A stretch of 64,000 nucleotides of DNA from Promethearchaeota archaeon (GCA_016839555.1 JAEOUA010000003.1:320001-384000), one strand, 5' to 3'. Positions 1 to 64,000 are shown, counted from the stretch's first letter. The notes: a model not told the origin generated them from the letters alone. Numbers and translations are program-made.

Positions 1-1003
1 AAGATTCATTTGCTAACGCAGTCATATAATCATAGGGATCAGCACCTTCTTCTTCTGCTTGTTGGCATTCAACTTGTCCTACTTGGTCTCTAAACCATCG
101 AAGCACAGCGCCTGTGGTGAATACGCTTGCTTCTTGAACCCATGCACCAGGGATTGCATGGCAACTACATAATACCCGCTTTTCTGGATCTAATTTGGGT
201 TCTTTTAAATATGCTAATATAAAACTTCCTGTACCCGTGGTACATTTGATATCACCTGCTTTACTCACACCTACCCCTAACGCTGCAGATTGCTGATCTC
301 CTGCGCCCGTAATCACTAAAGTTTTTTTATCAAAAGAAGTTTCATCAGTAACAATTTCTCCAATATCTACGCCACTTTCGACAGGTTCTGGCATCTTATC
401 GAGATCAATTTCTAATTTGGACGCAATATCTTCAGAATATCTTAGATTATTAATATCAAACAACATAGTTCTACTTAGATTACTAAAATCACTATAAAAT
501 TTCCCTGTAAGTTTATTAATAATAAAATCAGACACTAAGAGAAATTTATGAGTTTTGTTATATATTTCTGGTTTATTATCTTTAAACCACAAGATTTTTG
601 TGGCAGAAAAATAGGGATCAATGGTAAGCCCTGTAGTTTTATATATCTTATCAATTCCAACTTTTTGTTTAATAAATTCTACTTGATCTGTGGTTCTTCT
701 ATCTTGCCATACTAATGCATTATGTAGTGGATTACCTTCTTTATCAACAGGAACTATTGTCTCACGCTGATTAGTTATTGATAGACTTACGATTTCAGTA
801 CTATCAATCCCACTTTTTTTTAAAGCAGAATCAATAGTTTCTTTAATGGATTTCCACCATATATCTGCGTTCTGCTCCACGTAGGATGGTTTTGGATAAT
901 GGCTAGCCCATTCACGATAATCCCAAGCTAAAATAGTCCCCGAAATATCAAAAATATATGTGCGACACCCAGTAGTACCTAAATCTAAAGCAGCAACAAA
1001 CAT
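1..1003 (-). CDS. FGGY-family carbohydrate kinase (xylulokinase/glycerol kinase-like), 3' end truncated by window edge
   Basis: Not in ORF track. Manual translation from ATG at 1003 gives MFVAALDLGTTGCRTYIFD, then NQRET, WQDRRT, GAGDQQSAALG and GTGSF, all FGGY motifs. Confidence 0.9.
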   Translation of the reverse strand, partial: MFVAALDLGTTGCRTYIFDISGTILAWDYREWASHYPKPSYVEQNADIWWKSIKETIDSALKKSGIDSTEIVSLSITNQRETIVPVDKEGNPLHNALVWQDRRTTDQVEFIKQKVGIDKIYKTTGLTIDPYFSATKILWFKDNKPEIYNKTHKFLLVSDFIINKLTGKFYSDFSNLSRTMLFDINNLRYSEDIASKLEIDLDKMPEPVESGVDIGEIVTDETSFDKKTLVITGAGDQQSAALGVGVSKAGDIKCTTGTGSFILAYLKEPKLDPEKRVLCSCHAIPGAWVQEASVFTTGAVLRWFRDQVGQVECQQAEEEGADPYDYMTALANES

Positions 1004-1248
1004 TTAATTTAATTCCCTCTTGTTAGATGAATATAATATATTTAATAAATATTAAAAATAATTAAATTTCATTATTAATCAGATTATTATAATTTTACTT
1101 TTTTTTCGAGATAAAAATAAAATATAATCTAATTTTTAAAGACTACTACAGAATATTTTTATTGTCGAAATTTAATTATATAGGTATAAGTAAATATTTT
1201 TTTAGGTTAAAACCTAAATATAAATTATTTAACAAGGAATAGAAGAGC

Positions 1249-1668
1249 TTGATTGTTTTGTCAAATAAAGATACACTATCAAAATTAAAAGCAATTATTC
1301 AAGATTTTACAGATTCTCAAAGCGATGTCCAAGGTCAAATAGTAATAACCTATCCAGGAGGAGTCCCCATAGTTAATACTTGGAAGGGAGGAAAAATTGA
1401 TCCCATTTTAGTTGGAGCTATTTCTGCTGCGGTTAAGCTCACCTTTCGATATCTCTGTGAGCAATTGCGGAAAGGAATATTAAAAAAATTATTTATAAAT
1501 AGCGATTATGGACGAGTAATCATCCAGGATGCTGGTCCGAAAGCAATTTTAACTTCAATAATTGATAAAGAAGCAGATCTATTTAGAATTGCATTTGGTA
1601 TGACCAATCTTGCTATTGAACTCGAGAAATTATTAGAAGATTTCACATTGGAGGTGTCTGATATATAA
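1249..1668 (+). CDS. Roadblock/LC7 (MglB/LAMTOR-like) domain protein
   Basis: 139 aa with the roadblock pattern: N-terminal helix, IVITYPGGVPIV, helix GAISAAV..LRKG, then FINSDYGRVIIQDAGPKAILTSI and a C-terminal helix. Confidence 0.85.
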   Translation: MIVLSNKDTLSKLKAIIQDFTDSQSDVQGQIVITYPGGVPIVNTWKGGKIDPILVGAISAAVKLTFRYLCEQLRKGILKKLFINSDYGRVIIQDAGPKAILTSIIDKEADLFRIAFGMTNLAIELEKLLEDFTLEVSDI

Positions 1669-1670
1669 AG

Positions 1671-2663
1671 ATGAGTGAGATCATTCAAGAGTATAATTTA
1701 CTCGGGTATTTACAAGAAATAGAAAAAGTTACAGATTTAAATGGATGTTTTTTCATTAATGCGAAGGATGATATTGTAATTGAATCAACGATACCATTTA
1801 GAGTTCCAGATGAAATTCTATGGGAAATAGGGGTTTTACGCGACACTTTTAGGCAATTTTCTAATGGTATAAACCACGGGAAACTTAATGAACTTATGAT
1901 TGAAGGGAGTAAGGGTTATATTTTATTATATGATATTCCTCCTCATTTATTATTGCTTGCTCTAGGATCAGATGATATGAATTTATCATATGTAAGACTC
2001 GCGATGATTGATATTTTAAAAAGGATTAGAGAAGAGATCGCAAAAATCGGAGATAACATTTTAAAAATTCCCGGAAAAGACTTAGGAGCATTAGGAGTAA
2101 AAGAGGGGATTGTACCTACTCTTGTAACTATCACTGAACCTGTAGAAACTCAACCACAACCTCCTAGTATTAAGGTGCCCCCTAAGATTGAAGCTGTTGA
2201 AAAAGAGCCTGTAATATCTCAAGCCGAGATGGAACCAATAGAGCCAGAACAACCTATAGCAGAAAAAGTTGAAATAGGAATTATAAAAGCTGAATTAGTT
2301 GAATCAATTGAGGAACCTTCTTTTGAAGAAAAATTACCCACATTCGAAATAGTTGAAGAAAGCCTAGAAGCTATGATAAAATCATTAGAAATTAAGGAAT
2401 TGAAAGAGAGATACCAAACACTTGGATCAATATTTAATGGATTGAAAGCTCAACTTGAAGAAATTACTGGAAATGAATTAAGTAAATTACTTGAACAATT
2501 AAAAGATGCGATTTTATTAAATATAGGTACTTCTCTTGCCCTTTTTGATATTTCAAAAGCCGAAAAAGAGTTAAATAAATTAAATAGAAAATTGGGTATT
2601 GCAGAAATACAACAATATAAAAATAGAATAGATAATTGGTCAAGTAGAATTATAAAAATATGA
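1671..2663 (+). CDS. Roadblock-like domain + Pro/Glu-rich linker + C-terminal helical domain
   Basis: N-terminal ~125 aa contain GKLNELMIEGSKGYILLYDIPPHLLLLALG..NLSYVRL (roadblock). Low-complexity P/E linker, then ~95 aa amphipathic helices ending RIDNWSSRI. Confidence 0.75.
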   Translation: MSEIIQEYNLLGYLQEIEKVTDLNGCFFINAKDDIVIESTIPFRVPDEILWEIGVLRDTFRQFSNGINHGKLNELMIEGSKGYILLYDIPPHLLLLALGSDDMNLSYVRLAMIDILKRIREEIAKIGDNILKIPGKDLGALGVKEGIVPTLVTITEPVETQPQPPSIKVPPKIEAVEKEPVISQAEMEPIEPEQPIAEKVEIGIIKAELVESIEEPSFEEKLPTFEIVEESLEAMIKSLEIKELKERYQTLGSIFNGLKAQLEEITGNELSKLLEQLKDAILLNIGTSLALFDISKAEKELNKLNRKLGIAEIQQYKNRIDNWSSRIIKI

Positions 2664-2683
2664 AGAGGTGAAAAATAGAAAAT

Positions 2684-3181
2684 ATGAGTTTGATGATATA
2701 TACAATTGATGGGAAGGATATTGTACCTGTTAATGATATTAAATTAAAAGAAGATAAAATCTATATAATAATTGATATACATGCGAAACGTCCGAAAATA
2801 TGGATTTGGAGTGGGGCAAACTCGAGTATGATAGATAAATATCATGCAGGCGTGAGTGCAACCAAAATTAAATCCAGAAAAAAATTATATGGAGCAAGTA
2901 TTGAAGTAGTGGAAAGTGGAGCAGAACCAGAACAATTTCCCAATTTGTCTGAGGCACAACTAATAGAAGCGACTGAAGAAGAATTTGAAGAAAAATTACG
3001 TATATTTGAACCAAAAATAGAAGAAATATCAGCTTCTCAAGAAATGCCTGCAATTAAATCAGAAATGATGGCTCAAACAGATAGAGAGAGCAAGAATAAA
3101 TTGAAAAAATTTTTGAGTGAAATTTCAAGAGATCTAAATAATATTAAACAAAAAATAGATGATTTTATCCAAAATATATAA
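2684..3181 (+). CDS. Single gelsolin-repeat protein with C-terminal coiled coil
   Basis: Gelsolin consensus: IYIIID..IWIWSGANSS..KYHAGVSATKI..IEVVESGAEPEQF. Heptad-like C-terminus. Confidence 0.8.
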   Translation: MSLMIYTIDGKDIVPVNDIKLKEDKIYIIIDIHAKRPKIWIWSGANSSMIDKYHAGVSATKIKSRKKLYGASIEVVESGAEPEQFPNLSEAQLIEATEEEFEEKLRIFEPKIEEISASQEMPAIKSEMMAQTDRESKNKLKKFLSEISRDLNNIKQKIDDFIQNI

Positions 3182-3217
3182 AATATTAAATAATAAAAAA
3201 TCTAAAAGGTAAATAAA

Positions 3218-4537
3218 ATGATTGATGCAGGAGTAGCTTTAACAACCGAATTTGATGGTTATAAAGCAGGTAGGATTGTTATTAAGGAAGCATTAGGAGG
3301 TATTAGTCTAAAACCAAAATTAGCGATCCTAGCTGTGGACTCTTTATCACGTGTACAATATAATTATAATGAAGTATTAAAAGGTGTAAGGGAAGAGCTT
3401 GGTTCAGATGTAACTTTAATTGGTAGTACTGCTAATGGTATTTTAGTAAACAATAGATATGCATTTAGAAGTGTTGGGTTAATGTTAATAGGTGGTGATA
3501 TAAATATTGATATTTCTTTTAATTACCCTGAATCTAAATTGGATTATGAGAATATCGCAAAATCGATATATCAAAGAAGCAGTGGATTACTCCCAAAAGA
3601 AAATCGATTCATGTTGATGTTTCAAGATGGATATAAATTTCCACCTGAGGTATTTAAGAAGCAAGAAATGTTAAATATGAGAATTATATCGTTAATGTCT
3701 GGATTAGTATCTCGATTCTTTAAAAAGCAACTAGATGATTTTAAAGAAGATGGAATGGGGTTGACAAGTGCTCAAGAATTGTTAGAAAGCTTATATAATA
3801 AAGGTTTTGATTTACCGATAGTGGGAAATGTTGCTACTGATGTTCGAAACTATGAATCTGTTGAATTTTATAACGATCAAATTGGAGATGACAATATTGT
3901 TGGGGTTATTTTATCTGGAGAAGGAGCGACAAAATTTGGATTTGGATTTGGTGCAGGAGCAGAATCTACAGGAAAAACCTTAAAGCCAACTAAAAAAATT
4001 GGTGGCTTTTTCCTAAAAATTGATGGAAAACCGGCATTAGAAGGATTTTGTAATGCAGCAAGTATAAAATTAGAATCATTAGAGCAATTAAGACCATACG
4101 GGTACCAAAATCCTTATGTTTCTTTAGGATTTAGAGAGAAAAGTAATGGAGAGGAGATTATTCATCTTTCAGGGCTTCTTACAAACCCTAATTTATCAAA
4201 TCTGGTAACCACTAGTTTCCCATTTAATTATAAAATACCCGAAGAAATTGAGATTTTTAGGAGCAATATTAAAGTACTTAAAAGAACTACGGAAAGTGCG
4301 ATAAATCAAGCTATAGAAAATATCTCTAAACCCAAATTTCTGCTTGGATTTGATTGTTTTAATAGGGCCATGTCTTATGGAGATATGATGCCTGAAATAA
4401 TTGAAAAAATCGATGATACTGTTGGTAAAGATCTCCCTCGAATGATTTTTGGTGCAGGTGGTGAAATATTTGGTAAGAAAGATTTAGGATACTATAATAA
4501 TAATATGACATTTGTTACTTTAGCGGGTGGAGAATAA
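3218..4537 (+). CDS. FIST N/FIST C domain sensory protein
   Basis: LIGSTANG, IDGKPALE, FDCFNR and C-terminal GGEIFG..YNNNMTFVTLAGG are typical FIST motifs. Confidence 0.8.
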   Translation: MIDAGVALTTEFDGYKAGRIVIKEALGGISLKPKLAILAVDSLSRVQYNYNEVLKGVREELGSDVTLIGSTANGILVNNRYAFRSVGLMLIGGDINIDISFNYPESKLDYENIAKSIYQRSSGLLPKENRFMLMFQDGYKFPPEVFKKQEMLNMRIISLMSGLVSRFFKKQLDDFKEDGMGLTSAQELLESLYNKGFDLPIVGNVATDVRNYESVEFYNDQIGDDNIVGVILSGEGATKFGFGFGAGAESTGKTLKPTKKIGGFFLKIDGKPALEGFCNAASIKLESLEQLRPYGYQNPYVSLGFREKSNGEEIIHLSGLLTNPNLSNLVTTSFPFNYKIPEEIEIFRSNIKVLKRTTESAINQAIENISKPKFLLGFDCFNRAMSYGDMMPEIIEKIDDTVGKDLPRMIFGAGGEIFGKKDLGYYNNNMTFVTLAGGE

Positions 4538-4761
4538 CTAATCTCTTTCCCATCAAAAAGAATTTTTTTTATTCTTATTTTAAATTTCTTTTTTATTTTT
4601 ATAATATTAGTTTAATTTTAAAAAATTTATATTTTAACCTTCGAAGTCACTAATTTATTTAAAATAATTAATATCTATTAATTATTTTTAAATTTATCTA
4701 TTTCATATCATTTAAATATCCTTATTATCTTTTCTTTATACAAAATTAAGGGTATGATTAA

Positions 4762-5937
4762 ATGAAAATTGATGATATTTTAGAAAAAGGACTACAAGAT
4801 TTCAAAAAGGAAGATCAAACTGGCGTAAAAAATGATTTATTTAAGGCAATCAAGGAATCCCTAATGCATCAGTTTAAAGGATGTGATTTATACAGGCAAA
4901 TATGTAAACAGCAGAATTTCAATCCTAATACAGATTTAAAAAGTTTAGATGATTTAGCTATGATACCCTACATAACGACAGCTAATTTTAAGCAAAAGAA
5001 AGGATCTCCCAAGAAGTTCTTAACTGTACCTGAAAGTGAAATTCAAATCTGGTCGAGATCAACAGGCACATCAGGAGATCCATCTATTGTAGGGAGAGAT
5101 CATACAAATATAGTAAGATATGTTAATATGTTTAGTAATGTAATAGAAGATGTTGGATTAGACAATTACTATTGGAGTCTTATGTTTATTCCTGAACCCC
5201 AAAAAGAATATAGCATTGATGATAAAATTAAAGACCCAACGATCATGTTCTCGCTAATGATGCATTTTGTGAATACATCTGAAGAGAAGGTGTTTTGCTT
5301 GAAGATGCCCAGCCCAGAAGAAATGAAACAAGGGAAAAAAATTGAATTTGATGCACAAAAAACATTCGGTTTCTTAAATTCAAATCCATCACAAAAAGGA
5401 ATAGGGTGGATAACTGGTTCGGTACCTTTAATGTATAAGATTCTATCTGGGTATCACCAACAAACAGGGCAGACTTTTAATGTAGGTAAAAAATCAGTTA
5501 TTTTAACAGGAGGAGGATGGAAAACATTTCAGGGAGATGCAATTTCTCCTGAAGAATTCAGAAGAGATATGGCTAAAATCCTTGGGATCTCTGAAAAGAA
5601 TGTGAGAGATATCTATAGTTTTTCCGAATCAGATGTTATTTTTGTAGAATGTGAAGAACATAATAAACATACTTATCCTTGGCAAGATATAATTGTTAGG
5701 GATGTGGAAACCTTAGAACCTGTAGAAATAGGAGAAAAAGGCTTAGCAAATCTAATAAATCCTCTTGCCCATAGTTATGCCGGCGTATCAATCCTCCAAG
5801 ATGATATCATACGAATTGTAAGTGAAGATGACTGTCCATGTGGAAGAAAGGGTAAGATTATTGAAGTTATTGGTAGAGCAGAAGGCGCGGAAGCAAAAGG
5901 TTGTGGAGTACAATTAGCAGATGAAACTGCAACATAA
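4762..5937 (+). CDS. luxE: LuxE/PaaK-like acyl-protein synthetase (long-chain fatty acid ligase)
   Basis: SRSTGTSGDPS loop, TGGGWK, DIYSFSE, CPCGRKG and C-terminal AEAKGCG carrying the acyl-acceptor Cys. Confidence 0.85.
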   Translation: MKIDDILEKGLQDFKKEDQTGVKNDLFKAIKESLMHQFKGCDLYRQICKQQNFNPNTDLKSLDDLAMIPYITTANFKQKKGSPKKFLTVPESEIQIWSRSTGTSGDPSIVGRDHTNIVRYVNMFSNVIEDVGLDNYYWSLMFIPEPQKEYSIDDKIKDPTIMFSLMMHFVNTSEEKVFCLKMPSPEEMKQGKKIEFDAQKTFGFLNSNPSQKGIGWITGSVPLMYKILSGYHQQTGQTFNVGKKSVILTGGGWKTFQGDAISPEEFRRDMAKILGISEKNVRDIYSFSESDVIFVECEEHNKHTYPWQDIIVRDVETLEPVEIGEKGLANLINPLAHSYAGVSILQDDIIRIVSEDDCPCGRKGKIIEVIGRAEGAEAKGCGVQLADETAT

Positions 5938-5952
5938 TTTTTTTTTTTTTTT
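5938..5952 (+). terminator. Oligo(T) archaeal terminator-like tract
   Basis: 15 consecutive T immediately after the luxE stop codon. Confidence 0.55.
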
Positions 5953-6057
5953 AATTAAAGAGAATTTTCTATACATTGTTGAAACTAAAATCTTTTTTTC
6001 ATTTTATTTTATATTTATTAAAGGATATTATTAATATTATTATAAAGTGAATTAAGA

Positions 6058-7770
6058 TTGAAGAGAAAATTAAAAATACCGGGATTTATTTTTAAGCCGG
6101 TCTATTCTGAAAATACTACAAAAGAAATAGTAAAACGACAAGATGATGTATTAGAATTCGATTTTCCTATATTCGATAAAAAGACTGTATTAGATACTGC
6201 AGAAAAACTAGCTTTAAGAAAAAGAAGAGCTCATGATAGGGATTTGAATGAATTATTTGAAATAATGGATCAAGTAGGTGACTTATGGCTTGATCCTAAT
6301 TATGACCTTAGAAAAGAGGTCTTAGAAGTCATTCCTATGATGACGGGACAATCAAGAGAATTATGTGAAATCGAATTTTTAGGGACAATTAGACTTTGGA
6401 ATAAGAAGAACTCGGAATTACAATTAAAAGGCGAAATAGGAGGAAAAGAATACTTAGAAGATTGGGTTCAGAGAGGAACTGCAAGAATGCATGCACAACC
6501 TAGAGGAGTTGTCCTTCATAATTTGGCGGGAAATTCATTCGGTTTGGGTCCTACCTCTCTATCATATGGTTTAATAACTAAAAATGTAAATCTAATAAAA
6601 CTTTCCCATCAAGAACCCTATGTATCTGTTAAATTATGTGAATCTATTGTAGAAGTAGATAAGAAATTATCAAAAGAAATAGCTGCATTTTATTGGAAAG
6701 GAAGTAGAGGAGATATTTATGACGATCTATTTAATTCCGGTAATATTAATTGCGTTCTCGCATGGGGTGCCATCCAATCAATCGAAGATATTAGAAGGAG
6801 AGCGAATCGTTATGGTATAAAAATAATAGATAATGGTCCTAAACTTTCCTTCAGTGTTCTTTCAGAAGATACTTTTAACAATAAAAATATTATGCAAGAA
6901 ATAGCTCAAAAAATAGCAATCGATGTAGTATACTGGAATCAGAGAGCGTGTTTAAGCCCCAGAGTTATTTATATTATAGATAAGCCTCATAAATCAGCAA
7001 TTTCGAATAATATAAATAATAATTTATCAAAAGACAATAATAATGAATTATTGAATGATTCATCAATAAACACCTTATTTGCAGATTCTATTAATACAAT
7101 TTTTCATACTAATGAATCTGGACGTTATGATATGAGTATTCTCATGAAACGTTCCTTAAAAATGCTCAGATATAGTTTTTCTGAATTATCTGCCATGGGA
7201 TTTGCAAAAATGTTAGCAAATGGGCTAAGAAATGCTGACCAGATGCTTCCGCGTGCAAATTTGACCCAAACAGATAATTTAGAAATGCAAAGAAAACGAG
7301 AATATTTCTTTATAAATTACGTTACTCAAAAAAGAGCAATAATTTTATATCCTCCTAAAAATAAATTAGATTGGACTGTTGTATTCATGCGGACCTTACC
7401 TAATCTGAAGGAAATAAATATGTGCCAAGATAGATTTGTGATTTGTTGTAGAATCTCAAGTATTCAAGATTTAATCTATTCAATAAGAAAACAAGAGTTA
7501 CAACAATATTTACAAACTGTTGCTATATATGGTAATGATAATTTTGTAAAGGATGTTGCCGAAGAACTGTCAATTTTAGGCGCATTTAGATTTCCAAGGG
7601 CAGGAGAGCATAATTTGAATGACTTCGGTCTTCCATGGGATGGTAAATATGTTTTGCAAGATATGATAAGATGGTGTTATATTTGTTTTCCTGAAGAGCA
7701 ACCCATGGGAAATAATAATAAACAGAGCTCACTTTTTAAAGGAAAAACCTATCCTGAAAGAAATCAATAA
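6058..7770 (+). CDS. luxC: LuxC-like acyl-CoA reductase (ALDH superfamily) with Asn-rich insertion
   Basis: PRGVVLHNLAGN, AWGA, GPKLSF, QRACLSP (Cys298), YLQTV and PWDG. Adjacent to luxE. Confidence 0.85.
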   Translation: MKRKLKIPGFIFKPVYSENTTKEIVKRQDDVLEFDFPIFDKKTVLDTAEKLALRKRRAHDRDLNELFEIMDQVGDLWLDPNYDLRKEVLEVIPMMTGQSRELCEIEFLGTIRLWNKKNSELQLKGEIGGKEYLEDWVQRGTARMHAQPRGVVLHNLAGNSFGLGPTSLSYGLITKNVNLIKLSHQEPYVSVKLCESIVEVDKKLSKEIAAFYWKGSRGDIYDDLFNSGNINCVLAWGAIQSIEDIRRRANRYGIKIIDNGPKLSFSVLSEDTFNNKNIMQEIAQKIAIDVVYWNQRACLSPRVIYIIDKPHKSAISNNINNNLSKDNNNELLNDSSINTLFADSINTIFHTNESGRYDMSILMKRSLKMLRYSFSELSAMGFAKMLANGLRNADQMLPRANLTQTDNLEMQRKREYFFINYVTQKRAIILYPPKNKLDWTVVFMRTLPNLKEINMCQDRFVICCRISSIQDLIYSIRKQELQQYLQTVAIYGNDNFVKDVAEELSILGAFRFPRAGEHNLNDFGLPWDGKYVLQDMIRWCYICFPEEQPMGNNNKQSSLFKGKTYPERNQ

Positions 7771-7802
7771 TATAATTTATTCTTATAAATGAATTCAGAC
7801 CA

Positions 7803-9623
7803 TTATACTAATAATACATCTAAAAATTTTTCTATATAGTGAGATTGTCCCTCTTTTTTGTAATTAAAAATTATTTTTATATTAATCATTTTGGGATTAG
7901 TCCCTCTATCAGTTTTTTTTTCAAAATTATATTTTAAAATAAGATTCTGGTTTGGCTCTAATTTCATCCCTCGTTCTTCTTGATTTTCACTCGAAATGTT
8001 GAATATTTTAACAGGGTATTTAATATCTATATTTAAATTTTCGATTAAAACTCCAGAGATATTACGAATATGAATAAATAATTTTATGTCATAATCATCA
8101 GACCCTTCTAATTTTTCAGAGATCTTCCATTTCTTCAAAAATAAAAGATCTTCAACCTCAAAAGCGGATGAGGTATCAGCGGCTATAATATTATTAGATA
8201 TTATTGCATTCAAATCTCCTTTTTCTATGAGTTTTTCTATATAAGGTGTAAATTTTTCTTCATTTATATGAAATTTTTCAGATATTTCTTTAATATTAAT
8301 AGGCCCCTCTACTAATTTAGCTTCTATCCATTTTTTTACTTTTGAAAAACTAAGTTCGGGTTTTTTCTCTAACATAAAATCTAATAATAATTTTCGTTTC
8401 CTCTCCGAGTCTCTGTTATCAATGAAATCAATCTCATTTAGTATTTGATAACAATGTAAATATATATTATCTTGTAAGTTCGCTTTTAATATTGATTTTA
8501 ATTTAATGTAATTCTGTGAGTTTAAATTCTCTAATATTTTTTTAGTTAACTTAGAGATTAAAGAATTCATTAATTTCGGATTGGATAAATTTATTTTTTT
8601 GATGACATTATTTAAAGTTCTAATCATAGCATCTGAATCAGGATTAATTATTTTAAATAGGTGATAAAACCGCTCAAATTCATTTTTAATTACTGAAGTT
8701 TTCAGAATTTCTTCAATTGGATCCACATTGTCTAACTCACCGTTTTCTATGACTTGGAATAATGCATCATCAAATATTCCTTTATGATACTCTAAAATTT
8801 CTTCAATTATATCCTCTATTGCCTCTCTTACTAAATGATCTTCATAATCTAATAGATGGAGTAAATCTCTTGACAATGGTTTAATTAAATCTTTTCTATG
8901 AAGTCCCAATTTTCCAATTAAAAAGATTATATTCTCTTGAGTTGGCCATTCATTATTCAGAAGTGAATTTATTAATTTTTTAAGATCCTCAACTGTATAT
9001 GTTTTTATAAATAATCTTAATAACAAATCCAAACCTTCTTTTTTTACATCAACATCTTTTTCACTATAAAGTATTTTTAATTGTTCTTCAAAGCCTTTAA
9101 TAAAAGTTGGTTTATTAATAAGAACCTCATCTAAGAACTGGATTATTTCCATCCTTACATTCCAGGATTCGTCTGTTAAACTGGATATCAGTGCTTTAAT
9201 CATCCTTTTTTCTTTATTTGTTAGGTTATAATATAATTTTATTAAAAATCCAACAACTTTCTCTCTAATCCCTAATTCAAAATCTTCAATCTTAGATGTG
9301 AGTAAATCTATTTCTTTATAAATAGATTCCATTTCTCGATTAATTTTTTTCGAGAAAATTTTTATTGCTAAATCCTGAATCGTTTCATCATAATCATCAA
9401 TCCAAGGTTTTATCTTTTCAAGCTGTTCATCTGATAAAAATGCTCCTTTTTTTTGAAGTTCCGTGATTCCTTCTAAGATCTGTGGAAATGATGTATAATT
9501 ATCTTCATTCAGTAAAGAAACTAGGTCATTTAAGGCACTTTGAAATTCTCCTAATTCCATTTTTTTTTTAATGTCAGTTAAATCGATCTCTGTAATTTCT
9601 ATCAACTCCTTTTTAATAGTCAC
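7803..9623 (-). CDS. HEAT-repeat protein with PCI-like winged helix and C-terminal Ig-like beta domain
   Basis: HEAT motifs LTDESWNVR, EKDVDVK and YEDHLVREA. Winged helix INIKEISEKF..IEKLIEKGDLNAII. Beta-rich C-terminus IHIRNISG..KLEPNQ. Confidence 0.7.
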   Translation of the reverse strand: MTIKKELIEITEIDLTDIKKKMELGEFQSALNDLVSLLNEDNYTSFPQILEGITELQKKGAFLSDEQLEKIKPWIDDYDETIQDLAIKIFSKKINREMESIYKEIDLLTSKIEDFELGIREKVVGFLIKLYYNLTNKEKRMIKALISSLTDESWNVRMEIIQFLDEVLINKPTFIKGFEEQLKILYSEKDVDVKKEGLDLLLRLFIKTYTVEDLKKLINSLLNNEWPTQENIIFLIGKLGLHRKDLIKPLSRDLLHLLDYEDHLVREAIEDIIEEILEYHKGIFDDALFQVIENGELDNVDPIEEILKTSVIKNEFERFYHLFKIINPDSDAMIRTLNNVIKKINLSNPKLMNSLISKLTKKILENLNSQNYIKLKSILKANLQDNIYLHCYQILNEIDFIDNRDSERKRKLLLDFMLEKKPELSFSKVKKWIEAKLVEGPINIKEISEKFHINEEKFTPYIEKLIEKGDLNAIISNNIIAADTSSAFEVEDLLFLKKWKISEKLEGSDDYDIKLFIHIRNISGVLIENLNIDIKYPVKIFNISSENQEERGMKLEPNQNLILKYNFEKKTDRGTNPKMINIKIIFNYKKEGQSHYIEKFLDVLLV

Positions 9624-9742
9624 TTTTCTTTATTTTTTCTTAAAACAATTTAGAATTGTTTTATTTTTTATAGAATTTATATTAATTATTGTTTTTCTAT
9701 AAAGAATAAAAAATTCGAAAATTAAATTTTTCCTATTTTGTT

Positions 9743-10438
9743 TTATTTTTTATTTTTTTCATAGCCACATTTAGGGCATATAAGTTTTCCAAACCCTATA
9801 CGATATCCTTCTAATTCTTTCATAAAAGAACCACATATGGGACATTTTGGAGCATAATTGGGAAACCATTGACCTTTTACATTCGGTTGTTCTTTTAAAA
9901 AGTTAGAAAAGCGAATTCTTTCAAGAAATTTATCAGCAATATTAAAGTCCTTGCTCTCTTCAGCAATAGATTTTCCTTGAGCATATAATAATGTCAGAAA
10001 TGAAATATTATTTGGATTATTGAGTAATGAAAGTGTTTTAATGATACTTTCTTTTTTATGAATTGAAAATAATTTAACTAATTCTAATGGTGCTAACGCA
10101 ACCAAAACAGCCATTATTTTATCATTTTTTTTGACTTTCTGAAAAAGAAACTGATACATTCTCCTTTGTTTATCTTGTGCCCACAGGAAATTCCAGTTTT
10201 GAATTGTATAATCTTTGTTATGGGGATCAATGATTCTTTTAATTGTTTTGTAAAAAGTATAGTGGGAATATTCCTTAATATTTATATTAAGATCAGTGAA
10301 AAAATTTGATCCTATAATTGGATACTTATCAAATATATTCAGAATAGACATCAAGCGTACCTTAGAAAGAGTTTCTGTCTGTAATCTATCCCACGGTGTA
10401 TATGTTAAGAGATTCCAATATAAGGTTTGATTTTTCAT
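9743..10438 (-). CDS. Hypothetical protein with C-terminal zinc ribbon
   Basis: 231 aa ORF ending CPICG..CPKCG. Confidence 0.7.
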   Translation of the reverse strand: MKNQTLYWNLLTYTPWDRLQTETLSKVRLMSILNIFDKYPIIGSNFFTDLNINIKEYSHYTFYKTIKRIIDPHNKDYTIQNWNFLWAQDKQRRMYQFLFQKVKKNDKIMAVLVALAPLELVKLFSIHKKESIIKTLSLLNNPNNISFLTLLYAQGKSIAEESKDFNIADKFLERIRFSNFLKEQPNVKGQWFPNYAPKCPICGSFMKELEGYRIGFGKLICPKCGYEKNKK

Positions 10439-10533
10439 TTTTTTGTTTTACAATCAATTATAATAATATTTTAAATTAGATGATCAGTAAAAAATCACAT
10501 TCTCAAGTTCATTTTCTATTTTAAAAATCTCAT

Positions 10534-10947
10534 TTATAACTTATCCAATGATGATATCAATTTATATTGATCTAATGATAATTTATCTTTAACAACCTCA
10601 AAAAGCTCTAAAAGTACATTATCAGGAGCTGCTGCCATAATATATTTCATAGGACCAAAACTCTTAATTTTCTTTATAAATTGAAAGCCCTTACTCTTCA
10701 TATGTTCTACGAGAGCTTCTAAATCATCAGTTTCAATTCCTAAATGATGTATAGCCCCTCGCCCTTGATCTTTAGGTGGTTGATCAAAGAAATTAATTCT
10801 TGATGAACCAATCCGTATCATTACATTTCGCGCTCCTGCCATTTCCAAATCGAATAAAATTTTAGCCCCAAACATTTCTTTGTAAAAATTGATGCTTTCA
10901 TCAAGATTGGAAGCAAATAAATGAGCATGGTGTAGTGAATTTCTCAT
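10534..10947 (-). CDS. VOC/glyoxalase family protein
   Basis: LHHAHL..FYKEMFG..IHHLGIETDDL..APDNVLLELFE. Confidence 0.9.
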   Translation of the reverse strand: MRNSLHHAHLFASNLDESINFYKEMFGAKILFDLEMAGARNVMIRIGSSRINFFDQPPKDQGRGAIHHLGIETDDLEALVEHMKSKGFQFIKKIKSFGPMKYIMAAAPDNVLLELFEVVKDKLSLDQYKLISSLDKL

Positions 10948-11148
10948 AATTTCCTCACATTTAATTATAAATTCTAAATATTCTTATTTTAAATAAATTA
11001 ATAATTTTTTTACAATCAATTAAGTATTATCTTAAATAAAAAAGGCTTCGATAGTGGGATAGGGAACTTTTTTCATTAAATAAAATATTTTTTAAATCTA
11101 AAAAGAATATTTAATTCTTTTTGTAAATTTTATAAATAAGACCCTATT

Positions 11149-12297
11149 ATGGATTTTTTATGGGATACTAAGGCGGACAGAATTACAAAAGGAGATAACT
11201 TGCGGGAGATTATACCAATTGAAATAAAAGAAAATCAAAAAGGATACACCCACTATATTTTTGATAAAAAACTATTTAACAATCCTTTTTATGATATTCC
11301 GGATGATAAATTTATGCTTTTTAAAAGTTTTTTAAATGGTGGTTCAAGATCATATCCTTCTGATGGAAATATTCCTTGCGATGTTATCGCGAGGGAGGCA
11401 AGAAAAGTTCTCAATAAAATTAAGGATTATGCTAAAAATCCCAATTCTAGATACTATGAAAAAGCAAATGATGCATTAAAACATGGCAAAAAAAGCTTAG
11501 TAAGAGGAACTTTAAAATTATATTTAGGAAAATATACTACCAGAGATTGGCGCAGAAAACGGTTTACAGATGATATCGACTTCTGGATCTTTCATTTTGA
11601 CATGTTAGAAGCCGCTTTAAATGATTGCGGATTTATAAAGAATAAACTTACTAAAGAATGGGAAAAAAGAATTTCCTGGTATAATAAAAAAACTGGGGAA
11701 ACTCATCATGATATTTTATATGCTGCCAACAATATTAATCAAATATTAGATTTTGGTTCGGGGAGCTATTTAATAGGAGCTAGCTTGAGTGATATAGTTC
11801 ATAAAAAAATTAAACGAGGGCATGATGTTGATATCTCCGATTTAATTAATATTGCAATGATTCAGAACCATCAGAAATTAGATTCACGAGAAGAATGGGC
11901 TGAAGCTTGGAATGCATTTGAAGAAGAAGCGAATACAAGAAATAAAAGAACCATCTCGAATATGATAAGTTTATGTCGTTATGCTTATGCTGTTGCAGAT
12001 CACTTAGAGAATGTTAGCAATGCGATTCAGCAATATCACGATTTAATTTATGATGATTTGGAATATCCCGAAGATATGATACAAGAGATTTGTAAAAATA
12101 TTTCAATTCATTGGGAAAATTATTTGGAAGTCCATGGAACAAACGCTACTAGAGAGATGATACACGAATTCTTACTTGAGCAACAAAAGGAGAGACCAGA
12201 ACTCGCTAATAATTTAAGGCAGTTTGCTCAGAGAATATTAACCTTAATAAATTCTAGATTTACTCATCAAAAAGTAGTTTTTAAAATTAAAAAGTAA
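11149..12297 (+). CDS. Putative nucleotidyltransferase (AbiEii/DUF1814-like motifs)
   Basis: LVRGT..RFTDDIDF catalytic-type motif and KKIKRGHDVDISDL C-terminal motif. Confidence 0.55.
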   Translation: MDFLWDTKADRITKGDNLREIIPIEIKENQKGYTHYIFDKKLFNNPFYDIPDDKFMLFKSFLNGGSRSYPSDGNIPCDVIAREARKVLNKIKDYAKNPNSRYYEKANDALKHGKKSLVRGTLKLYLGKYTTRDWRRKRFTDDIDFWIFHFDMLEAALNDCGFIKNKLTKEWEKRISWYNKKTGETHHDILYAANNINQILDFGSGSYLIGASLSDIVHKKIKRGHDVDISDLINIAMIQNHQKLDSREEWAEAWNAFEEEANTRNKRTISNMISLCRYAYAVADHLENVSNAIQQYHDLIYDDLEYPEDMIQEICKNISIHWENYLEVHGTNATREMIHEFLLEQQKERPELANNLRQFAQRILTLINSRFTHQKVVFKIKK

Positions 12298-12525
12298 AAA
12301 TCAGATTCTTAATTTAATCATATTTTCACCTTATCAAATTTTTTAGTGATCATTATAATATGCTAATAATATTTAGATAATATGCTGATATATAGGAATA
12401 TTCTTGAAACACACCTTTCACGAATAAAAGGTTTAAGGTATAAAAAATTGATTTATATTTTAATAAGCATTCTATCAATTCAATTATTAAATTAATAAAA
12501 TAATCAAAATAGATAGGTTAAAAAA

Positions 12526-13173
12526 ATGGTGTTACTATTTCCAGATGCAACCCAAAAAGCTCTTAGTATCCTCAGGAGCGGTCAAAATTTCAATTTTTAT
12601 GTTATTTTTCTCTTAGTGGCAGTTTTATATATCTATTTTAATGAAATACACAATAAAAACTGGAATGGTATCGCTTCTGGATTGATGTTATATATGATAC
12701 ATTGGTTTGTCGAAATTATAAATGCTGTTATTCAATTCTTTTCTGGATATGCCTTATGGACGATTCCAACCGGTACCGCTTATCTAATTCTAATAGGGTT
12801 AGGAATTGAATTAAATCTAATGTTCTCTATCGCAGGATTGGCTCAGAGTAAATTATTGCCCGAGGATCCCAAGGAAAAAATATTTGGGATTCCTAAACCA
12901 CTCTTGATTGGCATTGCTAATGCTGCATTTGCTTCTATCATTGAAATTTTCTTGATAATGACACCTACTTTTGTGTGGGTCTATTGGTGGTGGAATGCGA
13001 TTACTGTCTTTATTTTTGTCTACATACCTTTTTTCGTAGGGGCAGCATATGCATATTATTGGGAGAAAGATAAACAAAAGAAGATCATTGGATCACTTGC
13101 ATTAATAAATGTCATACTATTAGTTATTTTCACTGTAATTTTGCCTTTAATTTTAGGAAGAGTAGTTATCTAA
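12526..13173 (+). CDS. Integral membrane hypothetical protein
   Basis: 215 aa with about 6 hydrophobic segments; AGGT SD-like motif upstream. Confidence 0.75.
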   Translation: MVLLFPDATQKALSILRSGQNFNFYVIFLLVAVLYIYFNEIHNKNWNGIASGLMLYMIHWFVEIINAVIQFFSGYALWTIPTGTAYLILIGLGIELNLMFSIAGLAQSKLLPEDPKEKIFGIPKPLLIGIANAAFASIIEIFLIMTPTFVWVYWWWNAITVFIFVYIPFFVGAAYAYYWEKDKQKKIIGSLALINVILLVIFTVILPLILGRVVI

Positions 13174-13320
13174 AATTTTCTATTTTTTATTTCTTTTAAT
13201 TTATTTATTCTTTCGCTAAATTCAAAGAAAAAGAAAGCTAGTTAGGATTAATTTCTATATTCTATAAAATTAATATTTTTTAGTATAAATAGAGTTTAAT
13301 ATCTTAATAATGAAGGAATT

Positions 13321-14160
13321 TTGGTGATAAATTTGGAATTAACTATTAATTCAAAGGTCGAATTAAACAATGGAGTATCCATACCTCGTTTAGGATTTGG
13401 AACTTGGAAATTAAAAGGAGAGATGGCTTATAACCCAGTAAGATGGGCATTAGAAATTGGATATCGATCTATCGATACTGCCAAATTATACGGAAATGAA
13501 ACCTATGTGGGGAAGGCAATCCATGATAGTAAAGTATCAAGAGAGCAACTTTTCATCACCACGAAGGTATGGGATTCGGATTTAGGATATCAAAAAACTC
13601 TAAAAGCTTTTGATACGAGTCTTAGCAAGTTAAAATTAGATTATATCGATTTATACTTAATACATTGGCCCCGTAAACTCCGAAATGAATCATGGAAAGC
13701 AATGGTAGAATTATATGAACAAGGAAGAGTAAAAGCTATTGGAGTAGCAAATTTCGCAATTAAACATCTAAAAGAATTTTTGAATAAATCAGAAATTATT
13801 CCCGCCATAAATCAGTTCGAATTGCATCCGTTGTTATTTTCGCAACAAATAAAGCTAATAGAATTCTGCAAAAACAATGAGATCCAAATAGAGGCATATA
13901 GCCCATTAACACATGGAAAAAAATTAAACAATCCAAAAATCAAATCTATAGCACAAAAATATGATAAAAGCCCAGCTCAAATTTTGATTCGCTGGAGTTT
14001 ACAGCACGATTTTGTAGTCATTCCAAAATCAGGCAAAAAAGATCATATAAAGGAAAATGCAGAAGTTTTTGATTTTAAAATTTCTGAAAAAGATATGAAA
14101 GAGCTTGATTCTTTGAAAGAGCGGTTTCGATTATTATATAATACAAGTACTTGGGATTAA
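13321..14160 (+). CDS. Aldo/keto reductase (2,5-DKG reductase/YvgN-like)
   Basis: LGFGTW, DTAKLYGNE, LFITTKVW, DLYLIHWP, IPKS. Confidence 0.95.
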   Translation: MVINLELTINSKVELNNGVSIPRLGFGTWKLKGEMAYNPVRWALEIGYRSIDTAKLYGNETYVGKAIHDSKVSREQLFITTKVWDSDLGYQKTLKAFDTSLSKLKLDYIDLYLIHWPRKLRNESWKAMVELYEQGRVKAIGVANFAIKHLKEFLNKSEIIPAINQFELHPLLFSQQIKLIEFCKNNEIQIEAYSPLTHGKKLNNPKIKSIAQKYDKSPAQILIRWSLQHDFVVIPKSGKKDHIKENAEVFDFKISEKDMKELDSLKERFRLLYNTSTWD

Positions 14161-14225
14161 ATTAAAATTAGGTTAAACCTTAATGAGATATTAATTTAGG
14201 AATAAAAAATAAAATATGATTAAAA

Positions 14226-15050
14226 ATGAATTCAACTAGAACCTTAACTTATACGCTTAATAATAATATAAAAATCCCAAGGATAGGTTTTGGAACGTGG
14301 GCTTTAAACGGTAAAGTTGCGATCGAAGCAGTCAAATGGGCTCTCCAAGAGGGGTATAGATTAATAGATACTGCATCTTTTTATGGGAATGAGGCTGAAA
14401 TTGGAAGAGCGATAAAGGAAAGTTCTATACCAAGAGAGGATTTATTCATTACCACAAAAGTATGGGATACAGAACAAGGATATGATGAAACATTTAAAGC
14501 TTTTGAAAGAAGTGTAATTAACTTACAAATGGATTACATTGATTTATATTTAATTCATTGGCCAAGAGCAAAGCGTTTAAAAACTTGGAAAGCAATGGAA
14601 GAGTTATATGAACAAGGAAGTGCAAAAAGCATTGGAGTAAGTAATTTTACTCCCGATCATCTAAAAGAATTATTAGCAAATTCTACGATTACTCCAGTTA
14701 TTAATCAAGTTGAATTTACTCCTTTTCTTTATCAAAAAGAATTATTGGACTTTTGTACAAAACATAAGATTAAAATAGAAGCATATTCTCCCCTTACAAA
14801 AGCTAAAAAACTCAATAATCAAATCTTGCAAGAAATTAGTAATAAGTATAATAAAACCCCAGCTCAAATTTTAATTCGGTGGGGATTAGAACATAATTTA
14901 ATTGAAATCCCAAGATCAAAAAATAAAACACATATCTCTGAAAATATTAATGTTTTTGATTTCAGTATTAATAAAGAAGATATGAAAAAGCTTGATAATT
15001 TTAATGAGAATTTTCGAAATGTAAAAGATATTGTATTTTCATCGGGTTAA
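14226..15050 (+). CDS. Aldo/keto reductase, tandem paralog
   Basis: Same motifs: IGFGTW, DTASFYGNE, DLYLIHWP, IPRS. Confidence 0.95.
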   Translation: MNSTRTLTYTLNNNIKIPRIGFGTWALNGKVAIEAVKWALQEGYRLIDTASFYGNEAEIGRAIKESSIPREDLFITTKVWDTEQGYDETFKAFERSVINLQMDYIDLYLIHWPRAKRLKTWKAMEELYEQGSAKSIGVSNFTPDHLKELLANSTITPVINQVEFTPFLYQKELLDFCTKHKIKIEAYSPLTKAKKLNNQILQEISNKYNKTPAQILIRWGLEHNLIEIPRSKNKTHISENINVFDFSINKEDMKKLDNFNENFRNVKDIVFSSG

Positions 15051-15146
15051 ATCTTTTTCATCTTATTTAATATTTACATCTCTTCAACTTTTTAAAAATA
15101 AAATAATAAAAATTTAAATTAATTAATCATTAGTTAATTCTTAGAG

Positions 15147-15650
15147 GTGAATAATATGAGTCAACAAAAAACTGAAGGAGAATGGGAATCAAAAAATAAG
15201 TTCGTTATTACTCTCGGTACATGGGCGTGGTTATTTAGTCTAGCGAACGGTATAGTATATCTTATATGGGGAATAGTTATTATATTTGTCCAGACTAGGG
15301 TAACATCACAGGTCCCCTTTGATATCTTTTCTATTTTTCAACCTGTAAGAGTAGCATGGTATTCAAGTCGCGGAATCGGATTTTATTATCTTATCGGAGG
15401 GGCGATTAATATAGTATTTTCAATAGCCATAATAAAATTTAGATTTTCAGACAAAATAAAAGCTCGAGATTGGGATTTTCTCTATGAAAAAGATATTCTC
15501 AAATTAGGCAGTGTGAGATTCCCACTAATGCTTCTATGGGGTATTCTTTTAGCCGTATTTGGATGGGGATGGGGAGGAGCGCTTGTATTGATTGTTGCAT
15601 TTTGGTTGATCTTTGCGGGACCAAGAGAATACCAATGGAAGGAAAGTTAA
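15147..15650 (+). CDS. Membrane hypothetical protein
   Basis: Three to four hydrophobic segments, GWGWGG motif, GAGGTG SD (so the true start may be the ATG at 15156). Confidence 0.7.
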   Translation: MNNMSQQKTEGEWESKNKFVITLGTWAWLFSLANGIVYLIWGIVIIFVQTRVTSQVPFDIFSIFQPVRVAWYSSRGIGFYYLIGGAINIVFSIAIIKFRFSDKIKARDWDFLYEKDILKLGSVRFPLMLLWGILLAVFGWGWGGALVLIVAFWLIFAGPREYQWKES

Positions 15651-15718
15651 ATAAATTATTAATATCTACTTTTTTTTCTATATTATTATTTATTTTTTTT
15701 TTGAATACGAAAAAACAA

Positions 15719-16594
15719 CTATAACATTAAAGATATAGCTAATAAAAACGCGCCATATATCTCGTTTAAAGCTCCCACTCTAGAAGTATCGATTACAATC
15801 TTTTCTAATCCCATATAAATTGCTCCATATGCTTTTCCCCCTCCTAAATGCACTAAAGTTCTATAAATTAAATTACCTGATATTCCGTCGGGAGCAATTA
15901 TTAAATTAGCATTATTGTCAATGGCTTTTTCTATTAATATTTCATCATGTGATATTCTAATACTAGGAAAAATCCCTCGAATTAATTTTATTATTTCTTT
16001 AGCTTGATTTATTGTCTTATCCACCCGCTCATCTCTTCCAATATCGCTCGTTCTTCCTCCGCTTAAAATGCTTACCTTTGGACTGATCTCTAATGCGTGT
16101 AATTGATTCACCGCAGCTTCTATAAAATTCATTTTTGACCTTAAATCATTACATTCATCAATACCTACTGGCCCATAGAAGAATTGATATCCACTATTGG
16201 TTTCAAGTAAGGCTAAGCGATTAATAACTGGCACATGTAATTTTTCTACTACTAAGGGTAAAAATTCGGAGGAACTAATGCCTCCTCTGACTATAGCATT
16301 TAATGTATTTGTATTTAAGTAATTAAATAAGTCTATGGCAGGATTTTGAGTATTTATTAATTTAATTTTCCTTCTGTATTTTGAATAACTTGAATTTACA
16401 GAGATACGATCTATATATTCCTCTTCTCCAAAGAAATAGATTTGAATATCCTCGTTTTTCTCAAATTGATTTAGAAATTTTATTGCAGCATATAGGATCT
16501 TTTTGTTTTGAAATTCTGAACTATTACTTAACCCTATACCTATTTTTGCTGTTGAAATTTCCGTTTCTCTTATAATTTGGTTTATTATACTCAT
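15719..16594 (-). CDS. mtxX: MtxX / methanogenesis marker protein 4 family
   Basis: AIVRGG, RLALLE..FFYGPVGIDE, ILSGGR..DIGR, EILIE, APDGISGNLIYRTL, VIDTSR. Confidence 0.85.
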   Translation of the reverse strand: MSIINQIIRETEISTAKIGIGLSNSSEFQNKKILYAAIKFLNQFEKNEDIQIYFFGEEEYIDRISVNSSYSKYRRKIKLINTQNPAIDLFNYLNTNTLNAIVRGGISSSEFLPLVVEKLHVPVINRLALLETNSGYQFFYGPVGIDECNDLRSKMNFIEAAVNQLHALEISPKVSILSGGRTSDIGRDERVDKTINQAKEIIKLIRGIFPSIRISHDEILIEKAIDNNANLIIAPDGISGNLIYRTLVHLGGGKAYGAIYMGLEKIVIDTSRVGALNEIYGAFLLAISLML

Positions 16595-16860
16595 TTTTAG
16601 ATATATATACCTTCTTTAAACGAGTTTTTTATTACGTATGTATATAATAAATTTTTATTATTATTAAATGATATAAAAACCAGAAGTTTTATTGGTAATA
16701 GACTTTTATTTTTAAATTTAAGTCTTAAACTAAAATTACTAATATTTTGGATAAGATACAATAATTTTTTTAAGATTTATTATTATTTGAATTTAAATCA
16801 AAAAAAACTTTTATGATCTTATTTATAATTTAAAATAATAGATTAGTTTAAAGATTCATA

Positions 16861-18129
16861 ATGAATATTGAAAAGAAAAACGGGATTTATGAATTTAAAT
16901 CAAAACTTATTGATAAAAATTTATACAAACCAAAAAAGAAAAATTACTTTTATTGGATTGATATAAATAGAGGTTTTTCCATTATATGTTTAGTCTTGAC
17001 TCATTCTGGATTTGCGGCCCATCTTAGTAGATTAACTTATCCTAATTTCTATATTTTTGATTTATTTCATTATCTTGTTATTCCTATATTTATATTTTTA
17101 TCTGGATATGCGATGGCAATTAATTATCCTCAAATCGATAATTATAAAGTATACTTAAAAAAAAAATTAAAATATATTGTACCAAATTATCTTATATGGG
17201 GTTTTATTACCGTATTTTTTACCTTTTGCTGGAGTTATATAAATAATAATCAAATAGGCAAATTATTCAATATTAAAGAGATTCTATTTTTATTAATTAA
17301 TAGTTTCTTTTTAGTTATTACCGGAGTTGTGAATGTAATATATTTTGTCTTTTTTATAATTCAATTTTATATAATATATCCTATACTATTAAAAATCATG
17401 AATAAATTCAAAAAACCTCAATTTTTCTATTTTGTTAGTCTTCTAATTATAATATTTTTAATTTATTTTCTTGAAAGATATTTTGGAATTTTTAATTTCA
17501 CTAAATTTAATTTTACTATCCAATTTGATTCAGAGCATACATTTGATGTTTATCCTTTTTGTGGTATATTTTTTGCTCCAAATTCTTTGATATTCCTTTC
17601 TGTTTTTATCTTAGGTATGGTTTGTGGAAAGAATAAAAAAATTTTATCCACAATTAAACATAATAAATTAATTATAATCTTTTTATTAGTCATATTCTCA
17701 CTATATCTATTTCTTGGTCCTTGTGTAAATCATCTTTTTTCAGCCCCAATAGTACTAGTTATTGTTTCTTTTTTTTATAAAATGACCCTAAAATCAAATA
17801 CTAATATTAATGAGAAAAAAAATATAAAAAATAATTTGAAAACAAATCAAAATAATTTAAATTTAAAAATTGAATTTGTTAAAGAAAAAAGTAAAAATGT
17901 TTTATGGAAATTAGGAATTAACTCAGCAGGTATATATTATGTTCATTCTCTATTTGCTCCAATAATACAAATAACAACTTTTTTTATAGGTAATTTAACA
18001 GGTTATTTACTCCCTATTCTTGTATTAACTAGTATTGGTCTAACTATTCTATTATTAGTTTTAAGTAATCTTTTAGTGAATTTTATAAAGAAAAAAGTAG
18101 ATAGATCAAGATATATTATAGGAAGTTAA
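16861..18129 (+). CDS. Acyltransferase-3 family membrane O-acyltransferase
   Basis: WIDINRGFSI..H, IPIFIFLSGY, QFYIIYP, LGINSAGIYYVH; about 10 TM segments. Confidence 0.85.
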   Translation: MNIEKKNGIYEFKSKLIDKNLYKPKKKNYFYWIDINRGFSIICLVLTHSGFAAHLSRLTYPNFYIFDLFHYLVIPIFIFLSGYAMAINYPQIDNYKVYLKKKLKYIVPNYLIWGFITVFFTFCWSYINNNQIGKLFNIKEILFLLINSFFLVITGVVNVIYFVFFIIQFYIIYPILLKIMNKFKKPQFFYFVSLLIIIFLIYFLERYFGIFNFTKFNFTIQFDSEHTFDVYPFCGIFFAPNSLIFLSVFILGMVCGKNKKILSTIKHNKLIIIFLLVIFSLYLFLGPCVNHLFSAPIVLVIVSFFYKMTLKSNTNINEKKNIKNNLKTNQNNLNLKIEFVKEKSKNVLWKLGINSAGIYYVHSLFAPIIQITTFFIGNLTGYLLPILVLTSIGLTILLLVLSNLLVNFIKKKVDRSRYIIGS

Positions 18130-18198
18130 AAAGTTTGGTGATTTTAATTTTATAATAATCTTATATTCATTCTTAATTAATATTTAAAAACAATAATA

Positions 18199-18732
18199 TT
18201 AATTTATTTTAGATTTAAGATTTGTAAATTTTGCTACTTTTCTCCATCTAACATTTAACTGAGCATCAAAATAAATCAAAAGAGCATGAAATGGATATTT
18301 TTCAGATGAATGAATATGTAAATAATCAAACGGAAAGTTATTAATTTTAGAAAAGTCTATTCCTTCAAAATCGATATCTTTAACATATATCTTTTTTTCA
18401 CATAAAGGACACGTCGTTAAGAGTTTTTCAGACTTAATCTTAATTATAGAAGAATTATTCCCTTTCTCTATAATGATATCAGAAAAATTTAATTTAGATG
18501 AATTCATTTTCTTTTCTTCATTTTTTAGGCTATTGAATTGATCCGCTTTTCTATGTCGATAAAAATGTTTAAAATCTCCTAAAATTGATGCTTTTAACTT
18601 TTCTTTAGTTAAATATAATCCATTATTTAAAATATAGTGCCCAAAAAGAAATCCTTGTTTATAATATTCGAAAAAAAGGGCTTTTAATTTCTTAAAAAAA
18701 TTATTATCTTTATTTAATAATATTTCTTTCAT
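18199..18732 (-). CDS. Hypothetical protein with C-terminal CxxC..HxH..H metal-binding domain (true start may be 18507)
   Basis: CPLC..FPFDYLHIH..HALLIYFDAQLNVR. The N-terminal 75 codons are poorly supported. Confidence 0.6.
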   Translation of the reverse strand: MKEILLNKDNNFFKKLKALFFEYYKQGFLFGHYILNNGLYLTKEKLKASILGDFKHFYRHRKADQFNSLKNEEKKMNSSKLNFSDIIIEKGNNSSIIKIKSEKLLTTCPLCEKKIYVKDIDFEGIDFSKINNFPFDYLHIHSSEKYPFHALLIYFDAQLNVRWRKVAKFTNLKSKIN

Positions 18733-18855
18733 ACAAATTTGGATTAAAAAATATGTTTAAATATTACACATATATTCAAGATTGTAGTATTTTAGATTTA
18801 TTAAGATAATGATTTTAAAACAATTCAATCCTCTAAAAGAATTAGTTTTTTTGTG

Positions 18856-19989
18856 TCATTTTTTGTATTTCTTCAAAAAAGAATATGAAATAAAGGACAT
18901 AAATGAAATAGCCATAATTGCAATAAAATATATTAAAAGCATGGTTAATGGAAAGTTATAGAAAATAAAAGCCATTATTACAGTTAAAGCATTATATACG
19001 CCATGAGTAATAATTGGGGCTATTAAATTTTCGTTTCGCCAGTTAAATAAATATCCTAATAAAAGAGATATCAAAAGGTAAGGAATTAATAGAATAATAA
19101 AAGATAGAATGCTTGAAAGTGGGGAAGTTGTTATATCCCCAAAAACGGTTAATACATGAATCAGAGTAAAAATTATTGCCGTAATCCAGATTCCCTTTTT
19201 TTTATTATAACTTCTAACTAATCCCCGCTGCATAAATCCCCGAAATGCTATTTCTTCTGAAGGACCTATTACTACTATCATTATGATGGATAATAATATG
19301 ATTTCAAAGATATTTGTTGATATACCAAGGAGTTCTACATCAGAATTTGGGATTTGAGCGGGAATAATGCTTGAAATAGATAAAAAGGGACCAAATAAAA
19401 ACTCTAATAAAAGTGAAAGCAAATTAACTATAATAACACTTATTATAGCACATCCGATACCAAGTAGTGCTTCTTTTAATATAAAAAATTTATCTTCTTT
19501 ATTAGAATAAAGCCCTAAAAACTTAAATCTATTCTTCAAGGTAGGATTTTGAAGATATTGACCCACATATAAAACGGGAACAATCATAAATACTAGCTCA
19601 GTAAGGGAAATTATTGATATAAAAAGCGGGGATATAATAAGATTTAATAAGGAAAGCGAGATTAAACCTAAAAAAACTAATAAAATTATTATTACACCCA
19701 AAATTTGCCCCATAATAACTAAACTAATAAGTGGCCAAAAAATAGACGCTTTCGGTCTCCAGAATTCTCTCGTAGTATTTGTTATCTCCTCATCTTTTAA
19801 CTTATACTTATTAACTATTTGAAAAGAGGGAGGGGGCATTTTCTGTTTCGAAGGTATTGATTTCAATGATTTAAACTCTAATCCACATGATATGCAAAAA
19901 CGGATTTCTTTTTGAGATTCTGGAAGCCTTTCTCCACAGCGGGGACAAAAATTCCATTTTAATTCTTTATTTCTTGAATTATTGGACAA
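18856..19989 (-). CDS. CPBP (CAAX/Abi) intramembrane metalloprotease with N-terminal zinc ribbon
   Basis: EEIAFRG, FTLIH and HGVYN motifs; N-terminal CPRCG..CISCG. Confidence 0.9.
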   Translation of the reverse strand: MSNNSRNKELKWNFCPRCGERLPESQKEIRFCISCGLEFKSLKSIPSKQKMPPPSFQIVNKYKLKDEEITNTTREFWRPKASIFWPLISLVIMGQILGVIIILLVFLGLISLSLLNLIISPLFISIISLTELVFMIVPVLYVGQYLQNPTLKNRFKFLGLYSNKEDKFFILKEALLGIGCAIISVIIVNLLSLLLEFLFGPFLSISSIIPAQIPNSDVELLGISTNIFEIILLSIIMIVVIGPSEEIAFRGFMQRGLVRSYNKKKGIWITAIIFTLIHVLTVFGDITTSPLSSILSFIILLIPYLLISLLLGYLFNWRNENLIAPIITHGVYNALTVIMAFIFYNFPLTMLLIYFIAIMAISFMSFISYSFLKKYKK

Positions 19990-20064
19990 TTCTGTTCCTC
20001 TTAGTTATTTAAATTATAATATTAATATTGTTATAGTATTTTAAACCTTTATCTTATGAAAATT

Positions 20065-21846
20065 TCAATGTGTAAAATAACAAAAGAGTTCTTCCTTTTT
20101 AAGATCTTTTCTAATAGGATTCACAAATCCATAACGTTCGAATTGAATTGTCTTTTTCATAGGAATTTCTAGTAAATTATGTTCACCATATCCCTCAGAT
20201 ATAAAGCCATCAGGTTTTAATATTTTTACATGAATTTTACCATCATTTGGTACCCAATGTATTATAGGAAATTCCCTGTTTAATTCCTTGCTATGATATT
20301 GGGATTTGATTAAATTTTGAGATGAATTTATAGAGATAATTTTTATATTAAATAAATCCTTTAAACGAATTAAATCATTACTTTTTCTCTCTTTAGCATC
20401 AGCTTCTGCTATATATACTATCAATTGATTATTATTTATATTGCACTCAATTTTTCTTCTTCCTTTCCCCGGATTTGTCGGTAAGAGCAGAGGCTCTGCA
20501 ATTAATTTTTCAAAGGGAACATCATCAATGATAAGCTTAATGGGATTTTCCACAAAAAAATATCTATGTGAACTCTCATCTATTAATGCTTGATTCTTAG
20601 CATAAAGCCAATTAACTGAAAATGTGATACCTGACATAGACATTCCGAGATCTAATAATGTTTCTCTTAAAGCTTCTGGTAGAATGCCTCTTTTTTTGAG
20701 AGATTGAAGGCTCCAAGTCCGTGGATCATCCCATCCATCATATTCACCTTTTAATATTTTATTTCGAGTATTAGTTTTACTTAATTTCATATTTGGAAAA
20801 TTTATTCTTCCATAATGAAGAAACTGCGCCTTTTTCCACTTAAAATGAGTCCAAATGAAATCTTCAATATAATCTTCTTTAATAAGATCAGTACCTCTTA
20901 AGATATGAGTTACTCCTATTAAATAATCGTCAATAGCCCAAGAAAATTCTAACATTGGCCAAACAGTATATCTCGTATATACTCGTGGATGTGATGCTTC
21001 TGAAATTCTCATAATGATTTGGTCTCTCAATGCAGGGTCTTTATGATCCATACCAGTTTTTAATCTAACTATAGCCTCAGTTTCATGATATTCTCTATTA
21101 AGCATTTTTTCCCACTCCTCTAAATTCTTTTCAACTGTATGATTTCGGTGGGGACATTGTTTTTTATGTTTAATATATTTTTCTTTAAACTCCTCTGCAG
21201 AGCAAGAACACACATATGCCATATTATCCTCAATTAGTTGTTTACAATATTTATAATAATATTGCAATCTATCGCTTTTATAATATACTTTTGAATATTT
21301 AACTCCCAACCATTCCAAACCCTCCTTAATTAAATCATATGCTTCTGGGAGAACATATTTTGCTTTTTCTGGTTCCTGTTCTCTTAAAAGTTTAGAACTT
21401 CCAATAGTATCATCGAAAAAAAGTATAAGTTTACCATTATATCTCTTCGTATATTGATCGTTAAGCACAACCATACGTGCATTCCCAATATGTAAGGCTC
21501 CACTGGGATAAGGAGCTAATCTCATTATAACTTTCTCATAATTATTAACATTAGGCAGTTCAGGAAGTTCTTTTTTTTCCTCTTGAGTTTCTTCCTCTTT
21601 AAATGCATCAGGGTCTAACTTTAATAATTTCTTTCTTTGCTCTTCTAATTCAAGCTTTGAGATTTTTTCCACTATTTTATCTAGAATAGGCATAATTTCC
21701 TTTGCATAAGGTCTTAAGTCTTTTCTCTTCCCCATTAATTTTCCCATTATCGCTTTTTTATTTGGATTCCCTTCAAATTCTACTGCATTTTTCAATCCAT
21801 TTATCCAGAGTATTTTTTCTATTTCTTTTATTTTGCTGTCGTCCAA
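20065..21846 (-). CDS. gltX: Glutamate--tRNA ligase (archaeal type)
   Basis: RLAPYPSGALHIGN (HIGH), THILRG, KLSKT, WDDPR, QFERYGF. Confidence 0.95.
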   Translation of the reverse strand: MDDSKIKEIEKILWINGLKNAVEFEGNPNKKAIMGKLMGKRKDLRPYAKEIMPILDKIVEKISKLELEEQRKKLLKLDPDAFKEEETQEEKKELPELPNVNNYEKVIMRLAPYPSGALHIGNARMVVLNDQYTKRYNGKLILFFDDTIGSSKLLREQEPEKAKYVLPEAYDLIKEGLEWLGVKYSKVYYKSDRLQYYYKYCKQLIEDNMAYVCSCSAEEFKEKYIKHKKQCPHRNHTVEKNLEEWEKMLNREYHETEAIVRLKTGMDHKDPALRDQIIMRISEASHPRVYTRYTVWPMLEFSWAIDDYLIGVTHILRGTDLIKEDYIEDFIWTHFKWKKAQFLHYGRINFPNMKLSKTNTRNKILKGEYDGWDDPRTWSLQSLKKRGILPEALRETLLDLGMSMSGITFSVNWLYAKNQALIDESSHRYFFVENPIKLIIDDVPFEKLIAEPLLLPTNPGKGRRKIECNINNNQLIVYIAEADAKERKSNDLIRLKDLFNIKIISINSSQNLIKSQYHSKELNREFPIIHWVPNDGKIHVKILKPDGFISEGYGEHNLLEIPMKKTIQFERYGFVNPIRKDLKKEELFCYFTH

Positions 21847-22090
21847 TTGAAAATCCTCTTTAGATTTGTGATGAGGGTAAAAAATTATAAAATTATACTA
21901 AAAAAAATGTTTTGTATCAAAAAATCATTTTTATTCCTTAAATACTATAGAGATTCATAATATCTAATTGTTCTTGAAGCAAATTAAATTAAATGCTTTT
22001 TATATATTTAAATACGGATTAAATAATGAATTAGAATTATTATATCATTAAAAAATAAAAAGAAAATTCTTCAAAATAAAAAAGGATGAT

Positions 22091-22378
22091 TTACATTTCA
22101 AAATCATCTTTAGTACCCATGAGGGTGGTTGTTTCCTCGATCCAATTTGATAATTCATCATCCGTCCTGCAGTAAGTCACTATCTTATCCAATTCATTCA
22201 AATTTGTAAATGCACATTCCACAATTACATCCCAACCACCATATATCGCAGTTGCATAGGTTACCTTCCAATCCTCACCTTGTTCTTTTGAAGTTAACCC
22301 ATTTAATTTTTCTACAACTTTCCATTCCTTACCTACTATTTTTAACCGTACTAAAATATATCCTCTATAATAGCCCAA
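22091..22378 (-). CDS. Lrp/AsnC ligand-binding (RAM) domain protein
   Basis: YILV..GKE..V..YGGWDVIV..ELDKIV..TTTL; no HTH. Confidence 0.8.
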   Translation of the reverse strand: MGYYRGYILVRLKIVGKEWKVVEKLNGLTSKEQGEDWKVTYATAIYGGWDVIVECAFTNLNELDKIVTYCRTDDELSNWIEETTTLMGTKDDFEM

Positions 22379-22484
22379 GTATTACCACTTCTTTATATTT
22401 GTTTTATTTATATTTCTCGATAAATTTACATTATATAGAATATTATTTTGATTTTTAATATACCTTACCTAGATATTAGGGATA

Positions 22485-23111
22485 ATGATTACTAATTTAA
22501 AGAAAGCATTAGAAGCATATTTTTTTAAAGAGAGTAGATTAAATAAAGAATTAATTAATAGCTTGTCAAAAATCTTATATCATTGTTCCAAAAAGAAAAA
22601 AATTACTTTTGAAGAAATAAAAGTATTAAATGAAGGAGATATTACGGATCTTATATTTTTTATAAACGAAAAAAAATTATTAATCCCAAGAAAAACATTT
22701 AGTGGGACTATGGAGTGGGACGATACATTTTTTTTAAATAATTCTAATGAAATTTATGAAATTCCTAATATTATAAAGCAGATGATAAGAGAAGCAATAA
22801 ATTCGGGATTATGGAACCCCGAAAAAGTAATCATAAAATTATTTAAAAAAATTGGAGAAAAAGACTATGAAAAGATGCCTACTCTAATTAAGACGTTATA
22901 TCAGTATTCTAAGAATTATCAAATATATGGATCTCAAATTAAAAGTAAATGTGATGACATGCTTTTAGGTGATAAAGTAAATTCAATCATATCAGAACTA
23001 AAGGGAACAGGAATAATGAGTCCGAAATTAAGTAGTTCTTTTTTTCACTCTATTCAGCAGAAGTCCCCCATATATGAATTAAATCCCTCTATATTTAAAA
23101 AAGAAAAATAA
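22485..23111 (+). CDS. Hypothetical protein, possibly tandem winged-helix
   Basis: 208 aa ORF with IISELKGTGIMSP..YELNP; ends 8 nt before the ARH gene. Confidence 0.6.
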   Translation: MITNLKKALEAYFFKESRLNKELINSLSKILYHCSKKKKITFEEIKVLNEGDITDLIFFINEKKLLIPRKTFSGTMEWDDTFFLNNSNEIYEIPNIIKQMIREAINSGLWNPEKVIIKLFKKIGEKDYEKMPTLIKTLYQYSKNYQIYGSQIKSKCDDMLLGDKVNSIISELKGTGIMSPKLSSSFFHSIQQKSPIYELNPSIFKKEK

Positions 23112-23119
23112 AAAAAATT

Positions 23120-24229
23120 ATGAAAGAAATAACGAAAGAAGAATATTATAATAAAGTCTATGGCTCATGGTTAGGCAGGATTTCGGGAGATTTTGTGGGA
23201 TATCCTCTAGAATTTCACCCTTATAAGTTCATTGTAAAAAAGTATGGAAATGATTTAGATTACTACCCTAAAGAGATTAACTTAGATTATGTAAATGATG
23301 ATGAAATGTATGAAATTGTGGCCTTAATCGCCTTTGAAAAATATGGTTTAGATTTAACTGCCAAAGAGATTTCTCAAGAGTGGTTAAATCTACTATATAA
23401 AAAGAATTTTACAGCGGAAGCAATTGCTCTCAAAAATTTAAGAAAAGGGATTTGGCCGCCAGAATCGGCCACTTATAATAATATCTGGTATGATGCGATT
23501 GGAGCTCAGATGCGAGCAGATATTTTCGGACAAATAGCTCCGGGTTGTCCAGATATTGCAAAATATTATGCAGAAATTGATGGTTCCATCTCACATTCGG
23601 GAATTGGCATTGAGGGCGAAGTTTATATCGCCGTTATGCTCTCTAATGCGTTCTTTGAAACAGACATTCGTAAAAATATTCATTATTCTCTTAATTATAT
23701 CCTCTCTGCTACGGAAAGTATTTATGCTGAAATGATACTCAAGGCAATCGACATCTATGAAAAGAATGAGGATAATTTTCGAGACGCAAGGGATGAATTG
23801 ATAAACTATTGGCATTATATTAGAAAGAAAAAGATAAAATCAAAAGATAGATTCATGGGGAAACGCAGAGTCAAATTTCTGAATAAATACATTTCCGCTG
23901 TACATGTACTTCCTAATATTGGAATCATTATTCTTTCGCTTCTTTATGGCGCTGAAAATGAAAAAGATACCCTTGGAAAGTCAATTTGTACCGCAGCGAT
24001 GATGGGACTTGATACTGATTGTAATTGTGGAAATATTGGCGCAATTATTGGTGCACAACTTGGAGCAGATAAAATTCCCTCAAAATGGAAAGCGCCCTTA
24101 AGAAATAGTTTTTCAACGTATGTGAAAGGCTATGAAAAATGGAAAATAACCGATTTGGCAAAAAGAATATGGAATATGGGACTTAAAGTGGTGGAACAAA
24201 AGGGAAAAAACTGCGTTAGGATCAATTAA
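23120..24229 (+). CDS. ADP-ribosylglycohydrolase family protein
   Basis: GSWLG..GDFVG, NDDE, GAQMRAD, GLDTDCNCGNIGAIIGA, IPSKW. Confidence 0.9.
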   Translation: MKEITKEEYYNKVYGSWLGRISGDFVGYPLEFHPYKFIVKKYGNDLDYYPKEINLDYVNDDEMYEIVALIAFEKYGLDLTAKEISQEWLNLLYKKNFTAEAIALKNLRKGIWPPESATYNNIWYDAIGAQMRADIFGQIAPGCPDIAKYYAEIDGSISHSGIGIEGEVYIAVMLSNAFFETDIRKNIHYSLNYILSATESIYAEMILKAIDIYEKNEDNFRDARDELINYWHYIRKKKIKSKDRFMGKRRVKFLNKYISAVHVLPNIGIIILSLLYGAENEKDTLGKSICTAAMMGLDTDCNCGNIGAIIGAQLGADKIPSKWKAPLRNSFSTYVKGYEKWKITDLAKRIWNMGLKVVEQKGKNCVRIN

Positions 24230-24313
24230 AAGAAATATTCTAATATGAAAAATTTAAAAATATTCTGATTTAATAATAGATTTAATAGTTAGTGAGCGTT
24301 TTTTTAATATAAG

Positions 24314-24967
24314 TTAAGCTTTTATTATTTTTTTTATATCCTTAAAATTTATTTTTGATAAATCTTCTAAAATTAAATCCGCATTCTTAAGTTCATCTTT
24401 TTTATGAGTGGTTGTTAGAGCGATTGTTTTCATACCCGCACTTTTGGCAGCTTCAATACCAACGGGAGCATCTTCAATAACGACGCATCTCTCTGAAATT
24501 AGCTGAAAATAATTTTTTATTTTTTTAAATACTTCTGGATCTGGTTTTCCTTTCTGAACATCATCGCCTGTTATAATGAAATCAAAATATTTTTTTATTT
24601 TTAAACTATTTAATAAAAGATCAACATTTTCAGGTGGCCCGCTTGATCCGACAGCTAGTTTAAAGTTATTCTTTTTTAAATCTTTAATAAGGGAAATTAC
24701 TCCAGGGAGGGGTTTTATTTTGTCTTTTACCATCTCGCGGTAATATTTTTCTTTTAAATCGGCCCATTCTTTAATTTTTGATTCTTCAGTATTTTTTCCA
24801 ACCAATTTCCTCGTAATCGGAACGCTTTTTTGACCGAATGACTTCTCAAAGAACTCTTTTGTAAATTCTACTCCAATCTTTTTGGCAAGCTTCTTCCAAC
24901 TAGCAAAATGAATAGGACCTGTGTCAGCAAGTACCCCATCCATATCAAATATTACGCATTCAGACAT
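24314..24967 (-). CDS. HAD-superfamily phosphatase (beta-phosphoglucomutase-like)
   Basis: FDMDGVLAD, GKPDP, IEDAPVGIEAA. Confidence 0.9.
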   Translation of the reverse strand: MSECVIFDMDGVLADTGPIHFASWKKLAKKIGVEFTKEFFEKSFGQKSVPITRKLVGKNTEESKIKEWADLKEKYYREMVKDKIKPLPGVISLIKDLKKNNFKLAVGSSGPPENVDLLLNSLKIKKYFDFIITGDDVQKGKPDPEVFKKIKNYFQLISERCVVIEDAPVGIEAAKSAGMKTIALTTTHKKDELKNADLILEDLSKINFKDIKKIIKA

Positions 24968-25054
24968 AATTTTAACAACTATATTTAATTATTCTCAATT
25001 ATCTGTAAATAAAATATTTTAAGAATTGATCATAAAGAATAATTATTAATATAT

Positions 25055-25163
25055 GACCCTGTGGTCCAGTTGGATAGGGCGCTGGCTTGCGGATTGCGAG
25101 GGATTATGTCCCCCTCGTTTAGCAGAAAGCCAGAAATCGGGGGTTCAAGTCCCTCCAGGGTCG
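25055..25163 (+). tRNA. tRNA-Arg(GCG) with 35-nt intron at 37/38 (25093-25127)
   Basis: Acceptor GACCCTG/CAGGGTC, anticodon stem CTGGC/GCCAG, anticodon GCG at 25089-25091, T-loop TTCAAGT. BHB: UUGC/GCAG helix flanked by GGA and AAA bulges. Confidence 0.93.
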
Positions 25164-25427
25164 CTTTATCCTATTCTTAATTTTTAAATTAATTTTTATT
25201 TATTATTGAATATATTATTAATTTAAATAGATAATTACAAAACTAAATAAAATCCTAGAATAAGCTTAAATATATGATTTTCTTTAAAAAACATGAGAGC
25301 GTTCTATAAAAGATATAAAGAAAACTTTAAGAGATGAATTATAATTAGTTTAATAGAGAGGATCAAAAAGAATTGGTTTTGGATTTGTGTTATTGAACTT
25401 ATTATCTTTATTCCTTTTAATTGGATT

Positions 25428-25949
25428 TTGTTTTTTTTGGATATTCTCCCTCTAAATGCGGCGATTATGACCCTCTTTTTTCCTTTAGTATTAGTAGTCC
25501 CATATTACCTGGAAAAACAAGAGCATCAAAAATATGTCACTAAACTAACTAAATTAGTATATCTTCTTGGGGGTATTTTTGTTATTGGAGGAATAATTTG
25601 GTTTGCTATTATGTTTATTTTAAGGATAATTAATATTTTGGATACAGAGGCAAAGGGGTTTAATTTATGGTTTATATTTTCTATTATATTTTCATATGGA
25701 TTAGGTGCATTTATATCATATCTGATAGGGAAAAAAAGAAATTGGAGACCTCCAAAAAGGTTTGTCGTGGAGATCAGTGGTCAATTTAAAGATGAAACAG
25801 AAGATAAAATTTTAATAAAAATCTCATCAGACCAAGAAATGTGGATTCAAAAATTAAATGTATATTCTAAATATAAGAAAGAGGAAAATATCACTCAAAC
25901 TTTTCTAATTAATATTTGGGAGCTTACTAAAGAAAATACCAATAGCTAA
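25428..25949 (+). CDS. Membrane hypothetical protein (probably starts near 25338-25346)
   Basis: Hydrophobic ORF; the frame stays open upstream to a TGA at 25335 and encodes another hydrophobic segment. Confidence 0.6.
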   Translation: MFFLDILPLNAAIMTLFFPLVLVVPYYLEKQEHQKYVTKLTKLVYLLGGIFVIGGIIWFAIMFILRIINILDTEAKGFNLWFIFSIIFSYGLGAFISYLIGKKRNWRPPKRFVVEISGQFKDETEDKILIKISSDQEMWIQKLNVYSKYKKEENITQTFLINIWELTKENTNS

Positions 25950-26026
25950 AATTTAATAAATTTCTAAAAAAACTAGATAAGTAAATACAGTGATCTTATT
26001 TTTCTGCTTAATTCTGTGTTTTAAAT

Positions 26027-26800
26027 CTATATGATATTTAAAATTTCGGATATTTCTTGTATTTTGTTTATATTCTGTAAAGGGATTTCCTTTTCATAGG
26101 GGAATTTATATTTTCTTTCAAAAAGAAGTATCTGAAGTCCTGCACGATGCGCCCCCATAATATCGGCATATTCATCACCGCACATTATAATATTTTTTTT
26201 ATCTTGTTCTTTAAATCCCATTTTCTCGACTGTGTAATTGAATATTTCAATATGAGGTTTTCTTTTTCCGAATAAAGCTGATGTAATAACCATATCAAAA
26301 TATTGTAATAATTTATGCTTTTGGACTAAATTTTTGATAGTGTCGTGATGCGGATGATTAGATAAAAGAGCCAGCTTTAAATCCGGAATTTTAGATAATT
26401 CTTTTAAAGTGGTTGCTGTTTTTTGGAAAGGAACCCACTCTTCTGCTTCGCATGAATGATATATGGTCGTGAGTTCATCAAGCAGAATTTCATCAATTTC
26501 TTCAATATTCATATATTCAAATACTTGTTTAAAAATTAACGATGTAGGATATTCCTCATTGGTTTTCATACTATCTCGAAAATAGCGTGTTCTTAGTGTA
26601 TTAAACTTGTTCATGAACTTTTGAGTTTCAGATGTTTGCTTTAATATTCCCATTCCATTCAAAACTTCAACTGCTTTTTTGAGACCTATTTTATAGCAAT
26701 TTAAATATTTTTCAAGGGAAACATCATTAAAATAAAATAAGGTGAAGCCAAAATCAAAAATGATTCCTCTGATCATTCCAATAATATTAAGGATTTTCAA
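26027..26800 (-). CDS. HAD-superfamily hydrolase
   Basis: IIFDFGFTL, LLSN, RKPH..IF, CGDEYADIMGAHRAG. Confidence 0.85.
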   Translation of the reverse strand: MKILNIIGMIRGIIFDFGFTLFYFNDVSLEKYLNCYKIGLKKAVEVLNGMGILKQTSETQKFMNKFNTLRTRYFRDSMKTNEEYPTSLIFKQVFEYMNIEEIDEILLDELTTIYHSCEAEEWVPFQKTATTLKELSKIPDLKLALLSNHPHHDTIKNLVQKHKLLQYFDMVITSALFGKRKPHIEIFNYTVEKMGFKEQDKKNIIMCGDEYADIMGAHRAGLQILLFERKYKFPYEKEIPLQNINKIQEISEILNII

Positions 26801-26979
26801 TAATTTTAATCTTTCTTAATCAGTAAATAATTCACCCCTATAAATATAATAAAAAATAAAATTCTTAATTTATTAAAAGAGAGAATTTTAGTAAGAAAAT
26901 GATAAATTAAGGAGTATTAAAATAATACTTGAATTGACAGAAATTTTTTTATTAAAAATAACAAAATTATCTATTTATT

Positions 26980-27513
26980 ATGACCATAGAGAAATGGCTT
27001 TCAGAAAATAAAAATTGGCAAGAAAATCAGAAAAGGAGGAAGGAAGAACAAGAACGAGAAAAAATTCAACTCAGAAAAACAATAATCAACGATTTAGTGG
27101 AAAAAAAGCAAAGAAAATCTTCTCAAAAAGCAAGGGACTCTAAAAAGAAGGATTATTTTCTAAGAAAAATCACTGAGTTTAAAAACTGGTTAAACGCCCG
27201 AACCTATCTTCAAGGAGATAAACCTAAAATTGAGACTTGGATCTCCAATCTATATCGAATTTTAGAAGAGCAACAAAAATCAAATCTGATAAAGGATAAA
27301 AATGAGAATAAAGATAAGTTAATAGAGAAATTTCGCAAAATTCATCCGCGATTTTTGGATGAAAAAACCCGTATAGCAATTATTAAAAAGCTCCAGGGTA
27401 AAGATCTAACAAGCTCCGATCAATATTATTTAAGGAAACTTAAAAAACAAATTGAACAAAAATTAAAAGATTTGTATAATTATCAATTGTTAAGAGATAT
27501 CTTAGAGATATAA
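26980..27513 (+). CDS. Lys/Glu-rich helical hypothetical protein
   Basis: 177 aa ORF, likely co-transcribed with the following gene. Confidence 0.65.
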   Translation: MTIEKWLSENKNWQENQKRRKEEQEREKIQLRKTIINDLVEKKQRKSSQKARDSKKKDYFLRKITEFKNWLNARTYLQGDKPKIETWISNLYRILEEQQKSNLIKDKNENKDKLIEKFRKIHPRFLDEKTRIAIIKKLQGKDLTSSDQYYLRKLKKQIEQKLKDLYNYQLLRDILEI

Positions 27514-27552
27514 AATAATAAAATTAAGAGAAACAATAAATAAAGAAAATTT

Positions 27553-28659
27553 ATGCATATCATATTTCCTATAGCGGGGGTTGGTTCTCGGCTTCAACCC
27601 TTTACCTTTTCAAAACCGAAAGCATTTATAAAAATTGCGGGAAAAAGATTAATTGATCATATTCTTATTAAATTAAAGAAAAATTTTCCTGAAGGTACAA
27701 ATATTCTTTTTATAGTAGGATATATGAAGCGCCAAATAACGGATTATCTACGAAAAAATTATTCCGATTATTTTAATATACAATTTCAGGAGCAGAAGCC
27801 TTTAGGATATCAAGATGAAACCCCATATTTCTCAGGGCTGGGCGATGCAATTTTGCTAGCAAAAGAGAGTGTTAAGGACGATGATATTTTTATCTGTTTA
27901 AGCGACAGATTACCAATAAATGATTATTCTTCACTTTTAATCAATTATCATCAACAAAAATGTGATGGAATGATTAACACTAAGAAGGTTGATAATCCGC
28001 AATTTTATGGAGTAACAATAGTAGATAAACAAGGATTTCTTAAGGATATAGTTGAAAAACCTAAAGATTTTATTTCAGACTTAGCAGTGTCAGGAGCCTA
28101 TATTTTTAGCAAAAAAGTCACATTACGACTGTTTCAACTTCTTGAGGAACAGAGTAAAATCGAATTAGAAAACGGACAAGAACATCAATTTACTCCTATA
28201 ATTAAGAAATTATTGGAAGAGGGAAAAAAAATAAAAATAAACGAAATGAAATCAGAAATCTTAGATTTTGGCAGACCAGAAACACTTTTAGAAGGAAATA
28301 GATACCTTTTATCTGAGACTAAGATTGAAAATCCCTTATATGAACATTTAATTCAATCAGATAATATCATTGACTCTAAGATTATTCCTCCTGTTTTTAT
28401 TGGTAAAGATGTTAAAATTAAAGATTCTATTATTGGTCCTAATGTTTCAATAGGAAACAATACAAAAATTGTTAAAAGTATTTTATCTGAGTTTGTGATT
28501 GGTGATGGAAGTCATCTCGAAAAGATCATTTCAAGCAATAGCATTCTTGGAGATTACGTTACTTTACAGGATTTGATTAAAAATGGTATAACTATTGGGG
28601 ATTCAACATTTATCCATACCACAATCACCAGAGAAACATATAATAATTCTCACATCTAA
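27553..28659 (+). CDS. Sugar-phosphate nucleotidyltransferase (glucose-1-phosphate thymidylyltransferase-like) with left-handed beta-helix
   Basis: PIAGVGSRLQPFTFSKPK, VEKP, DFGRPE and C-terminal hexapeptide repeats. Confidence 0.9.
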   Translation: MHIIFPIAGVGSRLQPFTFSKPKAFIKIAGKRLIDHILIKLKKNFPEGTNILFIVGYMKRQITDYLRKNYSDYFNIQFQEQKPLGYQDETPYFSGLGDAILLAKESVKDDDIFICLSDRLPINDYSSLLINYHQQKCDGMINTKKVDNPQFYGVTIVDKQGFLKDIVEKPKDFISDLAVSGAYIFSKKVTLRLFQLLEEQSKIELENGQEHQFTPIIKKLLEEGKKIKINEMKSEILDFGRPETLLEGNRYLLSETKIENPLYEHLIQSDNIIDSKIIPPVFIGKDVKIKDSIIGPNVSIGNNTKIVKSILSEFVIGDGSHLEKIISSNSILGDYVTLQDLIKNGITIGDSTFIHTTITRETYNNSHI

Positions 28660-28693
28660 TTTTAACACTCACGCAGAGCTTTGTTCTTAAAGT

Positions 28694-28719
28694 TTTTTAA
28701 CAAAGAAATTTGTTAAAAA
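28694..28719. terminator. Perfect 11-bp hairpin with GAAA loop between convergent genes
   Basis: TTTTTAACAAA-GAAA-TTTGTTAAAAA. Confidence 0.5.
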
Positions 28720-28746
28720 GAGATTAATTGGTCCTAATAAATAGTA

Positions 28747-29991
28747 TTAATAAAATAAATTCTTTATATGTCTTTCATAAATGTTAAACATCACATGTTC
28801 AGAAACTATGCGTTCATTTCTTATTAATGCATCTATGAAGTTCTCCCCCATTTCCGCAGCAATTTTATAGGCAATGTGAAGTAATTGTCGGAAGTGTGGA
28901 TTGAACTTTTTATTATTTGAATCATGCTGTAATGTATTAACATATTCCTCACTCGTCCACTTGTTTACAGAATTTGGTGTTGGTAATTTTTCTCTATCTA
29001 TACTAATTACTTCCGTATATGGTTTGCATAATTCATCATAGCGTTTATATGCTTTATAGTAGATTTCTTTTACTATGCTCAAACCATCATTTCCAGCTAA
29101 TGCTAATCCTATTAATTCTTCAAGCCAAGTAGTACCTGCTGTTTTTAGATGAACTCCAGTATTGAAATTTTTAATTGCTTTATTTATTGGCTCATAGAGG
29201 GAAAATTTATCGCTTCCTGAATGTATACTTAATTTTAAATTATTAGGTAATGAGAATTCTTTTATAGCAAATTTAATAATAGCTAAATCATTTTCAAATT
29301 GCTTTGTAAATTGATTAATATTTCCAATGTAATCTATTCCTTTGATAAATGAGCCAATAAATTTTGGAGCTATAGTTTGTATAGGAATTTTTAGTTCTGC
29401 CGTGGCAAAGAGGATAAAAAATATTTCTAAGGGACTCTGAGGGCTATCCGTTTCATCCATTGAAATTTCTGTGATAAAATTATTTTCTCCCTTACCATTT
29501 TCAATTTTGCGATATATTTTACCCGCTTCTTTTACAGCAAGGAAATATTTTTCAGCAATGAGACAGATTTGTTCCTTGCTGATCTGAAGGGGGGTAGGAA
29601 TGTTTGGAATTTTTAATTCTCCCATATAAGCCTTGCATTTTTCTATAAACAAATTAAGTTCTTTTTTTGGAGCTTTTTTTCCAATAAATTCTGCCACATC
29701 AAGCGTGAAATAATTACTGTATTCCATAAATCGATCGACAGTTGAATATCCAATATGATCTGCATCAATAAAGTATTCGCCATCATAATTTAATTCATTT
29801 GCCGCATTTTTGGCTTCAATAAAAACATCTTGTGGTTTTGTATTAATTATGGAATGTTCCCTATTAGATTTATTCCATACAATTGCTAGTTTAATTCCAT
29901 CTTGTCTTGCTTTGATTACTGCACTAAGGAGGGCTTTTCCTTGCTGACCAAAGCGATCTCCCGTGCCAATACTATATATTGGTAATTTCAT
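28747..29991 (-). CDS. uxaE: Tagaturonate/fructuronate epimerase
   Basis: GTGDRFG, DADH, EISMDET, APKF.G.F.KGIDY, SIHSGSDKF, HLKTAGTTWLE. Confidence 0.92.
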   Translation of the reverse strand: MKLPIYSIGTGDRFGQQGKALLSAVIKARQDGIKLAIVWNKSNREHSIINTKPQDVFIEAKNAANELNYDGEYFIDADHIGYSTVDRFMEYSNYFTLDVAEFIGKKAPKKELNLFIEKCKAYMGELKIPNIPTPLQISKEQICLIAEKYFLAVKEAGKIYRKIENGKGENNFITEISMDETDSPQSPLEIFFILFATAELKIPIQTIAPKFIGSFIKGIDYIGNINQFTKQFENDLAIIKFAIKEFSLPNNLKLSIHSGSDKFSLYEPINKAIKNFNTGVHLKTAGTTWLEELIGLALAGNDGLSIVKEIYYKAYKRYDELCKPYTEVISIDREKLPTPNSVNKWTSEEYVNTLQHDSNNKKFNPHFRQLLHIAYKIAAEMGENFIDALIRNERIVSEHVMFNIYERHIKNLFY

Positions 29992-30123
29992 GTTAAATAC
30001 TAATTATTTTAAGATTTTTTTCAAAATTATAAGATCCCTAATTAAATTATATTTTAATCTCTATTTGATTTTCTTATAGTTTTTCTTTATAAAAGCAACA
30101 ATTTTAGTGCTTCTTATAAAAAA

Positions 30124-30315
30124 TCAAAAATTAAATTTATAGATATTTCTTGGCTCTTTATATGTACTGATTTGATAATTACAATCAGGAGAAGTACATA
30201 CCCATACAGGAGGGCTCCCTCCTACCACTGGAAAAAATATTAAATATCCTTTTCCACAAACTGGGCAGGGTGGAGAAGCGGTGTAGATATTTTCATTATT
30301 AGACATTTTAATCAA
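30124..30315 (-). CDS. Small CPxCG zinc-finger protein
   Basis: CPVCGKG..WVCTSPDC. Confidence 0.7.
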   Translation of the reverse strand: MIKMSNNENIYTASPPCPVCGKGYLIFFPVVGGSPPVWVCTSPDCNYQISTYKEPRNIYKFNF

Positions 30316-30416
30316 GTTTTACATATTGATTGAGTTTTAAAAATTTAATCCAATATAACTGTAATATAAAAATAGAGTATTACTTATTGATAAAATTATA
30401 AAGAAATATAAAAAAA

Positions 30417-31853
30417 TTATAAATTTGGTATTTTATCTTGCCAAGGTTGAATTTCTTCAAACGCTTTAGAGACTTGAAGTACAGTTTTTTCATCATAGCG
30501 CTTACCTACAATTTGCATTCCAATTGGTAATCCATTTTTAGTCCAGCTCGCTGGAATTGTAGCTGCAGGTAATCCAGTCATATTAAATGGATAGGTAAAT
30601 GTCATCCAGCTTACAATATTTAAAGGTCTGTTTCCAACTTTTGGAAAGACCGTTCCTGTCTCTAACCATTCTGGTTTAAATGCAGGACAAGGCAATGTTG
30701 GTGTAATTAAAAGGTCATAATTTTTGAAATATTCATACATTACCTCATATGTTCTTTTTCTAACCTCATTAGCTTTTCCAATACTAATTGAATCACAATC
30801 AAGACCGAATCTGATAGTCGCTACCAAATCAGGGGAGAGATCTTCAGGCCTTTTCTCATGATCGTTCTTTAAATCATATGCATACCCTATTCCTACTAAA
30901 GTTTTAAATGCTAATTCAGGGCTTCGTATTTTTATTTTTGCCTCTTCAACTTCCCAATTAAATTGTTCAAATTTTTGAACCTGGTTTAAGATGTTTTCTT
31001 CAATTTCCTCATTAAGAGCTTTCCCAAACCCGAGACTCATTGAAAATCCAATTTTCAGTTTTTTTGGTTTTTCCTCTAATATTTCAACATAATCGAGATC
31101 ATTATCAGGTAATGAATTGTTGTCTGCAGGATGATATCCCTTCATCACATTTAGCATTAAGGCCGCATCTTTCACATATCTTACTATTGGACCATAATGA
31201 TCCAATCCTATGAAAGCAATTCCAATACGAGGGTAACTTGGAATACGTCCATAGGTGGGTTTTAATCCATAGACCCCACAGCAACTACTGGGTATTCTTA
31301 TTGACCCACCACCATCAGATCCTAATGCTAATGGTCCTAAACCGCTGGCGACCGCAGAGGCAGCACCTCCACTTGAGCCTCCTGAATTAGTATCTAAATC
31401 CCAAGGATTCCTTGTTTCTCCAAAAATTTTATTATTGGTAAGCGCAATATGTCCAAACTCAGGAGTATTAGTCTTCCCAAGAATTACACATCCAGCGTCT
31501 TTTAATCTTTTTACTGCAATATCATCTTGTTCCGGAATAAAATCCTCATATAATTTAGATCCATAGGTTGTTCTAATCCCTTTTGTTTGCATCAAATCTT
31601 TGATGGAGGTAGGGATACCATTTAATAGACCAATTTTTTCACCATTTTTAACTGCATCATCTGCTTTTTTGGCCATCTCTCGTGCCAAATCAAAAGTGGT
31701 GGTACAGTAGGCATTAACTTTTGGATTTATCTTTTCGATACGCTCAATAATTCGTTCAGTTATTTCTTGTGAAGTAATTTCTTGAGATTTAATTTTCTCT
31801 CTCATTTCATAAGCCGATAAATAACATAGATCTTCATTACTCATAGTGTTCAC
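30417..31853 (-). CDS. Amidase signature family protein
   Basis: IKD, GKTNTPEFG, GGSSGG, GSDGGGSIRIPSS. Confidence 0.95.
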   Translation of the reverse strand: MNTMSNEDLCYLSAYEMREKIKSQEITSQEITERIIERIEKINPKVNAYCTTTFDLAREMAKKADDAVKNGEKIGLLNGIPTSIKDLMQTKGIRTTYGSKLYEDFIPEQDDIAVKRLKDAGCVILGKTNTPEFGHIALTNNKIFGETRNPWDLDTNSGGSSGGAASAVASGLGPLALGSDGGGSIRIPSSCCGVYGLKPTYGRIPSYPRIGIAFIGLDHYGPIVRYVKDAALMLNVMKGYHPADNNSLPDNDLDYVEILEEKPKKLKIGFSMSLGFGKALNEEIEENILNQVQKFEQFNWEVEEAKIKIRSPELAFKTLVGIGYAYDLKNDHEKRPEDLSPDLVATIRFGLDCDSISIGKANEVRKRTYEVMYEYFKNYDLLITPTLPCPAFKPEWLETGTVFPKVGNRPLNIVSWMTFTYPFNMTGLPAATIPASWTKNGLPIGMQIVGKRYDEKTVLQVSKAFEEIQPWQDKIPNL

Positions 31854-32149
31854 TTCTCTTAATCATTATAAAAATTTTTGAAATTTATACCAATTAAAAA
31901 TGAATTATTTTATTATTAAATTGTTTTGCCTATTAATTTATAATTATTATAAATTAGATATAAAAAATTAAATGATGAAAATCAAAAGCTCGTATTAAAA
32001 GCTCTCTAAATAAAAATGTTATTTTTAACAAAAAAGAGGTTATGTAATCTTTTGAATTAAAATAATAATCTTTTATTTAAATCCAGTTATATTTTAATTA
32101 ATTTCTTATTTAAAGATCATAAAAAATACATTAATAATGAGGATTAAAT

Positions 32150-34162
32150 TTGAAGTTTTTTAAGCTATTTACGCCGTTTAAAATTAAGGATATGGTTATT
32201 TCAAACCGAATTGTAATGCCCGCAATGCACCTAAATTTAGCAAAAAATGGGTTTATGACCAAAAAACTGGTTGCATTTTATGAAGAACGTGCTAAAGGGG
32301 GAGCAGGGATGATTATTGTAGGAGGATGCTATGTCGATATTTATGGCAAAGGACTTCCATCTATGATTGCTGTAGATGATGATAAATTTCTGCCAAAATT
32401 AAAAAGGTTTACAGAATCTGTTCATAAAGCAAGAGACGATGTAAAAGTCTGCTGTCAGCTGTACCATGGTGGAGCTTATGCTTTCCCACAAATTATTGGT
32501 AAGACACCTATTGCTCCCTCTGCTGTTTATAGTAACTTTAGTAAGACCACGCCTAGAGCCATGACAATGGAAGATATCAATAGAGAGCAGCAAGCTTTTG
32601 TTGATGCTTCATTAAGAGCAATAAAGGCAGGATTCGATGCTGTAGAGGTATGTGCAAATGCTGGGTATTTATTGGATCAATTCATCTCCCCTAAGACAAA
32701 TAAGCGCACGGATAAGTATGGAGGAGACCTTGAAAATCGCTTAAGGTTTCCAATTGAAACTCTTGAACAAATTCGTTCGAATATAGGAGATTTTCCATTA
32801 GGCTATAGAATTTCGGGAGACGATTTCGTTCCTGGAAGTAATACTTATAAGGAGAAAGTAGTTGTTGCAGAAGAACTGGCACCATATCTTGATTATTTTA
32901 ATGTGACTGGGGGTTGGCATGAAACGAAGGTTCCACAACTTACTATGGATGTACCAGAGGGTTGTTATACCTATTTAGCAGATATGATTAAGAAGCGGGT
33001 CTCAATTCCGATATTTTCGTCTAATAGAATAAATAATCCAGAACTTGCAGAACAAATTTTAATGGCTGGGAAGGCTGATGCTGTGTGTATGGGTCGAGCA
33101 TTAATTGCAGATCCTTATTTACCCATAAAAGCTAAGAAAGGGGAATTAAGAGATATAATGAAGTGTATAGCATGCAATCAAGGATGCTTTGATAATGTCT
33201 TTCGAATGATGCCAGTAACATGCACAAGAAATGCCAGAGCAGGAAATGAAGCACAAAGAGAATTAAGGCCCCTTGATGAAAAGAAAAAGATAATGGTAGT
33301 AGGTTCTGGACCTGCAGGCTTAGAGGCAGCCAGAGTTGCAGCAATCAGAGGTCATGAAGTTCATATTTTTGAAAAAGATGACAAGATTGGAGGCTTGTTG
33401 AATCTTATCTGGATTCCACCAGGAAGAAACGAGTTTAAGAGGATGATCGAAGATTATGGTTATTGGATTCAAAAATATGGAATAAAAGTTCATTTAGAAC
33501 AAGAGGTCGATGTAAATACCGTTCAAGAATTTGATCCCGATGCAATATTTACCGCAACAGGATCGATACCAATCAAACCTCCCATTAAAGGAATTGATCG
33601 CGAAAATGTGTATTGGGCAAATGAGGTATTTAGTGGTGATGCTCCAGTTGGTAAAAATAACGTTGTTATCGGAGGAGGCGCTACTGGGGTTGAATGTGCA
33701 TTGTATTTAGCTAAGTTTGGAACCTTAGATCTTGAAGCTCTGGATTTTCTATTATTTTATAATGCACTTACTCCCGAAAAGGCCTTGGAAATGCGATATA
33801 CAGAAAGAAATAAGGTTACTGTTCTTGAAAGATTACCAAAATTAGGAAGCGCCTTAGGTAAAACAACTAAGTGGGTTTTATTAGATAAATGTGATGCGTT
33901 TGGAGTGAATTTTCTTACTAATGTGAATGTCACAGAAATTGGAGATAATTATGTCAATTATATTGATGCCTCCGGAAATGAAAATGCAGTTAATGATGTT
34001 GATTACGTGTATTACGCAACAGGAGTGAGATCAAATGATACTCTCTTTAAAGAACTTAAAGAGCTAGAAAAATACGAATTAGAGAATGTTGGAGACGCAA
34101 GAAAACCAGAAACAGTATTAGAAGCGGTAGCTATTGCCTACAAGAAAGCCAATAGAATATAA
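32150..34162 (+). CDS. fadH: 2,4-dienoyl-CoA reductase / NADH:flavin oxidoreductase
   Basis: OYE barrel, CIACNQGC Fe-S motif, GSGPAG and GGGATG Rossmann motifs. Confidence 0.85.
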   Translation: MKFFKLFTPFKIKDMVISNRIVMPAMHLNLAKNGFMTKKLVAFYEERAKGGAGMIIVGGCYVDIYGKGLPSMIAVDDDKFLPKLKRFTESVHKARDDVKVCCQLYHGGAYAFPQIIGKTPIAPSAVYSNFSKTTPRAMTMEDINREQQAFVDASLRAIKAGFDAVEVCANAGYLLDQFISPKTNKRTDKYGGDLENRLRFPIETLEQIRSNIGDFPLGYRISGDDFVPGSNTYKEKVVVAEELAPYLDYFNVTGGWHETKVPQLTMDVPEGCYTYLADMIKKRVSIPIFSSNRINNPELAEQILMAGKADAVCMGRALIADPYLPIKAKKGELRDIMKCIACNQGCFDNVFRMMPVTCTRNARAGNEAQRELRPLDEKKKIMVVGSGPAGLEAARVAAIRGHEVHIFEKDDKIGGLLNLIWIPPGRNEFKRMIEDYGYWIQKYGIKVHLEQEVDVNTVQEFDPDAIFTATGSIPIKPPIKGIDRENVYWANEVFSGDAPVGKNNVVIGGGATGVECALYLAKFGTLDLEALDFLLFYNALTPEKALEMRYTERNKVTVLERLPKLGSALGKTTKWVLLDKCDAFGVNFLTNVNVTEIGDNYVNYIDASGNENAVNDVDYVYYATGVRSNDTLFKELKELEKYELENVGDARKPETVLEAVAIAYKKANRI

Positions 34163-34255
34163 AGTATTTTCTTTCTAAATATTTACTTTTTTAAATTTTT
34201 TTAAAAACCCTTTTAACAATAATTATTAATTAGATAAAGAAAGGCGTATTTTGAA

Positions 34256-35125
34256 ATGAGATCAGACAAGCAACATTTTAAAGAAAAATATATTCAAATA
34301 AATGGTATTAAAATTCACACAGTTATTGCTGGAGAAGGAGAGTCAATAATATTGCTTCATGGGTTTCCAGATTTTTGGTACGGTTGGAAGAAGGTTATGG
34401 ATGGATTAAAAAAGGATTTTCAATTAATTGTTCCGGATTTAAAAGGGTTCAATTTATCAGATAAGCCAACAGATGTAAAAGAATATGATTTAGCTATCTT
34501 AGTGAATGATATTAAAAATTTAGCCAGTAAGCTTAACGTAGATAAATTTAGCTTAGCAGGACACGATTGGGGTGGTATAATTGCTTGGGGTTTTGCCGAG
34601 AAATATCCCGAATTATTACGTAAATTAATTATTCTGAATGCCCCACATTATAAAGTGTTTAGAAAAAAGATAAAAGAGCATGAGACTCAAAGGCGCGCCA
34701 GTGGGTATATTTTACAACTAATTCAACCGAACAGTGATGAACTTCTTAAAAGAAATGATTATCAAATGCTTAAATTTGCAGTCTTCCAAAATGCTCGTAA
34801 TAAAGATGCCTTTTCTCAGGAAGATAAAGAAAAATATCTTGAAGCCTGGGCTCAACCGAATGTTTTAAAAACCTCAGTAAATTATTACCGAGCAAATAGA
34901 AGGTATGAAGAATGGTCTGGAATAATAAAAGTTCCGACTTTAGTCATTTTTGGTATGAAGGATAACTATATTAAGCCATTAGTACTGGAGGGACTCTCTG
35001 AATACGTTAATAATTTAAAAATAGTAAAAGATGCAGAATCATCACATTGGATCATGCATGATAATCCAGAACTAGTCGTTTCAAGTATTCGATACTTCTT
35101 AAAAGAACCGAAAGAAAACCCATAA
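34256..35125 (+). CDS. Alpha/beta hydrolase (epoxide hydrolase-like)
   Basis: LLHGFP, GHDWGG, NYYR, SHW. Confidence 0.9.
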   Translation: MRSDKQHFKEKYIQINGIKIHTVIAGEGESIILLHGFPDFWYGWKKVMDGLKKDFQLIVPDLKGFNLSDKPTDVKEYDLAILVNDIKNLASKLNVDKFSLAGHDWGGIIAWGFAEKYPELLRKLIILNAPHYKVFRKKIKEHETQRRASGYILQLIQPNSDELLKRNDYQMLKFAVFQNARNKDAFSQEDKEKYLEAWAQPNVLKTSVNYYRANRRYEEWSGIIKVPTLVIFGMKDNYIKPLVLEGLSEYVNNLKIVKDAESSHWIMHDNPELVVSSIRYFLKEPKENP

Positions 35126-35227
35126 TTCTTTAATTTTTTTATAATTGTATAAAATTAAGATTAAACTTTTTAATTTTATAAAAATATATTTAAATTATAA
35201 AGATTATAATAATTAAGGAGAATTAAA

Positions 35228-35791
35228 ATGGCTGAAGAAATTGAAGAGAATCAAGTGGATATCCGTGAATTATTTTTTGATATCCTTGATCTCGTGAAAT
35301 TTGAACTCAAATTTTATAAATATAAAGAGAGCCCGATGTTTGAACGTATTGTGAAAACGAGAGTATTCCAAAATAAGCTTCAAAAGCTTAAGGACTTTAT
35401 TTCAAGTTATTTCGAAATCATGTATGATAATAAAGAGAGTCCAATTAATCAGGCAGCGTTGCAAACACAATTGGAAAATATTGCCAGACTTACTAATTAT
35501 TATAATGATCTTAGTAATTTTTATAAAGATTCAACCAAGGATCTCATCACAAAAAATAAAGTATTGGAATTAATTGAATATTCACATATAGAAATTCTTT
35601 TCCTCATATTTACAAACATTTTGGACTGGGAACATTATAAATCATCTCTACTATTCCCGACAGATAAAGACAAAGAAAAAATGTTAAAAGAGTTTTTAAA
35701 TAAACTTGCAAGCAGTGAGATCAAAGAGATCGAAGACATAATCGATTTAGAAATGTCAATAGATAGATTTATTGAAGGAATAACATCTTAA
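35228..35791 (+). CDS. Helical hypothetical protein
   Basis: 187 aa ORF with AAGGAG SD. Confidence 0.7.
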   Translation: MAEEIEENQVDIRELFFDILDLVKFELKFYKYKESPMFERIVKTRVFQNKLQKLKDFISSYFEIMYDNKESPINQAALQTQLENIARLTNYYNDLSNFYKDSTKDLITKNKVLELIEYSHIEILFLIFTNILDWEHYKSSLLFPTDKDKEKMLKEFLNKLASSEIKEIEDIIDLEMSIDRFIEGITS

Positions 35792-35985
35792 TTTTCTATT
35801 ATATACTTCTTTAGTTTAGAGATCAGGATTACCCTTAATTTTTTTCTTTTTTCCATTTTAATCATAAAAATAATTTAAATGATTTTTTGACCATATTATA
35901 ATTTAAATGTGAAAATTAATTACTTGATATGAGGTATTTTGTTTATATATTTATTTTAAGGAATAAAAATTAGAGTTAGGATTGA

Positions 35986-36297
35986 ATGGAAGAAGATTGT
36001 ATTAATAAAATTTTAGATTTTTATAATAAACAACAGAAGGACTTAAAATTTGATGTTAAGAGTGAAAAATGGATCCATAATTCAAAATATTTAATGATTT
36101 TAATGGATAATTTGGATAAAAAAATGGAAAATTATAGAACTATAAGGAATTGCTTAATTCTTCTTATAAATTTATGTTTCGATATAGAAAATGCCGATAT
36201 ATATCAAGGTCGGGGCAGATCTACAAGAGATCTTGATAATTCAGAAAAGGCAAAATATAAGTCTTTATTGAGAGAAGAACATCAAAGTTCAAAATAA
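35986..36297 (+). CDS. Hypothetical protein
   Basis: 103 aa ORF with AGGA upstream. Confidence 0.6.
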   Translation: MEEDCINKILDFYNKQQKDLKFDVKSEKWIHNSKYLMILMDNLDKKMENYRTIRNCLILLINLCFDIENADIYQGRGRSTRDLDNSEKAKYKSLLREEHQSSK

Positions 36298-36390
36298 AAT
36301 CTTCTCATATTCATTAAAAATCCCTTCTCACTTTTTAATAAAAAACTTTTAAAAATTGATGAGAATAATTTTTAAAATTATAATACAACA

Positions 36391-38676
36391 TTAAAATACA
36401 TTTAATTTATGAAGTTCGTATAATTCATCAAAATCTTCAAATATATCATCAATTTCTCTTAATAAGAGAGTTAATTTCTTTTTTGTTGATTTATCTTCTC
36501 CAAAAGTGTCCAATATAATTTTATCTAAATTTACTTTATATTCTGAAGTAAGGTTAGAGATCTTCTCTAAATCGTTTCTAGAAATGCCTTGATCCTCTAA
36601 TTTTTCGAGAATATCTTCCATTTGGTTTTTTAAACTGACACAAGCCCATAAGGCATTGGTAGATTTTTTATATAACTTTTTTTCTTTCTCATAAGCGATG
36701 GAATCTTCATCTGAAAGATCGGTTCTTATACCAAGATCTTCAATCCTTTCATTTAATAAATGCTTCACACGATGATAAATCTCTATCGCTCTGTAAATTT
36801 TTCTTAAGGAGTTTAAAAGATTATATTTTCTTAATAATGCTGCATCAACGATCTTTAAATAGGCAGTTTCATAATAGGTTTGAATCGTACCAAAAGTAGA
36901 TTTCGGTACTGATTCTCCAATTTTTAATTTAATCTGATCTAAATCGTCTTTTAATCTTGTTTTTTCTGCATGAGTAATTTTTTTATGGTCAAACCTTTTA
37001 TAAATACTTTTTGCATCTGATTTGATCCTAAGAGCTTGATTTTTTAGTTTCTTGGCTTGTTCTTCAACATTAGTAAGGCTTTTCCTTTCCCCTTTCTTCT
37101 CACAAAAATCCAATATGGAAATAGCATCATCCAATAGATCAAAAACTTTGTTGTGATTTTCATTTAAATAATATTTAGTATCTTGGATTTTTTGAATTGC
37201 TCTATCCATCTGGATTTCTAATTCAAACACATAATCAATCAATGTGGTTTGTCTCCTCTCTTTTAAGATATATGATTTCTCCCTCATATCTTCTACTACT
37301 ACTTTAATTGTTAGATACCACAAAATGCCAGCAGGAATCCAAAATAAAATGGTAATTAATACCATGTTAAAAATACTTCCGAATACTGAAATTAAGAAAG
37401 ATGATAAAAGAAGCGTGAGACCCTTGCCTATTTGTTCAGATAAGTTAAATAAAGATGTCGCAGTGCCTTTATGTTCGGGTAAATTCACATCGATCATAAT
37501 GGCACGTTTATTTGCGACTGGTCCAGAGCTCAAGGTTGAGGCGATTAATGCGAAAATAAAAAAATAAATATAGCTTGGATATACACGAAATATTTCTATA
37601 ATAGATAATAAAATATAGGTCCAAATCTCTTGTGTTGGTATTATCAGCGGATAAGCTACATTGAGCTTATTAGCATCTATAGGTTGAATAGAAAGCATAG
37701 TTAAAAAGCAAAAAGGAATTGTTAAAAACATACATATAGTAGCGAGTCGAGTTCTATTCTTTTCATTCTTCCTAAATAACACATCACCTAGATAAGAGAG
37801 GAAAATATTTCCCAAAACATAGCCGACCCCAACCATTCCAGCGAAAATTGTAGATGTTTGAAGGCGTATTACTTCGGGTAATTCATTAAAATAATGAAGA
37901 TTCAACATTGAAGTTAAAAAGTAAATTAAAACTGTTCCAGGAATAATAGCAAAAAATCCTTGTATTGTTAAATAGAGATTAGTTTTTTTACTAAAGATTT
38001 CTGTTAAATCATCCTTAGAAATTCTATAGCTATATTCTAAATTTAGCTCACTTAATTCTGTTAATTCGGTTTCTTTAGCACCTCTCGAAGGTAATTTAAT
38101 AAAAAACATAAGAAATACAATCGCAATAGAAATGCCTGCCATTAATAAAAAAGGAAATCGCCAAGAAAAAACAGGACCTAAGAAAGAGGATAATCCTTGA
38201 CCAATGGCGTTAGAAGCTGAACTTAATATAGCAATCCATCCGAACCAACCTGAACGCTCTTCAGGTGGTATTGCATCAGATAATATAGAATATCCCACAG
38301 GTAAAACACATCCTAAACCCGCCCCGCTTATTAAACGAGAAATCATTATCATTGGTAATCCCGTTGAAAATCCTGTTAAAAGCATTCCTATTGTCCATGA
38401 AAACCCTCCCGCTAAAATTAATTTTGTTCTATTAATCCGGTCAGTAAAATAGCCCCATATCAACGCAAACGCGGCGCTTATTAAAACAAATAACGAATCT
38501 GGAATTGCTAATAACTCTTCTGGAATTCCAAATTCTTTTTTAATTGCCCCATACGCGGGTATGAGCATGTATGCGCAAGTTATAGAAATAAATAGAAGTA
38601 CGCATACTAAAACAATGGGAATTAAATCATTTTTCTTGATTTTCGTGAGCGGAATATCTCTTTTCTCTTTTTTAAT
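36391..38676 (-). CDS. MFS transporter fused to a ~300 aa C-terminal soluble helical domain; start upstream of the annotated ATG 38568
   Basis: MFS motif A (WGYFTDRINR; LGDVLFRK). The frame is open to 38676 and encodes TM1 with no ATG/GTG/TTG. Confidence 0.8.
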   Translation of the reverse strand: MKKEKRDIPLTKIKKNDLIPIVLVCVLLFISITCAYMLIPAYGAIKKEFGIPEELLAIPDSLFVLISAAFALIWGYFTDRINRTKLILAGGFSWTIGMLLTGFSTGLPMIMISRLISGAGLGCVLPVGYSILSDAIPPEERSGWFGWIAILSSASNAIGQGLSSFLGPVFSWRFPFLLMAGISIAIVFLMFFIKLPSRGAKETELTELSELNLEYSYRISKDDLTEIFSKKTNLYLTIQGFFAIIPGTVLIYFLTSMLNLHYFNELPEVIRLQTSTIFAGMVGVGYVLGNIFLSYLGDVLFRKNEKNRTRLATICMFLTIPFCFLTMLSIQPIDANKLNVAYPLIIPTQEIWTYILLSIIEIFRVYPSYIYFFIFALIASTLSSGPVANKRAIMIDVNLPEHKGTATSLFNLSEQIGKGLTLLLSSFLISVFGSIFNMVLITILFWIPAGILWYLTIKVVVEDMREKSYILKERRQTTLIDYVFELEIQMDRAIQKIQDTKYYLNENHNKVFDLLDDAISILDFCEKKGERKSLTNVEEQAKKLKNQALRIKSDAKSIYKRFDHKKITHAEKTRLKDDLDQIKLKIGESVPKSTFGTIQTYYETAYLKIVDAALLRKYNLLNSLRKIYRAIEIYHRVKHLLNERIEDLGIRTDLSDEDSIAYEKEKKLYKKSTNALWACVSLKNQMEDILEKLEDQGISRNDLEKISNLTSEYKVNLDKIILDTFGEDKSTKKKLTLLLREIDDIFEDFDELYELHKLNVF

Positions 38677-38881
38677 TTAATTCAAATTAAATTAATTAAG
38701 AAATTATACCTAAAAAAATTTTAATATAGGTAATTAAATAGGTTTTTTTATTATATTTTTATTTTGTGTGTAAATCTTATTTTCATTTAAAGTTTTTAAA
38801 TTTTAAATCAGTAGGGATTTTTCAATCTTTCGATTATTGTTTTTAGTAGGAAAAATTATTAAAAATAAGAAGTATAGTTCT

Positions 38882-40297
38882 CTAATTTTTATTCTTGTCT
38901 CGATAAAGAAATATAAATATCGAAATTTCAATAATAATAAAAGCAATTAAAGAGAATATTTCTTTTTCTATATTGATTATAGTATAGATAAATAAAACAA
39001 TAAATAATAAGGCGGTTCCAGCCATTCCTATGATTGGAAAAATTATATTGCTATTAGTTGATTTTCTTGCTTTATAATTAGAAAAATTAATGATAAAAAA
39101 TATCTGGGCAAAAATAAGTCCTGCTATACCTGCTATAGCTAACGCCCCTCCTGTGAAAATGGTTAATAATATACTCACTATACTTGTTAATATAATTGAG
39201 TTATAGGGAACTTTATTTTTACTCATTTTTGAAAATTTGCTAGGTATTACATTGTCTTTAGCCATTTTATAGGCAAGACGAGAGGATCCTATAATGGTTG
39301 CATTCATGGCACTTAAAGTTGCCAATAAAGCACAGACACTTATAATAATTAATCCTATTATTCCTAAGGCTTTTTGTGCCGCTAACGCAATCGATACTTC
39401 CTTTAGATGACCTCCTTGATTTAGAATACCGGAAACACCTAATATCGCCATGCTTGAAAAAGCAGTTAAAATATAAACTATCATGGAAACAACAAGCGAC
39501 CATTTCATCATTGACAATCCTTTCTCCCTATCTTTCATTTCATGAGAGCCATATGCAATGAGCTGAAAACCTTCATATGAAATGATTATCGATGCACTTC
39601 CAAATAAAATCCCGAGAAAATTCATATTTGAGAACGAATCTATATCTAATCCTTCATTTTCTAAAAAAATTTCCATATTTTGGGATGAATAAAGTAATCC
39701 CGAGATAATAAATAAACTAAGAATCATTAAAATAGAAATTACTAAAATATTTTGTAGTCGAGAAGATTCCTTCACTCCTTTTAAATTTAAAATCGTAATG
39801 AAAATAAATATAATAAAAACAATAATAGATATCAATAAATAATTGAATTCCAAATTAAAAAGATAAATAAAATACACGCTAAATGTATAAGCATATAGAG
39901 CCATTGTTGCGATATAGCCAAAATAGATCAAAAGTCCAGCAAATTTTCCCATTTCCTTCAAATTTGAACTTGATAAAGCCTTTTGTATGCATGTAAATTC
40001 TCCCCCAGGAGTAGACCATTTTAAATTTAATTTATGATAAGAATATACCGTAAATAGAGTAATTATTCCCGTAATCAGATATGATAAATATGTATAAGGC
40101 CCCGTATATTCTGTTATTGCCCCTATTACGCTAAATATTCCTCCACCAACTAGCCCTCCAATACCAATCATCAGGCAGCTAAATTTACTTAGGTGTTGAT
40201 GAAAATCTTTCTCATCGTCTTCCTTCTCTTTTTGTTCTTTTTGATCTACTATAACCGGTTTTTCATATTGTTCTTTTTCTAGCATGTATACTTTCAC
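38882..40297 (-). CDS. APC-family amino acid permease
   Basis: GGLVGGGIF, GGEF, SYEGF, SRLAYKMAKD. Confidence 0.9.
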   Translation of the reverse strand: MKVYMLEKEQYEKPVIVDQKEQKEKEDDEKDFHQHLSKFSCLMIGIGGLVGGGIFSVIGAITEYTGPYTYLSYLITGIITLFTVYSYHKLNLKWSTPGGEFTCIQKALSSSNLKEMGKFAGLLIYFGYIATMALYAYTFSVYFIYLFNLEFNYLLISIIVFIIFIFITILNLKGVKESSRLQNILVISILMILSLFIISGLLYSSQNMEIFLENEGLDIDSFSNMNFLGILFGSASIIISYEGFQLIAYGSHEMKDREKGLSMMKWSLVVSMIVYILTAFSSMAILGVSGILNQGGHLKEVSIALAAQKALGIIGLIIISVCALLATLSAMNATIIGSSRLAYKMAKDNVIPSKFSKMSKNKVPYNSIILTSIVSILLTIFTGGALAIAGIAGLIFAQIFFIINFSNYKARKSTNSNIIFPIIGMAGTALLFIVLFIYTIINIEKEIFSLIAFIIIEISIFIFLYRDKNKN

Positions 40298-40643
40298 TCG
40301 TTTTATATTTTATAAAAGCAGTGAATATAAAACTGAATATTTTTTTACTTTATATCCTATACCTATTTTTTGGAAGTAAACAACTTTTAAAATAGGTTAT
40401 AAGAGAGGGGTTATTTGCGCTACATAAGTCATTATATTGTTTTGATACATTGAGTATATCAAAAATCAATTAAGTAAAATATTCATTTAATATATTCTTA
40501 ATTGGATAGAATAATTAAAATAATAATTAAATCTTTTCTATTCCGCCTAAATTTTGTAAAAAATAGGATATCTCTTCAAGACATTAGATTTAGTAATTAA
40601 AATTTAGTCCATGTTGAAATCCGTAAAAATATAAAGAGTTAAA

Positions 40644-40757
40644 TGGGGACTGAGGGATTCGAACCCCCGATCTTCAGCTCACTCCCTTCCCTTTGCTTTT
40701 GGGTTAATTGCTTCGGGTTCTGGAGGCTGTCGCGCTACCGTGCTACGCCAAATCCCC
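40644..40757 (-). tRNA. tRNA-Trp(CCA) with 40-nt intron at 37/38 (40680-40719)
   Basis: Acceptor GGGGATT/AGTCCCC-A, anticodon CCA at 40723-40721, T-arm GGGGG-TTCGAAT-CCCTC. CUCC/GGAG helix with AGA and UGA bulges (relaxed BHB). Confidence 0.92.
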
Positions 40758-40890
40758 CTCTTATCTATAAATACAAATAGTTATACTATTATTGTTAATT
40801 TTTAATAATATTTGAAATTTTTTTTATTTTAAAATTTGCTGATGAAAAGAACTAAAAATTGTTATATATATCCGGAGAGAGATAAAGATT

Positions 40891-41394
40891 TTATTTAAGT
40901 TTTCCTCCACACACATCACAGAACTCTTTATCATCTTGATTCGGTTCTAATGGAACTCCACAGTGAGGGCAGACCTTTATCGATTCACTTACTTTTTCAT
41001 TTTCAGGGACATAATCAAATTGGAGGTCCGCGTCATCAGGAATAATCAATATTTTATACTCTTTTCCACATTTTTTACAGACAGTATCTTCCATATTCAT
41101 AATATTCCCACAATTAGAGCATCTTTTAAGTAATTTTAATCCACAGTTTGGACATTTCTCTGCATAAATGCTCACTCGGGTATTACACTGAGGACACCTC
41201 TTATCTGGTCTAAAGAAAAACCCTAAAACAGCCTGAATGCAGATTATTGTCGCAATTTCTAAAGGAACAAGAATTCTCCAATTTATATCAAAATAAAAAA
41301 CTCCTAATAATACTAGAGGAGTAAAAGAAAATAATGTGAGAAGTAAGATTAAGAATCTTGTTTTTATTTCGAGCCGACGTTTTCTATTATTCAT
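40891..41394 (-). CDS. Two-TM membrane protein with three zinc ribbons (double zinc ribbon type)
   Basis: Six CxxC pairs after two TM helices. Confidence 0.8.
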   Translation of the reverse strand: MNNRKRRLEIKTRFLILLLTLFSFTPLVLLGVFYFDINWRILVPLEIATIICIQAVLGFFFRPDKRCPQCNTRVSIYAEKCPNCGLKLLKRCSNCGNIMNMEDTVCKKCGKEYKILIIPDDADLQFDYVPENEKVSESIKVCPHCGVPLEPNQDDKEFCDVCGGKLK

Positions 41395-41495
41395 AACTTG
41401 AATTTTTAAATTTTTCTTACTCTTTAATTTATTAAATGGTAACCAACAAATAAATAATTGCTAATCCACTTATTCTTTTTTTTGAGATAATATGA

Positions 41496-41672
41496 TTATT
41501 TAAGCTCAATTTCATCCTTTTCCAATTTAACTCCACAATAAGGGCAGGTATCTCTTTCTTGATCTTCTGGGCTTAATTTTTCGCCACATGCAAAACAAAA
41601 TTTTACTTTTGTCCCAAATTGGAAATTTTTTTCTGATTCCTTCTTTTTTTGATTATCATCAAGATTACTCAT
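41496..41672 (-). CDS. 58-aa zinc-ribbon protein missed by the ORF track
   Basis: MSNLDDNQKKKESEKNFQFGTKVKFCFACGEKLSPEDQERDTCPYCGVKLEKDEIELK*. Confidence 0.75.
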   Translation of the reverse strand: MSNLDDNQKKKESEKNFQFGTKVKFCFACGEKLSPEDQERDTCPYCGVKLEKDEIELK

Positions 41673-41848
41673 AGGAGAATAAAGAAATAAAATTATAAAT
41701 AAAATAATAGGAGTCCAATCATTATTTATTAGGAAAAATGCTAAAATTTAAGAAAAAAGATATCTAGATCTATATACAAGATAATATATAAATAGCAAAC
41801 GATTTAAAATAATATTAATAAAAATTTTAATAATGGAGGTAAAAAATA

Positions 41849-42049
41849 ATGCCCGGTTCTCATGGAAGTTTAACTAAGGCTGGAAAAGTGAAGATGCAAA
41901 CTCCAAAAGTTGTAAGAACGGGAGTAAATTCAACTCCAAAAAAGCCACCAAGAATGCGGTATCGAGACTTATACAAAAAACGTTTTGTAAAGGGAAAATA
42001 CGGCGGGCAGCCAGATAGTATAGGAGCTAAGCGAAGCAAATTTAGCTAA
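41849..42049 (+). CDS. rps30e: 30S ribosomal protein S30e
   Basis: SHGSLTKAGKVKMQTPKV; GGAGGT SD; no ubiquitin-like fusion. Confidence 0.95.
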   Translation: MPGSHGSLTKAGKVKMQTPKVVRTGVNSTPKKPPRMRYRDLYKKRFVKGKYGGQPDSIGAKRSKFS

Positions 42050-42193
42050 TTTGGCTAAAAGGGAGAATCTTCATTTTTCATTTATTTCAATTTTTTATTA
42101 TTTCAAAGTTATTTTTTATTGAGAATAAATTCTGATTGTCGTTTTGATTTTAGACACTTTGCACGAAAATTTTTAATTTTTCTTGCTGTAACT

Positions 42194-44074
42194 TTATTCT
42201 ATATTTAAAATTATTTCTAATTGCCGTTCTAATTTTCGGCTCTCTTTTAGATAATATGAAGCTTTTTCATTGTTTTTTATTAATAAGTTAAAAAACGCAC
42301 TCATTAATTTATTCCATCTTATGGATTTTTTAATACCTGAGATTGTGTCTGTATGTAAAAAGCGTTTTGTTTGACTGAGATAAAAATTAGCATTCTTTGA
42401 ACTTTTTCGGTGATGAATATAATATTCTGAAAGTTCCAAGAATAAATCTGCTACAAGTTCATGGTATTCGTGGCTGATGCGATCAATCTCAATATTTTTT
42501 ACGCTCATAATAAGCATTTTTTGAGCTTGAGACAATTTTCCAACTTTTTTATAATATTTAGCACGGAGTAAATGATAATTTAATTTAAGTTTAATTGAAT
42601 TTTTTGCTAATTCAAATGCTTTTTTAAAAGTTTCGATAGATTTAGAAATCTCTTCCGATTGTTGATAAATTAATCCCAAGTAGATATAACATAGTCCTAA
42701 ATATTCATTCTTATTTGGGAAAACCAAATTCTTAGTTTCGATAAAATTGGTAATAATTTCAAAATAACTCTTCGCAATAGGAAGGAATTCTAATTCAAAA
42801 TGAATTCTTCCTAATTCATAATGAATCTTTACGATATATGAAACGGGAACCTTTCCTGATTTGGCAATCGAAAGTGCATTTTTGAGATAATTTATTGCAA
42901 CTTCCTTTTGATTTAGAGTGAGGGCAATATCTTTTAATAATAATAAGATTGTGACTACAGCTTTTTTCTGTTTATATTTATTAAATGTCTTGAGAGCTTT
43001 TGTCAAAATATTATTAGCTTCTTTTAGTTTATAATTATTTATTAATTCTTCGGCTTTTGTTAAATAATTTAAATTTTCTATAACTTTAAAATTATTAGGT
43101 GGAGAATTTAATAAATTATGGTGAATAAGATAAAGTTGCTTAGCGATTAAGCTTTCATAATGAAGGGCAGAGAAGGGAAAATTATTTTGTTCGTCAACAA
43201 AATTTTTAGTATCTAATTCTCTTTTTGGATCAAAAGATCTCAATACCCGAGTATTGATTTCCATTTGGTCAATACCATCTAATATAGAATTCAAACTTAA
43301 TCGACTAAATTTTACCCAATTTGTTGATAAATCACATATTAAATCATCTGAATTATATAATGCTTGAATGATATATGGAGTATAACTTTCAAAAAAGGAT
43401 CTAATATAGAATTTTTTATATATAAAATCTTTAAAATAAGTGAAAAATCCTTTCTCTAATATAAAAAACTCATCAATAGGCTCATTCGTAGAAAAGAACA
43501 ATGTTTCAGAAGTCCGCAATTTTGGAATCCCCTTTTCTAATTCCCACGGTAATTGAAATGTAGGCTCTAAACTGCTCTTTTGTAACTCATTATTAATGAT
43601 ATTTATTGTGCTTTCTTTTAAATGTTTTAACTCACTTCGCTTATTCATAAGCGATATGCGAATTCTATTAATCCACGCATTCTCTTTTTCATCATTTATT
43701 ACTTCTGGAATAATTAAATTTAGTAATTCAACTAATTGCTTTTTTTTATCGCTAATTGGTAATTCAATGTTCAAAGAAACTTGCTCACCAAAAGATTCTA
43801 ATGATCCCATCAATTTCTTTAAAAATTCAAGCATATTTTTATCCAAATTCCAAAATTTGAACGCGACTGAAATTTTAAAATTTAGGATTTCAAAAGGAAC
43901 ATTGAATTTCAAGGGAAGATAAATGGGAATTTTTACTGTAAATAAGAAGGTTTTATTCTGCTTAAAACTATAGCGATAGTTATTTTCAACAACACCCTTA
44001 ATGGACCACCCATTTTCTTTCATGAGATTGTGCAATTTTTGAATCTCATTTAGCGATAACAGCGTGTATGACAT
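42194..44074 (-). CDS. Hypothetical protein with C-terminal TPR repeats
   Basis: TPR-like AINYLKNAL, HYELGRIH..AKSYF and YIYLGLIY..FKKAFEL; uncharacterised N-terminal half. Confidence 0.7.
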   Translation of the reverse strand: MSYTLLSLNEIQKLHNLMKENGWSIKGVVENNYRYSFKQNKTFLFTVKIPIYLPLKFNVPFEILNFKISVAFKFWNLDKNMLEFLKKLMGSLESFGEQVSLNIELPISDKKKQLVELLNLIIPEVINDEKENAWINRIRISLMNKRSELKHLKESTINIINNELQKSSLEPTFQLPWELEKGIPKLRTSETLFFSTNEPIDEFFILEKGFFTYFKDFIYKKFYIRSFFESYTPYIIQALYNSDDLICDLSTNWVKFSRLSLNSILDGIDQMEINTRVLRSFDPKRELDTKNFVDEQNNFPFSALHYESLIAKQLYLIHHNLLNSPPNNFKVIENLNYLTKAEELINNYKLKEANNILTKALKTFNKYKQKKAVVTILLLLKDIALTLNQKEVAINYLKNALSIAKSGKVPVSYIVKIHYELGRIHFELEFLPIAKSYFEIITNFIETKNLVFPNKNEYLGLCYIYLGLIYQQSEEISKSIETFKKAFELAKNSIKLKLNYHLLRAKYYKKVGKLSQAQKMLIMSVKNIEIDRISHEYHELVADLFLELSEYYIHHRKSSKNANFYLSQTKRFLHTDTISGIKKSIRWNKLMSAFFNLLIKNNEKASYYLKESRKLERQLEIILNIE

Positions 44075-44233
44075 AATTTTCTTATAAATTTAAATCATTA
44101 TTTAGTTTCTGAAAAAATTGGTTTACTCTAGTTTTAAATTCATAAATGATTTTATGATCATTATATAATATAATGGAAGTATAATCTTATTAGTTTGACT
44201 TAATTTGAAGTTGAATATAAGGTTTGACCCCCT

Positions 44234-44953
44234 ATGGATATCTCAAAATTTAATCAAGCTCTAAGTATATTAGTCAATAAAGCAAAAAGATATGAAAGAG
44301 CAGGAAATTTAGAAGAAGCAATAGAAGCATGGCTAAGAGTTTCAGAATTCACTCTCAGAACCTCAAAAATGAGAGATTTAGATAGTTCTTATCGAAATAT
44401 GTTAATTTCAAGAACCGAGGGGATCATTAATAAAATAAAAATCTTAAAAGCGGAACTTAATAAACCCAAAATTGAAGAACCTTCAATTGATAAAGCTGAA
44501 ACTTCAATATTGACCCAAGAAGAGCTCCCTCCACCTGAAGAAACACACTCAGAAGAAAAAACCCAACTAAAACAAAAAGTGACGACGCTCGGTCCTACCA
44601 AGATATCTAAACAAATTCATAAGGCAAAGGGTTCTTCTGAAATGGATCTTAGATCAGAAGTGGCATCTCCAGAAAATGTTGAAGTGATTGAAGAATCAGA
44701 ATTTAAAAATTTACCTAATGGTGTTAAACAAATAAAACCTTCCAAAGATTTTGAGGTTTTGACTCCTTTTGACTCCGAGTTAGTCAAAAGACGACTCGGT
44801 GAAGATATAAATTTGAGTGGAGTTAAAGGTCAAGAAAATACTGAAGCTGATGAAATAAGTAAAAAGCGTAAGATCATTTGTCCCTTATGTGGGGAAGTAA
44901 ATTCCGCAGATAGAGAGATATGTAAGAATTGTGGGACAAAGTTAAAGAATTAA
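44234..44953 (+). CDS. MIT-like three-helix domain + disordered linker + RanBP2/NZF-like zinc finger
   Basis: AKRYERAGNLEEAIEAW..RTEGIINKIKILK; C-terminal C-x2-C-x3-N-x6-C-x2-C. Confidence 0.7.
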   Translation: MDISKFNQALSILVNKAKRYERAGNLEEAIEAWLRVSEFTLRTSKMRDLDSSYRNMLISRTEGIINKIKILKAELNKPKIEEPSIDKAETSILTQEELPPPEETHSEEKTQLKQKVTTLGPTKISKQIHKAKGSSEMDLRSEVASPENVEVIEESEFKNLPNGVKQIKPSKDFEVLTPFDSELVKRRLGEDINLSGVKGQENTEADEISKKRKIICPLCGEVNSADREICKNCGTKLKN

Positions 44954-44974
44954 AAAAAATATACTGTTTCGAAT

Positions 44975-46414
44975 TCATTGCTCATAGGTATTATGGTACC
45001 AATCTTCGAAATCTTCGAAGCGGTCAGAATGAAATTCTGTTAGTAAATTGTTATTTGCATCATTTTTAATTTTTTCAAACAATTGGTCGCAAATATCGGG
45101 ATTTTCTTGTGCAATATTATTTTGCCAGTTAGGATCTTGTGTAAGATCAAATAATTTCTGTTCTGTTTTATGATTTCCCGTAATTAATGCATATTCATCA
45201 TCTTTAAAAAGAGTCCAGAGGGCCATCCCACACGTGATATAATCTCTATCTTCCAAAGCATAATATTTATCATCCAGGAATACAGATAAATCATGACCTT
45301 CTAATTTTTTTGGAATATCTTTGTCAAGAAAGCCAAAAATCGTCGGCAATATGTCAATATCATATATATAAGAACTTTTCACTCGTATTGGACCATTAAT
45401 TTGTTCTGGGGGTTTAATCATAAAGGGTATATCTACTAATTCAGGGAACATGTACTGGGGGACCTTTCCCACTGAACCATGTTCGCCGAAATTATGCCCA
45501 TGATCGCTAATAAAGAATATTAGTGAATCATCATACAGATCTAATTGTTTTAACTCATTAATGAATACTCCAAACCAATGATCACAGAGAGAAACTTCTC
45601 CAGCATAACACGCTTTCATGCTTTCTAATTCCTCTTTAGTGATTAAATCCACACTATTTCCATAAATAGGTTGGATTATTTTATTTCCTAAATAGGATTT
45701 ATCTTTGTAGAGCTCATAATATTTATCTGGTGGATCCCAAGGTTCATGCGGGTCAAATTCATCTACTACACATAGATAATTATTAACATTTTTATTTAAT
45801 TTTGCTGATTCAACAGCCTTTTGGAACGTTTTTGCTGGCATATAATCTTCTTCTGATTTGTAATATTGGGTATTTTTAAAATATTTCTTAAGTAAGATTT
45901 TTTGCAGTTGTACTTCATAATAATTTTCTTCCGTTCGTTCAGGGACATGATTTTTAATAATTTCTCTTAATTTTGATTTACTTGCCTTCCATGTTGGTAT
46001 ATATTTATCATATTCATGCCCTCTAATCAGGTGCCATTCATCGAAACCCAAATGGAAATTCATACAGGGTTTATATTGATGATAAGTACTTGTTATAAAA
46101 GAACTAATATATCCAAAAGCATGTAAATATTCCGAAAGATGCTTTTGATTATGCGGAATGGGAGTCCATCCCGGTGCTTCTACAAAATCATCACTCCTAA
46201 AGTTTAAATCTTTATCAAAAGGAAAGGTTCTTATGCCTGTGTGAATTGCCCTACGTACTGGTATTGTTGGTAAAGCTTCGGGATATGCTTTATCGAATAC
46301 TAAACAATCATTCGCAAATTCATCAAAATTAGGTGTTTGTATCCAATCATTGCCATAGGTCTTTCCGGTGTGGTCCTTTCTAAGAGTATCAAGTATAATA
46401 AGAAATATTTTCAT
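44975..46414 (-). CDS. Sulfatase-like alkaline phosphatase superfamily hydrolase with Thr at the nucleophile position
   Basis: LDTLRKDH, PTIPVRRAIHTG, FDPHEPW, ISDHG. Confidence 0.85.
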   Translation of the reverse strand: MKIFLIILDTLRKDHTGKTYGNDWIQTPNFDEFANDCLVFDKAYPEALPTIPVRRAIHTGIRTFPFDKDLNFRSDDFVEAPGWTPIPHNQKHLSEYLHAFGYISSFITSTYHQYKPCMNFHLGFDEWHLIRGHEYDKYIPTWKASKSKLREIIKNHVPERTEENYYEVQLQKILLKKYFKNTQYYKSEEDYMPAKTFQKAVESAKLNKNVNNYLCVVDEFDPHEPWDPPDKYYELYKDKSYLGNKIIQPIYGNSVDLITKEELESMKACYAGEVSLCDHWFGVFINELKQLDLYDDSLIFFISDHGHNFGEHGSVGKVPQYMFPELVDIPFMIKPPEQINGPIRVKSSYIYDIDILPTIFGFLDKDIPKKLEGHDLSVFLDDKYYALEDRDYITCGMALWTLFKDDEYALITGNHKTEQKLFDLTQDPNWQNNIAQENPDICDQLFEKIKNDANNNLLTEFHSDRFEDFEDWYHNTYEQ

Positions 46415-46556
46415 TTATTTTCTATTTATTATTTCTGGTTAAATATTTTCTATAATATATATTAAAATAAGTTTTAAAATAATTTTAAACTTCTAGTTCA
46501 TTAGAAATAATCTAGAAAAAGTCAATCATATTATTTGTAATGTCATTTAATTAATT

Positions 46557-47354
46557 ATGATTATCGAATTATTAGTAATTGGGAATGAAATTCTTATCGG
46601 TAAAACGCAAGATACTAATTCTAATTGGATTGTTAAAAGAATTGCGAAATACGGGCATAAAACACGGAGAATTACTGTGATTGGAGATGAGATTGAGGAA
46701 ATTTCTTCAGCAATTCAAGAAATTTTAAACCGTAAACCAGATATGATTATTACTTGCGGTGGACTTGGCCCCACATTTGATGACATGACTAATGAAGCGG
46801 TAGCAAAAGGATTAGGACGGAAATTAGTATTAAATGAACATGCTTATAATAGTATTAAAAAAGCATATAAACGAGCTTATGAACAAGGAATTGTAAAACT
46901 TGATGGAATGACTAAAGAGAGGGAGAAAATGGCATATATGCCTGATGGGTCAACACCACTGCCAAATACTAAGGGAACCGCACCAGGAGTAAAAATAAAG
47001 CAAAATAAAATTAATATTTATATCTTGCCGGGTGTTCCTAATGAAATGAAAACAATATTTAGAAATGTTATTTTGCCCATTTTAAAGGATAAACAAGGAA
47101 AATTCTATCAAAAAGGATTTATTTTTTCCGGGATTGGAGAATCTCATATCGCTCCGTATGTGACTGAACTCGAGGAGAAATATCCAGATCTCTGGATAAA
47201 AACACACCCACGAATTGGTCTTTCTGTTGAAGTGGAAATCTCCATCACCTGTTTTGATAAAGACACTTGTGAAGAAAATATTAATAAAGCATTAAAAAAG
47301 CTAAAACAGATAGTTAAAGAATTAGATGGAAAAATAATTAAACAAAATACTTAA
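46557..47354 (+). CDS. CinA-like molybdopterin-binding domain protein (archaeal, no PncC domain)
   Basis: IGNEILIGKTQDTN, GGLGPTFDDMT, GTAPG, LPGVPNEM, GIGES. Confidence 0.9.
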   Translation: MIIELLVIGNEILIGKTQDTNSNWIVKRIAKYGHKTRRITVIGDEIEEISSAIQEILNRKPDMIITCGGLGPTFDDMTNEAVAKGLGRKLVLNEHAYNSIKKAYKRAYEQGIVKLDGMTKEREKMAYMPDGSTPLPNTKGTAPGVKIKQNKINIYILPGVPNEMKTIFRNVILPILKDKQGKFYQKGFIFSGIGESHIAPYVTELEEKYPDLWIKTHPRIGLSVEVEISITCFDKDTCEENINKALKKLKQIVKELDGKIIKQNT

Positions 47355-47357
47355 AAT

Positions 47358-47431
47358 ATGATGGCACCTCGCAGGTGAAAATTTCAATAAGCAATCGCTT
47401 CAAGCGTTTGTGCTTATATCATTAACATCAT
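47358..47431 (-). promoter_or_regulatory. Eukaryote-like SECIS element in the selD 3' UTR
   Basis: Minus strand: AUGA(47422-47419)-UAUAAGCA-CAAA-CGC-UUGAA-GCG-AU-UGCUUAU-UGA. It has a kink-turn AUGA/GA core, an upper stem, an unpaired AAA and an apical mini-stem. Confidence 0.85.
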
Positions 47432-48462
47432 TAATAATTTGAAATTTCTATGTTTTCGATTTCTTTAGATATTCTTATTTCTCCCGGTGTTTTATCATCG
47501 ATTTCACCAACGATCCAGTTTGAAATCTTCTTAGTTGAAAGAGCATTCGAAAATTCTTCGACTTTTTCTGAATCAATAGCCATTAACATTCCACCAGCAG
47601 TTTCATGTGCTATACATTCATCAAAAGCATATCCCAATTCATCCGAAAGATCTTTCGAGAGTTTAATCGAAGGAGTTTTGGTTATTATCCCCGAAAGTTT
47701 AGAATGCTGGAGCATTTCTTTAGCATGCCCAGCAAGACCAAATCCTGTAACATCTGACATTGCATGCACAAACGAAAAGTCATTAAATGAATGGATAGTC
47801 CTGATAACATCTTGATTTGGTGTGGTCATAATTTTTATAGCAATATCAATGGAGTTTTGTAGTTCTGTTCTCGAATAATTTTCTAATAATTCCGGCATAT
47901 CCTTTAAAATTCTATAAGCAGCCATTATAGCTTGCAAACCTATAGGTTTTGTAAGGATTAGCTTATCTCCTTTTTTTACTCCACTTTTTCTTATAATTGT
48001 ATCTTTATGTGCTATTCCTGAAGCTTCTCCTCCTATTAATGGCCAATCACAATAAATCGTGTGTCCCCCCACTACTTCTGATCCCACTTTATTTTCCATA
48101 AAATATTTTATCCCCCGAAGAATTCCTTCTGATATATAACTAGGAGTAGTGGTAGTAACTGCTAAAAAAATCAGCATACCACCATTAATATCTAGCACAT
48201 TCATGGCAAAAATATCGTTTGTTACATTGCAAGCTGCTATTTCACCTTGAATTTCTGGCTCATCAACAATAGGGGTAAAAATATCTAAATTTTTCACCAG
48301 AACTAATTCCGTCCCTTTTATGGGAATTACCGCCGCATCATCAATATCACCATATAGCCCCGTTTTAATTAAAAGTTCTTCCAAGTTGGATGCACCTAAT
48401 TTACATGATCATCCATGTATTTTAACCATTGAGGTTAATCTATATTCTTCTTTTGCTTTCAT
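47431..48462 (-). CDS. selD: Selenide, water dikinase (selenophosphate synthetase), selenoprotein with Sec18
   Basis: ATG at 48462 gives MKAKEEYRLTSMVKIHG-UGA-SCKLG, in frame with the ORF-track segment (DDAAV, DIFTP, GGHT, LTKPIG, DVTGFGL, ETAGG). UGA is at 48411-48409. Confidence 0.93.
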
Positions 48463-48604
48463 CACCCACAGCCTTCATTCTTTTTAAATTTATGATTTTC
48501 CTATTTTAAAGAATATAAGATTATATAAAATATTAATGTTTTCGATAAATTAATCGAAGAGATCGATAAATAAATAAAGAAATTATTTTATTTGTAAAAA
48601 AAAT

Positions 48605-51535
48605 TTATAAAAGAATAAAATCAATTTTTTTAAATATAACCTTAGGGATATTATGAGCTCCTTTATAAGAGATTTCAAGATTAATTTCAGAAGGTTCCAT
48701 AGTCTGGCTATTATTTTTTATTTCCTTATCAATTTTAAATAGATATTTAAATTTAAAATCATTACCCGCTTTTAAATCATTAAGTTGGAAATATTTGGGG
48801 TGGCTTTGATCTAATAATTTTATATAAGACGGTGATTTAAGAGTAAAAGATAATTCTTTAAAGTCATAATTAGAAGAATTATTTAATCGTAAATTCATTT
48901 CAAGATGATTTCCAATAGTTTTAATTTTTTTAAATAGAGTAGGCTCCTTAAAGTCGGGAAATTCTAAGCCAATTTTCGGACTAATAATTTTTTCATCAAT
49001 TATTTTTGCATCTAATTTATCTTTATCAATATATTTTAATAATAACTCTTTAATTCGTTCTGTCTCTAACTCAATATAGTTTGAAAGAAGTTCAATTGAG
49101 ATGGGATTCATTATGTTAAGATAATGTTTCACCTGAAATAGAAATAATTTCTCATTATTCTTCATAACAAATTTTTTTAATTTATAGATCATTAGTTCTT
49201 TAGTTTGTTCCCATTTTTCAAGAATGGGATTTATATATAAGTTAAATCCATTAGATTTTGGTTTAAATATTTCTTTAGTTTCGATAATATTATCAATCTG
49301 TTCTTCAGTTTTATCAATAAATAGTTTAATCTGTGAGGAATTCATTTCTAAAGTTTTTTTCGCCTGTTTAAAGTTGCCCTTTCTCATTAAAGCATTTAGT
49401 TTCAATGTCAGATGTTCGAGATTATGATTTAACTTTTTAATTCCATTAATACCATATGTTATTATTTCATTTATATAGGATTGAACTATTTGAAATGTTA
49501 ATTCATTGCTTATGCCATTAATATTATGAATATTTGATAAATCTTCAGAAGATTTAATAGAAAACACGGTTTCAACAATTTTTTGCTTTAATGATTTAAT
49601 TTTTTTATCTATTTTATTTAGATAAATTTGTATGTCTATTTTCACTGAAATCCATTTATTAATAAGATCTTTAAAAAGATCATCAAATTCAATATTATTA
49701 ATAATAGTTTCTCTAATATCTATGTCCAATTTAAATAAATTTTTTCGAATTAAGGAAATATAATTAAATTTTTCTTGAAATTCTTGTTCTGAATAAATAT
49801 CAAGATCTAAAGCTTGGGACCAGGTATCATCCTTTTTAATATAATCAAATTGGGCTTTTAGAATGGTAATTCGATCCATTAAAACATTAATTTTAGATTG
49901 GAGATTTGATATATGCTCTTGCTTTTTTTCCTCACAAATAGATGAGAGACTCACTCGGATTAAAGATAATTCATCAATGATTTGTATTTTAGTTTCCTTC
50001 CAATCTTCAATTAAATCAAAAGCAATTCTCCTATATTGGAAGTTATTTATTCTTTCATTAAATGTATGGATTTTTTTAATAATATCATCATACATTTGAT
50101 TTAGTTGAATTTCGGTAGTATTAAACTTGAAATCATTAATATAAGTATTTATTTTTTTTCGAAATTCTGCGGGAATCCTCTGAAAGTTTTCAATTTTTTC
50201 TCTTAAAAATGAAATTTCTCTCGAAATTTTTTCAATAGTACTTTTAATAGATGGGAAATTTGATTCGATTATTTTTAAAGTATATTCGATTTCCTCCTTA
50301 ACATTTAAGTCATGTTCATTTTCCAAGAATTCATTTAATTCTATATATAACCATATCCCAATTTTCTCATCTTGTAAAATATTGATCAATTTTTCAAGTA
50401 ATTCAACATATTGCTTACGTTTTCTCCAATATTTCGATTCCATCTCATATAATATTTTTATAATCTCTTTTTCAATTTCTAATTGATATTCTTTATATAA
50501 TTGTTTAAAAGTTATGGCAATTGTTTCCCTTATATTTTCAGAAGGATTATCTAATTCTTTAAAGAGATATGGAAAAATTTGTTTAATATGAGTTTGACAT
50601 AATTGATATAATGCCTCTTCTAAAATATAATTATATGAATCTTTACTAGATTCCGATATTAAATTGATTAAATTCGCCCAAATTTGTTCGAAGTTATTTT
50701 CTGCAATAATATTCAAGGCATCAATAACTTCATTCTGAATTCCATATTCTTTATTTTTAAGGAAATTAATAATTTTAGGAATAAAAGGAATTATCTCGGA
50801 TGACTTTTCTTTGCCAATTTCTCCGAATAACCAGATGATTAACTTTTTTACCCTTGGTTTTTCATTATATAAGAGATTTAATAAAACATAGAAAATTTTT
50901 TCTTTTGTCACATAATATTGTCCTAAAAGTTTTAATAATTCTGTTGCTGCTTGAGCAACGTCATCATCCTCATCTCTTAAATTTATTATTACTATTGAGA
51001 GAAGAGGTTCTATACTTTTGATTTTAGTGTAATCTTGATTAATTAATTTCTTAATAATAGTAATGACGATCAGCTTAACTTTCCAATCATTATCCATTAA
51101 TTTCTCTGTAAAATCATCTAAAATTGCTGATAATTTATCAGAATCAATATGAAGAGTTAAAAGTAATTTTCCAATAATTTTAACTGCTAATCGTCGTACA
51201 GAATCATCTCGGTCATATAATCGCAAATCGAATTCATCTAATAAATCTATTAATAAATTAGGCCTATAAATGGAAATCTGATATAAAATCTCGAGAGCAG
51301 CCAGCCTAATCCAAGAATCTTGGTCATTGATTAATCCTCCAATTATTTTAACAGCTTTTAAAGAAATTTTTGGGGATTTATCACATATTAGACTTAAATA
51401 ATTTAGTGCATTATAGAGATTTTCTTGATCATGCTGAGAATGGCAAGTCTCTATTGCTAATAATAAAGCTTTTAAGGCATCGGTGAAATTACCGTCTAAG
51501 ATCAATTTCTCAATATTTTCCAATTTCAAATTCAC
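48605..51535 (-). CDS. Large HEAT-repeat + coiled-coil + PCI-like winged helix + Ig-like domain protein
   Basis: Many HEAT repeats (DQDSWIR, DRDDSVR, DNDWKVK, DEDDDVA). Winged helix ISIELLSNYI..IDKDKLDAKI. C-terminal LRLNNSS..DLKAGN. Confidence 0.75.
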   Translation of the reverse strand: MNLKLENIEKLILDGNFTDALKALLLAIETCHSQHDQENLYNALNYLSLICDKSPKISLKAVKIIGGLINDQDSWIRLAALEILYQISIYRPNLLIDLLDEFDLRLYDRDDSVRRLAVKIIGKLLLTLHIDSDKLSAILDDFTEKLMDNDWKVKLIVITIIKKLINQDYTKIKSIEPLLSIVIINLRDEDDDVAQAATELLKLLGQYYVTKEKIFYVLLNLLYNEKPRVKKLIIWLFGEIGKEKSSEIIPFIPKIINFLKNKEYGIQNEVIDALNIIAENNFEQIWANLINLISESSKDSYNYILEEALYQLCQTHIKQIFPYLFKELDNPSENIRETIAITFKQLYKEYQLEIEKEIIKILYEMESKYWRKRKQYVELLEKLINILQDEKIGIWLYIELNEFLENEHDLNVKEEIEYTLKIIESNFPSIKSTIEKISREISFLREKIENFQRIPAEFRKKINTYINDFKFNTTEIQLNQMYDDIIKKIHTFNERINNFQYRRIAFDLIEDWKETKIQIIDELSLIRVSLSSICEEKKQEHISNLQSKINVLMDRITILKAQFDYIKKDDTWSQALDLDIYSEQEFQEKFNYISLIRKNLFKLDIDIRETIINNIEFDDLFKDLINKWISVKIDIQIYLNKIDKKIKSLKQKIVETVFSIKSSEDLSNIHNINGISNELTFQIVQSYINEIITYGINGIKKLNHNLEHLTLKLNALMRKGNFKQAKKTLEMNSSQIKLFIDKTEEQIDNIIETKEIFKPKSNGFNLYINPILEKWEQTKELMIYKLKKFVMKNNEKLFLFQVKHYLNIMNPISIELLSNYIELETERIKELLLKYIDKDKLDAKIIDEKIISPKIGLEFPDFKEPTLFKKIKTIGNHLEMNLRLNNSSNYDFKELSFTLKSPSYIKLLDQSHPKYFQLNDLKAGNDFKFKYLFKIDKEIKNNSQTMEPSEINLEISYKGAHNIPKVIFKKIDFILL

Positions 51536-51733
51536 AATCTCACAGTTTAATCAGAAATCTTAACCAAAGTCTACTTTTTGTTAAAATAATATAAAATCAT
51601 TATATTATATTTTACCTTTCATTTGAAATCAAAATAAGAATTAAAGAAAAAAAAGTTATTTTAATGAAAATTCTGAATATATTTAATTTTATTCATATTT
51701 TTCTAAAGTTTTTTAAAAAAAAAGAGAGAATTA

Positions 51734-52282
51734 TTAATTATTTAATTGAATTATTGCGGTACCTTTCATTGCAACTCTGTCTCTATATGTAAGAATCCCT
51801 TTTTCTATTTCTTTTTCATGTACTAAATTTCTTTCTCGATCTTTATCTGAGATGTATCCTCGTTCTCCTGCTTCAAATTGTTCTACAATTTCCCCATTAC
51901 TGTCTTTTATATGTACAGGTGTTATTGTCCTCTGAACCACATCTAAATATACCGTACTTCCTTCTATTTTAGTGACTGTTCCTTCAGTTATAAGCGTATC
52001 GCCACAACGAACCATTCCAACCATATCTACTGCTAATTCAATTAGTTTTCCATCTCTTTCATGATTCAAGAAATCTTCAAATAATTTTGTAATGAAGCCT
52101 AGAGAAAATAGTCCATGAGCGATCACACCTTTTAATCCCGCTTTTATTGCGATTTCATCCCGAGTATGGATAGGATTTGTATCCCCGCTGGCATTAGCAT
52201 AATCTATTAGTAAATCTCTTGTTATTTCATCAAATTCATCCCTTATTACTTGACCAACCTCAATATCAGAAAGATATACCAT
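51734..52282 (-). CDS. MaoC-like (R)-hydratase/dehydratase, catalytic subunit
   Basis: YANASGDTNPIH..IAHG hydratase-2 motif. Confidence 0.9.
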   Translation of the reverse strand: MVYLSDIEVGQVIRDEFDEITRDLLIDYANASGDTNPIHTRDEIAIKAGLKGVIAHGLFSLGFITKLFEDFLNHERDGKLIELAVDMVGMVRCGDTLITEGTVTKIEGSTVYLDVVQRTITPVHIKDSNGEIVEQFEAGERGYISDKDRERNLVHEKEIEKGILTYRDRVAMKGTAIIQLNN

Positions 52283-52283
52283 T

Positions 52284-52784
52284 TTAATACCCTCCTGGCC
52301 GAACGGCCGCTGTTACTGTTGGTTTACATACTAATTCATCATTTTGATTTTTAACGGTGACTAAAAATTCAGCGAAAAGAATCATATTTTTTTCTACTAA
52401 CCATACTTTACCCCATTCAGCGGTTACTGTAAGAGAGTCTCCATCTTTAATATCCACACAATCTTTCCAATCGTATTTATTTCCTGCATGAAGTAGTTTA
52501 GCTGGGTTAATAAGAAATGGTCGCTTTTTTCCATCTTGTTCTATTTTCATTCCAAGAAGTAATTTATATAATGCCTTTACTGTAAAATGATTTGCGAATG
52601 CCTTACATGCAACAATTCCATCCTCTTCAGGACCCACATATTTCGGATCTGATAATCCATATACCTTTGCAAAATCAATTAAATTCTTATATCTACAGCG
52701 AATTCGTACTTGACCAGGTACTTTTTTTCCCGGAAGCTGACTTATTAATGCATCCGCATTTTTTTTCATCTCTTTTTCGTCCAT
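52284..52784 (-). CDS. MaoC/FAS1-like dehydratase N-terminal hotdog protein (HadA-like partner)
   Basis: FAKVYG..DPKY, LLHAGNKY, VKNQNDELVC; 1 nt from the MaoC gene. Confidence 0.8.
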   Translation of the reverse strand: MDEKEMKKNADALISQLPGKKVPGQVRIRCRYKNLIDFAKVYGLSDPKYVGPEEDGIVACKAFANHFTVKALYKLLLGMKIEQDGKKRPFLINPAKLLHAGNKYDWKDCVDIKDGDSLTVTAEWGKVWLVEKNMILFAEFLVTVKNQNDELVCKPTVTAAVRPGGY

Positions 52785-53227
52785 ATCTATTTCAATCTCA
52801 CAATTTTTTGTTTTTATATTATATAGTTTCGATTTAATGCTATATAATAATTGTTATAATTTAAATCTCATATATTCTCTAAGAAATTTACATAATATTT
52901 TAAATAAGGGTTTTAAACATCAAAATGATACTTCTGTAATAAAGATTAAATAATATCCAAGAAATTTATCAAACTTATCATTATTAAAATCTTTTTAAAA
53001 GATATTCATAAGAGAAATAATTTTAAGAAAAGTGTAAAATTTAATTTTACTTCGATTTATTTTTAATCCTACTAATTTATTTTTACCTTATATCTATTTA
53101 AATTATTTTTAAATAGTTATTTTTTTAACTATAAGTTGCTTCTTCTATAATTGAAAAATAAATTTTATTAGAATAGATTAAGAAAATGAGAAAATATGTA
53201 TTAAATTTTAAAACTTGGTGAAAATTA

Positions 53228-54004
53228 TTGGCAATAATAGAATTAACGCTTGTAGAATTTTTGCAAGGACTTTTTAGCTTTATTATCGTTATTGCAGCAG
53301 CATTAACAGGTATTTTAATTGCATTAAGATATTTTCGGACTAAAATTTGGACCTTTTTAACTATTGGATTGTCCTGGATTGGTTTTGTATCTGGTTGGAT
53401 TCCAGATTCAATTAATTTTGTTATAATTTTTTTTGGTCAACAATTACCATTAACAATATATTTAATAATAGCGATTGGTTTTTATCCTCCAGTAGTGTTT
53501 TTATGGTTAATCGGAATAACAAAGTTACTTAATATTAAGAAGCGAAAAGAATATTTGATTCTTTTTTTAATAATTTATACTATTTTGGAGATAATATTTT
53601 TTATTTTTCTAATAATTGATAAAACTGGATTGGTTGGAGAGTTTATAGGTATTTTTATTGTTGATTTTAAATTATATGGCATAATTATAATACTTTTTTC
53701 CTTAGTGACAATAATCATTTCTGGATTAAAATTTTCTTATGAAGCCTTTTCTTCAGTAGAGCCAAAGGTAAAATTAAAAGGATCTTTTCTTTTAACTGCT
53801 TTTATTTCTGTGACCATTGGTGTTCTCTTAGATCTTATAATAACTGCAATCTCCGGAACTGTTGGTTCAGTATTGTATACATTATTACCTGTTATGATTG
53901 TAATAACAAGATTAATCATAGCTATGTCCTCAATTGCATTTTATTTTGGTTATATATTACCAAAAGGAATAGAAAATCTATTTTTAAAAAAGATTGAAAA
54001 ATAA
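53228..54004 (+). CDS. Seven-TM membrane protein of unknown function
   Basis: About 7 hydrophobic helices ending FYFGYILP; no signalling domain attached. Confidence 0.75.
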   Translation: MAIIELTLVEFLQGLFSFIIVIAAALTGILIALRYFRTKIWTFLTIGLSWIGFVSGWIPDSINFVIIFFGQQLPLTIYLIIAIGFYPPVVFLWLIGITKLLNIKKRKEYLILFLIIYTILEIIFFIFLIIDKTGLVGEFIGIFIVDFKLYGIIIILFSLVTIIISGLKFSYEAFSSVEPKVKLKGSFLLTAFISVTIGVLLDLIITAISGTVGSVLYTLLPVMIVITRLIIAMSSIAFYFGYILPKGIENLFLKKIEK

Positions 54005-54098
54005 AAGAATATAATTTAATTTTTTTTTTTATATTACTCGATATAGTTTTTGCTATTTTTCTTCCTAGATTTCCTAAAATTCCATCTTTTTAGTAATA

Positions 54099-54869
54099 CT
54101 AAAATTCATAACTTATTTTAGTATATATTTTATCTCTCTCTGAAGACAATGTAAAATATTGAATAATTCGAGGGTTTGAGTCAGACCCATTTAATATAAT
54201 TATGTGAATTTTATTTTTTTGTATTAATTTCAACAAATACGAGTCGATTGGTGTATACATTTTTAGTTTGTCAAAATTTGAAGGAATTACAGCTATTTTT
54301 TTTGTTTTTCTAAATCTTTGGTATTTTTTTATGGTAAGCTCCTTAACTATTTTATAATCTTTATCTAGAATCCCATCAATATCCTTTATTAAAAAACATT
54401 GATTTAATCCTAATTTTGAGGCAATATGAATAGCTATTGAATCAGATGTTACTTTCCAACTATGAGGCAATCTATCTTCATTGTATAAAAAAGAAAATGA
54501 TTGGAATAGAATAATTTTTCTATCTTTTGAATTTTTATTGAGATAATTAATTAATTCTGATAACTCTGAAAAAAGGGTTATTTCAGGAAATTTGGTATGC
54601 AACTTAAAACAATTCCAATCCATGGCAAGAATTGCCTCCCAATGTGCTAAGTTATCACCAATATCCAATTTTTTATCAACTAATCTGACAAAATTAGCAC
54701 AAGAACCTCCTCCAGTGAGAATTATTACTTTATTAATTTTTTTTTTTTTAAAAACTAATGTTTTTAGTTGATTAATCGTGGAAGATAAGTTATTTTGATT
54801 CTCTAAAATTTTTCCTCCAATTTTTACTAAAATTGTTGATTCATTCATAATATTAATAAAATCATTCAT
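54099..54869 (-). CDS. mfnE: Amino-acid-kinase family, methanofuran biosynthesis kinase MfnE-like
   Basis: VKIGG, GGG..ANFVR, AHWEAI.AMD, LPHSWKVTSDSIA, KDIDG. Adjacent to mfnF; start moved to the ATG overlapping the mfnF stop. Confidence 0.8.
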   Translation of the reverse strand: MNDFINIMNESTILVKIGGKILENQNNLSSTINQLKTLVFKKKKINKVIILTGGGSCANFVRLVDKKLDIGDNLAHWEAILAMDWNCFKLHTKFPEITLFSELSELINYLNKNSKDRKIILFQSFSFLYNEDRLPHSWKVTSDSIAIHIASKLGLNQCFLIKDIDGILDKDYKIVKELTIKKYQRFRKTKKIAVIPSNFDKLKMYTPIDSYLLKLIQKNKIHIIILNGSDSNPRIIQYFTLSSERDKIYTKISYEF

Positions 54870-55974
54870 TACTTTGAAAATATAAAGCCCCAGCAACCGC
54901 AAATGCTGAAGAATTTATTCGATTGGGAATATTAGTAATTTTTTCATAATATTTAATATTCTTAAACCCCATTTCTTTTAAGACCTTTATAATTAGGAAA
55001 TCTGCTGATAAACCTGTAATTACAAATAGCGGATTTTCTCTAAATCGCGGGTATCTAATTTTTACATTTTCAAAAAAAATATCGATTTCCTCCTTAATTA
55101 ATTCTAATTGTTTCTGATAGATAAAGAGAGCGATATTATCTAATTCCTTCTTTGATATGGTATTTAGATCCATACATATTATCCTCGCTAACCGGGCATA
55201 ACAATCTTCTTTTGATTTTGAGCGATTATCCGCTGTATCATTAAAATACTCTTTTTCAGATATATTTTCCAATATTCTATGAACATCGGAAATTAAAGCA
55301 AATTTTTCAAAAGAAATTCTTACTCTATTACCTTTATAAGGAACAAAATGAGTTATAGAAGGAATAGTAGCCCGCAAACCACCTGTGTAAATTAATTCAT
55401 GATTTAGCAAACGTTCAATATCCGTTTTTCCTAAAGGAACAGGAATAGAGTCAACTATTGGGATAATATCTATAGTTGTTGAACCTGCATCTATTAAAAT
55501 ACAATTTGAGATATATTTTCCCAAAAATAATGAAGTGGATACCCAATTAGCTGCGGCTATAAGCTGATAATTCTCTCTTGCATCCTTCCATTCTAAAAAA
55601 GTGTTATTTGTTGATATAAATCGTAATTTTTGTTTTTTAAAATTACTTGAGAGAGCATCAATAATCATTTCCACACCTTCCTTTTTAGTCTGAAATGCAT
55701 CTGATAATTCTGCTGTCATTGTAATAGCGATATATTCAACATCATCAATTTTGAAGGTTAGATCTGAAAATATATGAGAAATAATACGGTTGAATAAACT
55801 CTCAATTTGGTGTTTTGTTTTTTCCCAAAAAGGAAAATATTCGATGTATGAAAAAGAGTCTAATAATTTACGATTTTGAAAATAAACGAGCGCCGCTTTT
55901 GTATTTGCTCCACCTATATCCAATCCTAATATTAATACCCTATTATCTTTTTCATTCTTATTTTTTGATTTCAT
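54862..55974 (-). CDS. mfnF: Hydantoinase-A-like methanofuran synthase MfnF (H4MPT-linked C1 protein)
   Basis: GLDIGGANTK, TMTAELSDAF.TK.EG, AAANW, DAGSTTIDIIP, TADNR..RLAR. Confidence 0.85.
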   Translation of the reverse strand: MKSKNKNEKDNRVLILGLDIGGANTKAALVYFQNRKLLDSFSYIEYFPFWEKTKHQIESLFNRIISHIFSDLTFKIDDVEYIAITMTAELSDAFQTKKEGVEMIIDALSSNFKKQKLRFISTNNTFLEWKDARENYQLIAAANWVSTSLFLGKYISNCILIDAGSTTIDIIPIVDSIPVPLGKTDIERLLNHELIYTGGLRATIPSITHFVPYKGNRVRISFEKFALISDVHRILENISEKEYFNDTADNRSKSKEDCYARLARIICMDLNTISKKELDNIALFIYQKQLELIKEEIDIFFENVKIRYPRFRENPLFVITGLSADFLIIKVLKEMGFKNIKYYEKITNIPNRINSSAFAVAGALYFQSNE

Positions 55975-55992
55975 ATACTTAAAATATTAATT

Positions 55993-57042
55993 TCATTTAA
56001 TTTTAATCGGTTCAGCGAATTGATTTCGTAAATATAAGAGTATAGGCTCTATATTTTCACCGGTTAATGCATTAGTTAAGATATAATCTTCTTTAGTTAA
56101 GCCCAATGCATTATGCAAATATTCTATTTCTTCTTTGCTGGCTAAATCCATCTTATTAAAAACAACTTTAATTTGAATATTTCTATTTTTAATGAAATCT
56201 CTCTTTATTTCATTAAATAGATTGATCTGGGATTGTATATTATAACCGCAAGCAGGGGTGGGATCAAAAATAAATATTATTAAATCAGAAATTAATCGTA
56301 ATGCTAAGATTGCTTGCATTTCTATATTATTTCTCTCTGAAAGTGGACGATCTAAAATACCTGGAGAATCCATTATTTGCAGCTTTACAGAATCAAACCT
56401 TCGCTGAATTTCCAAATGTCCCAGTATTAATTTTTTTGTGGTAAATGGATATTCTTGAATTAAAATTGATTTTGCTGAAGAGATTTGTTTCACTATACTA
56501 CTTTTACCCACATTGGGAGCGCCAGAGCATACAATACAAGGTAGTGTATAATCAATAGAAGGTATCTCTTTTAATTTACCTCTAATATTATTTAAATATA
56601 CTAAATTTTCATTCTGCTTTTTTATAATTGAAGAAACCCTTCCAAAAACAGCTCTTCTAATTTTATCTCCCTCTTTAGGTTCCTTAATTCGACTCAATTT
56701 TGAAAGATATTCACGTTCAATTTTACTTAATATTGGTAAGATTCCGTTCAACTTTCCAAGAGTTAATTTTAATTTATCAATATCTACTAAAAGAGAAGCC
56801 AATTCTTTATAGAATTTGGGAAGTTCATTAATAATTGGTACCATTTTGATTATTTTCAAGATTCTCTCAACCAATTCATCAATAGCAACCTTTATTCTTT
56901 TAGCTTCTTTTTTTTTAGCTTTAATAATAATCGGCGCATTTGAAGATACTTTTGCAGAACTTTTCATTGCTCTATTGAATGCGATATCTAAGAGTTCTTG
57001 AGCATTTGGTACATGATAAAAATCAGAAAAGGGATTCTTCAT
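55993..57042 (-). CDS. NOG1-family GTP-binding protein
   Basis: G1 GAPNVGKSS, G2 YPFTT, G3 DSPGILDRP..RN.IE.QA, G4 NKMD. Confidence 0.93.
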   Translation of the reverse strand: MKNPFSDFYHVPNAQELLDIAFNRAMKSSAKVSSNAPIIIKAKKKEAKRIKVAIDELVERILKIIKMVPIINELPKFYKELASLLVDIDKLKLTLGKLNGILPILSKIEREYLSKLSRIKEPKEGDKIRRAVFGRVSSIIKKQNENLVYLNNIRGKLKEIPSIDYTLPCIVCSGAPNVGKSSIVKQISSAKSILIQEYPFTTKKLILGHLEIQRRFDSVKLQIMDSPGILDRPLSERNNIEMQAILALRLISDLIIFIFDPTPACGYNIQSQINLFNEIKRDFIKNRNIQIKVVFNKMDLASKEEIEYLHNALGLTKEDYILTNALTGENIEPILLYLRNQFAEPIKIK

Positions 57043-57105
57043 ATTTTTTTATAGTTCTAATTTATATAAATTATATCGAGATTAAATTTCATTAAATCTT
57101 ATAAT

Positions 57106-57657
57106 TTATAATTTTGATTCTATTTCACTTATTTTATTTTTAATTTCTGAAATCTTTTCTCTAACATCCATTTTTTCTGGCGGAATTGAGTTATATAACT
57201 CTAAAACAATCTTATATCGTTCAAGAACTCGACTATATAGTCTTTTCTCTTCTTCTTTCTTAGCTTTCTTTAAAATTAATTCAATTTTATCTATATTCCT
57301 TTGTAATTCCCGAGAGGAGATAGGAACTTTCACTTTAGGTCCTATTTCTTCTGTTTTTTGCAGCGCTTCGAGTCTTTGAGAATAATATTGTTGTTCTCTC
57401 TGTATTTTTTCTTCCTCCATTCTTTTCTGCTTAATATAATCTCTCTTATAATCTTCAAGATTTTTGATTTCCTCATATAACACATCAGCTTGCTCAAACC
57501 AACCAAGCGACTTGAAAATGTCGATAGCTTTTCTATATTCTTCTTTGGCTTCCTGATATTGGTGGTCTTCGACTAGAACTTTTGCTCTTTCCAAAATATT
57601 ATCTGCTTCTTCAATTTTTTTTTCTCTTTCCCTTTCATCCATTTCTTTTTGGCTCAT
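57106..57657 (-). CDS. Protein with two TPR/MIT-like helical bundles joined by a coiled coil
   Basis: AKVLVEDHQYQEAKEEYRKAI and AKKEEEKRLYSRVLERYKIVL. Confidence 0.6.
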   Translation of the reverse strand: MSQKEMDEREREKKIEEADNILERAKVLVEDHQYQEAKEEYRKAIDIFKSLGWFEQADVLYEEIKNLEDYKRDYIKQKRMEEEKIQREQQYYSQRLEALQKTEEIGPKVKVPISSRELQRNIDKIELILKKAKKEEEKRLYSRVLERYKIVLELYNSIPPEKMDVREKISEIKNKISEIESKL

Positions 57658-57860
57658 TTTATGTCATCATTTTTTATTAAAAATAATTCTGTATTTTTTT
57701 TTAATTTAGAGATTTAAATTTTATTTCTCAAATAAAAATTATTAAATCAAATTAGAGAACACAAAATTATATAATTTAGGATTATTTTAATATTTAAATA
57801 GAAGAAATGGTAAATTACTTCCAACTAATATTTCAATTAAAAATTGGAGTAAAGAATCAC

Positions 57861-58949
57861 ATGGAAAAATTAAAAATTGGAGTTCTTGGAGCGACTGGTA
57901 TAGTAGGTCAAAATTATCTCCAATTACTTCAAGGCCATCCTTGGTTTGATATAATTGATGTCGCTGCATCACCAAGATCAGCAGGTAAAACCTATGAGAA
58001 AGCCGCTGGGCCTAAATGGCAAATGCCTATTCCAATTCCAGAAAGTTTAAAAGATTTAAAAGTACGTGATGTCCAAGATTATGATGCTATTCCCGAAGAT
58101 GTTAGTTTTGTATTTTCTGCCATCAATATGCCCACAAAAGATATGATAAAGGAAGTGGAATTTGAATATGCTAGAAAAGGAATACCAGTCATTAGCAACA
58201 ATTCAGCTCATCGATGGACTTCCGATGTACCTATGATAATTGGGGAAATTAACAGCCATCATTCCGATGTGATTCCCATCCAGCAAAAAAATAGAGGTTT
58301 TTTAAAAGGATTTGTTGCAGTAAAACCTAATTGTTCTTTACAAAGTTATTTGACTGCAATTTATGCTTTAGAGAAAGCAAATTATAAAGTCGATAAACTT
58401 ATAATCACCACTCTTCAGGCTGTATCAGGAGCAGGATATCCTGGTGTTGCATCATTAGATATGGTGGATAATATTATTCCTTATGTTGGGGGAGAAGAAG
58501 AAAAAACAGAGAAAGAACCTTTGAAAATATTCGGTAAAGTAGGAGAAAAAGGGATTATTAATGATGATTCCATACAAATTAGCTCCACATGTACGAGAGT
58601 GGCAGTAAGAGACGGACATACAGCATCAGTTAATATGAAATTTAAAGATAGAATCCCCAATAGAGAAGAAATAATCAATATTTGGAAAACTTTTAAGGCA
58701 TTACCTCAGGAATTAGGTCTTCCATTTGCTCCAAAACAACCGATTATTTATTTAGAGGATGAAGATCGCCCACAGCCGATAAAAGATCGGAATAACGATA
58801 AGGGTATGGCTCTAACTGTTGGAAGATTAAGAGAGGATAACGTTTTTGATTATAAATTTGTAAGTCTAAGCCATAATACTATACGTGGTGCTGCTGGTGG
58901 TGCTATTTTGATGGCAGAGATGCTTAAAACAAAGGGATATTTAAAATAA
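57861..58949 (+). CDS. asd: Aspartate-semialdehyde dehydrogenase
   Basis: GVLGATGIVGQ, PNC, QAVSGAG, HNTIRGAAGG. Start set at MEKLK after a GGAG SD. Confidence 0.95.
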   Translation: MEKLKIGVLGATGIVGQNYLQLLQGHPWFDIIDVAASPRSAGKTYEKAAGPKWQMPIPIPESLKDLKVRDVQDYDAIPEDVSFVFSAINMPTKDMIKEVEFEYARKGIPVISNNSAHRWTSDVPMIIGEINSHHSDVIPIQQKNRGFLKGFVAVKPNCSLQSYLTAIYALEKANYKVDKLIITTLQAVSGAGYPGVASLDMVDNIIPYVGGEEEKTEKEPLKIFGKVGEKGIINDDSIQISSTCTRVAVRDGHTASVNMKFKDRIPNREEIINIWKTFKALPQELGLPFAPKQPIIYLEDEDRPQPIKDRNNDKGMALTVGRLREDNVFDYKFVSLSHNTIRGAAGGAILMAEMLKTKGYLK

Positions 58950-59045
58950 CTATTTTAAGTAAATTCTTCTTAATTTGAATCTAATTTGAGCCTGATTTTA
59001 ACCCCATTTAAAAATGAATATTTTCGAGCTTATATATTAATTTAG

Positions 59046-60620
59046 TTAAAATTCATATTTATCAATAAAAACTTGTAAGAACGTTTTGATCATATAGAAA
59101 TATTGAGTTTTTTTGAGAAATGTATAGATCGGAACTTTAGGATAGATATCAAAATATTTTGTTTTTCTAAATGTCCTTATTAAAGAAATTTTTGAAAATA
59201 AGGTAAATCTTGAGAATTTAAAAATAATTTTATTGAAAAAGGATTCTATAACTTTTTTATCAACTGAAATTACCGCGCTAATAAATCCATATTTCTTACT
59301 CAATTTATTTCTTATATGTTTAAGAGAAAAATTCTCTGAATTTTTAAGGATATCGTTCTTTAGTAAGGATTCAATATTAGTTAAAGCATTATTTTCGATT
59401 TGAAATAAAACTGCTTTTTGAAACCCTATTCTAAGAGACTTTTCTATATTTTTAATATTTTTCTTAGCTAAATCTTGTAAATCAGTGAAAATTACAATTA
59501 TTTTACTATTTAATCCAAAATTCAAATTAAAATTGTTAAAAATGAATTCAGAGATGCCCCAATGGGAAAACTTTTTCAAGTTATAGTTAACCCCCATAAT
59601 TCGAATTATCCATCTCAAAATTGGGTTATAGATTATCGGTCTAGAGTCTCTATACCAATTAATTTCAAAGCTTCTATATCCGTATAATAGCTTTTGAAGA
59701 ATCAACTTTATTTTATTTATATCAAGGGGGATTTCCAGTTCAAATAAATCCTCTATTATTTTTAAGATATGGTTTTGATAAAATAAAAAAGTATTATAAG
59801 GTGCAAATGTTTTATGAACTAGTTTGATAATTTGATTTTCTTTAAGATTTTTAAATTCTAACTCGAGTTCTTCCGGTAATAATATCTGAAAATTTAAATT
59901 AGATAAATTGGACTTATCCTTCTCATTTCTTATTATAATAATAAAAGTAAATTCTTCTGAAAATAAAATTATTGAAATATTTAATTTTGGTAAAAGATCT
60001 ATTAAATATGAAAAGATATTAGACAATTTAAAATCAGCAAGGAAATTTATAATTTCCTTTAAAAAATTCATAATATTTGGTTCTGGATAAATATAAAACA
60101 ATTCATTTTCTACTATATGCTGAAACACATCAATAAATTTTTTGATGAAATCTCTCAAGGATAATTGTCCAATATTTTCTATGAGGTTATTTATTAATTT
60201 TAATGCCTTATCTTTCATTATTCTAATATGAGATATACTTGAATTCGTTTGGGAGTAAATTTCATCTTGCAATTCATCAAAAAAGGTATCTATGTTTTGA
60301 ATTGGATATTTACGAAGCTTTATAATATCTGGATCGATGTCCTTAAAGGATTTATGAATCCCTGCCGTATCAGTGTTATAAAAAAATATCTTTAAAATAT
60401 CCTCCTCATCATTAGATATTATTAGATCAACAATATTTTGTTGATCATTAATAAATCTTGAATAAAGAAGTTTGGATATATTATATAGTAATTTAGCTTC
60501 TATTCTAATAGGTGTAAATGGCAATCTTACTTGTTCTGAATAAAATTCCCCCTCAGAAGGGGAATATTTTTTATTAAAGTTAAGAATTTTTAACCAATTA
60601 TCTAAAAATAGTTTTTCCAT
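59046..60620 (-). CDS. Hypothetical protein
   Basis: Long ORF; the ATG at 60620 overlaps the upstream stop (TAATG). Confidence 0.7.
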   Translation of the reverse strand: MEKLFLDNWLKILNFNKKYSPSEGEFYSEQVRLPFTPIRIEAKLLYNISKLLYSRFINDQQNIVDLIISNDEEDILKIFFYNTDTAGIHKSFKDIDPDIIKLRKYPIQNIDTFFDELQDEIYSQTNSSISHIRIMKDKALKLINNLIENIGQLSLRDFIKKFIDVFQHIVENELFYIYPEPNIMNFLKEIINFLADFKLSNIFSYLIDLLPKLNISIILFSEEFTFIIIIRNEKDKSNLSNLNFQILLPEELELEFKNLKENQIIKLVHKTFAPYNTFLFYQNHILKIIEDLFELEIPLDINKIKLILQKLLYGYRSFEINWYRDSRPIIYNPILRWIIRIMGVNYNLKKFSHWGISEFIFNNFNLNFGLNSKIIVIFTDLQDLAKKNIKNIEKSLRIGFQKAVLFQIENNALTNIESLLKNDILKNSENFSLKHIRNKLSKKYGFISAVISVDKKVIESFFNKIIFKFSRFTLFSKISLIRTFRKTKYFDIYPKVPIYTFLKKTQYFYMIKTFLQVFIDKYEF

Positions 60621-62035
60621 TAAAGATCCTCCCATTTGTTTAATTTTTTATTGTACTCAAAAAAATTAGAGGTTCTCAGAGACCTCATAAGGTAATTAAG
60701 ATTTGGTAAATCACTTTTATCATAATATTCAAATATTTGTTTTAAACAGTTTTTAAAATCTGGTGGACATCCTGAGAGGGTCAAGATATTCTTATTTTTT
60801 ACTTCCTTTTCCTTTTTTTTAAGAAGTGTTTTTTTGATTTTAGTATAAAATTTATAGTTTTTAGTGGATTTAATCGCACAATCTCCAAATACAATAACAT
60901 TATTGTTAAATTGTGGTTCTGGAGGGTTTAATCCAACTAAAAAGGAATGATTTGGGATATATTTCACATCCTTTATCATTCTAGAATTCATAAAATTAAG
61001 GAGATGATATGCTTTCAGGAAACAGCCAGAGCAAATCTTACCAGAATTTACAAAGATGTTGGGAATCTTAATATCCTCCAATTTTAGACAAGACTGATTT
61101 AATTTAATCGAGATTTTCCCTAAATCTTCACCAATTAATTTAATATCTGAAATATGTTCGGGTCCTAATGATCTTTCAAATGCTCTTGATAATAGATCAT
61201 TTTTAAACACATCAAATCCTAAAAATCGGAGCGTTATAACATCAACGGAGATAAGATCAGTGCCCATAATTAACACATTAGTCTTCTTTAAGTTTGAATC
61301 TCTATAAATCAAGGGACCAGCCTTTTCTAAAACATAAAATACATCGTTTATTGTCAATATTGGTTTTCTTATGGCATATGTATTTAAAATATTAGAGATA
61401 AGATCTTGTCTAAATAGATCATTTTTAACAATTTCTTCATTTAATATATTATTATCATACTTTATATCTCTAAATTTCGCAGGTAATATTGAAAAATAAT
61501 TAATCAGAGAAAGATCGCACATAAATAAAGGATTAATATTAACTTGAGTGATAACAATAATCTTATCGGAGTTAGTAATAACTTCAGGTACTTTTATTTT
61601 TTTCTCGCCAATATTTATATCTTTTAATGAATCCGCTTTTAGATCTTTTAAATTTTTTACATTTAATTTTTGATTATAATAATCGCTATTATCTAAATAA
61701 ACAAATTCTGCCCCCAGAGTTTTAAAATAACTCTCTAAACCCATTAAATCATCAAATAATTTGAGAGCAATTTTTTCAGATGGAAATGAGCCTATAAATA
61801 TCTTATTTGCGCCTGCTTTTTTACAGGAATAGATAACTTCTTTGACAAGATCCATATTAGAATTCATAGGATAACCCAAAGGAACTCTCAGAGTAATTTT
61901 TAGAAAGACATTATCTCCTTCTTTTATATATTGAGAAATTCCTCCAAGTTTATCAATTCCTTCTAAATAATTTTCCTCTGGAGATTTACCTTTCATAACT
62001 GCAACAAGAGGTTTTTTGGAGTTAGTATCACTCAT
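60620..62035 (-). CDS. DUF362 family Fe-S protein
   Basis: LGGISQYIKEGDNVFLK, DLISVD, CSGC, VFGDCA, LSGCPP. Confidence 0.8.
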   Translation of the reverse strand: MSDTNSKKPLVAVMKGKSPEENYLEGIDKLGGISQYIKEGDNVFLKITLRVPLGYPMNSNMDLVKEVIYSCKKAGANKIFIGSFPSEKIALKLFDDLMGLESYFKTLGAEFVYLDNSDYYNQKLNVKNLKDLKADSLKDINIGEKKIKVPEVITNSDKIIVITQVNINPLFMCDLSLINYFSILPAKFRDIKYDNNILNEEIVKNDLFRQDLISNILNTYAIRKPILTINDVFYVLEKAGPLIYRDSNLKKTNVLIMGTDLISVDVITLRFLGFDVFKNDLLSRAFERSLGPEHISDIKLIGEDLGKISIKLNQSCLKLEDIKIPNIFVNSGKICSGCFLKAYHLLNFMNSRMIKDVKYIPNHSFLVGLNPPEPQFNNNVIVFGDCAIKSTKNYKFYTKIKKTLLKKKEKEVKNKNILTLSGCPPDFKNCLKQIFEYYDKSDLPNLNYLMRSLRTSNFFEYNKKLNKWEDL

Positions 62036-62176
62036 TTTGGTTAAAAAATAAAAATCTTAACTTTATTTAATCGAATAATTTAATAAAATAATGTATAGAT
62101 TTAATTTTAATTTAAGTGATTAAATATAATTAATGAATATTAGTTATATTAATAAGGAGCTAAAGCATAAAATAAG

Positions 62177-63370
62177 TCATGTCTCACTTAAATCAATCAT
62201 TTTTCCTTGACATGGATTTCCATAAGTAGCATAAAAGTGATTATCTTTAATATCAATCATAATTCCAAAACCCGTTGATATTTCTTGTCCATGGTTGCAG
62301 ATGGTATATTCGGATGGCTTATTCTCGGGACCATGACTACATTGAATTTCTTTGTTTAGGAATTCTAATGAGATCTTAGATGGTGCTTCATTTTTTAAAA
62401 TATCAAATGCATTCTTATAGCGAAGGATAGATGATTTATGAACTGGTTTTCCCCGAAGGTATTCTGGTGAACTCTCATTATAGACGGCATTCCGAGGAAC
62501 CTCAATTTGTTGCATAGCAAGCGTAATATAATGATTTGTACAGATCAAAAAGTCTCTTTCTCCATGAACCCCTTCTCTACGTACTTCTATATTTGATGGA
62601 CTTGATTCTATAACAGCAAGATCTCCTATTTTATCTCCAACCATAATATTTGCCCCACCTAATCGGGGATAATTCTCGAAGACTTTTACAGTTTCTTTCA
62701 CCGTACTGCATTGTTCTAAAGCAGCTCGGATTAAAAGCATTGGAGGGATACCTTTTTTGCCAATATTTAGAGGATAAGCATAATTATATACAATTGAGAG
62801 TCCTTTATCATTCATACCATTATTAATTCCCACTAAACCATTCACTCCAGAGCTAATTGTATGATGTTTATTTCCTTCAGAAGACCGTATTCTGCGAAAA
62901 ATGATATTTTCAGCCAAAAATTCGGGGCCATCCCAATTTTTTATCATAAAAATACTTCCGGTTTCCGAGCGTTCCTTGGTAATACCGATAGCACTGCAAT
63001 TATTAATCGAAAATTTAATATGATTTTCTATATAATAATTAGATATTTGTGTACCTAATGAATCTATAGCTTGAAGGAATAGAATTTTATTTATAGATAG
63101 ATTTGCTCCTTTGCTTAAGCCTTTTAAAAATTCCCATTGAGAGGGTAAATTTTGTTTAATAGAATTTTTTATCATTTTGGAAGCAAAACTATTCGCTAAC
63201 TTGATAAACATGAATTTCGGTAAAATGAAAGGTTTTGAGGCTAAGAACTCGTCGGAGTGAGTAAGATTATTATATAATGATGTGATTTGATTTTTAAAAT
63301 GATCTCCTTGCTTAAAGCCCATTTCATATTCTGAACCCTCTAATTGAAAAATATTAATAGGTTTTTCCAT
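62177..63370 (-). CDS. Peptidase C45 / acyl-CoA:6-APA acyltransferase-like Ntn hydrolase
   Basis: GSEYEMGFKQG, autocleavage NNCSA, KNWD, GMNDKGL, CTNHY, GNPC. Confidence 0.9.
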   Translation of the reverse strand: MEKPINIFQLEGSEYEMGFKQGDHFKNQITSLYNNLTHSDEFLASKPFILPKFMFIKLANSFASKMIKNSIKQNLPSQWEFLKGLSKGANLSINKILFLQAIDSLGTQISNYYIENHIKFSINNCSAIGITKERSETGSIFMIKNWDGPEFLAENIIFRRIRSSEGNKHHTISSGVNGLVGINNGMNDKGLSIVYNYAYPLNIGKKGIPPMLLIRAALEQCSTVKETVKVFENYPRLGGANIMVGDKIGDLAVIESSPSNIEVRREGVHGERDFLICTNHYITLAMQQIEVPRNAVYNESSPEYLRGKPVHKSSILRYKNAFDILKNEAPSKISLEFLNKEIQCSHGPENKPSEYTICNHGQEISTGFGIMIDIKDNHFYATYGNPCQGKMIDLSET

Positions 63371-63490
63371 TAATATTCACACTCATTAAGATAAATTTCT
63401 TTTTATATAATTATTTTTGAATCAATCTACTTCCTAGAGAATATTATTTGGGTCCTCTTTTATATCTTTCTCTTAATTTTTGTTAGTATT

Positions 63491-64000
63491 TCATATATAA
63501 TTTGGAATTTTAAATTTCCTTAGTTTTGCAATTCTATTTCTATATGGTCTTTCCTCTGGTCTTACATGCCAATCAAACCAATTTCTTAGATTTAAAGATA
63601 TATATAATGTTCCATTTTCCGTTTCTATATAAAAAATCTTATCTTTTTCATCCACATACATATATGGAATTAAGGGTACGTCTTTTGTTTCATATTCTTT
63701 TCCATGTTCTATTTCTTTTTCCCATCTATATATTGTATGACTTAATACATATTCCCACTCTCCATCTATTTCTTGAAAAATTGTATGCCTTACATAATGT
63801 TCTATTGGAATTCCATATAGGTTTTGTTTCGATTCTTTTTTTTCGATTTTAAATTTCCCATATCTCTTGCTTTCTTCAGGAGTTAATTCTGGAATTTTCA
63901 AAGAATAAAGAGGATCGAGTTTATATGCATTGGGATGCTTTCGATCATAAACCCTTCTTTCTAATTGTTTCTTTATTCTCAATTGGTTCTCATCTAGGTT
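63491..64000 (-). CDS. Hypothetical protein, 5' end probably beyond the window
   Basis: The frame is open from 63982 to the window edge (aac cta gat gag aac caa ttg). Confidence 0.6.
   Translation of the reverse strand, partial: NLDENQLRIKKQLERRVYDRKHPNAYKLDPLYSLKIPELTPEESKRYGKFKIEKKESKQNLYGIPIEHYVRHTIFQEIDGEWEYVLSHTIYRWEKEIEHGKEYETKDVPLIPYMYVDEKDKIFYIETENGTLYISLNLRNWFDWHVRPEERPYRNRIAKLRKFKIPNYI

Follow-up and report, generated by a model that had tools for sequence, protein, structure and literature searches.

A predicted operon of two roadblock proteins, a gelsolin and a FIST protein within a larger gene cluster of Lokiarchaeia

The window (the whole 64-kb stretch of DNA that was analysed) begins with a divergently transcribed gene, followed by four genes, named here Robl1, Robl2, Gel and FIST, and their downstream companions. 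Positions are counted from the first letter of the window.

2-1003, minus strand: FGGY/glycerol-kinase-like gene, divergent upstream neighbour of Robl1
1004-1248, no strand: AT-rich divergent intergenic region between this gene and Robl1, GC content ~0.24
1249-1668, plus strand: Robl1, canonical Roadblock/LC7 protein, 139 aa from the TTG at 1249
1671-2663, plus strand: Robl2, 330 aa, divergent roadblock domain with linker and helical tail
Robl2 residues ~1-132, plus strand: roadblock domain (AF2 model, Foldseek, VIA)
Robl2 residues ~141-225, plus strand: disordered P/E-rich linker (AF2 model, conservation pattern)
Robl2 residues 226-330, nt 2346-2660, plus strand: five-helix C-terminal domain (AF2 model)
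2684-3181, plus strand: Gel, 165 aa, one gelsolin-homology domain, a linker and a C-terminal helix
Gel residues 1-90, plus strand: gelsolin-homology domain (Pfam, profile, AF2, Foldseek)
Gel residues 127-164, plus strand: conserved C-terminal amphipathic helix (AF2), preceded by a variable acidic linker
3218-4537, plus strand: FIST, 439 aa, stand-alone FIST_N and FIST_C
4538-4761, no strand: AT-rich spacer of 224 nt with oligo-T runs directly past the FIST stop
4762-5937, plus strand: LuxE-like acyl-protein synthetase (Pfam LuxE 2e-49, 168.7 bits; synteny)
6058-7770, plus strand: LuxC-like acyl-CoA reductase (Pfam LuxC 3e-71, 240.8 bits)
7803-9623, minus strand: HEAT/Adaptin_N-like protein, 606 aa, convergent on LuxC (Adaptin_N 2.5e-7, below the cut-off)

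The first-pass annotation had described four co-oriented genes for a roadblock protein, a roadblock protein with linker and tail, a gelsolin and a FIST protein. The ORF coordinates bear this out, with all four ORFs on the plus strand and gaps of 2, 20 and 36 nt between Robl1, Robl2, Gel and FIST, and all four domain assignments hold. The spacing is similar in orthologous loci (n = 13): -8 to 20 nt from Robl1 to Robl2, 2-44 nt from Robl2 to Gel, apart from G047, which has a split Robl2 and a distance of 320 nt, and 21-89 nt from Gel to FIST. The gap between FIST and LuxE measures 115-307 nt in orthologous loci, compared with -8 to 89 nt within the operon. T-runs of 5-14 nt lie within 90 nt past the FIST stop in 12 of 12 orthologous loci. 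The spacer at 4538-4761 is the probable end of the operon and promoter of LuxE; the region at 1004-1248 is presumed to contain the operon promoter. Judged from this layout, the four genes likely form a co-transcribed operon, itself part of a more extensive accessory cluster in Lokiarchaeia (Promethearchaeia).

Robl1 belongs to the Roadblock/LC7/MglB superfamily. The single sequence reached the Pfam Robl_LC7 profile with an E-value of just 0.02, under the cut-off, and the profile of its orthologues (51-79% identical) matched the solved MK-D1 Roadblock3 (PDB 9jue) with E = 5e-16 over 119 positions. A start at a second TTG at 1258 yields a Robl1 of 136 aa, and its N-terminus agrees with the orthologues. 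Robl2 had no Pfam match and is poorly supported at the sequence level (7f8m, E = 2e-3). The AF2 model folds as a roadblock, with a pLDDT of ~90 over residues 10-130 and the alpha-beta-beta-alpha-beta-beta-beta(-alpha) topology in the N-terminal domain. It matched 9jue in Foldseek (E = 5e-7, TMt 0.83), MglB in VIA across 125 residues (Z 15.8, rmsd 2.5) and also LAMTOR subunits. A profilin-like reading of the roadblock domains was rejected as the primary assignment: profilins scored Z ~10 versus 13-16 for roadblocks. Adjacent and translationally coupled to Robl2, Robl1 probably forms a roadblock heterodimer platform with it, comparable to the MglB/MglC or LAMTOR pairs.

The first-pass annotation would have been refuted had the 165-aa protein lacked a gelsolin fold; a gelsolin fold is what AF2 and Foldseek predict. 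The single Gel sequence scored 20.5 bits against the Pfam Gelsolin cut-off of 21. Its profile matched Thor 2DGel3 with E = 7e-12, and CapG and gelsolin at ~1e-5. The AF2 model (pLDDT ~90) matched fragmin, gelsolin G1 and G4 and ProGel with a Foldseek probability of 1.00, in the case of ProGel with a TMt of 0.76 and an rmsd of 2.0. Profile match and predicted fold together place Gel among gelsolin-homology proteins. All 55 homologues are from Promethearchaeota. The long helix of Gel is the best-conserved segment, and Y53, G56, V57, A59, T60 and K63 are invariant; at most, this conservation agrees with a conserved binding surface. In the profile alignment, Gel appears to have another residue in place of the type II calcium-site aspartate of gelsolin G1, which is uninformative for actin binding either way. 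Compared with the Asgard ProGel, 1DGelX and 2DGel proteins (PMC7444086), Gel likewise has a single gelsolin-homology domain, and it shares a helical C-terminal extension with 1DGelX. Unlike 1DGelX, which combines a gelsolin domain with a large coiled-coil domain X, the 165-aa Gel has an extension made of the variable acidic linker and one helix of ~38 residues. A 1DGelX-like paralogue of 409 aa in the same genome aligns with Gel over the gelsolin domain alone. A second family of Gel-like paralogues with ~175-188 aa was observed in six genomes (G002-G005, G012, G014), with no cluster genes within 6 kb.

FIST is single-copy in the genome and passes both Pfam cut-offs (FIST_N 3e-15, 56.9 bits, cut-off 23.2; FIST_C 1e-7, 32.1 bits, cut-off 28.5). 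Sequence searches detected no solved relative of FIST; NosP reached just E = 0.065. The LuxE- and LuxC-like proteins are far over the Pfam cut-offs and fall well short of the NCBIfam equivalog thresholds (130 versus 550 bits and 114 versus 750 bits, respectively). As in the LuxC-LuxE fatty acid reductase of luminous bacteria (PMC9157457), LuxE-like and LuxC-like genes are neighbours. Unlike there, the pair has no luciferase context and is linked to FIST and roadblock genes. The HEAT protein is present in those loci that extend far enough (G005, G012, G014, G020, G008, G009 and G049); in G047, it is co-oriented and placed between LuxC and Robl1.

The context was compared in 61 relatives. Gene order is kept in all f1 genomes and in G047. 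The same order was found in G001, G005, G008, G009, G011, G012, G014, G020, G022, G027, G029 and G035, and in G047 the genes are rearranged and still clustered. Over 14 genomes from eight or more genera share this order with its tight spacing, a recurrence beyond chance. Gene order that varied among Asgard relatives would have spoken against a module, and the order proved conserved. Orthologues of Gel and FIST occur in the same 15 of the 61 relatives, in a distribution that is patchy even inside a genus. LuxC orthologues have the same patchy distribution, with LuxC and FIST co-occurring in 16 of 17 genomes. Since Gel, FIST and LuxC share one phyletic pattern, the genes of the cluster are retained or lost together. 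The full cluster comprises Robl1, Robl2, Gel and FIST, then LuxE, LuxC and the HEAT protein. The proposed four-gene module thus stands as an operon and not as the limit of the unit, because LuxE, LuxC and the HEAT protein travel along.

Related loci in other Asgard lineages indicate the origin of this arrangement. A search with the FIST alignment returned close Promethearchaeota relatives alone; the more distant FIST contexts came from the genome search. Of the Heimdallarchaeaceae genomes, 27 of 31 contained FIST, as did 18 of 22 in family f16. The operon of Heimdallarchaeaceae has the order KaiC, roadblock, FIST and Ras-like GTPase, and the roadblock-FIST cassettes of both families carry a Ras-like GTPase. 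As in the cassette of Ca. Heimdallarchaeum aukensis (L074), where a Robl2-related divergent roadblock and a stand-alone FIST of ~440 aa form a tight operon, a Robl2-type roadblock is encoded together with FIST at our locus. In the profile comparison, the FIST-adjacent roadblock of Heimdallarchaeaceae matched Robl2 with an hhalign probability of 94% (E = 1e-7) but not Robl1 (19%). This comparison required profiles; a single Heimdall roadblock sequence singled out neither Robl1 nor Robl2 in this genome. The differences from the Heimdallarchaeaceae cassette are on both sides: the locus lacks the KaiC-like ATPase and the GTPase, and it has in addition a canonical roadblock, the helical tail of Robl2, the intervening gelsolin and LuxE/LuxC downstream. 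No KaiC-like ATPase was detected in the window or in the orthologous loci, and the sole match to the Heimdall KaiC in this genome is a double-domain protein on contig C5. By sequence comparison, Robl2 and FIST are the likely oldest core of the cluster, and the pair appears to descend from an archaeal KaiC-roadblock-FIST signalling cassette.

The best explanation, to which we assign a probability of roughly 45%, is a signalling platform derived from the KaiC-roadblock-FIST cassette with an added output on the actin side. The locus of this Loki lineage no longer has the genes for KaiC and the GTPase, Robl2 carries the flexible linker and the 100-aa helical tail, and a mini-gelsolin with linker and amphipathic helix has its place between Robl2 and FIST. 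FIST would be the input and bind a small ligand, possibly one related to the carboxylic acid or aldehyde of LuxE/LuxC. The Robl1/Robl2 dimer would serve as a platform acting on a small GTPase encoded elsewhere. Gel would be an output peculiar to the lineage, attaching close to the platform to monomers of Lokiactin or to the ends of its filaments. Mini-gelsolins of Thor and Loki regulate actin in vitro (Akil et al. 2020, PMC7444086), and five gelsolin homologues of L. ossiferum co-precipitate with Lokiactin (PMC13716822). Actins are encoded in the genome of our archaeon, at 435605-436717 of contig C1 and 297278-298387 of contig C7, and the cluster may be coupled to them. Contacts of Gel with the other products are conceivable; in a complex prediction of Robl1, Robl2 and Gel, the scores for Gel as partner were 0.16 and 0.09 versus a mark of 0.32, which speaks neither for nor against binding.

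A rival reading is a mainly metabolic unit. LuxE and LuxC would reduce a carboxylic acid to an aldehyde, FIST and the roadblock pair would sense or scaffold this step, and the gelsolin would be a late passenger, peripheral at most. FIST-LuxE-LuxC is the most widely kept sub-block in Lokiarchaeia: it is contiguous in G183, where the FIST stop and the LuxE ORF abut, and in G060, where the gap between FIST and LuxE is 43 nt. LuxC orthologues follow the phyletic pattern of FIST, and the Pfam scores of both enzymes are high. In G049 and G060, Robl1-Robl2-FIST-LuxE-LuxC is present and Gel is missing from the cluster; in G049, Robl2 directly abuts FIST. The first-pass annotation had made the gelsolin a part of the module, and it does lie inside the operon, yet not in the conserved core. 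FIST is tied more tightly to LuxE/LuxC and Robl2 than to Gel, which looks like a lineage-specific addition to the cluster. With Gel missing from these two clusters and FIST-LuxE-LuxC coupled in G183, a gelsolin is not needed for the module to work, and what the module primarily does may have nothing to do with actin. Against a mainly metabolic unit, Heimdallarchaeaceae and f16 combine the roadblock-FIST pair with KaiC and a GTPase and lack LuxE/LuxC beside it, which makes the pair an independent signalling unit. Furthermore, the T-run spacer splits FIST from LuxE in f1 genomes, whereas Gel is tightly packed in the operon, and no fatty-acid reductase is known to need roadblock or FIST partners (PMC9157457). 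On balance, a metabolic unit with a passenger gelsolin is fairly unlikely.

The signalling platform would act on a small GTPase, and no Ras-like GTPase is encoded in the window. The genome has 63 Ras-like matches, the nearest 82 kb away. No GTPase was found in ~25 orthologous loci, with the exception of G020, where a Ras/Roc-LRR GTPase divergently adjoins Robl1. An orthologue of the Heimdall operon GTPase was not singled out in this genome, as the best matches are 31-37% identical and many are tied. GTPase genes of MK-D1 are generally outside operons with roadblock genes (Tran et al. 2024, PMC10933270). Given the 63 Ras-like matches elsewhere and the rarity of GTPases in roadblock operons of Loki, the missing gene is not unusual: the absence noted in the first-pass annotation is real for the window, but it does not distinguish this locus. 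Robl1 and Robl2 probably act with a trans-encoded GTPase. Taken as a whole, the interpretation in the first-pass annotation is thus supported in part. The known systems MglA/MglB, Ragulator-type platforms and the actinobacterial conservons (CvnA-D) likewise have roadblock-fold proteins beside a sensor component, and their roadblocks function in dimeric form, frequently with two paralogues as partners. Unlike in these systems, no cognate small GTPase gene is adjacent to the roadblock genes, and the sensor is a FIST protein instead of a histidine kinase. A link to gelsolin is not known for any of them.

The missing GTPase can also be taken at face value, as in the first-pass annotation, with the roadblock heterodimer itself coupling ligand sensing by FIST directly to actin remodelling by the gelsolin. 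Roadblock proteins are able to bind non-GTPase partners, for example, dynein LC7, and Robl2 and Gel both have long flexible linkers that end in conserved helical elements. These features and the near-complete absence of GTPases from the orthologous loci would fit. We nevertheless hold a GTPase-independent coupling to be distinctly unlikely: the homologous cassettes of other Asgard lineages include a Ras-like GTPase, the genome is rich in Ras-like matches, the GTPase genes of Loki as a rule lie apart from those of their roadblocks (PMC10933270) and G020 has its GTPase divergently beside Robl1. That the four genes are neighbours without a common function is very improbable, for although no biochemical or predicted interface links the four products and mixed operons do occur in archaeal genomes, order, spacing and translational coupling persist at 40-80% identity over at least eight genera, Gel and FIST have an identical patchy presence and absence in the 61 genomes and the cluster is still together after rearrangement in G047.

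The actin skeleton of Asgard archaea is dynamic and comes with gelsolins and profilins. To our knowledge, nothing is known of the signals that control it, and the many small GTPases and roadblock proteins of Asgard archaea cannot be paired from genome layout. Here, one operon unites a gelsolin, a roadblock pair and a sensor-type protein, which makes it a candidate for connecting the perception of signals with the actin skeleton of archaea, and the roadblock pair is tied by descent to the GTPase-carrying cassettes of Heimdall-type archaea. In its most specific form, a small molecule sensed by FIST would act through the tailed Robl1/Robl2 heterodimer on the place and time of Lokiactin capping or severing by the tethered mini-gelsolin. 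This full chain is a speculative and rather improbable version of the signalling platform; if true, signal-regulated actin remodelling would have a forerunner in prokaryotes. The actin link by itself would, for the first time, give a genomic entry point to the regulation of actin dynamics in archaea. Should it fail, the cluster would still represent a version of the roadblock-FIST module that is specific to Loki and combined with a LuxE/LuxC acid reductase. All four proteins are small and soluble, so that a falsifiable scheme of binding and actin assays is feasible.

The helical tail of Robl2 is not confined to the cluster; the domain occurs in 145 representative proteins. Among 76 other carriers, there was no consistent Pfam partner (Apolipoprotein-like 6, TrmB 3, BAR 1, MIP-T3 1), and the protein atlas held no usable match. 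A designed helical repeat found in a wide structural search was dismissed, its Z of 9.3 being under the meaningful level for helical bundles. A protein of 615 aa has a C-terminal domain that resembles the Robl2 tail (E = 6e-11, hhalign 90%). Its gene lies 1-3 kb upstream, on the same strand, of the 1DGelX-like gelsolin of 409 aa in at least 19 of 21 f1 genomes. This neighbourhood is an independent hint at a link between a Robl2-type tail and a gelsolin, or it could be just synteny inherited within one family. On contig C10, two genes on the opposite strand interrupt it.

The four genes lie at positions 1249-4537 of the window. They are co-oriented, with gaps of 2, 20 and 36 nt, as the first-pass annotation had described.

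Genes of the locus (window coordinates)
1249-1668, plus strand: Robl1, 139 aa, read from TTG 1249
1671-2663, plus strand: Robl2, 330 aa
2684-3181, plus strand: Gel, 165 aa
3218-4537, plus strand: FIST, 439 aa
4762-5937: LuxE-like gene, after a 224-nt spacer
6058-7770: LuxC-like gene
7803-9623, minus strand: HEAT/Adaptin_N-like gene, 606 aa, convergent on the LuxC-like gene

The true start of Robl1 is probably the second TTG, at 1258, which yields an N-terminus (MSN...) colinear with the orthologues. TTG is the start codon in most of these. Upstream, a 245-nt AT-rich spacer is followed by a divergent FGGY-kinase-like gene. The 224-nt spacer behind FIST opens with oligo-T runs.

All four domain assignments (roadblock, roadblock, gelsolin, FIST) are borne out by profiles, Pfam and AF2 models. 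As a single sequence, Robl1 matched Pfam Robl_LC7 at E=0.02 only. With a profile of 12 orthologues, almost the whole length aligned with the solved structure 9jue, Roadblock3 of Ca. Prometheoarchaeum syntrophicum (E=5e-16). The single sequence of Robl2 had no match in a Pfam scan, and its profile reached E=2e-3 at best with roadblock structures. The AF2 model, built with 40 homologues as input, shows residues 10-130 in a roadblock fold (pLDDT about 90), residues 141-225 as disordered and residues 226-327 as a confidently modelled five-helix domain. In structure comparisons, the N-terminal domain matched 9jue (TMt 0.83), MglB (VIA Z 15.8) and LAMTOR subunits; a structural search with the tail gave no meaningful match. 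Gel scored 20.5 bits with Pfam Gelsolin, for which the cut-off is 21. The profile of its orthologues matched Thorarchaeota 2DGel3 (E=7e-12) as well as CapG and gelsolin (about 1e-5). The AF2 model confirmed a gelsolin fold for the 165-aa protein at residues 1-90 (pLDDT about 90), followed by an acidic linker, disordered in the model, and a helix spanning 127-164. Foldseek aligned it with fragmin and gelsolin G1-actin complexes and with ProGel (TMt 0.76, rmsd 2.0). The FIST protein, single-copy in the genome, has FIST_N and FIST_C domains both over the Pfam threshold; no solved relative was detectable by sequence.

Gel orthologues were located in relatives, and their 6-kb flanks were searched with the window proteins. 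The expected conservation of gene order was found: 11 further genomes have Robl1-Robl2-Gel-FIST in full (G001, G005, G008, G009, G012, G014, G020, G022, G027, G029, G035), and in G011 a contig end cuts off Robl1 of the same run. The genomes with the ordered four-gene cluster belong to one Lokiarchaeal family, f1, and to at least six genera. In the f1 loci, these four genes are followed by LuxE-LuxC and the convergent HEAT gene wherever the contig extends that far. In G047 (family f2), the order LuxC-HEAT-Robl1-Robl2-Gel-FIST is rearranged yet still clustered. Across the orthologous loci, the junctions measure -8 to 20 nt (Robl1 to Robl2), 2 to 44 nt (Robl2 to Gel; 320 nt in G047, where Robl2 is split), 21 to 89 nt (Gel to FIST) and 115 to 307 nt (FIST to LuxE). 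T-runs of 5-14 are present within 90 nt 3' of FIST in every locus examined. Junction spacing and T-runs thus fit joint transcription of the four genes, with LuxE-LuxC on a transcript of their own.

The split Robl2 of G047 (L043 5078-5970) recurs in G200 (L080 6944-8025). The roadblock part and the tail domain are in two ORFs of different frames, either by a frameshift or as a genuine split. G014 carries a second, decayed cluster copy 15 kb from the intact one (L042, G014:C14:32910-45206). Its Gel paralogue and HEAT gene are intact; FIST is an 80-aa fragment with stops and LuxC an 83-aa fragment.

Among 61 relatives, full-length Gel and FIST orthologues occur in the same 15 genomes; G049 and G060 additionally have FIST without a Gel orthologue. 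Of the 17 FIST genomes, 16 also have a LuxC orthologue; G035, in which none was found, is 68% complete. In a survey of 400 genomes, 17 of 134 f1 genomes had a FIST orthologue, the genome of the window not counted. Presence is patchy even within the genus: the cluster is present in G000 (the genome of the window), G001 and G005, and was not found in G004 (97% complete) and G006 (98% complete). Because Gel, FIST and LuxC share this patchy presence, the cluster is an accessory unit, retained or lost whole.

Gelsolin is missing from the clusters of G049 and G060. In G049, FIST comes directly after Robl2, in the order Robl1-Robl2-FIST-LuxE-LuxC-HEAT. The cluster of G060 (family f7) comprises a 258-aa HEAT-like protein, FIST, LuxE, LuxC, Robl1 and a short, tail-less Robl2. 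In G183 (family f6), a HEAT-like protein precedes FIST-LuxE-LuxC, whose genes directly adjoin one another. Gel thus has the appearance of a gene acquired later, within f1 and G047. The HEAT-like proteins directly 5' of FIST in G060 and G183 (about 260 aa, 44% identical) look unrelated to the 606-aa protein, whose gene is also kept in G049. An LRR protein is encoded near the G060 cluster (L052 11250-12200).

The LuxE/LuxC-like pair (4762-7770) has no luciferase context, and both proteins score far under the NCBIfam equivalog cut-offs. The pair accompanies the operon in every locus that extends to it, and in G183 and G060 its coupling to FIST is direct. The main rival to a sensing-to-actin module is that the cluster chiefly serves a LuxE/LuxC acid reductase, with the gelsolin peripheral.

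FIST proteins of about 450 aa are encoded in 27 of 31 genomes of Heimdallarchaeaceae (f13) and 18 of 22 of family f16. The f13 operon comprises a KaiC-like ATPase (310 aa), a roadblock (119 aa), FIST, a Ras-like GTPase (195 aa) and a 106-aa protein, and is tightly packed in Ca. Heimdallarchaeum aukensis (G075; L074 6705-10313). The version of f16, a second Asgard family, has a GTPase, a KaiC-like ATPase, a 155-aa protein, FIST and an MFS transporter (L076 5863-10492). The profile of the Heimdall FIST-adjacent roadblock matched Robl2 with 94% probability (E=1e-7, 102 columns) and Robl1 with 19% only. The old unit would therefore be a Robl2-type roadblock with FIST, and Robl1 a canonical roadblock joined on beside it. 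By these profiles, the Robl2-FIST pair apparently goes back to a cassette that in other lineages also carries KaiC and a GTPase. A single-domain KaiC partner was not found in the G000 genome.

Unlike these cassettes, the Loki locus is without a GTPase. The absence noted in the first-pass annotation is real: the genome has 63 Ras-family matches, none in the window, the closest on the contig being 82 kb off. It is not a special trait. No Ras-family gene was found at about 25 orthologous loci, except for a 953-aa Ras/Roc-LRR protein divergently 5' of Robl1 in G020 only (L034 1391-4249, minus strand), and Tran et al. 2024 (PMC10933270) report that operons of MK-D1 generally do not combine small GTPase genes with roadblock genes. 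For Loki-type archaea, a locus without a GTPase is thus usual and is no evidence for GTPase independence, especially with a GTPase in the ancestral-type cassette. No orthologue of the Heimdall operon GTPase could be singled out in the G000 genome. Three other roadblock ORFs of this genome (about 340-355 aa; C5:602667, C7:160807, C10:90113) are a few kb from Ras-like GTPase matches (C5:600456, C7:162091 and C10:81675, respectively); a profile search found no Robl2 tail domain in them.

Gene structure, folds, the conserved operon, unit-like inheritance with LuxE, LuxC and HEAT, and the apparent ancestry of the Robl2-FIST pair are firm. Two systems of known type come together in the locus: a signalling cassette based on roadblock proteins and a mini-gelsolin of the Asgard type. 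The earlier proposal of a module coupling sensing to actin is partly supported: the four domains and the operon stand, the apparent late arrival of Gel speaks against it, and the mechanism is an inference. FIST would be the ligand input, a putative Robl1/Robl2 heterodimer the platform, most likely for a trans-encoded GTPase, and Gel a lineage-specific output on the actin side. Asgard mini-gelsolins act on actin (PMC7444086), and gelsolin homologues co-precipitate with Lokiactin (PMC13716822). Actins are encoded in the G000 genome. Within the open-access literature searched, no paper connected FIST with roadblock or LuxE. The locus offers a small, testable protein set as a possible link between sensing and the actin skeleton of archaea.

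The profile of the Robl2 tail retrieved 145 representative proteins, almost all of which end in the domain. Some carry 3-6 tandem copies of it, and outside the domain the retrieved proteins showed no consistent Pfam family. In a profile search, the only other bearer in the G000 genome was a 615-aa protein on contig C10 (L050, G000:C10:286000-302000, 8635-10479, minus strand). Its gene precedes that of a 409-aa 1DGelX-like gelsolin (L050 5219-6445, minus strand), the nearest paralogue of Gel, by 2.2 kb. At least 19 of 21 f1 genomes, from 12 genera, keep the two genes co-oriented and 1-3 kb apart. Here, independently, the tail domain is found near a gelsolin-domain protein for a second time; with two opposite-strand genes in between on C10 (a CDP-alcohol phosphatidyltransferase and an unknown gene), this is suggestive and not proof.
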